Below are positions 1 to 44,253 of a stretch of 44,253 bases of DNA, one piece after another. Numbering within the stretch: the first letter of the stretch is position 1; every line of letters begins with the position of its first letter. This DNA is from Promethearchaeota archaeon (GTDB taxonomy: Archaea > Asgardarchaeota > Lokiarchaeia > Sigyniarchaeales > SOKP01). A program made the position numbers and the translations under genes. Under the pieces are notes generated by a model. The model had not been told where the DNA came from and searched no databases. It saw nothing but the letters and a program-made list of their open reading frames with translations. The stretch spans positions 1-44,253 of the forward strand of contig JBHLNZ010000026.1 of NCBI GenBank assembly GCA_048941015.1. The letters run 5' to 3'.

Positions 1-476
1 TAGGTTTTTACTAATTGTTCATTATTCTTTAGAAGTTCTTTATATTCTTCTTCGAGATTTTCCTTACTCTCCTTTGTAATTTGTAATCTCTCTTCTAGAT
101 TTTGCATCTCTTCATTTTTTCGATTATAGCGATCTTCAAGTGCCTTAGTTGTTTCTTCAATAGCAGCTAAGTACTCTTCTTTATCATCAATTTTTTTTGT
201 GATTGAATTTAATTTATTTTCTGCCTCTATAAGAGCATCGCTGATTTCTCCTAACTCTCTTTTTTCTGTTTCTTTTTCTTCTTCTTCAGATTCGCCATTC
301 TTAATTGTTCCAGATATATTTTCTATACTATCTTCAAAGGTTCTTAACTTTTTATCAATTAAGTCTCTTGAATTTTTAGCTTTTGAAAGATATTCTTTAT
401 CAATTTTTTCTATTTCTCTTTCAGATTTACTTTCAGATTTGCTATTCTTTTCCTCTTCGTTAAGCTCATCAGTCAT
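1..476 (-). CDS. Long coiled-coil protein, partial (runs off the window edge)
   Basis: ATG at 476; open frame MTDELNEEEKNSKSESKSEREIEKIDKEYLSKAKNSRDLIDKKLRTFEDSIENISG... is E/K-rich and heptad-like with no stop before base 1. Absent from the ORF track; the 199..498 + ORF is its antisense shadow. Confidence 0.8.
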   Translation of the reverse strand, partial: MTDELNEEEKNSKSESKSEREIEKIDKEYLSKAKNSRDLIDKKLRTFEDSIENISGTIKNGESEEEEKETEKRELGEISDALIEAENKLNSITKKIDDKEEYLAAIEETTKALEDRYNRKNEEMQNLEERLQITKESKENLEEEYKELLKNNEQLVKT

Positions 477-982
477 AATTATAGTTTATAAACATTAGAT
501 AGTATTTAATTAAGTAAAAATAGAATATTAACTTTGAATTTAATTTTTATTAGAGTAGAAAAAACGGGAATATTTTTGATCAAATCGATTTCTATATAGA
601 GCGTTTATTATATACATCTTTTAACCATCCTTATAAGATATACAATTTACCTATATTTAAACTTTTAACTTTTTCTATGTAAAAAAAGAAGTGGTTAATT
701 ATTCAAACCATAAATTTATATATGAGTAGCTTTTGTAAGATTTTTTTTTCCTATTTGAATTAAAGAAGAAATCATAAATTAAGCATAAATTTGTATTTAG
801 ATTAAAAAGTTTAGATTAAATATAATAATAGATATACTTTTTATGAATTTTTTCTTCTTAAATGAAAGGAACCTGTAATTTTTTTAATTATTTTCTTCAT
901 TTATTACTAGAATTAAGATATCAATTCTTTATAATAATTTATATTAATATTGACAAAATATTATTCTCTTTTCGCTAACAAA

Positions 983-2482
983 TCATTTTTGCTTAATTAA
1001 TTTTATTTTAATATATAAATAAAATACTCTTGGACCGAATGTAGCTAAAGCATAAAAGTTTTCTCTATTTCCTATTTCTAAATTTCCATTTACAACCGGT
1101 ATTGTTATTTGTCGATTTCCATAAGTACTAGCTAACTCATGATCGTAATAATTAAAGTCTGCTCTATTTTCTAAAGCTCTTACGGTATGTAAAAATTGAG
1201 ATGTATTCTGATTTGAGATTTCTGAAAATTTATAATGTAAATCAAGGTAATTTCCAAATTCATGTTCATTTATAATCAATGGAATCGTTGTATGATAAGA
1301 TTTAATAAAAATTTCTCCATTTTTAGCATTTAAGTTCTTTGGGATGGTTGAAAATACTTCTTTGATTGTATCTGTCAAAAAGATAAGTTGTGTTACGCTA
1401 TAACTTCTCATCTTAATTTTATATTCATAAATTATTTCATTCTGGTTTTCAATTTCTTGTATTTTGTCGAGATTTCGTACGGGATTAAATTTTTGAAGTT
1501 CAATATTAACAACGGGTTTGAAAATAGAAAAATTTAATCTATTTAAATTACGAAAAGCCCATGTTCTTAGTAAGCATTTATGAGAAAATGGTAAATTTTC
1601 AGTAGCTTCTAAAAAACCTCTAAATATTTGAGATATTTCTAAACTAGGGGTTGCGCTTCCAATTGTTAATCTATACCACGCATTTTGAGTGAACCCTTTA
1701 AAACCAAATAATTGATTAAAACAATCTGAGGGTGTCATTCCCCCAAATGTACGTGGATCAACTTCAATCCATAAATTATTAAAATATTTCATCAGTTGAT
1801 AATAACGAGAAACATCATTAGAGAGATCTAATCCACTAAGAATTAGATACAGATCCATATGTTTAGATAAAAACGATTTAATTTTTTCATATGAAACATA
1901 TTCAGGATAATTTGAAGGAAGAGAGAGATTGCCAATATCAATTTTAAGAAAAAAATTATTTAATTTACAATAATTGAGAACTTCATTAAATTTTGCATTA
2001 TTTTCATTATTAATATCTAATTTAGTGAATGAAGGAAAAACAACTATTCCTACTATAGGAATTTCTCTACTCATCTTTTCAATTTTAGATATAATGTTTT
2101 CTTCTGGTGATTTTTCTGAGCAATCAAAAGATAAAATTCCTTTAAAAGTATTTGGTTTCATTTTGACAACAGATTGGACATCTAGATTGGAAATACCGTA
2201 ATTCCTCCCCAAATCCATGGCTTGAATTAAACCATAGTCGATATTTGAACAATTTAATTCAATTATTTCATCTTCAATACTTATATTTCGAATGTAAAAT
2301 AGGTCTCTTTCTTCAGTATTCTTTAATTTTAATAGGTTTTGTAATAATGAAGATTTTTTAATATCTTTAAAGATAGGCCATATAAGGCTATCTATTTGTC
2401 CATATAGAAAGGGATTTGAAAATGCTTCTCCAAAAATGCATCTAAAGTCTGGTAGGTATAACCTTTCCATAAAAATCAACAA
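983..2482 (-). CDS. Amidohydrolase_2-like domain (degenerate) fused to a C-terminal YjbQ/UPF0047 domain; true start may be ATG 2470
   Basis: C-terminal HTTIPLIINEHE and LEIGNRENFYALATFGPR match YjbQ motifs (HTTAxLxINE, LGTWQ..DGPR). The N-terminal part resembles an amidohydrolase barrel (GIVVFP, NLWIEV, RLTIGSATP, NLNRL). Confidence 0.6.
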   Translation of the reverse strand: MLIFMERLYLPDFRCIFGEAFSNPFLYGQIDSLIWPIFKDIKKSSLLQNLLKLKNTEERDLFYIRNISIEDEIIELNCSNIDYGLIQAMDLGRNYGISNLDVQSVVKMKPNTFKGILSFDCSEKSPEENIISKIEKMSREIPIVGIVVFPSFTKLDINNENNAKFNEVLNYCKLNNFFLKIDIGNLSLPSNYPEYVSYEKIKSFLSKHMDLYLILSGLDLSNDVSRYYQLMKYFNNLWIEVDPRTFGGMTPSDCFNQLFGFKGFTQNAWYRLTIGSATPSLEISQIFRGFLEATENLPFSHKCLLRTWAFRNLNRLNFSIFKPVVNIELQKFNPVRNLDKIQEIENQNEIIYEYKIKMRSYSVTQLIFLTDTIKEVFSTIPKNLNAKNGEIFIKSYHTTIPLIINEHEFGNYLDLHYKFSEISNQNTSQFLHTVRALENRADFNYYDHELASTYGNRQITIPVVNGNLEIGNRENFYALATFGPRVFYLYIKIKLIKQK

Positions 2483-2598
2483 GCTTAGGTAATTTTTAAA
2501 TTTTTTATCACAAGCAATTATAAATTAATAAATTTAATTAAGAAAATCAAATAATAATTATCAAATTCATTTCAACTAATTCCCCTAATTAAATCAAA

Positions 2599-4599
2599 AT
2601 GATTAATTTAAATAAAGGGAAATTTCCCATTATTATCAACCCTAATCTAGGACAACCATTATTTATTAATATAATGGATTACCTAGACAAAGAAGGTAAG
2701 TTTGAGAAGAAAGTGATTATCGAAACTCTCATAATTACAATTCCAAATCAGGCTACTCAGGAAATTCTTGAGTATTTTTATTCTAATATTTTTATTCAAC
2801 CTATTCTAAAAGATATAGGTGAATTTGAAGAAAGAAGAGGAGAAAAATATTTATTAAAATTAATTGAAATTGAAAAAATTGAAAATTTAGATTTTAGAGA
2901 CCAGCCTATCCTTGATACAGAGAGTTGTATTACATGGGATATCTTCAATAGTGTATTAAAAATAAAGAATGTCTTTGGCAAAAGAAAAGAACTACACAAA
3001 ATAAAGTTCGAAATTGAAATTCAAGATATTAAAAAAATACAAACAGAATTAAAGAAATCTGGAAGAAATTTTTTCCTATTTGATATAATTCATGATGTCC
3101 CAAATATGATGCAGAATAAAGTCAATTATCACAGCATTGCGATATTTAATAAGGATTGGAAAAACTTTAACTTTATTCACGCGTCTGATTTCCATGTAGC
3201 TCGTAGAAACGATTTCATTATAAACTTTCTTAAAGAAAAAGTTCGATCAAAAATTGCTAAATATGAGGGAAAGGAAAAGAAACTTAGAAAAATTAATAAA
3301 TTCATATTGAAAAGAAGTTTTGAATTTAAAGAAGAGATCCATGAGGAGAAATATGAAGAGTTGAGATGGGCAAAATATAACTTTAATTTTAATCTAAGAA
3401 TGTTAATTGAATTTATAAATTCAAAAGTAATGAATAATAATCTCGATTTTGTTTTAATGACAGGGGATTTAATAGATTATTTGAATATTGCTAGAGGAAA
3501 TGATCAATTTAAAAATAATTTTGAAGTTATTCTTGAAATTTTACTTGGAATTAATAGGGATTTAGAAAAGCCACCATATTTAGGAAAAGATGATGAGCTA
3601 GTTAATAAGAAAGAAATACTTGCTCCAATCTTTACAATCGTGGGCAATCACGACTATCGAAAAGGTCATTACGGTTTACGTTTTGCTAAAATACATAAGA
3701 TTTTTGGTATGACTAGATCTGATATTAAAGGGTATAATGATACTAATTTTTTTAATTATATTTTTGCTCTTTATTCAAGAGACAAAATCTTGAAAGATTA
3801 TTTTAGACTTTTTAACTCTAATTTGAATTATAAAGTCAAAATAGGTAGTAGATTTAATTTCATTTTTCTCGATACTGGACAGGATTCAATAGCAGATATG
3901 CATGATTTATTGAAAGGAGGACCAAGTACAAAAGGAATTAAAGAATATCAAATTGATTTATTGCGCTCTTACATAAAATTATCACACGATGAAAAAGTGA
4001 TAGTTGTAATGCATACTCCTCCCATTTCCCCAAGTTTGGGTTCTTCAAAAAGAAGAAAGTTTAAAAAAAAATTTAATATAAAAAATCGATCTTTGAAATG
4101 GAGTGATTTTTATGAGGAGAATCTAAAAGAGTTTGAGGAAACAGGGAGATTAGACAAAGTCCTAAATTTAAAATTTGAAACGATTATGTATAACTGGGCG
4201 ACTCTGTTAAAAATTTTTACGGGATCGGATAAAGTAGTAAGAAGAAAAGTAGATCTTGTTCTGTGTGGGCACACGCATACTTTAAAAGAATATAGATTAA
4301 GAGAAGCTAAAGAAACCGAGAGAATAAATTTTGGATTTCTTTTCTTTCCCATTTACATTGAAATTCCCTGTGAAATATATACTTCTAATTATAGAAAGAA
4401 ATTTAATCAATTTGATGATAAAGAAGATTTGAAGATCTGGTTTGATGTGAATAAACCATTTGTTTTACAGACACAAGCTGTGGGTCCTATCTCCGCTTTA
4501 TATAAATATAAACCACCAGGATTTAGATTCTATGCAATAGAAAATGATCAAATCACAAATGCTAAAGTCTATTCATTACATTTAAAAAATAATTACTAA
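2599..4599 (+). CDS. Large calcineurin-like metallophosphoesterase
   Basis: All five motifs present: SDFH, GDLID, GNHD, MHTPP, GHTH; about 190-aa N-terminal extension and K-rich insertions. Confidence 0.85.
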   Translation: MINLNKGKFPIIINPNLGQPLFINIMDYLDKEGKFEKKVIIETLIITIPNQATQEILEYFYSNIFIQPILKDIGEFEERRGEKYLLKLIEIEKIENLDFRDQPILDTESCITWDIFNSVLKIKNVFGKRKELHKIKFEIEIQDIKKIQTELKKSGRNFFLFDIIHDVPNMMQNKVNYHSIAIFNKDWKNFNFIHASDFHVARRNDFIINFLKEKVRSKIAKYEGKEKKLRKINKFILKRSFEFKEEIHEEKYEELRWAKYNFNFNLRMLIEFINSKVMNNNLDFVLMTGDLIDYLNIARGNDQFKNNFEVILEILLGINRDLEKPPYLGKDDELVNKKEILAPIFTIVGNHDYRKGHYGLRFAKIHKIFGMTRSDIKGYNDTNFFNYIFALYSRDKILKDYFRLFNSNLNYKVKIGSRFNFIFLDTGQDSIADMHDLLKGGPSTKGIKEYQIDLLRSYIKLSHDEKVIVVMHTPPISPSLGSSKRRKFKKKFNIKNRSLKWSDFYEENLKEFEETGRLDKVLNLKFETIMYNWATLLKIFTGSDKVVRRKVDLVLCGHTHTLKEYRLREAKETERINFGFLFFPIYIEIPCEIYTSNYRKKFNQFDDKEDLKIWFDVNKPFVLQTQAVGPISALYKYKPPGFRFYAIENDQITNAKVYSLHLKNNY

Positions 4600-4609
4600 A
4601 CTTTTTCTT

Positions 4610-5581
4610 TCAAATTAAATCATCATTTAATTTCATGAAATCAATGACTTCTTTAAATGTGGTTTCTGTCATAGGACTGAAAAATTTGACTTTTAAAGCA
4701 CCTACAGCGTTAGCAAATCTAGCAACCTTCATTAAATCCCATCCTGCTAGATAACCAACGATAAAAGCACCTCCAAATGAATCTCCTGCACCAGTTGGAT
4801 TTTTTTCTTCTACCTTATAGCCCTTAATTTTGATTCCATCAATATTTTCTTTAGAAAATACCGTACATCCTTCTTTTCCTTGTTTTAATACTACAATGCT
4901 AGGTCCCATTTTCAATAAATTTTTACAAGCTGAAGTTTCTCCCTCAGTACCAGCTAACATAACTGCCTCTTCCTCACTCGGTAATAAAATGTTAGTACTT
5001 TCTAATACTGGTTTACAAATTTTTAAGATAATATTTAAATCAAGCATCTCAGGTCTTAAGTTTGGATCAAATGAAATAATGACATTTGGATTAATTTTTT
5101 TAGCTAAATTTATAGCTTTATAACATGTTTCTCTTGAATTTTCACTTATCGAGAGCGCACTTCCCATTATATGGAGGGCTTTAATATCGGAGAAGTAAGA
5201 TTTTTTAATATCAAATGGAGACGTTTCACCGGCAGCTCCCCCCGCAAATATAAATTTCCTCGTACCGTCTGAATTATATTGATTAAAAGCAATACCTGTA
5301 GTATTATTTTTAGAAATTCTTATTTTGCTAATATCTACTCCATCATTTTTTAACTTCTTAAGGAGAGTTAACCCAAAAGAATCATCACCAACAACACCTA
5401 TAAATCCAGTTGTAAAACCTAATTCTTTTGACATTCGAGCAGCAGAATCAATAAAAATGGCAGGTGCTCCACTAGGGAATGGCCCTTTATATAAGCCTCC
5501 AACTATGTCATGAGGTATATTTACTTCAGTTCTCATTATTTCAACAAGTAATTCACCTAAAGAGATTATATTTGGTCCCAT
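4610..5581 (-). CDS. PfkB/ribokinase-family sugar kinase
   Basis: GELLVE, SGAPA, VGDDSFG, FDPNLRP, NPTGAGDSFGGAF. Confidence 0.92.
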   Translation of the reverse strand: MGPNIISLGELLVEIMRTEVNIPHDIVGGLYKGPFPSGAPAIFIDSAARMSKELGFTTGFIGVVGDDSFGLTLLKKLKNDGVDISKIRISKNNTTGIAFNQYNSDGTRKFIFAGGAAGETSPFDIKKSYFSDIKALHIMGSALSISENSRETCYKAINLAKKINPNVIISFDPNLRPEMLDLNIILKICKPVLESTNILLPSEEEAVMLAGTEGETSACKNLLKMGPSIVVLKQGKEGCTVFSKENIDGIKIKGYKVEEKNPTGAGDSFGGAFIVGYLAGWDLMKVARFANAVGALKVKFFSPMTETTFKEVIDFMKLNDDLI

Positions 5582-5758
5582 TTCAACTCAATTTTTAATA
5601 ATATCAATAGTAATTATAAATTTCAATTAAAATTTAAATTTAAATACAGTATAATTATGAGAGCTTTTAAAGGAAATTAAAGTTTTAAATTGTTTAACAA
5701 TTAATACAATTTATAATATAAAAAATATAATAATTTTAAGGTAAAAAGGGGTAGAATA

Positions 5759-6793
5759 TTGGTATTAAAGACGGATATAACCGAAATGTTTGGCATTAAA
5801 TACCCAATTATAGCTGCTCCTATGGGTCCTTTTTATACTACAGAATTGACAGTTGCAGTTTCTGAAGCAGGAGGATTAGGAGTTTTAAGTCATACTAATT
5901 TATTTGGAAAAAGTAGTATGCAAGAAATGAAAAAAAATATGGAATATGTTATAGAGCATACTGATAAGCCTTTTGGTTTTAATATCAGAACTGCTAGGTT
6001 ACAAGTGGATGCTCCAGGTTTATGTAGAGGTATTCCAAGATTTATTAGAGATAATCCAAAATTAAGAGAACAATGCATTTATGTAGTTACAAGTGCAGGT
6101 ACACCTAAAATGATGCAGAACAATGCATTTCAAAAATTAAAGGATGCGGGTTCAAATATTAAACACTTTCATGTAGCTCCTGCGTTATGGCTTGCGGATA
6201 AATGTTTTAATGCTGGGGTTGATGGTATGGTTGTAACTGGCTGGGAAGGAGGAGGACATCAGTCGTATGAAAAAATAAGTACATTAGTGTTACTCCAACA
6301 AGTAAAACACAAATATCCTGATACTCCATTGATAGCTTGTGGAGGTTATGCTAGTGGAGAGGGTTTAGCAGGAGCTTTAGCAATGGGAGCAGGAGGTATC
6401 GCCATGGGATCGAGATTTATTGCCTCCAAAGAAAGTGAATTTCATGAAAATTATAAAGCAGTTGTACCAAATGCTAAAGCAAGTGATACTGAATATTGTT
6501 TAGGTGTACTTGGTCCAATTCGCTTATGGAGAAATAAATATGCCTTATCTCATGAACCAGTTTCAAGTAAAGATGAGAAATTAGCAATGGAAGCTAATTT
6601 AACCCCTGAAAAAGCTTTGGAAGACCAGAAACATTATGAAATGGTTTATGAAGGAGATATTGAACAAGGAGCAGTACTTTTGGGACAAAGCATTGGATTA
6701 ATAAATTCAATTGATAATGTTAAGGAAATTCTTGAAAATATTAGTAAATCAGCAGAAAAATACCTATCAAGTGTTTCTAAAATAATAAGTTAA
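5759..6793 (+). CDS. Nitronate monooxygenase / FabK-like FMN-dependent oxidoreductase
   Basis: YPIIAAPM, VSEAGGLG, GWEGGGH, IACGG, MGSRF, GQSIGLI; TTG start. Confidence 0.88.
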   Translation: MVLKTDITEMFGIKYPIIAAPMGPFYTTELTVAVSEAGGLGVLSHTNLFGKSSMQEMKKNMEYVIEHTDKPFGFNIRTARLQVDAPGLCRGIPRFIRDNPKLREQCIYVVTSAGTPKMMQNNAFQKLKDAGSNIKHFHVAPALWLADKCFNAGVDGMVVTGWEGGGHQSYEKISTLVLLQQVKHKYPDTPLIACGGYASGEGLAGALAMGAGGIAMGSRFIASKESEFHENYKAVVPNAKASDTEYCLGVLGPIRLWRNKYALSHEPVSSKDEKLAMEANLTPEKALEDQKHYEMVYEGDIEQGAVLLGQSIGLINSIDNVKEILENISKSAEKYLSSVSKIIS

Positions 6794-6859
6794 AAATCTT
6801 TAAATTAAATTTTTTTCTATTTATAATAATTCTTTGATTAAAAATTAGAAATCTGAAAT

Positions 6860-7099
6860 ATGAAGGCAAAACAAAAAATTGAATTAATTTCAGAAATTTT
6901 AGAACGTTATGATGAAGGAGTCTGTTTTTACTGTGGAAGTATGTTAAATGGTGATTTAGAAGCAGATGACTATGATGAGGGTTATTCGGAGGATTGGTGC
7001 CCCGAATGTTGCAAAAATGTTGATCCAAACGACGATTGGGAAGAATCTTGTATAGAAGCAATAGATAAAGTTATTCACGACAGACCTTTTGAACCTTAA
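6860..7099 (+). CDS. Small acidic zinc-finger protein
   Basis: CFYC...CPECC pair in a 79-aa D/E-rich ORF that fits the gap between co-oriented genes. Confidence 0.7.
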   Translation: MKAKQKIELISEILERYDEGVCFYCGSMLNGDLEADDYDEGYSEDWCPECCKNVDPNDDWEESCIEAIDKVIHDRPFEP

Positions 7100-7134
7100 A
7101 AAATGATTTAATATAAATTAAATAGTTAAAAAGT

Positions 7135-7611
7135 ATGTCAGAAAATAGAAAGGAAATTGGTCCATATGATTATATGAATTATTTTATGAGTAAAGCTGCG
7201 CTTTTAGTTTCTATGGATCATCAAGGAACAGCGAATGTTATGGCTTTATTATGGAAAACAATAGGAGAATTATGGATGAGACCGATAATCACGGTAGCTG
7301 TTTCTCCTTCCCGCTATACATTTGAATTATTAACAACTGGGATTAATGAATTTACTATAAATATACCATCAAAAAAAATAGAAAATGCCATAGAGATAAC
7401 TGGTTCATATTCCGGAAGAAATGTAGATAAATTTAAAAAAATCGGTTTAATAACTATAGATGGTAAGAGAACAAAAATTCCAACAATTAAAGATTGTATA
7501 CTCAATTATGAATGTAAAATCATTCACAGTTGTAAGTCAGGGAGTATGGCAAGTCATCATTTATTTTTTGGTGAGATTTTAACTGCTTTTGCATCAACGG
7601 ATATAATTTAA
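7135..7611 (+). CDS. Flavin reductase-like (DIM6/NTAB) FMN-binding protein
   Basis: ANVM, SRYT, EFTINIP, GSYSGRNVDKF, ECK, HHLFFGEI. Confidence 0.88.
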   Translation: MSENRKEIGPYDYMNYFMSKAALLVSMDHQGTANVMALLWKTIGELWMRPIITVAVSPSRYTFELLTTGINEFTINIPSKKIENAIEITGSYSGRNVDKFKKIGLITIDGKRTKIPTIKDCILNYECKIIHSCKSGSMASHHLFFGEILTAFASTDII

Positions 7612-7623
7612 CAGAAACCAAAA

Positions 7624-8061
7624 TTAATTTTCTTTCAAATCTTCACAGAAGCAATTATTCGAATTCAAAATATTCTCTCCGCAGGGACATTCTTTTGGGT
7701 GACCATATTTCTCACATATTTTATTTATTGTATTACAAGAGAAAAGTAAGTTAAATTTTTCACTTTCCTCATGCGCTTCTTCAGCTCTTAAATTTAACTC
7801 TTTAAAGAGTAAAAGTTCAAGGAGTTGTGCATGGCGTATTAACTCTTTTGCTAAATCTATCCCTTTATTAGAGAGAATAACTGGTTTATATCTTTCATAT
7901 ATCACTAGTTTCTCATTTTCTAAGCGCTTAACGCAGCTACCTATTGTAGAGTGAGGCAATTTAAGATTTCTTGCTAATTGTCCCACTTTTAAAAATTTTG
8001 AAGAGCGATATAAAATTTTTAATATTTTATAATCTATATCCAGCATTATTAAAATAGGCAA
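7624..8061 (-). CDS. DtxR/MntR-family metal-dependent transcriptional regulator
   Basis: wHTH (LARNLKLPHSTI..VKRLE), IRHAQLLE, AHEESEK, GHPKECPCG; no FeoA domain; directly downstream of a ZIP transporter. Confidence 0.88.
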   Translation of the reverse strand: MPILIMLDIDYKILKILYRSSKFLKVGQLARNLKLPHSTIGSCVKRLENEKLVIYERYKPVILSNKGIDLAKELIRHAQLLELLLFKELNLRAEEAHEESEKFNLLFSCNTINKICEKYGHPKECPCGENILNSNNCFCEDLKEN

Positions 8062-8084
8062 TTTTTCATTTTTTGGGTTGTTTA

Positions 8085-8840
8085 TTAATGTTGATGAATA
8101 CTTAAGATAATAATTGATGCCATTGTAGCTACTCCGATTAGTATTAACACGAACTGGCGAATTCCATACTTTATATTAGCATGCTGATGCAATTCAGGAG
8201 TTAAATCTGTTAAAGCAATGTATATAAAACTTGAAGCAGAGATTGCTAGTAAATAAGGAATCACTGACGAAATAAGATCAAGTATATAATAGCTAATTAT
8301 AGCAGAAATAATAGTTGTTAAACTTGATATAGAATTTAGAATAAAGGCTTTTTTCCTCGAATATCCACCATGCAGAAGGATTCCAAAATCTCCTGTTTCT
8401 TGAGGAATCTCATGAATTAAGATCGAAATCCCTACAGCAATACCTAATGTAAAATTTGTTAAAAAAGCGGCAGCAATGACAATACCATCCGTAAAATTGT
8501 GTACTGCATCACCAACTAACACGATTGGTCCAGCCGCACTATGTACTTCACATACTTCATCTTGACAATTTCGCCATATAATAATTTTTTCTAGAAAAAA
8601 GAAAAATAGGATTCCTCCAAGTACAAATGGCATAATAATATGAGTTTCATTTCCAGAACTTTCTATTGCCTCAGGGATTAACCCAAATAATGATGCAGTC
8701 AATAATATTCCAATAGCATAAGAAATCAAAATATTTATCATTAACTTTTGAGTTTTCTCACTGAAGAGCATGAAAATTGCTGCTGCACATATTGCTCCTA
8801 CACTTCCTAAAATGCTAAATATTATTATCCAAAATAAAAT
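8085..8840 (-). CDS. ZIP-family divalent metal transporter; start extended to ATT 8840 (ORF track gives ATG 8771)
   Basis: GDAVHNFTDG, HEIPQETGDF, YIALTDLTPEL. The in-frame upstream segment ILFWIIIFSILGSVGAICAAAIF supplies TM1, with a GAAGTGA SD-like motif 7 nt upstream. Confidence 0.88.
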   Translation of the reverse strand: MLFWIIIFSILGSVGAICAAAIFMLFSEKTQKLMINILISYAIGILLTASLFGLIPEAIESSGNETHIIMPFVLGGILFFFFLEKIIIWRNCQDEVCEVHSAAGPIVLVGDAVHNFTDGIVIAAAFLTNFTLGIAVGISILIHEIPQETGDFGILLHGGYSRKKAFILNSISSLTTIISAIISYYILDLISSVIPYLLAISASSFIYIALTDLTPELHQHANIKYGIRQFVLILIGVATMASIIILSIHQH

Positions 8841-8908
8841 TATTTTTTCACTTCAGATTTGGGTTTTTTTTAATATAATTTAAATAATCATATTTAGACT
8901 AAAAAATT

Positions 8909-8924
8909 TTACGATATGTCGTAA
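8909..8924. promoter_or_regulatory. Palindromic operator TTACGA-TATG-TCGTAA, candidate DtxR/MntR site
   Basis: Perfect 6-bp arms flanked by AT tracts, about 70 bp upstream of the ZIP-DtxR operon. Confidence 0.55.
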
Positions 8925-9042
8925 TTTTAATTTTATAAATAAAAAACAAATTTAGCAAACAGAGAATTTAATTATTTAAAGAATCAATAATACAATGTAT
9001 ATTTAGTTTAATGATTTTATTGAAAAATTTGAGGTTAAAAAT

Positions 9043-10476
9043 ATTCGAGAGCCAATTACTCTAATTTGTACTAATTGTAAGCATATATTTGAATTTAGAA
9101 CAATAGAATATAAATGTCCTGATTGTAATGGTCTATTATGGTTTAATAGAAGTCTTGATAAATATAAAGAATCATTTTTAAAACTAAAATCATTTGATAA
9201 TTTTTGGGATTTTAAATTTACTTTACCAGTGATTAAAAGGGATTTTATAGTAAGTTTAGGTGAAGGTGGGACTCCTTGTAAAATATCCGAAAAAATTGGA
9301 CAAACTCTTGGATTAAAAGATTTATGTTTTAAAAATGAAACTCAAAATCCCTTTACAAATTCTTTTAAAGATAGAGCTGCGGCTCTTCTAATATCTCATG
9401 CTAGAAGTTGGGATTATGAAAAAGTTATATGTGCATCAAATGGGAACCAGGGGGCTTCAATTGCTGCATACGCATCTTTAGAAGGAATGAAATGTATAAA
9501 TATTATCCCTAATGAAATTGATATAGGCAAGAGAGCACAAATGATCATGTATAATTCAGATTTAATTATTCAGGGAAATACAATTGATGATATTTTAGAT
9601 TTTTCTTTAAAGCCAGAATATAAAAATTATTATCAATGCACTCCAGAATTCAATCCTCTTACGATTGAAGCTCAAAAAACGATAGCTTTTGAGATTTTTT
9701 TTCAAAAGGGTGTACCTGATTGGATAATTGTTCCGATGGGGAGTGGTGAGTTATTAATAAGTCTATGGAAAGGCTTTTCAGAACTTGAAATGGCTGGGAT
9801 AATTAATACAACCCCAAAGTTAGTGGGAGTGCAATCAGAAATATCTTCACCAATCATAGATGAATTCAATCAAAAAAAAGAGGTTTTAGTAAAAGAAAGA
9901 GAGATTTTAAAATCGTTAGCCTTAGGGATTTTAGTTAAAAAGCCTCTTTATAAAGAATTGGCAGTTAAATTTATAAGAATGAGTAAAGGAACAGCATTAT
10001 CAGTACCCGAAAATCTGATATTGAGCTCAACTGATGATTTGATTACTAATGAAGGGATTATCGCTGAGCCTTCTTCTGCTTTAACCTTATCTGCAATATA
10101 CCTTTTAAATCAAAGTGGAGCTCTAGAAAAAGATGATACAATTATTTGTTTGATCACAGGAAGTGGATTGAAGGCTCCGTATGTTCTTGAAGCTATTTCA
10201 TCAAGAACAAAAACCGCGGGAACTGGAGCAATCTTAAGCACTAAACTTAAAATATTATCTCGAATCTCTCTATCAAATAATAAAGGTATATATGGCAGTA
10301 AAATAAGAGAGATAATTGGATCTATAAGTTTTGCTGCAATATATCAGCATTTAAAGGAATTAGAACAGAGAGATTTAATCTATCGGAAAAAAGAAGGTAA
10401 AAATGTCCTTTATTTTATAACAAACAAAGGTAAGAAGGTTTTAGAAGCATTAGATACTCTCATTACACTATTATAA
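9043..10476 (+). CDS. thrC: Threonine synthase-like PLP enzyme with N-terminal Zn ribbon and C-terminal winged-HTH; start extended to ATT 9043 (ORF track gives GTG 9229)
   Basis: LGEGGTP, SFKDR (PLP lysine), ASNGNQG, VPMGSG, AEPSSA, ITGSGLK. In-frame upstream CTNC...CPDC. C-terminal AIYQHLKELE...YFITNKG. Confidence 0.8.
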   Translation: MREPITLICTNCKHIFEFRTIEYKCPDCNGLLWFNRSLDKYKESFLKLKSFDNFWDFKFTLPVIKRDFIVSLGEGGTPCKISEKIGQTLGLKDLCFKNETQNPFTNSFKDRAAALLISHARSWDYEKVICASNGNQGASIAAYASLEGMKCINIIPNEIDIGKRAQMIMYNSDLIIQGNTIDDILDFSLKPEYKNYYQCTPEFNPLTIEAQKTIAFEIFFQKGVPDWIIVPMGSGELLISLWKGFSELEMAGIINTTPKLVGVQSEISSPIIDEFNQKKEVLVKEREILKSLALGILVKKPLYKELAVKFIRMSKGTALSVPENLILSSTDDLITNEGIIAEPSSALTLSAIYLLNQSGALEKDDTIICLITGSGLKAPYVLEAISSRTKTAGTGAILSTKLKILSRISLSNNKGIYGSKIREIIGSISFAAIYQHLKELEQRDLIYRKKEGKNVLYFITNKGKKVLEALDTLITLL

Positions 10477-10478
10477 TT

Positions 10479-11099
10479 CTATTCCAAAACAACTTCTTCT
10501 GAATCAATGGTTATAAATATATGATTAAATACTTGAGGATTACTTAATTTAATAACTATCCTCAAAACCACAATTGAAATCAACGAAATAATCGCTCCAA
10601 ATATAAATTGAAAGAAATTACCAGGGACTTCAATTAATGCTGCAGTAATTCCAAAATTAAAGATAAACGCTTCGACAATAAAGTAACCGAAAACCATGAA
10701 TAAACCTCCAATGATAGTGGCTAAAATATCATAAAAATTAAAGTAAGTACGAACTTTTCGAGGATTAGAAATCAAGCCAACTATTAGACCTTCTAAACCT
10801 TTTACTATCAGAGTTGCAGGCGCCCAAATAGAATATCCTAAGAAGAGATCTGCTAAGGCAGATCCAATACCGCCAGATAATGACCCAACTATTGGTCCAA
10901 AGATCATAGCTGCCAACATTACACCTACATCTCCAATGTTAATATATCCTCCTGTTGCAGGTATAGGAATAGAAATCAGCATAGTTAAAGCGCACGTGAG
11001 GGCAGCAAAAATGCTGGTAATTGCTATCGAGAAAGGATTATTGGGCAAGAAATAGCCAATAAAGGTCCTTCCTTTTAAATTTTTATTATTTTCAACCAT
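10479..11099 (-). CDS. ECF transporter S component
   Basis: IPIPATGGYINIGD, GGIGSALADL, WAPATLIVKGLEG; about six TM helices. Confidence 0.88.
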   Translation of the reverse strand: MVENNKNLKGRTFIGYFLPNNPFSIAITSIFAALTCALTMLISIPIPATGGYINIGDVGVMLAAMIFGPIVGSLSGGIGSALADLFLGYSIWAPATLIVKGLEGLIVGLISNPRKVRTYFNFYDILATIIGGLFMVFGYFIVEAFIFNFGITAALIEVPGNFFQFIFGAIISLISIVVLRIVIKLSNPQVFNHIFITIDSEEVVLE

Positions 11100-11315
11100 A
11101 ATTTAACACATTTAATATGAAGGTTTGAACTTATATAATTTTCAACTTATGTATAATTATTATTGTATAAAAAGATTTCTACAACAAAAATGTAGATCTT
11201 TATCCATATTCTTATAATACCTTAAATTTATTAATAAGTTTTTAAACTAAATTGGTATATAAAAGAGATTTTAATTTGATTCATTTATTAAGTCAAGGGA
11301 CTAAGGTATTATCTC

Positions 11316-12104
11316 ATGGAATTTAACTTGATTATGATTTTTGTGTTAATCTGTTATCTTCTTATTCTATCTACTGGACTATTTTTATTTTATCGAATGC
11401 TGAAAACGCGATTGTATAATTTATTCGGTTTAGCTATGTTTTTTATCTTATTTACATTACAATTTTTTATACAACAAATATCTTATTTGTTCTATGCAAT
11501 TATTTCAGAAATAGCATTAATCTTTTTGATCTATTTTGTAAAGTGCACATTTTACAAAGAGAAAAGAATCGCTTTTCCCATAATTTTGATTTCTCTCTTG
11601 ATTTTAAAATTGATTGATTTAATTTTAAGACTTATATTTCAATTTACTGTTCCTGAATCCGATATGATCTTAATCTCAGAAATTCCATTTTATTATGCAC
11701 TTGCAATAACTGTTTCACTTCAGATAATAATTTCGATATCATGGTTATCCTATGCTTCTTTAAATGTGTATAACCGTATAAAAGTGCAAAATATTGAACC
11801 ATGGGTAAAAAAAAGATATATCATTATCGGTATTTCTTCGATATTTTTTGGTTTAAATGGATTTATACTTCCTTTTATACCAATAGGTGCTGGATTTGAA
11901 AATCCGTTTTTTACTACTCTAGTTGCAATTACAATTTTCATTTTTACATTTGGTAATTTAATTGCATGGATAATGCCTAAAAAATTGAGAGAATATTTTA
12001 ATCGTAATTATGTACCTATCACGGAAGATTTTCTTTCTGAAAGCGAGTTAATGGAAAAAATTAAATCACAATTAGCAGGAGGAGGCATCAATGGAAATAA
12101 TTAA
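11316..12104 (+). CDS. Stand-alone 7TM membrane protein (paralog A)
   Basis: Seven hydrophobic segments; WLSY..PWVKKRY, AWIMPKKL, LSESELMEKIKSQL motifs shared with the paralog at 12405..13157. Confidence 0.75.
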   Translation: MEFNLIMIFVLICYLLILSTGLFLFYRMLKTRLYNLFGLAMFFILFTLQFFIQQISYLFYAIISEIALIFLIYFVKCTFYKEKRIAFPIILISLLILKLIDLILRLIFQFTVPESDMILISEIPFYYALAITVSLQIIISISWLSYASLNVYNRIKVQNIEPWVKKRYIIIGISSIFFGLNGFILPFIPIGAGFENPFFTTLVAITIFIFTFGNLIAWIMPKKLREYFNRNYVPITEDFLSESELMEKIKSQLAGGGINGNN

Positions 12105-12366
12105 CATTTTAGGAAATGGTTTGGCAAATAAAATAAATATTAGCCCCCCTGCAGCAAGAGGACTAATTAAATTGTCGATTAAAGATGAAGTAGGTCCATT
12201 TAAACCCCTTGAGTTAATAAATTATGATGATTTAAAATCCACAATTCAAAATTCTCTTAAAGCAAGATTAAAAAATTTACAAATTTTCAATGCTGAAAAG
12301 ATTATAAGTGATCTTATAGACATATTGAATAAAAATCAATCGTTAATTACTATGGCAGGTGTATAG
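12091..12366 (+). CDS. Small soluble helical hypothetical protein (91 aa)
   Basis: Strong SD GGAGGAGG; start overlaps the end of the upstream 7TM gene by 14 nt. Confidence 0.8.
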   Translation: MEIINILGNGLANKINISPPAARGLIKLSIKDEVGPFKPLELINYDDLKSTIQNSLKARLKNLQIFNAEKIISDLIDILNKNQSLITMAGV

Positions 12367-12404
12367 TTATCCTCAACTTTATATTTTACATAACATTCGT
12401 TATA

Positions 12405-13157
12405 TTGTTCATTATTTTCATTGGTACAATGTCAGTTGTAGGATTTTTCTTTTTACTGAGAGGAATTCAGAAAAAGATGAAGAATCTAATTGTTATAGCG
12501 ATAGGATTCATTGCTTTACCTACTGGCTTTATTGGGACTTTTTTATTTAATTTAGAATATCTTTTTCAAGAAATTTTTGTATTTATTGGTTTTACTTTAA
12601 CGGTTATATTTACAAATATGACTTTTCATAGAAATAGAAGATTATATCCTAATCTAATTTTAGTGTTTGCTATTATATTAGGATTAATCCAATTATTGTT
12701 TCACTCTATCGAAACATTTACTACATTAAATTTTTATTATGAAAGAGTTGCTTTAGATGTTCCTTATACATTATTAATTTTTAACTGGTTATCTTGGTCT
12801 TCCTATTCGGCATATAAATCATTGAAAAAGCAAGATATCGCACCATGGATAAAAATTAGGTATAAAAGAGTTGGGATTTTTTCTTTTATTTTAAGTTTTC
12901 ATAATATTCCTGAATTTTTTCAGCCTGTTGGTACTGTTTGGGGTGATTATACTAATATTATAAGTCTAATAGTATTTGGTATGACCGCAATATTAGCAGC
13001 TATTTTTTCATTAGGTTTTGCATTTGCATGGATCATGCCAAATTGGCTTAAAAAGCGATATAATAAAGGATATCATCCGCCTAAAGATATTGAACTTTCT
13101 GAAAAGGATTTGATTAATATAATTAAAAAACAACTTTCAAATAAAAACAAAGAATAA
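12405..13157 (+). CDS. Stand-alone 7TM membrane protein (paralog B); start possibly ATC 12369
   Basis: Seven hydrophobic segments; WLSW..PWIKIRY, AWIMPNWL, LSEKDLINIIKKQL. Confidence 0.75.
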   Translation: MFIIFIGTMSVVGFFFLLRGIQKKMKNLIVIAIGFIALPTGFIGTFLFNLEYLFQEIFVFIGFTLTVIFTNMTFHRNRRLYPNLILVFAIILGLIQLLFHSIETFTTLNFYYERVALDVPYTLLIFNWLSWSSYSAYKSLKKQDIAPWIKIRYKRVGIFSFILSFHNIPEFFQPVGTVWGDYTNIISLIVFGMTAILAAIFSLGFAFAWIMPNWLKKRYNKGYHPPKDIELSEKDLINIIKKQLSNKNKE

Positions 13158-13174
13158 AAAATTGTTAGAATCAA

Positions 13175-13228
13175 ATTTGCACGATAAGATATAAATTCAA
13201 TTATTTTTATTATTTTAATCGTGTAAAT
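13175..13228. repeat. Intergenic inverted repeat ATTTGCACGAT-N32-ATCGTGTAAAT
   Basis: 11-bp arms with 10/11 complementarity (the mismatch is G:T) between the 7TM operon and the kinase gene. Confidence 0.55.
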
Positions 13229-13287
13229 GTTTAACTCTTCACTTTATTGCATTTGAAAGTTATTTATTATAATTGTTGAGGTAGAAA

Positions 13288-14832
13288 ATGGGATTTGAAA
13301 ATGATCAAGTAAAGGGAAAAAATGATTTCTTTAGCATAGAAGAAAGTATCTATGAAACTTTATTTAAGAATTTCCCCGATTTAATTTTAATTTTAGACTT
13401 AAGAGGAACTATTATTAACATTTCAGAGACGATTATTGATTTATATGGAGTGCAAAAGAAAGAAGATTGTATTGGAAAGAATCTTCTTGAACTAGTAGTT
13501 CCAGAAGAACAAGATTCTTTAAAACAGACAATACAGAGAGTTTTAAGTAAAGGTTCTGTTAGAATGGTTGAACACAAACTTAAAAAGAAGGATGGTACTA
13601 CATTTATAGGCGAATTGAGTCTTAGTATATTGAAAGATAAGAAGGAAGAGAATAAGTATCTTATTTGTATTTTAAGAGATATTACAAATCAAAAGGAGAT
13701 AGAAGATAAACTAAGAGAAAGCCAGGCTATGTTTCAATTAGTAATGGATAATATCCCCCAATTTATTTCTTGGAAAGATAAAAACTCTGTATATATAGGT
13801 TGCAATAAAAATTTTGCAAGAGTTGCTGGCGTTGATGAACCATATGATATAATTGGCAAAACAGATTATGATTTACCTTGGAAAATTTCTGAGGCAGAGT
13901 CTTTTTTTGAAATTGATCAATTAGTAATGGATACTGATAAACCAGAATATCATATTATAGAACCTCAACTCCAAGCAGATGGTAAAAAAGCATGGCTCGA
14001 TACAAATAAAATTCCATTACATGACTCTAAGGCAAGAGTGGTAGGTTTATTATGTACATATGAAGATATAACAGATCGGGTGAATTCAGAGAAAGCATTA
14101 ACGGATTCAGAAAGAAAATATCGTGATGCATATAATCGAGCAGAATTTTATAAAGATATCTTTGCTCATGACATTAGTAATATTTTACAAAATATTCTTT
14201 CATCTGTTGAATTAAGCCACTTTCATCTGCAAAAGGCGGAAAAAAACAAAGAATTAAAGCAAATATTTGAAATAATTAAAGAACAAATAATCAGAGGCGC
14301 AAACTTAGTTTCAAATGTTCGGAAATTATCAATTCTAGATGAAACATCTCCAAATCTAAATAATATTGAAGTTTTTGAATTTTTAAATAAATCCAAAAAA
14401 TATATTAACGTTGAATTTCCTGAAAGAAAAATTAATATTCAATTTAGTTCTCCTTTTGAATCATATTTTGTTAAAGCAAATAATTTATTATTGGATGTAT
14501 TTAACAATCTCTTATATAATTCAGTTAAACATAATAATAATGAAGTAGCTAATGTTTTAATTAGGGCTTCAGAAACTCAAAAGAATTTGAAAAATTATTT
14601 GAAATTAGAATTTATTGATAATGGGTTAGGAATCCCTGATGAACAAAAAGATGTTATTTTTCAGCTTGAAGAGCGGTCAGTTAACAATTTTTCAAGGATT
14701 GGGTTAGGTCTTTCTTTAGTAAAAAAAATAATGAGCACTTTTGAAGGGCAGGTTTTTGTCGAGGATAAAGTAAAAGGAAATTTTTCTAAAGGAAGTAATT
14801 TTATCCTTTTAATTCCTAAGGCATTGAATTAA
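13288..14832 (+). CDS. Soluble PAS-PAS sensor histidine kinase
   Basis: Two PAS/PAC domains (RDIT, EDIT); H-box FAHDISN, N-box [10 protein letters not shown]1 DNGLGIP, G2 GLGLSLVK; no TM segment. Confidence 0.92.
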
Positions 14833-14896
14833 TATCATTTCTATTTTTAAAATTATTTAAATAAAGCTTTTTTTCTTTTCTTAATTCTTAAAAATT

Positions 14897-17491
14897 ATGT
14901 TTTTCTGTCTAGATAATTTAACTAAAATTGAAGACTATAATGAGGATCTTTATTTAATTCCCCAACCAAGACATATTAAAATAAATAGTTCTCAATTATT
15001 ACAATTAGATGGAGATTCCTCAATTTTTAGCAATTTACCACCAGAATTTTCGTTCATTTTAGAGAATTTCCAAGAGCAATTGGAATCTATAGGAATTAAG
15101 GAAAAATTGGCAATTAATAATGTTTATAAGGACAATATTTTTCCTAAAGAAGAAGATATCATGAAAATTTATCAAGAAACTTTTCCTAAAATAGATTTTG
15201 AATTAATTCTCAGAAGAAAGAACGAAAGTGAACAAGGATATTTGCTATTTTTCAGAAATTCAAAATTATTTATCGAATCTAATTCTGCTCAAGGAATTTT
15301 CTATGGAATTCAAACTTTGATACAAATGATAAATTCAACTCCAAATAAAAAATCAGTAAATCAAGTTGTGATTATTGATTTTCCCTTACTAAATATTAGA
15401 GGTGTATCGGATGATATTTCTAGGGGACAAGCAGCTACTATTAACAAATTAAAGAAATTCATAAAACTTCTAAGTCATTTTAAAATAAACCATTATTATT
15501 TGGTGTATATGCAAGATATGTTTGAATTTAGAAATCATCCGGAAATAGGTAGAGGAAGAGGCGCATATTCAAAAGAAGAAGTAAAAGATTTATTTAAATT
15601 TGCTAAGGATCATTTTGTTGAATTAATTCCTATATTTCAAACAATAGGACATTTTGAAAATATCCTTCACAATCCGAAATATTGGGAATATGGAGAATTT
15701 CCTGGCTCTAATAGTTTAAATATTGCGAATGAGAAAATATACACATTGTTAGATGAAATGATAGGAGAATTAAGTGAGGTTTTCAAATCCGAGTATTTCC
15801 ATATTGCTGCAGATGAAAGTTGGGATGTTGGTAAATATGCCTCGAAGGAATATATTGAAAAAATTGGAATAGAAAATGCTTATCTTAAACATTATAGAAG
15901 AGTATATGATATTGTTAAGAAGCATGGGTACAAAAAAATTATTGTTTATCATGATATTCTTCATAAATACCAAAAAGTCTTAGAAGGACTCCCAAAAGAT
16001 ATCATTGTAATGTATTGGAAATATAACGAAAAAGAAAAACATCCTATTATTGATAAATTAAAAAATTTTAATTTTCAAATCATAGTTAGCCCTTCCATTA
16101 TTGATTATAATCGGATTTTCCCCTCTTTTGCCAAAGCACAAAAAAATATAACAAATTTGATAAGCTATGGTTATCAAAAGGGAATAATTGGTGAAATAAC
16201 ATCAAGTTGGGGTGATAAAAAAAATAAAGAAATTAGAGAAAATAGAATTTATGGCTTTATTTTATCCGCTGAGGTTGGTTGGAATCCCTCCAAACAAATT
16301 AATTATTTAAACTTTTGGAACAGTTTGATGCTTCATCTCTTTGGAATTTATGATTCAAGGCTAATTAAGATTATTACTTCATTAATTGTAATTGAAAATG
16401 AGAAAAAATTGCATACAAGACCGACTTTTTATTACAATCATTTTTTTAGTCATCCCTACAATAAAAAGAAAAAAATGTATAGAAGAAATATTAATACTAG
16501 AGGCTTTCATTCATTAATCGAAAAGTTAAATGAGTTAATCATTATATGTGAAGATTTAGAAGACAAAGTGACAAAGAATCAAGAAAATCTAAGAAACTTA
16601 GCATTTGTAGCAAAGCATATAAAGTTTTATTGTAAGAAGAGAATAAATTCAAAGAAAATGGTGGATTTTTATCCAAAAAGGAGCAGTAATGATTTTAAAG
16701 ATCGAATTATTAGAGAAATAATCAACCTAAAAGATGATTTGAATAGTCTTCTCAAAGATTATGAAGCATTATGGTTTGATTGTGCAAAAAAAGATGGATT
16801 TGATTCAATTAAGCAAAGATATATTTGGTTGATTAGGTTTTATGAAGATAAAGTAAAAGAAATTGAAGAAAATCGCGAATGGAAAGACCCAAACATACCT
16901 AGTGAGACTATATTTTTAGATGCTAAAAAGCGACATGAGATACATACTTCTTATTATAAAAAAGAGATAATTATTGATAATTTGATTAAAAAAGCTTATT
17001 TACAATGCATTGCTGGCACTTTCTCAAAAATCTATGTTAATAATTCTTATGTTGGTCATGTTATCACCAGACATACATTAAATTTTGTCACCTTAGAAAA
17101 TAACATACAAATTTTTGAAATAACAAATTATCTCCATAAAGGAAAAAATTTGATATGCATTGAGAATACTGATTATATCGGTGGAATAGGCCCAATCAAT
17201 GTTTATGGAGAAATCGAATTATTAGATGATACAATCATAGAATTGAAAACAGATAAGACTTGGATTAGTACAAGAAATTTGGATGACGGTTGGCAGAAAG
17301 TTAAATCTTTAGGAAAACCACCTAGAATAACAGGTGGATTAAATTATCCTGATTTTAAAAAAAAGTTACATTCAAAAGAAAATGATCGAATTGCAGATTA
17401 TAATCACATCGTAAGTATAATTCCGAGAAAATTTTTTCATATTTTAAATATCGTTGTTAAATTATTTCATAGATATGACATAATTGAATAA
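14897..17491 (+). CDS. GH20-family beta-N-acetylhexosaminidase-like hydrolase with C-terminal beta-sandwich
   Basis: [42 protein letters not shown], catalytic FHIAADE; no signal peptide. Confidence 0.88.
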
Positions 17492-17515
17492 ATAATGAGA
17501 AGAAAAAAATTTAAT

Positions 17516-18475
17516 TTAGAAGTTTGAATAGATGATAAATTTATTTGCTGATCCTAAGCTATAAATTTCAAATTTACTTCCTTTCTTCGTTTCACAAAAC
17601 ATCTGTATCATAGGGAAAAGATGTATTTGTGTAGTTATTTGGGCATCTTTGTCCTTCTGGTAGGTTTTATAATCATTACCAGCAGAATTAATAGTCTTTT
17701 TAATATTTTTATTCCAATATCCTAATGATGCTTCAGCTTTCGATTCCAATTCTTTAAAGTCCGTAAATTTTATACCTTCAACTTCTTCGATCATTTTATG
17801 TAAATCATCTCCAATTTCTTTTTCATATTTGGTCTGAGCACTACTATGTAGGACTGGAACGCCTGTGACTACTGTTTTGAAGGGAACAGGTAAAATTTCG
17901 TATTTATATAAATTTTTATGACCTCCGCATTCTTTGCATTGAGTTTTTCTATTACCAGTTCCATAACAGGCTGCGCATTGATAAGAAAAAACTTTTTTTT
18001 CCTTTTTTTGCTCTTCACCGACAAAAATAGTCAGATTTTCCTCAATTTTACCAGTTCCATTACATGTTTTACATTTATCTTCAATATAACCTTTACCTTT
18101 ACAAGTTTTACATGAGACGGGTTGAATTGATTCGTATATTGGAACATTATCATCAGCTTTCCAATTTTCTTTATTTATTTGTCCTGTACCTTTAAAAGAA
18201 AAATATTGTTCTCTAGCTATTCTGGGTGCTAAAACTATATTTTCCTCCTTTCCTTTTGGTGCTGGACCAAGAGTTTTTTTGATTGCAAAATAAATTGCAG
18301 CTTCTTTCATAGTATCCTTAACATATTCAGCAGCACTTACAGCATCTAAGGAAAAAATAGCACCTTTAGTTCCAAATTGTTTTTCCAATTTCTTTTTATT
18401 TTTTCTTATGGCACTTTGTTTCCACTTCTCAAAAATATCATCTAAATTCGGAGTCTTAATTCTAACATCTGGCAA
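17516..18475 (-). CDS. DnaJ-type CxxCxGxG zinc-finger protein without J domain (SSUH2-like)
   Basis: CKTCKGKG, CKTCNGTG, CAACYGTG, CKECGG; no HPD motif; TTG start with GAAGTGA SD. Confidence 0.75.
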   Translation of the reverse strand: MPDVRIKTPNLDDIFEKWKQSAIRKNKKKLEKQFGTKGAIFSLDAVSAAEYVKDTMKEAAIYFAIKKTLGPAPKGKEENIVLAPRIAREQYFSFKGTGQINKENWKADDNVPIYESIQPVSCKTCKGKGYIEDKCKTCNGTGKIEENLTIFVGEEQKKEKKVFSYQCAACYGTGNRKTQCKECGGHKNLYKYEILPVPFKTVVTGVPVLHSSAQTKYEKEIGDDLHKMIEEVEGIKFTDFKELESKAEASLGYWNKNIKKTINSAGNDYKTYQKDKDAQITTQIHLFPMIQMFCETKKGSKFEIYSLGSANKFIIYSNF

Positions 18476-18605
18476 TTAAAAATCACTTCTAATTTTGCTT
18501 TTAAATATATTTATTAAATTTTATTGATTTAAAATTATAAAAATATAAAATAGAATAATTTATATTTTTATATAGAAATTTAAATTATTGAATTAAGAGA
18601 TAAAA

Positions 18606-18767
18606 ATGTCTGCAGAAGATAGACAAGCAGTAGAATACTTTAAACAATGGATTGATTCGAATGGACTTTCTCAATGGATTCAACATTTTCTAGATCAAGG
18701 GGATGAAGCAAAATTAAAACAAATTAAAGAAATATACGATAAAATAAAAGCAGTTTTTGGCTTTTAA
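18606..18767 (+). CDS. Small hypothetical protein, 53 aa (not in ORF track)
   Basis: ATG..TAA: MSAEDRQAVEYFKQWIDSNGLSQWIQHFLDQGDEAKLKQIKEIYDKIKAVFGF; purine-rich leader and coding-like composition within an AT-rich gap. Confidence 0.7.
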   Translation: MSAEDRQAVEYFKQWIDSNGLSQWIQHFLDQGDEAKLKQIKEIYDKIKAVFGF

Positions 18768-18830
18768 AATAAATGTTTTTTTGTTTTATTAATTCTGATT
18801 TATTTTATTAAATTTTAAACGGGTTAATAT

Positions 18831-21503
18831 TTGACAACTCCATCAAGGAACTACTTTATTGTTTTTGATAAAAGTTTAGAAAAGAAGAAAGAATTATTAT
18901 TTGAAATCAATTTCTTCTATTTAAAATCTTATAATCAGAGAACTACCAAATTTTCATACGTGAAAAAGCCATTCTTTAGAGGTAATGTTATTTTTGGATT
19001 AGATTTTAAAGATAAAATAAGACCTTTAAGATTTTTAAAGATTCAGAATGATGATACAGAAACTCCTATCGATCCAAGAGTTTTTAAAAAGTTTTTACTT
19101 GATGAAAAAAATAAATTTCTAGCTTTTTCAAGCCAAACTAACCCAGATGAGTTTTCAATTATTCGAAAAATGCTTAAGAATTTTCATTTTGATGAAAAAC
19201 GTATTATTTATCTAACATTTTGTAAGTCTTGCCTAGAAACTAAGAGATTTAATATTCTGCCAAAAAATTTACAAATCAAAGCTTTTAATAATCAAATTTT
19301 ATGTCCAGAATGTGCTTTGAATATAGTAATAAATCAAGCGAAAAATATTGGTTTAATTTCTAAAGGAAAACTCAATCCAAAGCTTAAGAATTTCCTTACT
19401 CATATAATTCTTAAGTTTAAAAATGTAGATAAGGCAATAAGTTCGTTTAAAGTCGATTTCGATCCTATAAAAAATAAAGATTTAACTTTATATGATGTCG
19501 AGAAAAATCCAGTCGTAAATAAAAAATATCTAAATGTTAAAGTTGAAGATCTCCTAATTCCTAATAATTTTATAAACATTTTAAAAGAGCAGAGTATAAA
19601 AACATTGCTCCCAATACAAGCAATTTCTTTAGACAAAGGATTAATATCAAAAAAATCTGACCAATTAATAATGGCTCCTACTTCCGCTGGAAAGACCTTA
19701 GTAGGTGAATTAGCAGGAATTTCAAGAATTCTTAATGATAGACACAAAATGCTATATTTAGTTCCTATTGTCGCATTAGCTAATGTCAGAACCGAAGAAT
19801 TCAAACAGAAATATCGTTCTTTAAAATTAAAAATAGTAAAAAAAATAGGTGTATCTCTGTTAGAAGCACTACAAGAAGATAATATCGATGATTTAATTGA
19901 TGCTGATATTATAATCGGAACCTATGAAGCAATTGATTTTATAATGAGAAGCACTAATAAAGAAAAACTAGGGAAAATTGGCACAATTATAATCGATGAG
20001 ATTCAAACTTTAATCGATCCAGAACGAGGTTTTATTTTGGATGGATTGATAGCAAGGTTAAAAACAGTATTTACAGAAGCTCAATTTTTATATTTAAGCG
20101 CTACAATTGGTGCTCCTGATTTGCTTGCTAAAAAATTGAAGTGCATCCTGATTAGGTATAATAATAGGCCTGTACCAATTGAGAGACATTTAATTTTATG
20201 TTTAAATGAAAATATAAAGCACAAGTATATAGTAAAATTAGTTCGTTACGCATTTTTTCAAAAATCTAATTATGGATTTAAAGGACAGACCATCATCTTT
20301 ACAAATACTAGGAAAAAATGTGAAAATTTAACTAATTATATTCAAAAGAAAGAAATAAAAGCCAAAGCATACCACTCTGGGTTAACTAATGAGGAAAGAA
20401 AAGAAATCGAATCAGAATTTCAAACTCAAAGTATAGCTGCCGTAGTTGCAACAGCGGCATTAGCTGCTGGAGTTGATTTTCCTGCAAAACAAGTTATATT
20501 CGAATCTTTAGGAATGGGAATTAAAATTTTAACTGTTGCTGAATTTGAACAGATGTTAGGGCGTGCTGGGAGATTAAAAAAGCATGATAAAGGAATAGTA
20601 TACATTTTAGCTGAACCAGGCAAAATTTATTCACCAAAAATGAAATTTACTGAAGAGAATATAGCTATAAATCTTTTAAATGGTAAAATTAAGGATTTTG
20701 AATTGGAGCCAGATGGTGATCGCTCTTTAACAGAATTATTAGCATTTATTTCGGTTTATAAACAGAATGTTCATATTTCTAAGATAAATATCTTTTATGA
20801 ATATTTAATTAATGCAAATTATAAAATTGATGTCTTTTTAAATAAACTTGTTAAATATAAGTTAGTAGAAACAGATAATCAGTATTCTTATCAACCTACA
20901 GGATTAGGTCGTGCAATAGCTAAATCTTTTTTAACAATCGAAGAAAGTCTTGAAATCATCGATAAGTTAAAAAGAAAGACAATAAGTATAATGGATCTAG
21001 TTTTGGGTCTCAAAGCTTTAAAAAATGTATATCTCTCCAAAAAAATAATAGCAGATTTATCGAAAAATGTTAATATGAAATATTTTTCTAATAATTTTTT
21101 CAGTGCAAGTGTTTTATCATTAATGAATGCTGAATATGTCAAGAAAAGAAGAAAATTTTCACAAGATTTTATTGAACTAATTTTAAAATGGACAAATGAA
21201 ATATTTAATTGTCAATGCAAGGATAGTCCTTATTGCGATTGTGGACGATTAAATTTAGAAAGACTTGTCTTAAAATTAAGAGTTGACGAAAAATTATCAA
21301 TTGAACAAATTAGTGATTATTTAAAGGAAAACTATGAGATTATGGTATTTAAAGGAGATCTTATTGATTATCTCGAAAATTTGATTTATGCTAGTGAAAG
21401 TATTATTAGTATTTCCAACGGAATAGCTAATATATTAGACTCTGAATATGAAAAGGAATTATTAGAAATTCCGCATATAATTCACAGAATTAAAAATCCA
21501 TGA
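18831..21503 (+). CDS. Archaea-specific Ski2-like superfamily II helicase (COG1202 type)
   Basis: APTSAGKT, DEIQ, SAT, YHSGL, AGVDFPA, QMLGRAGR; N-terminal CKSC/CPEC; C-terminal CQCKDSPYCDC. Confidence 0.9.
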   Translation: MTTPSRNYFIVFDKSLEKKKELLFEINFFYLKSYNQRTTKFSYVKKPFFRGNVIFGLDFKDKIRPLRFLKIQNDDTETPIDPRVFKKFLLDEKNKFLAFSSQTNPDEFSIIRKMLKNFHFDEKRIIYLTFCKSCLETKRFNILPKNLQIKAFNNQILCPECALNIVINQAKNIGLISKGKLNPKLKNFLTHIILKFKNVDKAISSFKVDFDPIKNKDLTLYDVEKNPVVNKKYLNVKVEDLLIPNNFINILKEQSIKTLLPIQAISLDKGLISKKSDQLIMAPTSAGKTLVGELAGISRILNDRHKMLYLVPIVALANVRTEEFKQKYRSLKLKIVKKIGVSLLEALQEDNIDDLIDADIIIGTYEAIDFIMRSTNKEKLGKIGTIIIDEIQTLIDPERGFILDGLIARLKTVFTEAQFLYLSATIGAPDLLAKKLKCILIRYNNRPVPIERHLILCLNENIKHKYIVKLVRYAFFQKSNYGFKGQTIIFTNTRKKCENLTNYIQKKEIKAKAYHSGLTNEERKEIESEFQTQSIAAVVATAALAAGVDFPAKQVIFESLGMGIKILTVAEFEQMLGRAGRLKKHDKGIVYILAEPGKIYSPKMKFTEENIAINLLNGKIKDFELEPDGDRSLTELLAFISVYKQNVHISKINIFYEYLINANYKIDVFLNKLVKYKLVETDNQYSYQPTGLGRAIAKSFLTIEESLEIIDKLKRKTISIMDLVLGLKALKNVYLSKKIIADLSKNVNMKYFSNNFFSASVLSLMNAEYVKKRRKFSQDFIELILKWTNEIFNCQCKDSPYCDCGRLNLERLVLKLRVDEKLSIEQISDYLKENYEIMVFKGDLIDYLENLIYASESIISISNGIANILDSEYEKELLEIPHIIHRIKNP

Positions 21504-21613
21504 GCGAAATCTTTATTTTTTTTTTCAAATGAAAGTGATTAAATATAAATGATAATATAATTTGTTATATAGACTGAGATAATAGTTTTAATATTAATTT
21601 AGAAAATTAATTT

Positions 21614-22561
21614 ATGATTTATACGATTTTTCTTTATCAGAGTGATACAGGATTACTAATTTATGATAAAAGTTTCCAAGATATTAGTTCAGGAAAAATA
21701 GAAATGTTTAGTTCTTTTTTTTCCGCAATAAAATCAGTTGTTTCAGAATTAGTATTAGAAGGTTCAAAACAATTAAAGAATATTGAACTTGGTAATTATA
21801 GCGTTATAATTAATACGATTTCGAATTTAAATGTTGACTTTGTCATTATTGCTGATAAAGATGATAATAAAATAATAAATAAATTGACTCCCAAAATCAT
21901 CAAATTACTCAAAAAATATGAAGAATTATTTATCGCTTGGGATGGTGATCGCAATGAATTTAATATTCTTGAACAGCCATTAACTGAATTAGTTATGGCG
22001 AATGTAAAAGATGTCAGAAAATCGCTTTTAGAACAGCCAGAACAAGTTTTGAAGTCTATATGGTCTCATAAAAAACAATTATCCGAAGAAAAAATAAACA
22101 ATTTAATACAAGAGAGAGATTTGTTAATATACAAAATTGAAAATACTCCTATTTTGCCTTTAAAACTAGCTATGTCCGAGAAAGTGGTGACTCTATCAGA
22201 AAAATTGAAAGATGAAAGTACCTTTATCAAGTATCAAAATGAAGTAACAAGACTAAAAAAGGAAATAACTGATACCAAATTCAAGTTAAAATATTATCTC
22301 GATAAAGTAAAGACTTCTTTAAATGAAGCAGTTGATAAAATAGGATCTCATCCCCTTTATACAGGAGATTACAAAAATACATATTTGAATTTATACTCTT
22401 TTAGTACAAAGCTTAAACTTATTACTGAAAATGGATGGGAGATTTATAGAGATTGTGCAAAAAAATTAATAGATAAAGAGGAATACTCTGAACATGAACT
22501 ATCAGAAACAATTCAAATGTTATTAAAAATGAGTACAAATATAGATGATTATATACGTTAA
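21614..22561 (+). CDS. Longin-like domain plus helical/coiled-coil C-terminus
   Basis: IYTIFLY..DTGLLIY, FSSFFSAIKSVVSEL, LKNIELGNY, FVIIAD: typical Asgard longin pattern. Confidence 0.7.
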   Translation: MIYTIFLYQSDTGLLIYDKSFQDISSGKIEMFSSFFSAIKSVVSELVLEGSKQLKNIELGNYSVIINTISNLNVDFVIIADKDDNKIINKLTPKIIKLLKKYEELFIAWDGDRNEFNILEQPLTELVMANVKDVRKSLLEQPEQVLKSIWSHKKQLSEEKINNLIQERDLLIYKIENTPILPLKLAMSEKVVTLSEKLKDESTFIKYQNEVTRLKKEITDTKFKLKYYLDKVKTSLNEAVDKIGSHPLYTGDYKNTYLNLYSFSTKLKLITENGWEIYRDCAKKLIDKEEYSEHELSETIQMLLKMSTNIDDYIR

Positions 22562-22580
22562 GAAGTTTTTGAAATAAAAA

Positions 22581-23783
22581 TTATAGAGTATGTAATTCAA
22601 TAATATCATTATCTTTTAATTCGTAATCTAATCCAACTTTTTTTCTTTTTTGACGAACTCCCTCCCTTATTATTAAAGCATAGTCAAATTGCTGATAAAA
22701 GCTTTTATGAACTCTTAAGGCTATATCTTTTACTGTGGGTATAGCAGGGTCAGTATCCATTATTAGTGGTTTATCAGCAATAATTCCATTGTGCATAGTA
22801 TAAATTTTCATTTTCCCTAAAAATTTTAAGATAGTTTCTCCAAAATCATCAGGATACTCTCCCTTCAACGCACTTGTCCCAAAAATCACTGAAAAATTGC
22901 ATGAATATTGCTTTTTTAACTTTTTGAAATTTACTTCCGTATTGGGTAAATCTCCTTTTGTTCCGATAATTATTGCTTTTTTATATACCACAGAAGGATT
23001 CATGGCATCAATTATTTGATCAAGATTAATCTTCCCATATATCCTTACTATAGCATTTCTAATGCCTCCCTCTTGAATGATTTCTCTAACTTTTTCCGTG
23101 AGATCCTCAATGCTTTCGTTCTCTTTTGCTTCTTTTGTTAAATAAAATACTTGAATTTTATTTGAACCCGTTTTTTCAATTGATATAGGTGGTGGTGGAA
23201 TGTTAATCCTAATATTTGCTTGTGATAATTCTTTTAATAATAAATTGATTTGTTCTTGATAACTTCTTGATAGATCAATGCATAGACATATTAGATCACA
23301 AGCTCTGAGTTGAGAAAGAATTTCCCTCCCATTTCCTACTCCACTTGAAGCCCCCTCCATGATAGCAGGCATATCAACAATTTGGTATCGTACTTTACTA
23401 TAATCATAAATTCCAATTTCAGGAATGGCCGTAAATTTACCAATTTTATCTTGAGCAGCCCCAGTTAATAAATTTAAAAGGGATGTTTTTCCTACTCCTG
23501 GTAAGTGATAATCACTAATAAAAATAATTTGAATTTCTTCTTTTTTAATTGAAAAAGGACTTATCTGTTTGCCAGTAGTTTTCGATCTTAATCTTCGTTC
23601 TTCTTGCTCTCGTTTCAATTTTGAAAGGCGAGACTTGTTTAAAGCTACAATTCTTTCTGTTGCTTTATGTTTAGGGACGATAGAGAGAAATTCTTCCAAT
23701 TTTTTTATTTTTTCCTCTAATGAGGTTGCATCAAGATATTTTTGATAAGCTGCTTGTGCTTCTGGACCAATATTAGAGCTCAT
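22581..23783 (-). CDS. DRG/OBG-family GTPase with TGS domain, degenerate G motifs
   Basis: PKHKATE..SKLK N-terminus, PGVGKTS, FTAIP, DMPA, GNGREILS, TKGD, TVKDIALRVH, KVGLDYELKDNDIIE. Confidence 0.85.
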   Translation of the reverse strand: MSSNIGPEAQAAYQKYLDATSLEEKIKKLEEFLSIVPKHKATERIVALNKSRLSKLKREQEERRLRSKTTGKQISPFSIKKEEIQIIFISDYHLPGVGKTSLLNLLTGAAQDKIGKFTAIPEIGIYDYSKVRYQIVDMPAIMEGASSGVGNGREILSQLRACDLICLCIDLSRSYQEQINLLLKELSQANIRINIPPPPISIEKTGSNKIQVFYLTKEAKENESIEDLTEKVREIIQEGGIRNAIVRIYGKINLDQIIDAMNPSVVYKKAIIIGTKGDLPNTEVNFKKLKKQYSCNFSVIFGTSALKGEYPDDFGETILKFLGKMKIYTMHNGIIADKPLIMDTDPAIPTVKDIALRVHKSFYQQFDYALIIREGVRQKRKKVGLDYELKDNDIIELHTL

Positions 23784-23799
23784 AAATTAGTCCTCTTTT

Positions 23800-24255
23800 T
23801 CAAAAGATTGATCTAAATCTATCCTCTATCTTTAATTTTAAGTCTCCTAAAATTTCATCAATTCTTTTTTCAAAGTTGTTAAAGAATTTTCCTTTTTTAG
23901 AAAATATATCATTTAACGAATATCTATTTAAGAAGTGAGAATGTATTGTGGCCAAATGCTTTTTAATAACATCTGTTTCAGTTTCTTTTTCAGTAATTGC
24001 ATACACTAATAATGGTTGCTTGTTTGAAGAATCGTTAGTTGGTAAAGCTACTAAATCGCAGTAGCAAACTAGCTTAAATGAAGCGAGGGAAACTACATTT
24101 ATATCATCTCCAAAGACTTCATTTGTAAAAGACTCGAGTGCTGAGAGAAATCCCGCTCTGAGATCAGGATCGAGAATATTATCTGATGATTTGTAATATT
24201 TAATTTCGATTAGATTTCGAGTACCTAGATTAATTCCTACTTCTAATATTGCCAT
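23800..24255 (-). CDS. Stand-alone longin-like protein
   Basis: LRAGFLSALESFTNEVFG, FKLV, LLVYAITEK, HSHFLNRY. Confidence 0.65.
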   Translation of the reverse strand: MAILEVGINLGTRNLIEIKYYKSSDNILDPDLRAGFLSALESFTNEVFGDDINVVSLASFKLVCYCDLVALPTNDSSNKQPLLVYAITEKETETDVIKKHLATIHSHFLNRYSLNDIFSKKGKFFNNFEKRIDEILGDLKLKIEDRFRSIF

Positions 24256-24373
24256 AAAAGTGTCCCAAAATTGTATGAGATTTTAATTATGCTTATGGTT
24301 AATATTTTTCGTAACTACTTTGTATTTTATATTAACAAGCAACCTATTTATTTTTACTTTTTTAATTTTTAAA

Positions 24374-25234
24374 TTAATTAATATTTAATTGTTTTTTATA
24401 AGCAATGACTGTATTTTGAAGCAAAAATGCAACGGTTAATGGCCCTACTCCTCCGGGGACAGGAGTTATTTTAGAACATTTGTCATATACATCATCAAAA
24501 TCAACATCCCCAATTAATTTTTCATCAACTCTATTTTGGCCTACATCAATAATTATTGCATTTTTTTTAATTCGAGTTCTAGTTATAAATTTTGGCTTTC
24601 CTACAGCCACTATCAATATATCAGCTTTCTTTATATGCTCGTCAATGTTTATTGTTGAAGTATGACAGATCGTAACAGTTGAATTTCGTTTTAGAAGCAT
24701 AAAAATAAGAGGTTTCCCAACTAAATTAGATCGATTAATAATTACCACATTTTTACCCTTAAGATCTACATTATAAAATTCAAGTAAAGCAATAATTCCT
24801 TTCGGAGTACACGGTGCGAACTCTTCATGGTAATCAAATAGTTTTCCTTTATTAATTGGATTAAAGCCATCAACATCTTTAATGGGGGATATTTTTTCTA
24901 ACAATGAAGGGGCGTAATCCCTTAGTTTTCCCGGTAAAGGTAATTGTAAAAGGATCCCATGGACTGATTCATCATTATTGAGTCTAGTAATCTCTTTTAG
25001 TAATAGTTCTTCAGGAATGTTTCTATCTAATTTTATTAAAATAGATTCTATACCTACTTCAGCACATTTTTTTCTTTTCATATTTATATAGATCTCAGAT
25101 GCTGGATTATCACCAACCATAATGGCTACAAGTTTAGGATTTATCCCTATTTTAGTTTTTAACTTGATTATTTCATTTTTAAGTTGGAGATTCAACTTAT
25201 CTGCTAACTTTTTACCGTCTAAGATTTTTTCCAT
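24374..25234 (-). CDS. folD: Methylenetetrahydrofolate dehydrogenase/cyclohydrolase
   Basis: LDGK, YINMK, HGILLQLPLP, KDVDG, PCTPKG, RSNLVGKP, TPVPGGVGPLT. Confidence 0.96.
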   Translation of the reverse strand: MEKILDGKKLADKLNLQLKNEIIKLKTKIGINPKLVAIMVGDNPASEIYINMKRKKCAEVGIESILIKLDRNIPEELLLKEITRLNNDESVHGILLQLPLPGKLRDYAPSLLEKISPIKDVDGFNPINKGKLFDYHEEFAPCTPKGIIALLEFYNVDLKGKNVVIINRSNLVGKPLIFMLLKRNSTVTICHTSTINIDEHIKKADILIVAVGKPKFITRTRIKKNAIIIDVGQNRVDEKLIGDVDFDDVYDKCSKITPVPGGVGPLTVAFLLQNTVIAYKKQLNIN

Positions 25235-25348
25235 AATTATCTTCTATGAATGAATTAATTTATGAATTCAATTTGATTATTGTTTATGGATATTTTTCTA
25301 ATTATTAAAGAAGAATTATTAGATAATTATTAAAATAAACCAATTTGT

Positions 25349-26431
25349 TTAAATTCTCCTTCTTCTCCATATAAAAAACACTAATAAAATAAAACCGCCA
25401 ATGCAGGATAAAACAACAATAAGAATGATGTAATTAAACTCGACCATAAATACATCAGAATTCAAGAGATTTATTGCATCAAAAGTTACTAAAATATCAA
25501 AAGCATAGTATGAAGATGAAATTGAAGAAAATTCTGGTTCTCCTGAAACACTATGATCACCAAAGCCTCCATCCTGAAAATTTTGATGGTTTAAAACCCA
25601 ATTGATGGTAGCATCTTGTTTTTGAGAAGAATCTATTAAATTAATGGCTTTAATACAGAAATAAGTACTACTCAATAATGAATTTTTTGCATTATCATCT
25701 GGTAAATATCCTCCATAATTATTTATATTTGAGGAATCGTTCACGTATAAAGACTTTAAATAATTGAGTGTAGCAATTTTGTCATCTAGATCATCAATTG
25801 TTCCGATATTACTGATAAGATCGACAGCATAATAAGTCGTAAGAATAGTTGAAGATAAACTACTATTACCACCGTAACCTCCATCAGTATTATTACATTG
25901 CAATATCCAATTTTTATGAGTTGTTGCATTTGGGAATTGTTCTCCTATATATGAATAAATATGATAAGCATAATAAGTTGATATCATATCTGCTGATGTA
26001 GAAGTATTAACATAACTGAAACCGCCTTCCAATTGTTCTGTTTGATCAAGAGAATTCTGTATTTTGGTATTTAAATCTGAATCTAATGAATAATCTAGTA
26101 TATCTAATGCTTTCAAGAGAAAATATATCTCATATAAATGATTTGTTCCTTCAAGTTTTTCTTCTAAATTTTCTTTAAATGCAGATACATCCACTTTTGT
26201 AGTAGAGCCAAACAATCCTTGAACGACATATAAATTATAATAATTTATTATTTCAAAAGCATAAGCAGTTTCTTGCTCGGATTCACCAAAACCTGAATTA
26301 TCATCTTGTTGAGTAAAAATAAAATCAGTTAAGTATTTATTGCGGGGTTTTGCAGAGACAATTGGAGTAATTACAATTAGGACAGTCAATAAAACTGATA
26401 TTATCGTGATATATTTGAATTTGAACTTCAA
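25349..26431 (-). CDS. Membrane-anchored surface protein with prenyltransferase/squalene-cyclase repeats
   Basis: Signal peptide; repeated Q/N-xx-D/E-GG-F/Y followed by STY(Y)A helices; C-terminal TM plus RRRR. Confidence 0.75.
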   Translation of the reverse strand: MKFKFKYITIISVLLTVLIVITPIVSAKPRNKYLTDFIFTQQDDNSGFGESEQETAYAFEIINYYNLYVVQGLFGSTTKVDVSAFKENLEEKLEGTNHLYEIYFLLKALDILDYSLDSDLNTKIQNSLDQTEQLEGGFSYVNTSTSADMISTYYAYHIYSYIGEQFPNATTHKNWILQCNNTDGGYGGNSSLSSTILTTYYAVDLISNIGTIDDLDDKIATLNYLKSLYVNDSSNINNYGGYLPDDNAKNSLLSSTYFCIKAINLIDSSQKQDATINWVLNHQNFQDGGFGDHSVSGEPEFSSISSSYYAFDILVTFDAINLLNSDVFMVEFNYIILIVVLSCIGGFILLVFFIWRRRRI

Positions 26432-26541
26432 TTAATAAAAGACCTCAGTCTGGTTTTAATTTAAATTTTAATTTTTTAAATTTAACTTGTAATTAAAAAT
26501 TAACGATATTATAGGAAAAATGTTGGAAAATTATAAATTTT

Positions 26542-28068
26542 TTAAAAAATCTCACTTATATCCTTATATAATAAATCTTTATTTGCTAGGAACTGCTCAT
26601 GTGTAACAAACAGAGTCTGAAAAGAAGGTAAACTTCCTAAAATTGCTGCTCCATTGAATATAGTATATTGTAGACTATCCGGTACGTAGAACCTCAAGAT
26701 TTCATCTATTGTTTTATAATAACCAGAAAATTCTCTTGCTTGAGGGGGAGATTTTATGACTTCGCTTGGAATTTCTTTAAATTCATCAATTTGAAGTGTC
26801 TTTCCGCAATAAGGACAGAAGAGAGAAGAATCATCATCTACTTTTTTATTACAGTGAGGACATATTACTCTTCCATTAACTATTTTTGCTTTTTTCCCAG
26901 TATCAGGAGCGCCTATGGATAATTCAGGTAAAACCATTCTTCCTCCACAAGAAGGGCAAAATTCTTTTCCATCAGATAAATCTACTAATACTCCGCAATG
27001 TGGACACGTATCTTTATCCTTTTTAGCTATTTCTATTGTTTGAAGTTTAAGTTTTTTATTTTCAAAAGTAACTTCTTCTTTTGGTTTTGGAATTTTTCCC
27101 AATTGTGAGAGTAAGGAATTTAATTCATTTCTAAGTCTTTCTTCAAAACCAGAATAAGAAAGATTGCCTCCTGAGAGGACAATATGAGACAAAAGATCAC
27201 TCCAATAATATTTATCAATGCTCTGCAAACAATTTATAATAGCTTCTGGAATATTCATCATATTATAGCCAATTAAAGAGGGTTGGAATAAAACTTCAGG
27301 TGCTTCATGGAATATATAATGAGGGACTTTAATATTTGAACCATCGGGCATTGCAAAGTCAAAACTATCCTTCATATTGGGAGGTTGACTTGGATCTAAA
27401 ACAAAATAGCAATTCTTTTCCTTAATTTCTTTAATAATTTGGTCAACTGCAGATGATTCAATATTGATACCTTCTCTCATTAATAGATTTTTCAAGTGTT
27501 GATTAACATCTGTCCCAGCAAGAGTTAGTTTTTGAATGGATTGATCGATCATTTGACCATTTATAATGGGACAAATCCATGTAATACCATCTCCACTTTC
27601 AATGACTAAACCAGTTGTCAAACCCACACTGAATATTGATAATATGGGAGTAGGAACCATAATTAAGCTTTTTACTTTATGGGTTTCGTATAAAACACGA
27701 GCAATATATTCCTTAATATCTCTCTGAATAAATGGCGCTTCAGTATATAAAACGGGATAGTTTGAAAGAGTTTCTATTCTTAATAATGAATAAAAAATAT
27801 AATTAAGAATTTCATAGAAATCATTCCAATCTAAAATTGCACCTCTCTCTATGGGATATTTAATCTTAAGAACTCCACGCATCTTTGCTGCGTCATTGCC
27901 AATGTATATATTTCTAGCAGCTACATCTACTAATACAGTTTTATACTTTTCAGTACCTGTAATTGTTGGAAATACAAATCGGGGACCTGGTTCACCTGCA
28001 AAACCTATTTTTGTATATGCACTGCCAACATCAATAATAACTGGTGTTCCGGGAAGAGGTATTGCCAT
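26542..28068 (-). CDS. Actin-related protein with double zinc-ribbon insertion
   Basis: DVGSAYTKIGFAGE, KYPIERG, TEAP, ESGDG, IKEKNCY, PEVLFQPS, VLSGG, GAAILGSL; four CxxC motifs inserted near the C-terminus. Confidence 0.92.
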   Translation of the reverse strand: MAIPLPGTPVIIDVGSAYTKIGFAGEPGPRFVFPTITGTEKYKTVLVDVAARNIYIGNDAAKMRGVLKIKYPIERGAILDWNDFYEILNYIFYSLLRIETLSNYPVLYTEAPFIQRDIKEYIARVLYETHKVKSLIMVPTPILSIFSVGLTTGLVIESGDGITWICPIINGQMIDQSIQKLTLAGTDVNQHLKNLLMREGINIESSAVDQIIKEIKEKNCYFVLDPSQPPNMKDSFDFAMPDGSNIKVPHYIFHEAPEVLFQPSLIGYNMMNIPEAIINCLQSIDKYYWSDLLSHIVLSGGNLSYSGFEERLRNELNSLLSQLGKIPKPKEEVTFENKKLKLQTIEIAKKDKDTCPHCGVLVDLSDGKEFCPSCGGRMVLPELSIGAPDTGKKAKIVNGRVICPHCNKKVDDDSSLFCPYCGKTLQIDEFKEIPSEVIKSPPQAREFSGYYKTIDEILRFYVPDSLQYTIFNGAAILGSLPSFQTLFVTHEQFLANKDLLYKDISEIF

Positions 28069-28216
28069 GTTTCATCAGATTTTGATAATTTTAATATCTT
28101 ATATACAAATATGATAATTTAAGTGTTAGTATGATATTATATTAAATAGATTTTTCTTAATTATATTAATTTTTCCAATTGAAAATCATATTGCTGGAAT
28201 CTATTAATAAGCTTTA

Positions 28217-28642
28217 TTATTCTTTTAAGTGTTCAAATATTCTTATCATAATAGAGTGTTTTGTAACTAAACCAATTAATTTGTGATTCGAATTTATTAC
28301 TGGTAAACGATCAACCTTATTTTCAAGCATTTTTCTCAAAGCTAATTTAAGAGAATCGTCTTTACTTAAAATAATTGGATGTGGGGTCATGAGATCTTTA
28401 ACTTTTGTGTGAGGAGAATCTAAATTCATGGCAAATCGAGCTAACCGAATATCTCTCTGAGTTATAATTCCAATTAATTGCTTTTCGTTAGAATCTTTTA
28501 CAACTGGCAGACCACCGATATTTTTCTTTAACATTAAAAGTTCTGTTACACTAATTTTCTCATCGGGAGTCGTATAAAAAGGATCAATAATCATAAATTC
28601 CGAGACTTTAATGTCTCCTATAGATTTGAATTCATTTTCCAT
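28217..28642 (-). CDS. CBS-pair protein
   Basis: IGGLPVV..GIITQRDI, VKDLMT, DRLPVI..GLVT. Confidence 0.9.
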   Translation of the reverse strand: MENEFKSIGDIKVSEFMIIDPFYTTPDEKISVTELLMLKKNIGGLPVVKDSNEKQLIGIITQRDIRLARFAMNLDSPHTKVKDLMTPHPIILSKDDSLKLALRKMLENKVDRLPVINSNHKLIGLVTKHSIMIRIFEHLKE

Positions 28643-28715
28643 AATAAATCATAATAATCTAAATTAATTTGAACTTATGAATTAAAACACATTCAATTTT
28701 AAATATATAATTGTT

Positions 28716-29126
28716 TTAATCAATTTTAAGTGTTTTTTCAAGTTTTTGCTCAATTTCCTTTAATTCCCTTATCAGATTATTATATGTTTTTAATAGAAAT
28801 TGACCCCATTCATTTAAACGTATCCATCCTCCACCTCCCGGACCTCCTTTACCCGTTTCTACAGGAGAAAATCCAGTTCTTTCAGTGATTCTTTTTAAAA
28901 TACTCCACGCATATTTGTAAGAATAACCACATTCTTGTGCTGCTTTTGTTAAAGAGTGATGACCTTCTTTATTTGGTTTTTCGATATTTTCTAACAATTT
29001 AGCCCAACCAGAACCGAGGATATTCTTGTTTTTTTCATTTTCAAATTCTAGCCAGCATTTAATTCCAAAACTTATTTTACTTTTTAACCGATCTAGCTTA
29101 AATTTTGAAATAGGGTTTTGATCCAT
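28716..29126 (-). CDS. ModE-like winged-helix regulator (N-terminal domain only)
   Basis: SLTKAAQECGYSYKYAW, VETGKGGPGGGG..LNEWG. Confidence 0.82.
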   Translation of the reverse strand: MDQNPISKFKLDRLKSKISFGIKCWLEFENEKNKNILGSGWAKLLENIEKPNKEGHHSLTKAAQECGYSYKYAWSILKRITERTGFSPVETGKGGPGGGGWIRLNEWGQFLLKTYNNLIRELKEIEQKLEKTLKID

Positions 29127-29232
29127 AATAGATATTTAATTTAATTGAATTTATTTATTTTTTATATTTGTGAAGGAAAAAACATTAAAGTAATAGCTTT
29201 TTAATTTTTGTAATAATTTTGGAATTATAATT

Positions 29233-29985
29233 ATGTTTTTCTCAAGCGGAAGTAAGACTATTAAAAAAGGGAAAGAAGTAATTACGAATCTATATTACTT
29301 CAGCGAAAATGCTATGCTAGATTGCAATCAATATGTCATTTTAGATAAAGATTCTGGAGATTTAATACTTTTTGATGCTGGTAATGGGATATCATTAACA
29401 GGTTTAATTGGTGGATTAAAGGAATTAAATCTTGAATATCAAAATATTATAAAAGTCTTTCTTACACATGAACATGTGGATCATGTACTTGGTTTGTATC
29501 CACTAATGAAATTAATGAAAGATAAACCCCCAGAGATCTTTGCTTATGGTGAAGCTGCTTCGATTCTCAATAGTGGAGACATATCAAAAATATTTCCTGG
29601 TAATCTTGGAATTAATCCGAATATGTTTGGAGTGGAAATTATACCGTTAACCATAATTGATTTAAAACAATTGAAATCAGTTAAAATCAGTTCAGAGTTT
29701 AATTTTCAAATCTTTTATACTCCAGGCCATTCTCTTGGTTCAATCTCATTTTATGAACCTAATAAAAAAATTCTTATCCCAGGAGATTTAGTATTCACAG
29801 GAGGAAGTTTTGGACGCTACGACTTTCCAGGTGGGTCTTTAAAAGTTCTAACAGATTCGATAAAGTTTGTAAATGATTTAGATGTGAATTATTTACTTCC
29901 AGGACACATGGGAATTAGTAGTGATGGTAATCAACAAATAGCGCTTTCCTATAAGTTTGTTCAATCAATAAGAAACTTCTTTTAA
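29233..29985 (+). CDS. MBL-fold metallohydrolase (glyoxalase II-like)
   Basis: THEHVDH, TPGHS, GDLVF, GRYDFPGG, PGH. Confidence 0.9.
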   Translation: MFFSSGSKTIKKGKEVITNLYYFSENAMLDCNQYVILDKDSGDLILFDAGNGISLTGLIGGLKELNLEYQNIIKVFLTHEHVDHVLGLYPLMKLMKDKPPEIFAYGEAASILNSGDISKIFPGNLGINPNMFGVEIIPLTIIDLKQLKSVKISSEFNFQIFYTPGHSLGSISFYEPNKKILIPGDLVFTGGSFGRYDFPGGSLKVLTDSIKFVNDLDVNYLLPGHMGISSDGNQQIALSYKFVQSIRNFF

Positions 29986-30142
29986 TGGAGTATTTATATT
30001 ATAAAAGGTATAAATTTAATTTTTTTAAAGAAGTAAACTTCACATATTATTTGATGTATAAGAAGGTTTTTTAAAGAGAGTTTCTATATATATTTTTAAA
30101 AGCTCTTTATAATAAAAACTAAGTTATTAACAAATTATTGAT

Positions 30143-30814
30143 GTGAAAAAAATGTCAAAACCTAATAAACCTGTTACTAAAATTATATTAAGAAGTTATC
30201 CTAAGATTATTTTCTTTTGGCCTCTACTTATAGTATCATTTATTCTTTGGTTATTGCAATTACTGGTTGCTGATCCTGTGGCGTGGTATGGTAATTTCTG
30301 GCTTATCGTATTTTTTGTAAATCTTTTTATTACTGCCTTCGACTTCTCGTCAACTAAATTCTTTGTTCTAGTTCTTGTAGTCGTTGTTGTGATTTTATTG
30401 TTGTTCTTTCTAGTAATACCTAATGTAGGTCCAATTGCCCTTCCTAGTGGATTTAATCCAGGATTATCTGCTGAATTTTACTTAATAATGACTCTCGTTT
30501 TAGGATTAATTTTATTACTTGTGCTAATTAGTGCTCGATTTGACTATTGGAAGATTGAGAGAAATGAAATTTATCATAAAAACGGAATTTTTTCATCTGC
30601 CGAACGAATTCCTACAAAAAGTCTTCGCATTAAAAAAGAAATCCCTGATGTGTTCGAATTCTTTCTATTAAGAGCTGGAAGAATCACATTATTGCCAGGA
30701 CATGGAGATGTAATACCACTAAATACAGTTCTTAATATCAATAAAAAGCAGGAACAAATTGATTGGTTACTCAGCTATGTTAGTGTTGAACCTGATGAAG
30801 TAGATCACGTTTAA
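30143..30814 (+). CDS. Membrane protein, about 4 TM plus C-terminal PH-like beta domain
   Basis: Hydrophobic N-terminal half; DYWKIERNEIYHKNG..EIPDVFE..GRITL. Confidence 0.65.
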   Translation: MKKMSKPNKPVTKIILRSYPKIIFFWPLLIVSFILWLLQLLVADPVAWYGNFWLIVFFVNLFITAFDFSSTKFFVLVLVVVVVILLLFFLVIPNVGPIALPSGFNPGLSAEFYLIMTLVLGLILLLVLISARFDYWKIERNEIYHKNGIFSSAERIPTKSLRIKKEIPDVFEFFLLRAGRITLLPGHGDVIPLNTVLNINKKQEQIDWLLSYVSVEPDEVDHV

Positions 30815-30846
30815 GAATCAAATTTTTAAAAAAAAAGTTAATTAAA

Positions 30847-30868
30847 TTTTCTTTTTTTTGTTTTTTTA
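30847..30868 (+). terminator. Oligo-T tract, candidate archaeal terminator
   Basis: TTTTCTTTTTTTTGTTTTTTTT about 35 nt after the 30814 stop. Confidence 0.4.
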
Positions 30869-30946
30869 ATTTAAAAATAAATATCATAAAATTAACTCTT
30901 CAATTTGATCAGATTTAAGAATTAGCTTATATTCTTACTTATATTT

Positions 30947-31666
30947 ATGTCAGATCTTCCTATATTACTATTCGATTTTGATGGTGTTGTCATTACTCAA
31001 AAAGCGCTTGAATTTACTGCTTTAAAACTAATTAGGAAGAAATTCTATAAATGGAAAAATTTAAGAAATATGCGACTTATTGATTTTGCCAGATTATTTG
31101 AAGAGTCTGATTCCAAGAATAGGATTAAAGCGTTAATTAGGGTTTATAAAGCCTATAAGAAATATATCCCAAGTAGATGGCGAAGGATTTTATTCTTTTT
31201 TAAGTTTAGAAGAACATATCCGAAATATGAGATTTATGAGACATTAAAACCGAATTTTGAGAATATTTTAACAAAATTTAAGCAATCTAATTTTCCTTTA
31301 GGGATTGTCTCAAATACTAGTCGAAAGCGTTTAAATTTTTTTAGAGGGAAGTTGGGATTAGATGACTTTTTTTCGGTCTTTATTTCTCGAGATGATACTC
31401 CACATAGAAAACCTAGTCCAGTCCCTATTTTTTCAGCGCTATTATATCTCAAGAAAAATTTAAATTTACAAATAAACAAAAAAAATGTCTATTTTGTAGG
31501 TGACCTTCCAGCAGATATTCATTCTGCCAACAATGCCGGAATTAAAAGCATTGCTTTACTTTCAGGTCATGGAAAGAAAACAGATTTGTTAAGAGCTAAT
31601 CCATCCTTTCTTATTGAAAACATAGAAGATATTTTAGAAATAGAATCATTGAAAAAATTCTTATAA
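30947..31666 (+). CDS. HAD-family hydrolase (phosphoglycolate phosphatase-like)
   Basis: FDFDG, VSN, KPSP, VGDLPAD. Confidence 0.9.
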   Translation: MSDLPILLFDFDGVVITQKALEFTALKLIRKKFYKWKNLRNMRLIDFARLFEESDSKNRIKALIRVYKAYKKYIPSRWRRILFFFKFRRTYPKYEIYETLKPNFENILTKFKQSNFPLGIVSNTSRKRLNFFRGKLGLDDFFSVFISRDDTPHRKPSPVPIFSALLYLKKNLNLQINKKNVYFVGDLPADIHSANNAGIKSIALLSGHGKKTDLLRANPSFLIENIEDILEIESLKKFL

Positions 31667-31691
31667 AATTAACTATTATTCTATTTTAGCT

Positions 31692-34427
31692 ATGTTCAAC
31701 TTAGATAATTTCAAAAATAATTCAATTCTTCAGTCCATTGTTGAAAAATTAGATAGAAGTTTGATGAAAAATAAAGTAGGAAAAATTTCTAAAATAATTG
31801 AAGAATTAATAGAATTATTAGATTTCGAAGAATACGTAATATCAGTAACCTATATATTGAGTATATTAGCTGAAAACAATGTTAATTATATTCCTGATGA
31901 AATTATTAGTAAATTAGAGACACATTTAGATTCTGATAATAATAAAGTAAAAACTAATTGCCTCTTAATCCTAGGATTTGCTATGTTGTCAAACCAGGAT
32001 TATATTGAGAAATATTTTAAAACATTTATTGAGTTAATCAACGATCCCAATAGTGATATCAAAGATAATGTCTTCTATTTCTTACATGAAATAGTTAGTA
32101 AAAATCATACTCTAATAATTCCGTACAAGGATCTTGTTTTAGAGGCATTATATAAGGAAACTAAAGAAGAGAATCTTCTCTCATTATTGAATTTTTTCGA
32201 ATGGTTTGAAAATTATAATTTTAAAGATTTATATCAATTTAGAGAATTTTTGAAAGGATTTCTCCTGAAAATTAAGAATCAAACTAAAAGTCCACTCTAT
32301 TTAAAATTAGTAAATATAATAAAAATATTATTTCCTTCATTTAAAGAACTTGAATTTGATGAGATTGACCCAAAAGAGCTATCAAAACGTCTAGAAAATC
32401 AAGTATTAATAAAAAAATACGATTTTACTGAAATTTCTAAAAAAGAAAAAATTAAACTCAAAGATTATATAAAAAAATTGAAACAATCAATTCTCGTGGA
32501 TAAAGAAATTTATTTTTATACAAGAGTTGACGATAAAACCACGACATATTTATATGAAGTAGAAAAAGAGAAACTCTTAAATTTTTTTAATAAAAATCAG
32601 AAGATTAACATAACTGAAATCATGGATATTATTCCTACTTTTAAGGATAGTATTGAGTTAAGTGCTTTTTTAAAAACACTAATAAAATTAAGTTATATTA
32701 AAGGCTATTTTTCTGAATTAGGCTATTATTATCCTTATAACTATCTTAAATCTGAATTTCTAGAAGAACTTCAAAATAAAGGAATTATTAATTTAAGAAA
32801 ATTCGATTATATTCCCCTCGAAATAATCAACGAGATAATAAATGATATTTCTAATTCTACTAAAGAAGATTTACTATTAACAAAAAGTGAAAATACTTAT
32901 TATTCATTGAAAAAAATTCAAAAACAAATTAATAGTGAAGCAGCAAAGAGAAGTTCTATAGATTTAAAACTATTCCGAGAACGATTACTAGATCGAGACT
33001 TTATAAAATTAATTAAGAATTTACCAAAAGAATATTTAACAAATTATCACAAAGGAACTCAATGGATTACGAATTTGGGAATTCAAAACGTGAAAAAAGA
33101 GATTGAAAACTCTAAAATTATTGGATTTTATTCAATATCAGAAATGTCAAAAAAACTTAAGATTTCAAAAATATTATTAGTTGAAATTTTGGAGGACTAT
33201 ATTGATCATAGGAGTGGCGTTTTTAATAGAGAAAAGGAGATATTTTATTATTCAAAATTTTTAAATGCTAAAATTGATGAGATCAATTTAATTCCTGAAA
33301 TAGAAAAGAGGAATGGACAAATTAAACTATTGGCTGAAGAATTAGATATAGATTCATATCATATATTAAGTAAAATTGATGAGAATTTAAAGAAAATAGG
33401 AGAAGAGATTATGCGAGAAGATCAAATTAATATCAATGATTATTTGGAAAAAACTGGAATGACAACTCCAGCTTTTTTAGAATTTATTACCGAGTTGGGT
33501 TTAAATTATTTCAAAAAAGGTAGCTTTTTAATATTTAATGAATCTAAAATAAATGATGCCAAAAGAGAGATAAAGCAGATGTTGATTGAGAAGGCTAACT
33601 CAGAGAATTACTTAGAATTAGGAGATTTAGAAACAACATCTAATCTAATCAAAGTTCTTCTAAAAGAATTACAAGATGAAGAGAAAATTAAAGGAATATT
33701 CCACTATGATGATGATGGAAAGATTAAATTTTATACCAAAAAAGGTATTGAAAATTTAATGTTAGATGATAGTCATCTTTTTTCTTTTTATGATTTCTTC
33801 TATGGTAAAGAATTAAATTCAGGTGAAATTGAAATATTACTTTCAATTTTTAAAGAACTTGTAGCTAAGAATAGATTAAAAGGTACGTTCGATGCAGAAA
33901 CTCTTACTTTTTCAAGTCACGAAGTTTTGTTTGCCCAAGATTATAATTCGGTTCTAAATGAATTTGAAAAAATGGTTAATCGTTATAACCTTAGTTTTAA
34001 TATTGAATTTCAAAAAATAAAGAAGATCTTAACCAAAAAAGACGAGACTATCTTTCCTCAAGAGATAAAAATTATTCAGGAATTGATAGATAGAATAAAT
34101 GAAAAATATATTCGATGGCGAAATGAGTTAGAAGCTTTCATAAGAAAAGCAAATGTCCAATTGCTAAAAAGGCAAGGTTATTCTTTAAAGCGGTACAAAT
34201 CCATGCAATTTTCAGCAGATAATAGAGATGAAATAAAACTTTTTGAGAAAGATCCAAAAGTTATAGAATTATTAGATGAATTTAATTTATGGATTAAGAT
34301 GTTTAATGAACTTGAAATAAAATATGGTAATATAATTTTTTATCAAAAAAGATTAATAAGAAATCCAGATAGCGAAGAAGATCAAAATAAATTCAATGAA
34401 CTTATTAGACAATTAAAATTAAACTAA
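31692..34427 (+). CDS. HEAT-repeat N-terminus plus tandem winged-helix (PCI/UFL1-like) protein
   Basis: HEAT-like LDSDNNKVK, INDPNSDIKDN; repeated wing motifs IKGYF, RSGVF, IKGIF, LKGTFD; helical C-terminus. Confidence 0.55.
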   Translation: MFNLDNFKNNSILQSIVEKLDRSLMKNKVGKISKIIEELIELLDFEEYVISVTYILSILAENNVNYIPDEIISKLETHLDSDNNKVKTNCLLILGFAMLSNQDYIEKYFKTFIELINDPNSDIKDNVFYFLHEIVSKNHTLIIPYKDLVLEALYKETKEENLLSLLNFFEWFENYNFKDLYQFREFLKGFLLKIKNQTKSPLYLKLVNIIKILFPSFKELEFDEIDPKELSKRLENQVLIKKYDFTEISKKEKIKLKDYIKKLKQSILVDKEIYFYTRVDDKTTTYLYEVEKEKLLNFFNKNQKINITEIMDIIPTFKDSIELSAFLKTLIKLSYIKGYFSELGYYYPYNYLKSEFLEELQNKGIINLRKFDYIPLEIINEIINDISNSTKEDLLLTKSENTYYSLKKIQKQINSEAAKRSSIDLKLFRERLLDRDFIKLIKNLPKEYLTNYHKGTQWITNLGIQNVKKEIENSKIIGFYSISEMSKKLKISKILLVEILEDYIDHRSGVFNREKEIFYYSKFLNAKIDEINLIPEIEKRNGQIKLLAEELDIDSYHILSKIDENLKKIGEEIMREDQININDYLEKTGMTTPAFLEFITELGLNYFKKGSFLIFNESKINDAKREIKQMLIEKANSENYLELGDLETTSNLIKVLLKELQDEEKIKGIFHYDDDGKIKFYTKKGIENLMLDDSHLFSFYDFFYGKELNSGEIEILLSIFKELVAKNRLKGTFDAETLTFSSHEVLFAQDYNSVLNEFEKMVNRYNLSFNIEFQKIKKILTKKDETIFPQEIKIIQELIDRINEKYIRWRNELEAFIRKANVQLLKRQGYSLKRYKSMQFSADNRDEIKLFEKDPKVIELLDEFNLWIKMFNELEIKYGNIIFYQKRLIRNPDSEEDQNKFNELIRQLKLN

Positions 34428-34477
34428 GATTATTCGTATTTCAGGTTTAAATTCTATTTTTAAACTGATGGTTTTAT

Positions 34478-34765
34478 TTATTTTGTCCTATCTTTTTGAA
34501 TTTCAGAGAGGATTTTATCTATATCAATTTTCTCGTTCGATTTTATCTTGTACGTTTTAGGAGAATAGGTCCCATTTATCTCCAAAATTCCTTCTTTTTC
34601 AAGATAGTCTAATGATCTCCAAATAAAATTAATCTTAGAACGATTTGAAGATTTTATATTATTACATCTCCTAATTCTTTTAGTATTTACAACAGCAACA
34701 TGATTATCTATTAACTTGTTGATCGCTTGTAGTGTTTCACGCAAATTTTTTAAGAAAAAGTCCAT
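34478..34765 (-). CDS. Small basic winged-helix protein
   Basis: IWRSLDYLEKEGILE...KTYKI; SD-like GAGAGGGA upstream. Confidence 0.65.
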   Translation of the reverse strand: MDFFLKNLRETLQAINKLIDNHVAVVNTKRIRRCNNIKSSNRSKINFIWRSLDYLEKEGILEINGTYSPKTYKIKSNEKIDIDKILSEIQKDRTK

Positions 34766-34992
34766 AGATCGACCAAGTCCCTCTTTATAAAATTATTAAG
34801 TATTAAAGAAGATGTGTATTAAAAGTATATTTAGGAATTTATAAACTTTTTTTATGCTAAAAACAAATCACTCAATTATAGGAGCATATTAATTAAGTAA
34901 GCAATTTTAATAAAATCATTAATAATTGATTTAGATTTTATAACATTAAAGCATATAGCGTATATGAAATAGTCATTATACTATTTTATATT

Positions 34993-36594
34993 TCAATGTC
35001 TGAATACTCGCTTACCACAGAATATTAGAGCACAATTGAGTTCATTTGCCCTTTTAATGACTAGCTCATCTCTAATTGATCCACCTGGATTTATAATAGC
35101 TTTGGCACCAAACTTAACCGCTTCTTCTAGTCCATCTGGAAAAGGGAAAAAAGAGTCTGTTCCCATAAATGAATTTTTCAATTCATCTTTATGCCCAAAT
35201 TCAATAGCTTTTTGACCAGCAAGTCTTACTACATGTATCCTACTCTGTTGACCTGCTCCGATTCCAATTGTATAAATTCCATTATTATATCTTTGAGCAA
35301 AACAAGCAGAATTAGATTTTGCCCATTTTGATACTTTATACGCAAAAATCAATGATTCTTTTTCAATATCGTTTACCTTCTTTTCGCTTACTACGTTCCA
35401 TTCTTTAATAATAGGTTTACAATCATAATCCTGAACTAATATTCCACCTAAAACCCCTCTAATCTCAGAGTTATTACAAATCTCTTCTCTTTTATCAAAA
35501 AGATTTCCATATTCGAGTAAAATCATATTAGGCTTTTGCTTTAATATTTCAAGTGCTTGAATTTCGAATGAAGGAGCTAATAATACTTCTATAAAGATAT
35601 TTTCTATATTTACGATAAAGTCTGCAACTTGAGCATTTAACTTCTTATTTAATCCCCATATCCCACCAAATGCTGACATAGGATCTGTACTAAAAGCCTT
35701 TTTTATAGAATCTAATTGATTAATTTTATCAATTGCGACACCATTAGGATTGGTATGTTTAATTATTGTTGTAACATAATGTTCTTTACCAAAATCTAAA
35801 AGCATTCTTAAGCAGGAATCAATATCCAAATAATTATTGAATGAAATTTGTTTTCCCCCTAATTGAGTTAAATTCTGCAGACCATAACTAATAGAAGAAT
35901 CTTTATAATAGGCTGCTTCTTGATCCCAATTTTCACCATATCTAGTTTGAGCGACTTTTTCATATGATTTTATTAATCGATCACTAAATTTCATAGGATT
36001 ATAATAATTTTCAAGAAATTGAGCGATAATCGAATTATATTCTGCCATAATCGCAAAAACATCATAGGCTAAAGAGATTCGCATCTTTTTTGTTATATAT
36101 CCATCATTTTCTCTCATTTCATCTAAAATTTGATTATAATATTTTGAATGAGGTACGACGACAACATCCTTAAAATTTTTTGCTGCGGCACGGATCATTG
36201 TGGGTCCTCCGATATCAATCATTTCTAAGGCATCATCTAAATTGATATCTGGTTTTGAAATAGCCTCTTTAAAATTGTATAAATTACATATCACCATATC
36301 TATAGGCTCTATATCATATTTTTTCGCATCATCTTCATCTTTATCTATATTTCTTCGATATAATATTCCTCCCTCAATTTTTGGGTGGATAGTTTTAACT
36401 CGACCGTTAAACATCTCTGGAAATTGTGTATAATCAGAGATTTTTTGATATGGGATTCCATATTCTTCTAATAAGGCTCCTGTGCCACCAGTTGATAAGA
36501 TTTTAACTTTAAACTCATTTACTAAACCTTTAACAAATTCTACTATTCCTGTTTTATCAAAAACGCTAACTATAGCTCGTTCAATTTTTTTCAT
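34993..36594 (-). CDS. purH: Bifunctional AICAR transformylase/IMP cyclohydrolase
   Basis: SVFDKTG, STGGT, GRVKTIHP, IDIGGPTMIRAAAKN, RYGEN, KHTNPNG, GAGQQSR, DSFFPFPD, RVFRH. Confidence 0.96.
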   Translation of the reverse strand: MKKIERAIVSVFDKTGIVEFVKGLVNEFKVKILSTGGTGALLEEYGIPYQKISDYTQFPEMFNGRVKTIHPKIEGGILYRRNIDKDEDDAKKYDIEPIDMVICNLYNFKEAISKPDINLDDALEMIDIGGPTMIRAAAKNFKDVVVVPHSKYYNQILDEMRENDGYITKKMRISLAYDVFAIMAEYNSIIAQFLENYYNPMKFSDRLIKSYEKVAQTRYGENWDQEAAYYKDSSISYGLQNLTQLGGKQISFNNYLDIDSCLRMLLDFGKEHYVTTIIKHTNPNGVAIDKINQLDSIKKAFSTDPMSAFGGIWGLNKKLNAQVADFIVNIENIFIEVLLAPSFEIQALEILKQKPNMILLEYGNLFDKREEICNNSEIRGVLGGILVQDYDCKPIIKEWNVVSEKKVNDIEKESLIFAYKVSKWAKSNSACFAQRYNNGIYTIGIGAGQQSRIHVVRLAGQKAIEFGHKDELKNSFMGTDSFFPFPDGLEEAVKFGAKAIINPGGSIRDELVIKRANELNCALIFCGKRVFRH

Positions 36595-36732
36595 ATGATT
36601 TCATTCTTAAATACTATTTATTGGTAGAAATACTACTACTTTAAGTAAGATTTGCTATTGTTATAATGTATATAATAGATCCTTAATAATCTATTTTACT
36701 AAACAAATCAGTTAAATTATTAAACTCAACGT

Positions 36733-38208
36733 TTAAAATTTGCCAATTAAATCATGAGTTCTCGTTTCTCTATGACCAACCGTCGTCACCACTCCAATTT
36801 TTGCCTTTTTCATTTCTTTAATACTTTTTGCTCCAGCATAAACCATGCCATTAAGAAGTCCTTCTTTTAATGATAATAAAACTCCATCTAAATCTCCAAC
36901 GAAAGGTACATAATCAGTGACTCCTTCAGGTAACATCTTTGAACCTTCTATATATCTATCCGAAATATATCCTGCAGTACGAGCTTCTTTACTTCCCATC
37001 CCTCTATAAACTTTTACTTTACGACCTTGAATAGTATCTACATAGCCAGGACTTTCGGAACAGCCTGCGAAAAAATGTCCAGACATTATCATATCAGCAC
37101 CTGCAGATATAGCTTTAGGAAGATCTCCTGGATTTTTAAAACCTCCATCTGCTATTAGATTAATCTTAGGATTATAATCAATTATCGCATCAGCAACTTG
37201 TGAAGTAGCAAAAATTGTTGGAGCTCCCACTCCTGTTTGTAATGAAGTAGTACAAATTGAGCCGGATCCCATTCCAACTTTTAAACCAATAAATTTCTCT
37301 TCGTCAAAATTGCATTTTGTAAGTAGATATTCTCCAGCTTCATATGTACCGATATTTCCTAATACAAAATCGGATTCAAGAAAGTCCATTAACTTTTTTG
37401 TAGCTTCAATATCAACTTTCTTATAAAAATCAGCAACATCAATGAAGAAAATGTCTACATACTTATCTATTTCTTTAAGAAATTTCTGATTCTCGTTTGA
37501 TGTGGGAAATTTTGGTGATATTGCTAATGCACATAATAAACGTCCATCTTCATCTATAGATGCTAAAGGGAATTCAGGCTTCAAATCTTTTTTAGTGATT
37601 AAGCCCATTAAATTACCATTTTCTATAATTGGTAGCTTTTCTATCCTGTGTTTATAAAGCATTTCTAAAGCTTCAGCCCTAGATACTCCTGGCTTAATTG
37701 AAATAACATTTTTAGTCATAAAATCTTTTACATTACCAACTCTAATGTCTTCTTCGTTATAAGGAATATCTCTTTTAGTAAAAATGCCACAAACTTTATT
37801 ATTGTCTTGAACCACCATTAAACCGCTTATTCCATATGTTTCCATAGCAAATTTTGCTTCCGATACTTTTGCATTTACATTAATAGTTGCTACCTCTTCA
37901 ATTACAAATGATCTAGCGAGTTTAACTTTACGGCACATTTCTAATTGTTTTTCATAAGAGCAATTCCGGTGTAAGACTCCTAAACCACCATGAAGACCCA
38001 TTTTAATTGCCATTAATTCTTCCGTAACCGTATCCATTGCTGATGACATTATCGGAAGATTAAATTTATAATTACCTAATTTTGATGAAATATCTACTTC
38101 TTCAGGTTCAAAATTAGTAAAACCCGGTTGAATTAATACATCATCAAATGTTGCTATAATCTCCTCATAATGTAATTTTTTTCGAAAGTAATCAGACATT
38201 AATCTCAC
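36733..38208 (-). CDS. guaB: IMP dehydrogenase with CBS pair
   Basis: TFDDVL, SSAMDTVTE, GMGSGSICTT, IADGG, YRGMGS, PEGV. Confidence 0.93.
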   Translation of the reverse strand: MRLMSDYFRKKLHYEEIIATFDDVLIQPGFTNFEPEEVDISSKLGNYKFNLPIMSSAMDTVTEELMAIKMGLHGGLGVLHRNCSYEKQLEMCRKVKLARSFVIEEVATINVNAKVSEAKFAMETYGISGLMVVQDNNKVCGIFTKRDIPYNEEDIRVGNVKDFMTKNVISIKPGVSRAEALEMLYKHRIEKLPIIENGNLMGLITKKDLKPEFPLASIDEDGRLLCALAISPKFPTSNENQKFLKEIDKYVDIFFIDVADFYKKVDIEATKKLMDFLESDFVLGNIGTYEAGEYLLTKCNFDEEKFIGLKVGMGSGSICTTSLQTGVGAPTIFATSQVADAIIDYNPKINLIADGGFKNPGDLPKAISAGADMIMSGHFFAGCSESPGYVDTIQGRKVKVYRGMGSKEARTAGYISDRYIEGSKMLPEGVTDYVPFVGDLDGVLLSLKEGLLNGMVYAGAKSIKEMKKAKIGVVTTVGHRETRTHDLIGKF

Positions 38209-38403
38209 TCCAAATATATAGATTTACATCAACAATAGAAAAGTGTTGTATATTAATTTTATTATTGAAATTTAAATATTTATTATAAAGAAGATACTAG
38301 TTATAAAAGTTTATCAATTTAGTATATGAAATCTATATATTTTTCATATTCAATTTTATGGATAAAATAAATAGAATTGAAGTATCTTTCCTTTTTTCAA
38401 AAA

Positions 38404-39312
38404 TTACATACGAGTTAAATTTTTCCTAGGCATATTCTGAATTTTGGGGTCATTAATATACGAATTTAAAGTTTTTATGAAATATTCTCTATCTTCTTTT
38501 ATATTATTTGATTCTAATGAACAATAGTTAGAAATATGGTCATTATATACTGCGGAATTTACATTTGGCCCTAATTTTAAAATGATATCTCTTTCTTCTT
38601 TTAAACAATCAACTGGAGATAATAAAGTGAATTCACCAGTATTCCATTCATCCCATAATGGTGTATTCGGCAATATATTTAGTGTTCTAAATCTAAAGAT
38701 AGTAGGATTAATCTCTGTTAGAGCTCTAGCAGTTTCTCTCACATGTTCTTCAGAAAATTTCTTTCCACCCAAACCAAGGAGGATATAAAGACTTAACTTA
38801 ATGCCTGCTTTAAGAATTTTTCTCCCTGCTTTTATCATAGATTCAGCGTTAGTTCCTTTTTTCATTAACCTTAATATTTTACTACTTCCGCTTTCTAAAC
38901 CCATATAGACAATATCTAATCCAGCATCAGCCAAATTTTTAAGCTCTGCATCAGATTTTCTCAAAATATCCAGAGATTTCGCATAAGAGCTTATGCGCGG
39001 GACATTCTTAAGTTTTATTCTAACATATTTAATAATTTTTTCGAGATATTCTGCTGGAGCAGATGTTGGATTGCCTCCAGCGAGAAATACTGGAAAACCA
39101 TGATAATTCCTTTCAGCATAGCCATCAATATCATTCAATACACTTTCTAAAGGTCTGATTTCATAATCTTGAATATATCCATAAATACCACGATAAGTTC
39201 CACAGAATTTACACTTATTCCAACTACATCCTCCTGTAACAGGAATCAAAACACTATACGCCTCAACGGGAGGTCTAATAACAATCTGGCTAGCAGGTAT
39301 TTTTATTCCCAT
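38404..39312 (-). CDS. Radical SAM protein
   Basis: IRPPVEA, GCSWNKCKFC, YMGLESG, DHISN. Confidence 0.88.
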   Translation of the reverse strand: MGIKIPASQIVIRPPVEAYSVLIPVTGGCSWNKCKFCGTYRGIYGYIQDYEIRPLESVLNDIDGYAERNYHGFPVFLAGGNPTSAPAEYLEKIIKYVRIKLKNVPRISSYAKSLDILRKSDAELKNLADAGLDIVYMGLESGSSKILRLMKKGTNAESMIKAGRKILKAGIKLSLYILLGLGGKKFSEEHVRETARALTEINPTIFRFRTLNILPNTPLWDEWNTGEFTLLSPVDCLKEERDIILKLGPNVNSAVYNDHISNYCSLESNNIKEDREYFIKTLNSYINDPKIQNMPRKNLTRM

Positions 39313-39504
39313 AAAAATTCATAATTAACTTATCTTTTTTAATTCAATTAGAAATATTTAACCAATTTTATCTAAGAAATAATAAAATTTAGATGTTCTC
39401 CTTATAATTTTATTTAATTTTCAATAATTTTTTTTTAAAAGTATAATTTAATTTCATACTAAATTATCTTAATTTTAATTAAATAAAATGAAATTGTATT
39501 AGAA

Positions 39505-40110
39505 TTGAAAAGATCTATTGAAATTGAAAAGGAGATTTTATATACATTTAAGATAGTGATTGTAGGGGGCCCAAGTGTCGGTAAAACTTGCCTTTTTAAT
39601 CGATTCTGTTTTAATTCCTTTAATTTTGATAGTTCAATGACAATAGGTCTCAATTTTCATTCAATAAATTTAAAAATAGTGGATAAATACAAGCAAGATT
39701 TTTCGAATGAAATCTATATAGTTAATTCAATTTTTGATTTTGGTGGACAAGAGCGTTTCAAACCGTTAATTCCTAAATTTTTAGGAGGAGCTAATGGTGC
39801 TTTATTAGTTTTTGATCTAACAAATAGATTATCATTAGAACAACTTGATTTTTGGTATGACGCTCTCATAAAATATGCACAAGGTTCAATAATTCCAAAA
39901 ATGTTAGTAGGAAGTAAAATTGATTTATTAGAGAAAGCACATAACGGGCAGTTTATCAATAAAACAAAGATCAAAGAAATTATAAAAGAAAAACAATTAG
40001 ATGGTTATTATGAAACTTCTGCACTTAAGAATTTAAATGTAGTAGACGTATTTAAACAGTTAAATAATCTAATGCTAAAAAGTCAAAACCTTCCCTATGT
40101 TATTTATTAG
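39505..40110 (+). CDS. Rab-like small GTPase
   Basis: G1 GGPSVGKT, G2 TIG, G3 DFGGQERF, G4 SKID, G5 ETSAL; no C-terminal Cys prenylation motif. Confidence 0.9.
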   Translation: MKRSIEIEKEILYTFKIVIVGGPSVGKTCLFNRFCFNSFNFDSSMTIGLNFHSINLKIVDKYKQDFSNEIYIVNSIFDFGGQERFKPLIPKFLGGANGALLVFDLTNRLSLEQLDFWYDALIKYAQGSIIPKMLVGSKIDLLEKAHNGQFINKTKIKEIIKEKQLDGYYETSALKNLNVVDVFKQLNNLMLKSQNLPYVIY

Positions 40111-40126
40111 GTTTAACAAATTTTGA

Positions 40127-41200
40127 TCAAAAATCTCTCATATAAATGTAATCGGAAAATTCATTAAAGAAATTCTTTTGTTCTTTGTTTAAGTCTGGAT
40201 ATATGTCTTTTAAATTACTCTTTGCTTGGGCAATCAAATTTTTAGAAAAATGTTCTGCAATTATGATAGCATTAGTCTCAGCAAAAATCTGCATAACATT
40301 TTGAATATCTTTCTTACTAAGTTCATCTTTTTGGTAAATATCATTTAATACTCTTGATTGTTCTTCATCAGTATTTTGTACTGCAAAAATGTAAATAATT
40401 TTTTTTTTCTTATTTTTTATATCTTCTTTAAGATCTAGAATATCATCTCTAATTGCATAAGCTTGGCCAATTTGCAACATTGCTTTACTTAAGGGTTCTA
40501 TTTGATAGTGTAAATTCCCTTTAGCTAAAATTGCTCCTATTTTTACTGACTTTTCTAATAAACTGGCTCTTTGTAAATCAGCGATATTAAGATACTGTTC
40601 TAGAGACATGGTAACTTTATGATAATTCATATATTCTTCTATAATTTGTCCTTTTATTAAATAATCCATCGCAGTTGTATATTCATTAATTGCCAGTAAT
40701 TTAAGATGTTCAGGAAATTTAGAAGCTTTAATTACATCTAAACCTAATAGGTATCCTTGAATTCCTCCTAATATGCTCATATCCCTTCCATACATATTAA
40801 TTATTTGGTCTTTATTAGAAAATTCTAAATTTTTATAGACTTTATTAATCTCATTCTTTAACTGTATATGGAAGGTAGGATTACTTCTTCTTTTTTCATC
40901 CTCATCTATTAGATCATCATGTATAAGGTAACCGCTATGCAATAATTCTACAGATATGGATAACTTATTTATTTGTTCAATTTGATTACTTAAATATATA
41001 GGATTAACAATACCAATAAATGAAGCAATTAATAATATTGGATGTAGTCTCTTCGCTTTTTCATTTAAAATAAATGTTTTTAATTGGGACACAAAATCTT
41101 TTAGCAATACTTCCTGTTCATTATTATTTAAAGTAATAAAGTAACTTTCTAGTTCTTTATCGACGATATCCTTCTCTGTTTTTAGGAATTCTTCAATCAT
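40127..41200 (-). CDS. Polyprenyl diphosphate synthase (GGPP synthase-like)
   Basis: KRLHP, FARM HDDLID..RR, GQ, SARM DDILD. Confidence 0.85.
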   Translation of the reverse strand: MIEEFLKTEKDIVDKELESYFITLNNNEQEVLLKDFVSQLKTFILNEKAKRLHPILLIASFIGIVNPIYLSNQIEQINKLSISVELLHSGYLIHDDLIDEDEKRRSNPTFHIQLKNEINKVYKNLEFSNKDQIINMYGRDMSILGGIQGYLLGLDVIKASKFPEHLKLLAINEYTTAMDYLIKGQIIEEYMNYHKVTMSLEQYLNIADLQRASLLEKSVKIGAILAKGNLHYQIEPLSKAMLQIGQAYAIRDDILDLKEDIKNKKKKIIYIFAVQNTDEEQSRVLNDIYQKDELSKKDIQNVMQIFAETNAIIIAEHFSKNLIAQAKSNLKDIYPDLNKEQKNFFNEFSDYIYMRDF

Positions 41201-41342
41201 TTTAAATTTTTAAAATTTTAATTGATGTATGCTATTAATATTAAAGATATTTATTTATCTTTTTATGTCAATAACATTTTTATTCCTTTTAACACAATTA
41301 ATTCTTAAATTTATCATTTTTTATAAAAAGGAAGTAAAAATA

Positions 41343-41855
41343 ATGTTAATAGGAGTTATATCCGATACACATGATAATCGTGATAACATCTTAAAAGCAG
41401 TTAAGATATTAAATGAGAGAAATGTTGATATGCTTATTCACTGTGGTGATTATGTAGCGCCATTTGTTAGAAAATGGTTTGATGAGCTTAATAATTCAAT
41501 AAAAGAGAATTTTTACGGAGTATTTGGAAATAATGATGGAGATCACCCCTTTCTGAAAAAAAACTTAGGACAAATATGTGAGTTTGTTGAAAACGGTTAT
41601 GAATTAATTTTAGAAAGAGAGGATAAAAGAATTTACGCATCCCATATGCCTAAACCTGAGACTATTGAAGCTTTGGCACAGTCTGGTAAGTTTGATATAA
41701 TATTATCGGGACATACCCATACTATGGTTAATAAGAAGTATGATAATGGAGTATTAGTCGTAAATCCAGGAGAAGCTTGTGGATATTTAACTGAAAGAGC
41801 TACTTTCGCGATTATTGATACAGAAAAAATGAAAGCAGAAATCATAAAAATATAA
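41343..41855 (+). CDS. YfcE/MJ0936-family metallophosphodiesterase (start corrected from 41229)
   Basis: SDTHD, HCGD, GNND, GHTH, NPG; ATG 41343 follows an AGGAAG SD-like motif. Confidence 0.9.
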   Translation: MLIGVISDTHDNRDNILKAVKILNERNVDMLIHCGDYVAPFVRKWFDELNNSIKENFYGVFGNNDGDHPFLKKNLGQICEFVENGYELILEREDKRIYASHMPKPETIEALAQSGKFDIILSGHTHTMVNKKYDNGVLVVNPGEACGYLTERATFAIIDTEKMKAEIIKI

Positions 41856-41973
41856 GGGTTAAAAATACTTCAAATGAGACATATATAATATCTAAACAAT
41901 AATATAGATTTGAAATAATTACATAGATTAACTTTTAAAAGATTTTTTTATAGATTTACCATTATTTATTATT

Positions 41974-43191
41974 ATGGTTTTACCTTTAGAGAATATTACT
42001 GTTTTAGACCTAACTCGTATGCTTCCTGGTCCTTATTGTTCAATGATTTTATCAGATTTAGGAGCGAATATTATACATATTAATGATCCAAAATATTTTT
42101 ATGGAAATCCACCCCCCTTTTTCCAGAAAGGAAGATATAAGGAGAGTGCTTTTAATTCAATTTTAATGAGAAATAAAAAATCAATCACTCTAAATCTTAA
42201 GAAGCTAGAAGCACTTGAGATATTTTATGAATTAGTGAAAAAATCTGATGTAATTCTTGAAACCTTTCGTCCAAAAGTTACAAATAAATTAAAGATAGAT
42301 TATGAAACCATTTCAAAAATAAATAGCTCCATAATTTATTGCTCTTTAACCGGCTATGGTCAAAATGGTCCTTATGAGCAAGTAGCGGGACATGATTTAA
42401 ACTATATCGGAATCTGTGGAATATTAGATCTCAACAAAGAAAGAAATATATTTGGATTAAAAAATCAAGAACGTAAACCATTAGTTCCAGGAGTTCAAGC
42501 AGCAGATATTGGCGGAGGTTTGGTCTCAACAATAGCAATATTAGGAGCTTTAATAGAAAGAGAAAAAAATCCTGAGAGAAAAGGACAAAATATTGATATT
42601 TCGATGACTGACTGTGTATTTTCATTTATGCCGATGGCAGCTGCATTTGAATTTTCTAAATATTTGAATGATGGGTCGATTGAACCAAAAAATCCTTTAC
42701 ACGGAGATTTTCCTTTTTATTCTGTTTTTCGAACTAAAGATAATAAATATTTATCAATAGGGGCAATTGAAATTAAATTTTGGCGCGAGGTTTGTAAAGG
42801 TATTGGACGTGAAGATTTAATGCAAAAGGGAAACACGCTAGGTGAAGAGAAAGAAAAAGTGTTTCAAGAAATGCAAAAAGAATTTTTAAAAAAAACGCAA
42901 GATGAATGGATGAAAATTTTTATCAAATTGGATTCATGTGTTATGCCAGTTAAAACATTCAGTGAAGCTTGCAATGATCCTCAAATTGCAGCTCGCAATA
43001 TGGTTGTCGAATTAAATCATCCTAAATTTGGAAAAGTTCAAAATATTGCTTCTCCTATTAAATATTCGAGAACTCCATTGACAATTAAAACTCTTGCTCC
43101 ACAAATAGGGCAACATACTGTTGAAATAATGAAATGGTTGAAATATGATGAAGATCAGATAAAGAGTTTCAAAAAAAAAGGGGTAATTTAA
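41974..43191 (+). CDS. CaiB/BaiF family III CoA-transferase / alpha-methylacyl-CoA racemase-like
   Basis: VLDLTRMLPGP, RNKKSI, ETFRP, GYGQNGPY..GHD, ADIGGG, APQIGQHT. Confidence 0.92.
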   Translation: MVLPLENITVLDLTRMLPGPYCSMILSDLGANIIHINDPKYFYGNPPPFFQKGRYKESAFNSILMRNKKSITLNLKKLEALEIFYELVKKSDVILETFRPKVTNKLKIDYETISKINSSIIYCSLTGYGQNGPYEQVAGHDLNYIGICGILDLNKERNIFGLKNQERKPLVPGVQAADIGGGLVSTIAILGALIEREKNPERKGQNIDISMTDCVFSFMPMAAAFEFSKYLNDGSIEPKNPLHGDFPFYSVFRTKDNKYLSIGAIEIKFWREVCKGIGREDLMQKGNTLGEEKEKVFQEMQKEFLKKTQDEWMKIFIKLDSCVMPVKTFSEACNDPQIAARNMVVELNHPKFGKVQNIASPIKYSRTPLTIKTLAPQIGQHTVEIMKWLKYDEDQIKSFKKKGVI

Positions 43192-43291
43192 AAGTTATTC
43201 CTCCCTTTTTCAAAATTCCTAACAAATTTATTAATACTTCACGTTACAATATTATTAAATAATTAACTAAATCTAAAGGATTGAATCAAGA

Positions 43292-44221
43292 TTGTCTGAA
43301 TTTTGCATTTATTGCGGAGCTCCTATAAAAAATGGATACGATTTTTGTATTGAATGTGGAAAGGCTATTTCTCAAGATTCTTCCGAAACAAAAAAATCTT
43401 ATACAGGAAAAAGCAAAGAATTAGAGATTAAAAATAAAGAAAAAAAAGAATCAAAATACATTCTTAATAATAATCAACGTAAAATTCTATTAAATAAAGC
43501 TTTCCCAATCTTATTGATTGGTTCAATTATATGGCTATCTGGGGAATTAATCTTTAGTTATATTTTCTTTGAATTAGAATTCAACCAGCAATTTTTTATT
43601 TTCTATATTTCCATGGTAATAGTGGAAATATTATTATTTTTAGGACTTTATTTTGCTTCAAAAGCGAATAAAATCTTACTAGGGCTTCTTTTACTCTTCT
43701 CATTTTCATTTATTGCGGGAATACTAAGTTTACCAATTGTTATCTTCACAGAATTTTTACCACAAGTCCATATGTTTGTTAGTTTATCATTGGGGGCCTG
43801 CGCAATTGTATATTTTATAGGAATTACGTTAAGGGAAAAATATTTTTCTAAAGGGTATATATGGGCTCATCTTATTCTTTATGGATTTGGATGCCTAATA
43901 GTAGAAATTATATTCATTATTATATTTGAAATTCAGAATTATCTATTGACAATTCCTATTAGCTTAGCATATATCTCTGTTGTAGCACTTACAATCATGT
44001 TTTATGGAGCAAAAGTTGTAAAGAAAAGAGAAGCTAACCCTTGGTTGGTTACCGTTTTTAGAATTCTTGGAATGTTATTCTTAGCCCTCTTACTAGCAAT
44101 AGTTATTGTAGTTATAGTATTAATAATTATATTATTAGCTATTGCCGCGGGAGATTCAAATATTGATTTTGGAGGTCTTAGTGGTGGATCTTGGAGTAGA
44201 AAAAAGAAAAAAAAAGTCTAA
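43292..44221 (+). CDS. Zinc-ribbon plus multi-TM membrane protein (possibly Bax inhibitor-1/YccA-like)
   Basis: N-terminal CIYC...CIEC; about 7 TM helices; LLLFSFSFIAGILSLPI resembles BI-1 TM3; poly-K tail. Confidence 0.55.
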   Translation: MSEFCIYCGAPIKNGYDFCIECGKAISQDSSETKKSYTGKSKELEIKNKEKKESKYILNNNQRKILLNKAFPILLIGSIIWLSGELIFSYIFFELEFNQQFFIFYISMVIVEILLFLGLYFASKANKILLGLLLLFSFSFIAGILSLPIVIFTEFLPQVHMFVSLSLGACAIVYFIGITLREKYFSKGYIWAHLILYGFGCLIVEIIFIIIFEIQNYLLTIPISLAYISVVALTIMFYGAKVVKKREANPWLVTVFRILGMLFLALLLAIVIVVIVLIIILLAIAAGDSNIDFGGLSGGSWSRKKKKKV

Positions 44222-44253
44222 AATTCTAAAATTAATTTATTTTTTATTTATTG

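Follow-up and report, generated by a model that had tools for sequence, protein, structure and literature searches.

The analyzed stretch of DNA (hereafter the window, 44,253 nt from a Promethearchaeota archaeon) encodes on its forward strand two seven-transmembrane (7TM) proteins, A and B, which belong, as diverged members, to a receptor-shaped seven-helix family that is unnamed and confined to Asgard archaea, and between them a 91-aa four-helix protein, with a soluble PAS-PAS histidine kinase encoded downstream. The 7TM and small proteins very probably form one physical unit, and this unit is rather likely to act as a sensor. The whole proposal, that two sensors share one adaptor that feeds the neighboring PAS-PAS kinase, is a working model about which our confidence is evenly divided.

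Protein A (11316..12104, 262 aa) and protein B (12363..13157, about 262–264 aa) aligned end to end with 31% identity (E = 4e-30), showing that they are paralogues. The hydropathy profile of A displayed seven peaks, and every K/R-rich loop lay on one side, indicating an N-terminus out and C-terminus in orientation; a seven-helix topology with this orientation is predicted for both proteins. The AF2 model of A (pLDDT 84.6, pTM 0.77) contained seven long helices, a short helix 8 (residues 222–228), and a tail helix. A sequence-only reading of this DNA had described A and B as paralogues with seven hydrophobic helices each, and had assigned their shared motifs to the cytoplasm if the N-terminus is outside; the alignment, hydropathy, and AF2 model agree with the former, and the predicted helix number and outside N-terminus with the latter. 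Among 115 family members, conservation peaked in ICL2 (0.50), ICL3 (0.47), and the TM7 end plus helix 8 (0.54), and was lower in the TM cores (0.25–0.37) and outer loops (0.19–0.27). The conserved columns include W143, P162, W163, K165, R167, Y168, W218-x-M-P221, and E242/L245 in the tail, and they contain the motifs previously picked out from A and B, whose TM cores have diverged. These results support that the conserved surface of the 7TM family is its cytoplasmic face. No conserved polar residue was found within the membrane in the 115 members, nor any conserved metal-binding or catalytic residue in the membrane core, and TM7 of A (residues 197–219) and of B carries no lysine by direct reading, confirming the earlier remark that a retinal-binding lysine is missing there.

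Sequence and profile searches against Pfam, NCBIfam, PADLOC, PHROGs, and PDB returned no meaningful match to the 7TM/small-protein family, and none of the 115 members had a Pfam match at or above cutoff. Neither the GPCR families (Pfam 7tm_1/2/3 and related) at cutoff nor Bac_rhodopsin was matched by A, B, or the 115 members, one of which gave a single Serpentine_r_xa match (E = 0.0015). Sub-threshold Tetraspanin matches (6 of 115) and a PbeC match (E = 5.8e-4 over 46 residues) were both taken as chance. The 7TMR-DISM_7TM profile (PF07695) matched two of the 115 members, at E = 0.019 or weaker and below cutoff, while HisKA_7TM (PF16927) had no hmmscan match among them, gave a probability of 0.25% (E = 0.24) when 15 Asgard HisKA_7TM domains were compared with the family alignment A1 by hhalign, and was found in none of 25 genomes from the taxonomic family to which the window belongs. 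A clear match to a known transporter or enzyme family, considered in the sequence-only reading as a competing identity, was not found in the family searches. A defense or mobile element was rejected as well, given no PADLOC or PHROG matches; toxin-antitoxin pairs occur near one fused member and are not recurrent. No description of a 7TM/four-helix family was found in a full-text literature search.

Structure comparisons yielded only loose resemblances. VIA-align of A produced Z scores of 10–12 (rmsd 3.9–5.5 Å over 187–220 residues), in a range, under about 13, that is common for helical bundles; the best 50 matches were mostly GPCR-type (classes A, B, C, and T, adhesion, LYCHOS, and a designed GPCR-like fold), and also held several microbial rhodopsins and ACER3. 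Foldseek of the 7TM model gave E values of 0.2–1 at a TM-score of about 0.5. In the Atlas search, the nearest predicted structures were the 7TM input modules of bacterial GAF-HisKA_3 kinases and AraC regulators (TM-score 0.64), followed by PAQR-type proteins (0.55) and the 7TM input modules of GGDEF cyclases (0.54). Membership in PAQR/hemolysin III (PF03006) was rejected on this modest TM-score, the lack of conserved His/Asp, the predicted outside N-terminus, and the lack of a Pfam match. GPCR homology remains unestablished, as had been stated before.

The small protein (12091..12366, 91 aa) has homologues in 114 clusters at 53–100% identity, and its AF2 model (pLDDT 93) comprises four helices, with a confidence that drops at the C-terminus to a mean of 78 for residues 81–90 and to 37 for residue 91. 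The C-terminal NQSLITMxGV motif is highly conserved, and Q83 and S84 are invariant in 40 homologues. The mean column identity of this protein was 60%, compared with 18–53% for the receptors. This contrast makes up a receptor-like pattern together with the conserved inner face, the variable core and outer loops, the GPCR/rhodopsin-type bundle, and the bacterial input modules among the closest predicted structures. Its best fold match was to the cap domains of HAD hydrolases (Z 7.0), which is a generic four-helix arrangement, and Foldseek gave E values of 3 or higher; the Atlas feature matches (0.85, Myxococcota hypothetical proteins) were below a trustworthy level. An HPt phosphotransfer domain was rejected because the protein of the window has no histidine at all; the 40 homologues likewise share no conserved His column.

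The three genes are closely packed. The first 14 nt of the small gene lie within A, and a Shine-Dalgarno-like AGGAGGAGG (12077..12085) lies within the 3′ end of A, 5 nt ahead of the small-gene ATG, in agreement with the overlap and strong Shine-Dalgarno element reported previously. For B, the TTG at 12405 is not the start, since in-frame hydrophobic codons completing TM1 were found further upstream, in a stretch that reaches back to ATA 12363 and overlaps the TAG stop of the small gene. The TM1 codons upstream of any ATG, GTG, or TTG in B are kept in the window and at two related loci (L003 and L004), with mostly synonymous differences, the family HMM match to B begins at 12384, and in an orthologue (L011) the position of ATC 12369 is taken by ATG. 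These observations suggest that B probably initiates at a non-canonical codon, ATA 12363 or ATC 12369, which would give it about 262–264 residues and make its coupling to the small gene no looser than that of A. Programmed frameshifting was also considered and rejected: the small/B overlap has no slippery heptamer, the −1 frame has a TAA just upstream, and the fusion would bring its N-terminal domain to the wrong side of the membrane, while a product joining A to the small protein would contain helix 1 twice. Coupled initiation was therefore preferred at both junctions.

About 35 loci were compared across genomes, and in nearly all of them the 7TM and small genes stood side by side on one strand, with either one first. 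Of the 24 genomes carrying the small protein, 22 had a strong 7TM match, and no genome with such a match (22 in all) was without the small protein. Further, 29 of 166 family representatives, from Lokiarchaeia, 'Promethearchaeota', and Sigynarchaeota, were single-chain fusions of a 7TM followed by a C-terminal small domain, which places the small domain on the cytoplasmic side. Adjacency, co-occurrence, and C-terminal fusions together support the part of the earlier proposal in which the 7TM proteins have the small protein as their dedicated partner in the cytoplasm. The tail helix of the split 7TMs occupies the same position as helix 1 of the small domain in close fused relatives, and the two show a weak sequence signal (mean −0.14 bits, compared with −1.29 ± 0.22 in shuffles), so the tail helix might be a relic of that helix.

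The gene at 13288..14832 encodes a two-component sensor histidine kinase of 514 aa, with a HATPase_c domain (54.7 bits, cutoff 26.4) and two PAS domains well above cutoff in Pfam; HisKA scored 20.9 bits, below its cutoff of 26.9, and the H-box FAHDISN is visible. As noticed in the sequence-only reading, the kinase has no transmembrane sensor and no response regulator beside it: it lacks any hydrophobic segment, and no response-regulator gene was found on this contig. It is separated from B by an AT-rich spacer of 130 nt (13158..13287; 44–138 nt in relatives), which contains a T5 run (13204–13208), a T4 run (13213–13216), a TATA-like TTATTTATTATAA (13260–13272), and GAGGT (13278–13282). With its T-runs and TATA-like box, the spacer would allow the kinase to be transcribed either separately or together with B. 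On the other side of the module, the upstream genes (PALP-HxlR and an ECF S-component) are collinear in relatives too. The ECF S-component was rejected as a module partner because its adjacency is confined to the orthologous locus.

The association of the module with the kinase was found in several arrangements. The orthologous locus keeps the module beside the kinase in three gene orders, A-small-B-kinase, small-B-kinase, and kinase-7TM-small, and in one genome (G297) only the small gene remains beside the kinase. In a genome of another genus (G150), a kinase with an orthologous PAS-PAS cassette, the best match there to that of the window (51% identity, E = 9e-89), immediately follows a module whose 7TM belongs to another clade, and a further PAS kinase lies 97 nt downstream of a distant fused member in two genomes. 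Histidine kinases accounted for 5 of 91 neighbors within three genes of 18 other loci, while only 11 HATPase_c matches occur across the 3.6 Mb of the genome that the window comes from; relative to genomic density, they are over-represented among the module neighbors. Within the genus, the small protein occurred in 17 of 17 genomes having the kinase orthologue and was absent from 14 of 14 tested genomes without it, in counts that ignore kinship. These results lend moderate support to a link between the module and the PAS kinase. The earlier suggestion that the module possibly feeds the kinase thus gained from adjacency and co-occurrence and lost from the many modules that have no kinase nearby, some of which sit beside Ras-like GTPases; taken alone, the step from the unit to the adjoining PAS-PAS kinase comes close to an even chance, if it does not fall slightly short of one.

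It could instead be that the 7TM-adaptor unit signals through other partners, such as Ras-family GTPases, and that the PAS kinase is not its output but a neighbor by inherited gene order. Most paralogous modules indeed have no kinase nearby (L006, L007, L008, L042–L049, L051–L055, L057, and L058), and in a well-supported clade from two genera (L051, L053, and L054) the genes for a Ras-like GTPase, the small protein, and the 7TM follow one another on one strand with 125–166 nt gaps. In G307, G306, G104, G113, G210, G279, G270, and G168, the 1.5-kb flanks of the kinase orthologue contain no intact module, and in G264 and G305 the 7TM or small gene adjoining the kinase has decayed while the kinase is intact. 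The kinase-adjacent 7TMs within the genus all fall in one clade of the tree, indicating that much of the adjacency is inherited, and the upstream genes are likewise collinear. However, the adjacency persists where the three genes are reordered, G297 keeps the small gene by itself beside the kinase, the orthologous cassette in G150 adjoins a module of a different clade, a further PAS kinase accompanies the distant fused member, and histidine kinases exceed their genomic density among the neighbors. Based on these, a unit that signals without the kinase is considered fairly unlikely.

A role other than sensing was also weighed, in which the 7TM is an anchor, a scaffold, a lipid-handling protein, or a transporter, and the four-helix domain is its structural or regulatory appendage. 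This would fit with the finding of no ligand site, output enzyme, or known signaling domain, with fold matches, ACER3 and PAQR-type proteins among them, that are no closer than generic helical bundles can reach, and with the patchy occurrence of the module, which is dispensable and present in 11 of 27 genomes of the genus. In contrast, the membrane core is devoid of conserved polar, metal-binding, or catalytic residues, the best-conserved residues lie on the cytoplasmic loops, the neighbors are enriched for signaling proteins (histidine kinases, Ras-like GTPases, MCP, and CheR-CheD), and the predicted structures that come closest belong to input modules of bacterial signaling proteins, which together make a non-sensor quite improbable.

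In the model of the sequence-only reading, A and B would make up an obligate heterodimeric receptor, served by the 91-aa protein as a dedicated transducer. This model would agree with the tight coupling of the three genes in the window, the recurrence of the triplet in G065, G141, and G222, and the diverged TM cores but common cytoplasmic face of A and B. It is very unlikely, however: apart from those three genomes the triplet was seen just in G000, all four belonging to one genus; close relatives (G246, G083, G174, and G186) have the same locus as small-B-kinase without A; and elsewhere a unit consists of a single 7TM and a single small protein, whichever gene comes first, or of a single-chain fusion, A-type and B-type proteins each being found alone with a small protein at other loci. 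The conserved synteny expected of the module thus applies to the 7TM/small pair and not to the A/small/B order. In the tree, the clade of A elsewhere shows the 7TM-then-small order with overlapping genes, and that of B the small-then-7TM order. As both clades pair separately with the small protein elsewhere, the arrangement in the window resembles two units with a common adaptor gene.

In the preferred reading of two sensors with a common adaptor and a kinase output, the outer half and membrane core of the family's 7TM proteins vary freely and the cytoplasmic face is conserved: ICL2, ICL3, the TM7 end, and helix 8 may together dock the four-helix domain, either fused to the receptor C-terminus or, as in the window, supplied as a separate protein. 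The single adaptor gene is translationally coupled to both receptor genes, by the overlap with A and the stop/start overlap with B, and two putative ligand sensors of different specificities could share it. A change in the receptor would then reach the adaptor by way of this cytoplasmic face, and in the window's lineage the adaptor may act on the PAS-PAS cassette of the adjoining soluble kinase, providing its membrane input.

Among the closest known arrangements are the prokaryotic 7TM input modules. Similar to HisKA_7TM, 7TMR-DISM_7TM, 7TM-GGDEF, and 7TM-AraC proteins, in which a seven-helix module is followed by a cytoplasmic output domain, the Asgard family is associated with histidine-kinase signaling, and such modules are its nearest matches in the Atlas structure search (TM-score 0.54–0.64). 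However, it gave no sequence-profile match to them at or above cutoff, its output is a four-helix domain without known fold match that is often a separate protein, and its kinase is a third, soluble protein. Haloarchaeal sensory rhodopsin II signals via the co-transcribed transducer HtrII to the soluble kinase CheA (PMC13466386), and here too an archaeal 7TM without an enzymatic output of its own is combined with a separately encoded transducer and a soluble kinase. The two systems differ in that A and B have no retinal lysine in TM7, that HtrII is a two-TM HAMP/MCP protein while the Asgard adaptor is small, soluble, and four-helical, and that the Asgard kinase, unlike CheA, is of the PAS-HisKA type.

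With eukaryotic GPCRs the Asgard proteins share, by prediction, seven helices, an outside N-terminus and inside C-terminus, and a helix 8; they also share a conserved partner-facing surface of ICL2, ICL3, and the TM7 end, which in GPCRs serves G-alpha and arrestin, and a transducer that is better conserved than the receptors. In contrast, they have no sequence similarity to any GPCR family, lack the D/ERY and NPxxY motifs of class A (the TM3 end reads FVKCTFYK and the TM7 end FGNLIAWIMP), give Z scores too low to tell homologous helical bundles from look-alikes, and have a four-helix bundle rather than a GTPase as partner. A structure clustering study flagged Asgard '7TM proteins' and GPCR-labeled clusters among Asgard-eukaryote families (bioRxiv 10.64898/2026.10.28.762692); the present family may be among these receptor-shaped Asgard 7TMs, for which no sequences or partners are given, and neither a four-helix partner nor a kinase is mentioned there.

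According to an earlier report, most Asgard sensor kinases are cytoplasmic proteins with multiple PAS domains, and work on the crosstalk between membrane receptors and cytoplasmic kinases has been called for (PMC10343646). The locus described here offers a candidate receptor/adaptor/kinase trio for how soluble PAS kinases receive membrane signals, one that is testable in vitro, and the fused and split forms of the unit are a natural experiment in how the output domain of a receptor becomes a free transducer. We regard as somewhat unlikely the broader idea that Loki-related Asgard lineages own a receptor-transducer system in which fast-diverging, GPCR-shaped sensors offer a single conserved docking face to a small, highly conserved, and detachable adaptor, with PAS-PAS cassettes of soluble histidine kinases as outputs at some loci and Ras-family GTPases at others. 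Without a claim of GPCR homology, three features (the receptor-like shape, the conservation of the inner face, and the Ras-like GTPases at sister loci) bear on whether signaling from receptors to soluble transducers existed in the archaeal relatives of eukaryotes. If this broader idea is true, it would represent a prokaryotic receptor/soluble-transducer/effector architecture without earlier description, and would give the mostly cytoplasmic Asgard kinases a way to sense the outside.

In the genome of the window's organism (Asgard, 3.59 Mb, ~27% GC; the window is its contig C46), a 216-nt AT-rich spacer is followed by four co-oriented genes on the forward strand: A (11316–12104, 262 aa), the small gene (12091–12366, 91 aa), B (ending at 13157) and a PAS-PAS-HisKA-HATPase kinase (13288–14832, 514 aa). 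Submitters have labelled close homologues as Heimdall-, Hod-, Hermod- or Promethearchaeota, and the genome has no further copy beyond this locus. The sequence-only reading had taken A and B for paralogues and the small gene for one overlapping A behind an SD sequence. Both points held: A and B align end to end with 31% identity (E 4e-30), and A and the small gene share 14 nt, with AGGAGGAGG ahead of the small gene.

That description of the locus was confirmed, but the start of B had to be corrected. Upstream of TTG 12405, fourteen in-frame hydrophobic codons complete TM1 of B and are kept in two other genomes, where most changes fall at third positions; this rules out the TTG as the start. In-frame codons extend back to an ATA overlapping the small gene's stop (ATAG), the orthologue L011 has an ATG at the position of the window's ATC 12369, and in most other small-then-7TM loci an ATG lies only a few codons from the small gene's stop. 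B probably initiates at a near-cognate or non-canonical codon, ATA 12363 or ATC 12369; because its reading frame reaches the small gene's stop, and given the start positions in relatives, its coupling to the small gene is no looser than that of A. A canonical start is likewise absent at the beginning of the 7TM gene of locus L006, and standard gene callers truncate TM1 of B or call a protein of 239–250 aa. Elsewhere in the window, 9229–10476 encodes a PALP (PLP-dependent, threonine-synthase-like) enzyme with a C-terminal HxlR/PadR-type winged-helix domain, a fusion kept in relatives (L003).

A word-based search with A returned 17 clusters, and a full profile search 345 representatives at E ≤ 1e-3. 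The small protein occurs in 24 of 301 Asgard genomes, 22 of which also carry a strong 7TM match, and the distribution is patchy (19/68 genomes of the taxonomic family, 11/27 of the genus). The two genes lie side by side on one strand at ~35 loci, in the order 7TM-then-small (where the 14-nt overlap often recurs), small-then-7TM, or both. Further, 29 of 166 representatives from Lokiarchaeia, 'Promethearchaeota' and Sigynarchaeota are fused single chains of 302–400 aa, and the small domain is C-terminal in them, past TM7 and helix 8. Genome G270 has two intact fused reading frames. Based on fusions, adjacency and co-occurrence, the 7TM and small proteins are very likely physical partners, and the C-terminal position in the fusions puts the small domain on the cytoplasmic side, bearing out the proposal of a dedicated cytoplasmic partner. 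The small domain of close fused relatives has its helix 1 starting ~27–29 residues past the W-x-M-P motif, the same position as the conserved LSExxL..IKxQL tail helix of the split proteins; sequence similarity between the two helices is weak, yet above shuffles, suggesting that the split proteins have kept a copy of helix 1 as their tail helix.

A and B had also been proposed to form a heterodimeric receptor, which was not borne out: the 7TM–small pair recurs elsewhere, but the A-small-B triplet was found in only four genomes (G000, the window's own, G065, G141 and G222), all of one genus. Members of A's clade are paired elsewhere as 7TM-then-small, and those of B's clade as small-then-7TM. 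The triplet is therefore best read as two receptor units with one common adaptor gene, not an obligate heterodimer. At L044 (G168:C77:1-4064), small-7TM-small lie on one strand within 2 kb, suggesting that the unit forms tandem arrays, which could explain the origin of both gene orders.

The small protein is better conserved than its 7TM partners, forming 114 clusters at 53–100% identity, nearly all of exactly 91 aa. It was modelled as a confident four-helix bundle (pLDDT 93), for which structure searches returned no meaningful fold match; an HPt domain was ruled out, as the protein has no histidine. Among its best-conserved parts is NQSLITMxGV, with Q83 and S84 invariant, which always forms the extreme C-terminus, in fusions too; model confidence drops at the very end (mean pLDDT of 78 over residues 81–90 and 37 at residue 91). 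This C-terminus resembles a putative docking peptide.

For A, seven hydropathy peaks were found, with every K/R-rich loop and the tail on one side, indicating an N-terminus outside and a C-terminus inside. The AlphaFold2 model (pLDDT 84.6, pTM 0.77) has seven long helices, a short helix 8 (222–228) and a tail helix (242–253). Over 115 members, conservation was 0.50 in ICL2, 0.47 in ICL3 and 0.54 at the TM7 end plus helix 8, against 0.25–0.37 in the TM cores and 0.19–0.27 in the outer loops, and no conserved polar residue was found within the membrane. The seven helices and cytoplasmic conserved face of the sequence-only reading were thus supported, as was the absence of a retinal-binding lysine, TM7 of A and B having no lysine at all. 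The pattern suits a sensor that varies while its inner docking face stays constant, and argues against an enzyme or transporter. Sequence and profile searches of Pfam, NCBIfam, PADLOC, PHROGs and PDB with A, B, the small protein, fused members and the 115 family members as queries gave nothing above threshold.

HisKA_7TM is present in other Asgard families but in 0/25 genomes of the window's own family, and hhalign of the 7TM family against 15 Asgard HisKA_7TM domains gave a probability of 0.25%. The top matches of an exhaustive structural comparison were mostly GPCR-type bundles, plus several microbial rhodopsins and ACER3, at Z 10–12 (rmsd 3.9–5.5 Å over 187–220 residues), values that unrelated helical bundles can attain. 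With Foldseek E-values for A of only 0.2–1 and no profile match, GPCR homology stays unestablished, as originally cautioned. In the ESM Atlas, the nearest structures were 7TM input modules of bacterial GAF-HisKA_3 kinases and AraC regulators (TM-score 0.64), followed by PAQR (0.55) and GGDEF proteins (0.54).

Whether the module feeds the kinase was weighed from gene neighbourhoods. Within the genus, the locus is flanked by an ECF S-component on one side and a GH20 gene on the other. The order A-small-B-kinase occurs in G000 and G141, small-B-kinase in G246, G083, G174 and G186 (another genus), and kinase-7TM-small in G310, G301 and G308, while only small-kinase is left in G297. There (L041/L066, G297:C119) the kinase orthologue is immediately preceded by an intact small gene, but no part of this 92%-complete genome yielded a 7TM family member. 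G150 belongs to another genus; there the window's PAS-PAS cassette has its best match (51% identity over 257 aa, E 9e-89, against 2e-23 for the next best) in a kinase whose gene immediately follows a module of another 7TM clade and whose kinase half is just ~23% identical. The cassette (window 13288–14127) shares 47–56% identity with L056 and L109–L113 across genera, and the attached kinase halves vary in length and architecture (ORFs of 515–771 aa, extra PAS domains). A distant fused member has another PAS kinase 97 nt downstream in two genomes, and histidine kinases account for 5 of the 91 genes lying up to three positions from 18 other loci; the window's own genome has 11 HATPase_c matches. 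In the genus, the small protein was present in 17/17 genomes with a kinase orthologue and absent from 14/14 tested without one, counts uncorrected for phylogeny.

Adjacency in several orders, the G150 cassette, the fused member's PAS kinase, the histidine-kinase neighbours and this co-occurrence argue for a link. Against it, the kinase-adjacent 7TMs within the genus all belong to one clade, most modules lack a neighbouring kinase, some kinase orthologues were without an intact module next to them in the flanks examined, and the 130-nt spacer between B and the kinase contains T-runs and a TATA-like box. Moreover, decayed remnants adjoin intact kinase orthologues, namely a 7TM fragment with seven stops (G264:C4:67363-67731) and a small-protein fragment of 36 aa (G305:C74:50063-50170), in genomes with intact modules elsewhere. 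Feeding of the kinase by the module is thus plausible, at roughly even odds. Asgard kinases are reported to be mostly cytoplasmic and to carry several PAS domains (PMC10343646).

Other signalling genes also neighbour the module. In a well-supported clade, small-then-7TM comes immediately after a Ras-family GTPase gene (Pfam Ras, E 1e-34 to 1e-44) on the same strand, at a distance of 125–166 nt (GTPase genes L051:7493-8011 in G264, L053:8622-9140 in G104 and L054:8465-8917 in G279). At L051 a further Ras-like gene is found two genes downstream, and one fused member has another nearby; MCP and CheR-CheD genes lie near two further module loci. ParE/antitoxin and PemK/MazE pairs (7100–7626 and 10425–11033) lie near a Sigynarchaeota fused 7TM-adaptor gene (L107/L108), with no recurrence in other loci.

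Full-text search found no description of the 7TM/small family, and unnamed Asgard '7TM proteins' and GPCR-labelled clusters appear in one preprint (bioRxiv 10.64898/2026.10.28.762692). What is new here is a previously unrecognised detachable output domain, within the known theme of a 7TM receptor with cytoplasmic output.

What the first reader, a model, noticed from the sequence alone, without database searches (positions are those of the whole stretch)
26542..28068. Actin-related protein with a double zinc-ribbon insertion and substituted catalytic residues
The sequence aligns by eye with actin end to end. About 125 aa containing CPHC/CPSC and CPHC/CPYC (around 26800-27010) are inserted between the ERLRNEL helix and the strand preceding the PPERKYS-equivalent (VPDSLQYT), i.e. 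the actin 322-327 loop of subdomain 3. Actin Q137 (IQAVLSL) reads PTPILSI, H161 (VTHNVPI) reads ITWICPI, and H73 is R. The phosphate loops are largely kept (DVGSA, ESGDG). Inference: a nucleotide-binding but hydrolysis-impaired ARP acting as nucleator, cap or scaffold, with Zn ribbons that may link it to partners such as ubiquitin-like proteins, membrane proteins or nucleic acid.
Basis: partly seen in the sequence, partly recalled or inferred. Interest (0 to 1): 0.8.

Follow-up and report, generated by a model that had tools for sequence, protein, structure and literature searches.

The report
Asgard actin relative with zinc ribbons
This is a real gene, kept across one order of Loki-type Asgard archaea, for an actin-like protein that keeps actin's ATP-binding loops but not its ATP-splitting residues and carries two tethered zinc ribbons in a loop where actin subunits normally stack; it may end or anchor actin filaments, but nobody has tested it.

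Summary
Window 26542-28068 (minus strand) encodes a 508-aa protein that is actin from end to end. A 135-aa insertion (aa 323-457) carries two CPxC...CPxC zinc ribbons and replaces the actin 322-325 loop of subdomain 3.

- **Catalytic and binding residues:** actin Q137, H161 and H73 read T, W and R, and D154 reads E. The phosphate, ribose and adenine contacts are kept.
- **Not a chimera:** a contig from an independent study spans the gene without indels. More than 1000 database proteins and 79 species genomes share the architecture.
- **Distribution:** it is confined to one GTDB order and forms one clade. That order includes Lokiarchaeum ossiferum, where a published primer identifies the orthologue as UYP44711.1.
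- **Faces:** the pointed-end face resembles the genome's own Lokiactin as closely as eukaryotic actin does. The barbed-end cleft and subdomain-3 loops have diverged.
- **Insert:** the linkers are predicted disordered but are fixed in length.

Best reading, at about 35%: an ATP-binding, hydrolysis-poor actin relative that docks on Lokiactin barbed ends and tethers them through the ribbons. No function has been tested.

I found no paper describing the insert. This scan noted the same family earlier in at least 51 other genomes. It is a new variant of a known kind.

The parts
26542..28068 (-). Whole gene for the zinc-ribbon actin-related protein, 508 aa plus stop
   Evidence: The N-terminus is conserved in the family. 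A TATA-like box lies about 35 nt upstream of the ATG.
27103..28068 (-). Actin core, N-terminal part (aa 1-322): subdomains 1, 2, 4 and most of 3
   Evidence: Pfam Actin 9-322. pLDDT is mostly above 90. Foldseek TM to actins is about 0.9.
27907..27957 (-). D-loop region (aa 38-54). It is strongly conserved and shares K-Y and D-V with Lokiactin's D-loop.
   Evidence: K41 and Y42 are invariant.
28009..28032 (-). Phosphate loop 1 (DVGSAYTK, aa 13-20). D13, G15 and K20 are invariant.
27844..27846 (-). R75, at the position of actin H73. It is invariant across the order.
27649..27651 (-). T140, at the position of actin Q137. It is T in 87% of the family and S or A in divergent members.
27577..27600 (-). 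Phosphate loop 2 (ESGDGITW, aa 157-164). E157 stands for D154 and W164 for H161.
26698..27102 (-). 135-aa insertion (aa 323-457) replacing the actin 322-325 loop of subdomain 3
   Evidence: Linkers 332-348, 381-392 and 429-447 have pLDDT below 50. Linker lengths are fixed within the family.
27076..27102 (-). Conserved start of the insert (LGxIPKPK motif, aa 323-331). It is modelled with moderate confidence.
26935..27012 (-). Zinc ribbon 1 (aa 353-378). C355, C358, C371 and C374 are invariant in all 122 aligned members, including divergent families.
26794..26868 (-). Zinc ribbon 2 (aa 401-425). C403, C406, C418 and C421 are kept in at least 90%. It is absent from the L. ossiferum orthologue and from P0127.
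26728..26745 (-). Conserved acidic-aromatic motif in linker 3 (PxAxEF, aa 442-447). Divergent families have an E-Y-(G/D/S) counterpart.
26545..26697 (-). Actin core, C-terminal part (aa 458-508), equivalent to actin about 325-375
25349..26431 (-). Conserved downstream neighbour. It has a signal peptide, a prenyltransferase-like alpha/alpha toroid, a C-terminal membrane helix and a basic tail. Any link to the actin relative is unproven.

Best explanation
The gene encodes a folded actin-related protein that binds an adenine nucleotide but hydrolyses it slowly or not at all.

**Proposed mechanism.** It uses its retained pointed-end face (D-loop, subdomain-2 61-65 segment, subdomain-4 loops) to dock onto the barbed end of a Lokiactin filament, or onto a Lokiactin monomer. 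Its own barbed-end face is remodelled:
- the 322-325 stacking loop is replaced by the 135-aa insert;
- the 283-294 loop and the W-loop of the cleft have diverged.

No further Lokiactin subunit would therefore add normally, and the protein would act as a filament-end cap. The one or two zinc ribbons hang on disordered tethers of about 30 residues with fixed length. They would attach that filament end to a partner that is still unknown.

**Shown here:** the fold, the insertion site, the zinc-ribbon signature, the replaced catalytic residues, conservation across the order, and the asymmetry between the two faces.

**Inferred:** nucleotide binding, weak hydrolysis, docking on Lokiactin, capping and tethering.
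For: - **Fold and insertion site:**
- **Nucleotide contacts kept, catalytic residues replaced family-wide:** Q137 to T/S/A, H161 to W/T/F/Y, D154 to E.
- **A separate canonical Lokiactin exists in the same genome:**
- **Face analysis, as within-family conservation and identity to the genome's own Lokiactin:**
  - pointed-face positions: 0.89 conserved (P=0.013 against random position sets) and 0.50 identical;
  - all aligned positions: 0.82 and 0.36;
  - subdomain-3 barbed loops: 0.70 (P=0.009, low side) and 0.20.
- **The same positions in eukaryotic actin against Lokiactin:** 0.50 pointed, 0.91 cleft, 0.50 subdomain-3 loops, 0.61 overall. The pointed face is thus fully retained in relative terms, while the cleft (0.43) and subdomain-3 loops fall to less than half.
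- **The D-loop shares Lokiactin-specific K-Y and D-V:**
- **Linkers are disordered yet fixed in length in 117 family members:** 29-33, 19-28 and 32-41 aa. This fits tethers with a geometric requirement.
- **One clade and one origin, confined to one order:**
- **Transcription of the L. ossiferum orthologue:** it was measured by RT-qPCR, and Lokiactin was expressed severalfold higher (PMC9834061; primer match). This fits a substoichiometric regulator.
Against: - No binding, capping or ATPase data exist.
- The face asymmetry is modest. It rests on 20-36 non-independent positions and on an F-actin contact list taken from established structural knowledge, not recomputed here.
- The hydrophobic cleft is well conserved within the family (0.87). 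That points to a ligand on the barbed face too, such as a D-loop in a homopolymer, a profilin- or gelsolin-like protein, or the insert's own motifs.
- A flexible insert need not block subunit addition.
- Ribbon number and linker charge vary between families.
Confidence: 0.35

Rival explanations
1. It is a filament-independent scaffold. The actin-fold protein would act as a nucleotide-dependent structural subunit of another complex, as nuclear Arp4, Arp5 and Arp8 do in remodellers, with the zinc ribbons binding a protein or nucleic acid.
For: The catalytic residues are replaced while the nucleotide contacts are kept, as in non-polymerising eukaryotic Arps (established knowledge). Insertions define such Arps. 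Zinc ribbons often bind nucleic acid or protein. Linker 1 is basic in the window's family, with a median of +5.
Against: The D-loop and pointed-face contacts, which are needed only for actin-actin stacking, are the best conserved surface. The insert is net acidic, -2 to -29, in the divergent families. No specific affinity to any eukaryotic Arp was found.
Confidence: 0.2
2. It polymerises. The protein would form its own filaments or co-polymerise within Lokiactin filaments, with the ribbons decorating the filament surface as attachment points along its length.
For: Both halves of the main longitudinal contact, the D-loop and the hydrophobic cleft, are conserved within the family at 0.88 and 0.87. 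The insert is on flexible tethers.
Against: The 322-325 stacking loop is replaced. The 283-294 loop and the lateral contacts have diverged from Lokiactin (0.20-0.28 identity). The cleft residues that receive a D-loop (Y166, E167, Y169 equivalents) are changed. Q137 and H161, which couple polymerisation to hydrolysis, are lost.
Confidence: 0.15
3. It is a monomer-binding regulator or nucleator. The protein would bind a Lokiactin monomer through its pointed face to sequester it. Alternatively, it would seed a filament that grows from the other side.
For: The pointed-face evidence is the same as for the cap model. Fixed-length tethers could recruit further factors.
Against: A nucleator that templates growth, like Arp2/3, must offer an intact barbed face. 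Here that face is the altered one.
Confidence: 0.1
4. It is an artefact: an assembly chimera, or a decaying pseudogene with a foreign insert.
For: None found.
Against: An independent-study contig of 8399 nt spans the gene without indels. The same architecture occurs in more than 1000 proteins and 79 species genomes, with open frames and 56-93% identity. The Cys ligands are invariant.
Confidence: 0.01

Closest known systems
Ca. Lokiarchaeum ossiferum actin homologue UYP44711.1, one of three 'ARPs' in Rodrigues-Oliveira et al., PMC9834061, Fig. 5d,e
   Same: It is the orthologue. It lies in the same clade, has the same insertion site and the same downstream neighbour. The published primer 361F lies inside the gene. 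Its transcription was assayed by RT-qPCR, and the text reports Lokiactin as severalfold higher than the other homologues.
   Different: It is about 37-39% identical, 499 aa long, has only one zinc ribbon and has acidic linkers. The paper does not mention the insert or test a function.
Lokiactin (the genome's own copy at L001:1474-2619; solved relative 'HC1 actin', PDB 9wc4)
   Same: It has the same fold, about 36% identity, a similar D-loop and pointed face, and the same nucleotide-binding loops.
   Different: Lokiactin keeps Q137, H161, H73 and the 322-325 loop, has no insert, and builds the filaments seen in cells (PMC9834061). The protein here has lost all four features.
Eukaryotic Arp1 (centractin), the name JGI's automatic annotation gives some members
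   Same: It has an actin fold of similar length without the insert. Its PDB score (232 bits) is as high as that of actins.
   Different: There is no preferential similarity: HC1 actin scores 235 bits, Arp1 232 and actins 224-229. The tree gives no supported grouping with any eukaryote-like representative. Arp1 has no zinc ribbons.
Eukaryotic Arps defined by insertions (Arp5, Arp8, Arp4 of INO80 and SWR1 remodellers)
   Same: They are actin folds with large surface insertions that make contacts to partners, and they have reduced or absent ATPase activity (established knowledge).
   Different: Their insertion sites and insert folds differ. They work with HSA-domain helicases in a nucleus. No relationship was shown here.
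Filament-end proteins built on or acting on actin ends (Arp11 at the dynactin pointed end; CapZ and gelsolin at barbed ends)
   Same: The proposed working principle is the same: a subunit that occupies a filament end and cannot be extended.
   Different: Arp11 caps the pointed end. CapZ and gelsolin are not actin folds. None carries zinc ribbons. Capping is untested here.

Membership tests
Actin family (Pfam PF00022) | Profile match over the whole actin fold, above the curated cut-off | tested here: met
   232 bits against a cut-off of 27, aa 9-322. The C-terminal part aligns after the insert. Foldseek TM is 0.87-0.91 to actins.
Actin family (Pfam PF00022) | Nucleotide-binding phosphate loops and adenosine contacts (D11, G13, K18, G156, D157, G158, K213, E214, G301, G302) | tested here: met
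   All are present and 95-100% conserved. Binding itself was not assayed.
Conventional actin / Lokiactin | Catalytic Q137 and H161, and H73 | tested here: not met
   They read T140, W164 and R75, family-wide.
Conventional actin / Lokiactin | Intact longitudinal stacking loop 322-325 | tested here: not met
   It is replaced by the 135-aa insert.
Arp1 / centractin | Specific orthology to eukaryotic Arp1, meaning higher similarity or a supported clade | tested here: not met
   Scores to Arp1, HC1 actin and actins are equal. The backbone of the tree is unresolved, and the nearest rows are Asgard actin-like proteins.
Arp2/3 complex | Presence of ARPC subunits such as ARPC4 in the genome | tested here: inconclusive
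   PF05856 was not found in the window's genome, but the search had no positive control.
Nuclear Arps of remodellers (Arp4/5/8) | An HSA-domain partner in the genome | tested here: inconclusive
   PF07529 was not found, without a positive control.
Zinc ribbon (Pfam PF13248, PF13240, PF12773 DZR) | Two CxxC knuckles 11-12 residues apart, with a profile match above the cut-off | tested here: met
   35.7, 32.8 and 34.3 bits against cut-offs of 27, 25 and 27.3. The spacings are exactly 12 and 11 in 117 members. The Cys are invariant or at least 90% conserved. Zinc content was not measured.
Zinc-ribbon actin-related protein of the Lokiarchaeum order (family defined here and in earlier notes of this scan) | Actin core plus a zinc-ribbon insert at the 322-325 loop, forming one clade | tested here: met
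   The clade has SH-aLRT support of 100 and a stem length of 0.61. Orthologues occur in all four families of the order and none outside it among the genomes sampled across the phylum.

The most novel reading that the evidence does not exclude
This would be the first prokaryotic filament-end regulator built from an actin fold. The protein would plug Lokiactin barbed ends and, through zinc ribbons on tethers of set length, fasten those ends to a cellular structure such as the membrane or the cell-surface machinery of the protrusions. If so, specialisation of actin relatives for controlling filament ends arose independently in Asgard archaea.
Probability: 0.3. Interest if true: 0.8.

Novelty: new variant of a known kind. 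Interest (0 to 1): 0.6.

Why it matters
[quoted passage not shown] This family has a clear, unusual and strongly conserved design:
- a one-sided actin body;
- lost catalytic residues;
- tethered zinc ribbons at a stacking loop.

It exists in at least one cultured strain, L. ossiferum. That turns 'what do archaeal actin relatives do?' into concrete experiments on end capping, ATP binding and ribbon partners.

If it proves to control filament ends, it would show that regulation of actin by actin-like proteins predates eukaryotes or arose in parallel with them.

Tried and rejected
- **Complex prediction of the protein with the genome's Lokiactin:** not folded.
- **RNA evidence:** no RNA holder is listed.
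- **ESM Atlas search with the insert:** no usable hit.
- **HSA and ARPC4 families in the window's genome:** not found with these queries, and there was no positive control.
- **Paralogous ribbons in the window's genome:** only weak matches to ribbon 2 (E 4e-6 or worse) in small unrelated frames. The insert is not a recent copy of another gene in this genome.
- **Phylogenetic placement among actins and Arps:** the backbone is unresolved, there is no outgroup and the representatives are unnamed. I claim only that the family is monophyletic.
- **Co-loss of the actin relative and its downstream neighbour:** inconclusive.
  - G233 also lacks FolD and the beta-lactamase-fold gene, which indicates an assembly gap.
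  - G147 has a synteny break right after FolD.
- **The neighbour's cytoplasmic tail as docking site for the ribbons:** considered and set aside.
  - The tail is only 5-8 basic residues after a membrane helix.
  - The coupling is not absolute.
- **One 'joint' in run X6:** it has a side of 21 letters from another contig. I treat it as spurious.
- **Literature:** no paper in the searchable library mentions the zinc-ribbon insert.

Full report
**What is there.** The window (28% G+C) has an open frame at 26542..28068 on the minus strand that encodes 508 aa.
- Pfam finds Actin over aa 9-322 (E 1e-68), plus Zn_ribbon_3, Zn_Ribbon_1 and DZR over aa 354-425, all above their curated cut-offs.
- Against PDB sequences, the best matches are an Asgard 'HC1 actin' (9wc4, 235 bits), Arp1 (232 bits) and many actins (224-229 bits).
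- Each match aligns in two pieces: aa 6-322, and aa 458-493 to actin about 327-365.
- The insert is therefore aa 323-457, window 26698-27102. It sits exactly at actin's 322-325 loop.
- An AlphaFold2 model built on 122 family sequences has a mean pLDDT of 81. The actin core is mostly above 90, the ribbons about 70, and the three linkers (332-348, 381-392, 429-447) below 50.
- The model matches solved actins with TM 0.87-0.91 normalised to the target.

**Residues.** I used a eukaryotic actin that shares alpha-actin numbering (P0139, aa 1-365) and the genome's own Lokiactin as rulers.

| Actin residue | This protein | Conservation |
|---|---|---|
| Q137 | T140 | 87% T; S or A in divergent members |
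| H161 | W164 | 100% in the window's GTDB family; T, F or Y elsewhere |
| H73 | R75 | invariant |
| D154 | E157 | 98% |
| K336 | Q467 | 91% |

D11, G13, K18, G156, D157, G158, K213, E214, G301 and G302 are kept. T140 begins helix 140-147 and W164 lies in strand 163-169 of the model, the structural places of Q137 and H161. A structural realignment is therefore unlikely to restore them. Weak hydrolysis is an inference from these identities only.

**Real and conserved.**
- The large protein database returns more than 1000 relatives. The best 120 are nearly all about 490-512 aa (three shorter fragments of 455-484 aa) and 61-93% identical, and all but one carry both the Actin and the zinc-ribbon domains.
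- Seventy-nine species-representative genomes hold a relative at 56-91% identity, full-length in nearly all.
- In a library clustered at 50% identity, only seven clusters share the architecture. Scores then fall to the generic actin level.
- A contig of 8399 nt from a different study covers 26489-28200 with 60 substitutions and no indel. Chimerism is excluded.

**Distribution.** I searched 400 genomes sampled across the phylum.
- Most of the window's GTDB family has a full-length match; seven of its 134 genomes, most of them incomplete assemblies, show only a Lokiactin-level match.
- The three other families of the same order have diverged versions: 35-45% identical, in frames of 489-566 aa.
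- Genomes outside the order have only ordinary actins of about 363-413 aa that match aa 5-324.
- NCBI titles naming Hod-, Hermod- or Thorarchaeota for some records therefore look like labelling differences.
- A tree on the actin core puts all insert-bearing proteins in one clade (SH-aLRT 100, stem 0.61). Their position among other actins is unresolved. A nearest neighbour, P0160, is itself an Asgard actin-like protein.

**Cultured strain.** Genome G138 is a single contig of 6.04 Mb. It carries the published RT-qPCR primer 361F of GenBank UYP44711.1 inside the orthologous gene. UYP44711.1, one of the three 'ARPs' of Lokiarchaeum ossiferum, is therefore this protein. Its transcription was assayed there, and Lokiactin was reported as severalfold higher (PMC9834061). 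The L. ossiferum version has only one ribbon and acidic linkers. A 4.36-Mb single-contig relative has two ribbons.

**Paralogues.** The window's genome has four actin-fold genes:
- a canonical Lokiactin with Q137, H161 and H73;
- this protein;
- two further paralogues that also lack H161.

**Which face is kept.** I used F-actin contact positions from established structural work (Oda 2009; later cryo-EM), which I did not recompute.

| Position set | Conservation within the family | Identity to own Lokiactin | Eukaryotic actin against Lokiactin |
|---|---|---|---|
| Pointed face (D-loop, 61-65, 200-208, 241-247) | 0.89 (P=0.013) | 0.50 | 0.50 |
| Hydrophobic cleft | 0.87 | 0.43 | 0.91 |
| Barbed subdomain-3 loops (283-294, 320-327) | 0.70 (P=0.009, low side) | 0.20 | 0.50 |
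| Lateral contacts | 0.77 | 0.28 | 0.48 |
| All aligned positions | 0.82 | 0.36 | 0.61 |

Relative to its overall divergence, the protein has kept the pointed face in full and lost more than half of the barbed-face similarity. The D-loop shares K-Y and D-V with Lokiactin but not with eukaryotic actin. These are small, non-independent position sets, so this is moderate evidence.

**The insert.**
- The Cys of ribbon 1 are invariant across the order. Ribbon 2 is kept in at least 90% but is dispensable.
- The CxxC spacings are exactly 12 and 11 in 117 members.
- Linker lengths vary only within 29-33, 19-28 and 32-41 aa, although linker sequence conservation is only 0.46-0.56.
- Conserved short motifs flank the ribbons: LGxIPKPK at the start, and PxAxEF in linker 3.
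- Net charge of the insert is about +2 in the window's family but -2 to -29 in the divergent families. There is thus no order-wide polybasic character.

**Neighbourhood.**
- The whole block within 6 kb on either side is collinear in most close relatives, so most of the linkage reflects shared ancestry.
- One adjacency persists in all four families, even where FolD and the ModE-like gene are no longer adjacent. The gene is followed on the same strand, after about 90-140 nt, by a protein with a signal peptide, a prenyltransferase-like toroid, a membrane helix and a basic tail.
- Orthologues of that protein (E below 1e-44) are confined to the same order.
- The coupling is not absolute. Some genomes keep the actin relative without it (G274, G276, G278; unlinked in G279).

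I record this as a lead, not as part of the mechanism.

**Interpretation.** I favour, at about 0.35, an ATP-binding, hydrolysis-poor actin relative. It would dock by its pointed face on Lokiactin barbed ends, could not be extended, and would tether the end through its ribbons. The rivals are:
- a filament-independent scaffold (0.2);
- a polymerising or co-polymerising paralogue (0.15), which the conserved cleft keeps alive;
- a monomer binder or nucleator (0.1).

**Novelty.** Nine literature searches found no description of the insert. The only paper naming the orthologue treats it as an untested 'ARP'.

This scan has noted the same family before, in at least 51 other genomes. Those notes gave me the cap reading, which I tested only partly. 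I checked the distribution, the identity with the cultured strain's gene and the residue claims independently here.

Noticed in passing
window 25349-26431 (-); L084:1056-2204, L085:687-1838, L086:993-2126, L088:1837-3018, L090:4804-5952, L091:2659-3825, L092:5839-7062, L093:5676-6842: A secreted or membrane-anchored protein with a prenyltransferase-like alpha/alpha toroid lies directly downstream of the actin relative. It has a signal peptide, a C-terminal helix and a tail such as RRRRI or KYKNRI. The adjacency holds in all four families of the order at only 22-35% identity. Orthologues are confined to that order, and a few genomes break the pairing.
   Followed up: partly
window 25349-25470 (C-terminus of the same neighbour): The C-terminus has three parts: a short motif (VEF in the window's family), a membrane helix and an Arg/Lys cluster ending in I, L or V. 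This resembles exosortase- or archaeosortase-type sorting signals. No NCBIfam signal model matched.
   Followed up: partly
window 28716-29126 (-): A 136-aa protein resembles the ModE N-terminal HTH domain (TIGR00637, E 8e-13, below the cut-off). It lies upstream of the actin relative in 69 of 79 close loci and in three of the four loci examined from the family that holds L. ossiferum.
   Followed up: partly
L002:1489-2604 and L004:1483-2637 (same genome, contigs C24 and C35): Two further actin paralogues of 371 and 384 aa have no insert. One reads D and R at the Q137 and H161 positions. The other reads Y at H161 and E at Q137 in the family alignment, though by eye the Q could be kept, and it lacks most of the D-loop region. 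Their functions are also unknown.
   Followed up: partly
L015 (DATKTW010000100.1): A 30-kb contig filed as 'Candidatus Nanopelagicaceae bacterium' carries a 73% identical orthologue of this Asgard gene. The record is probably mis-binned or mislabelled. Several records titled Hod-, Hermod- or Thorarchaeota fall in the window's own GTDB family.
   Followed up: no
L098 (G147:C5:1-10376): A 100% complete genome of the same family keeps the longin, DRG-like GTPase, 151-aa gene and FolD block. Synteny ends right after FolD. The actin relative, its neighbour and the beta-lactamase-fold gene are not found anywhere in the assembly.
   Followed up: partly
window 26432-26541: The 110-nt spacer after the gene has T-runs at and just after the stop codon, AT-rich TATA-like boxes, and GAGGT 12 nt (about 10-15 nt) before the neighbour's TTG start. 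The two genes may be transcribed separately.
   Followed up: no
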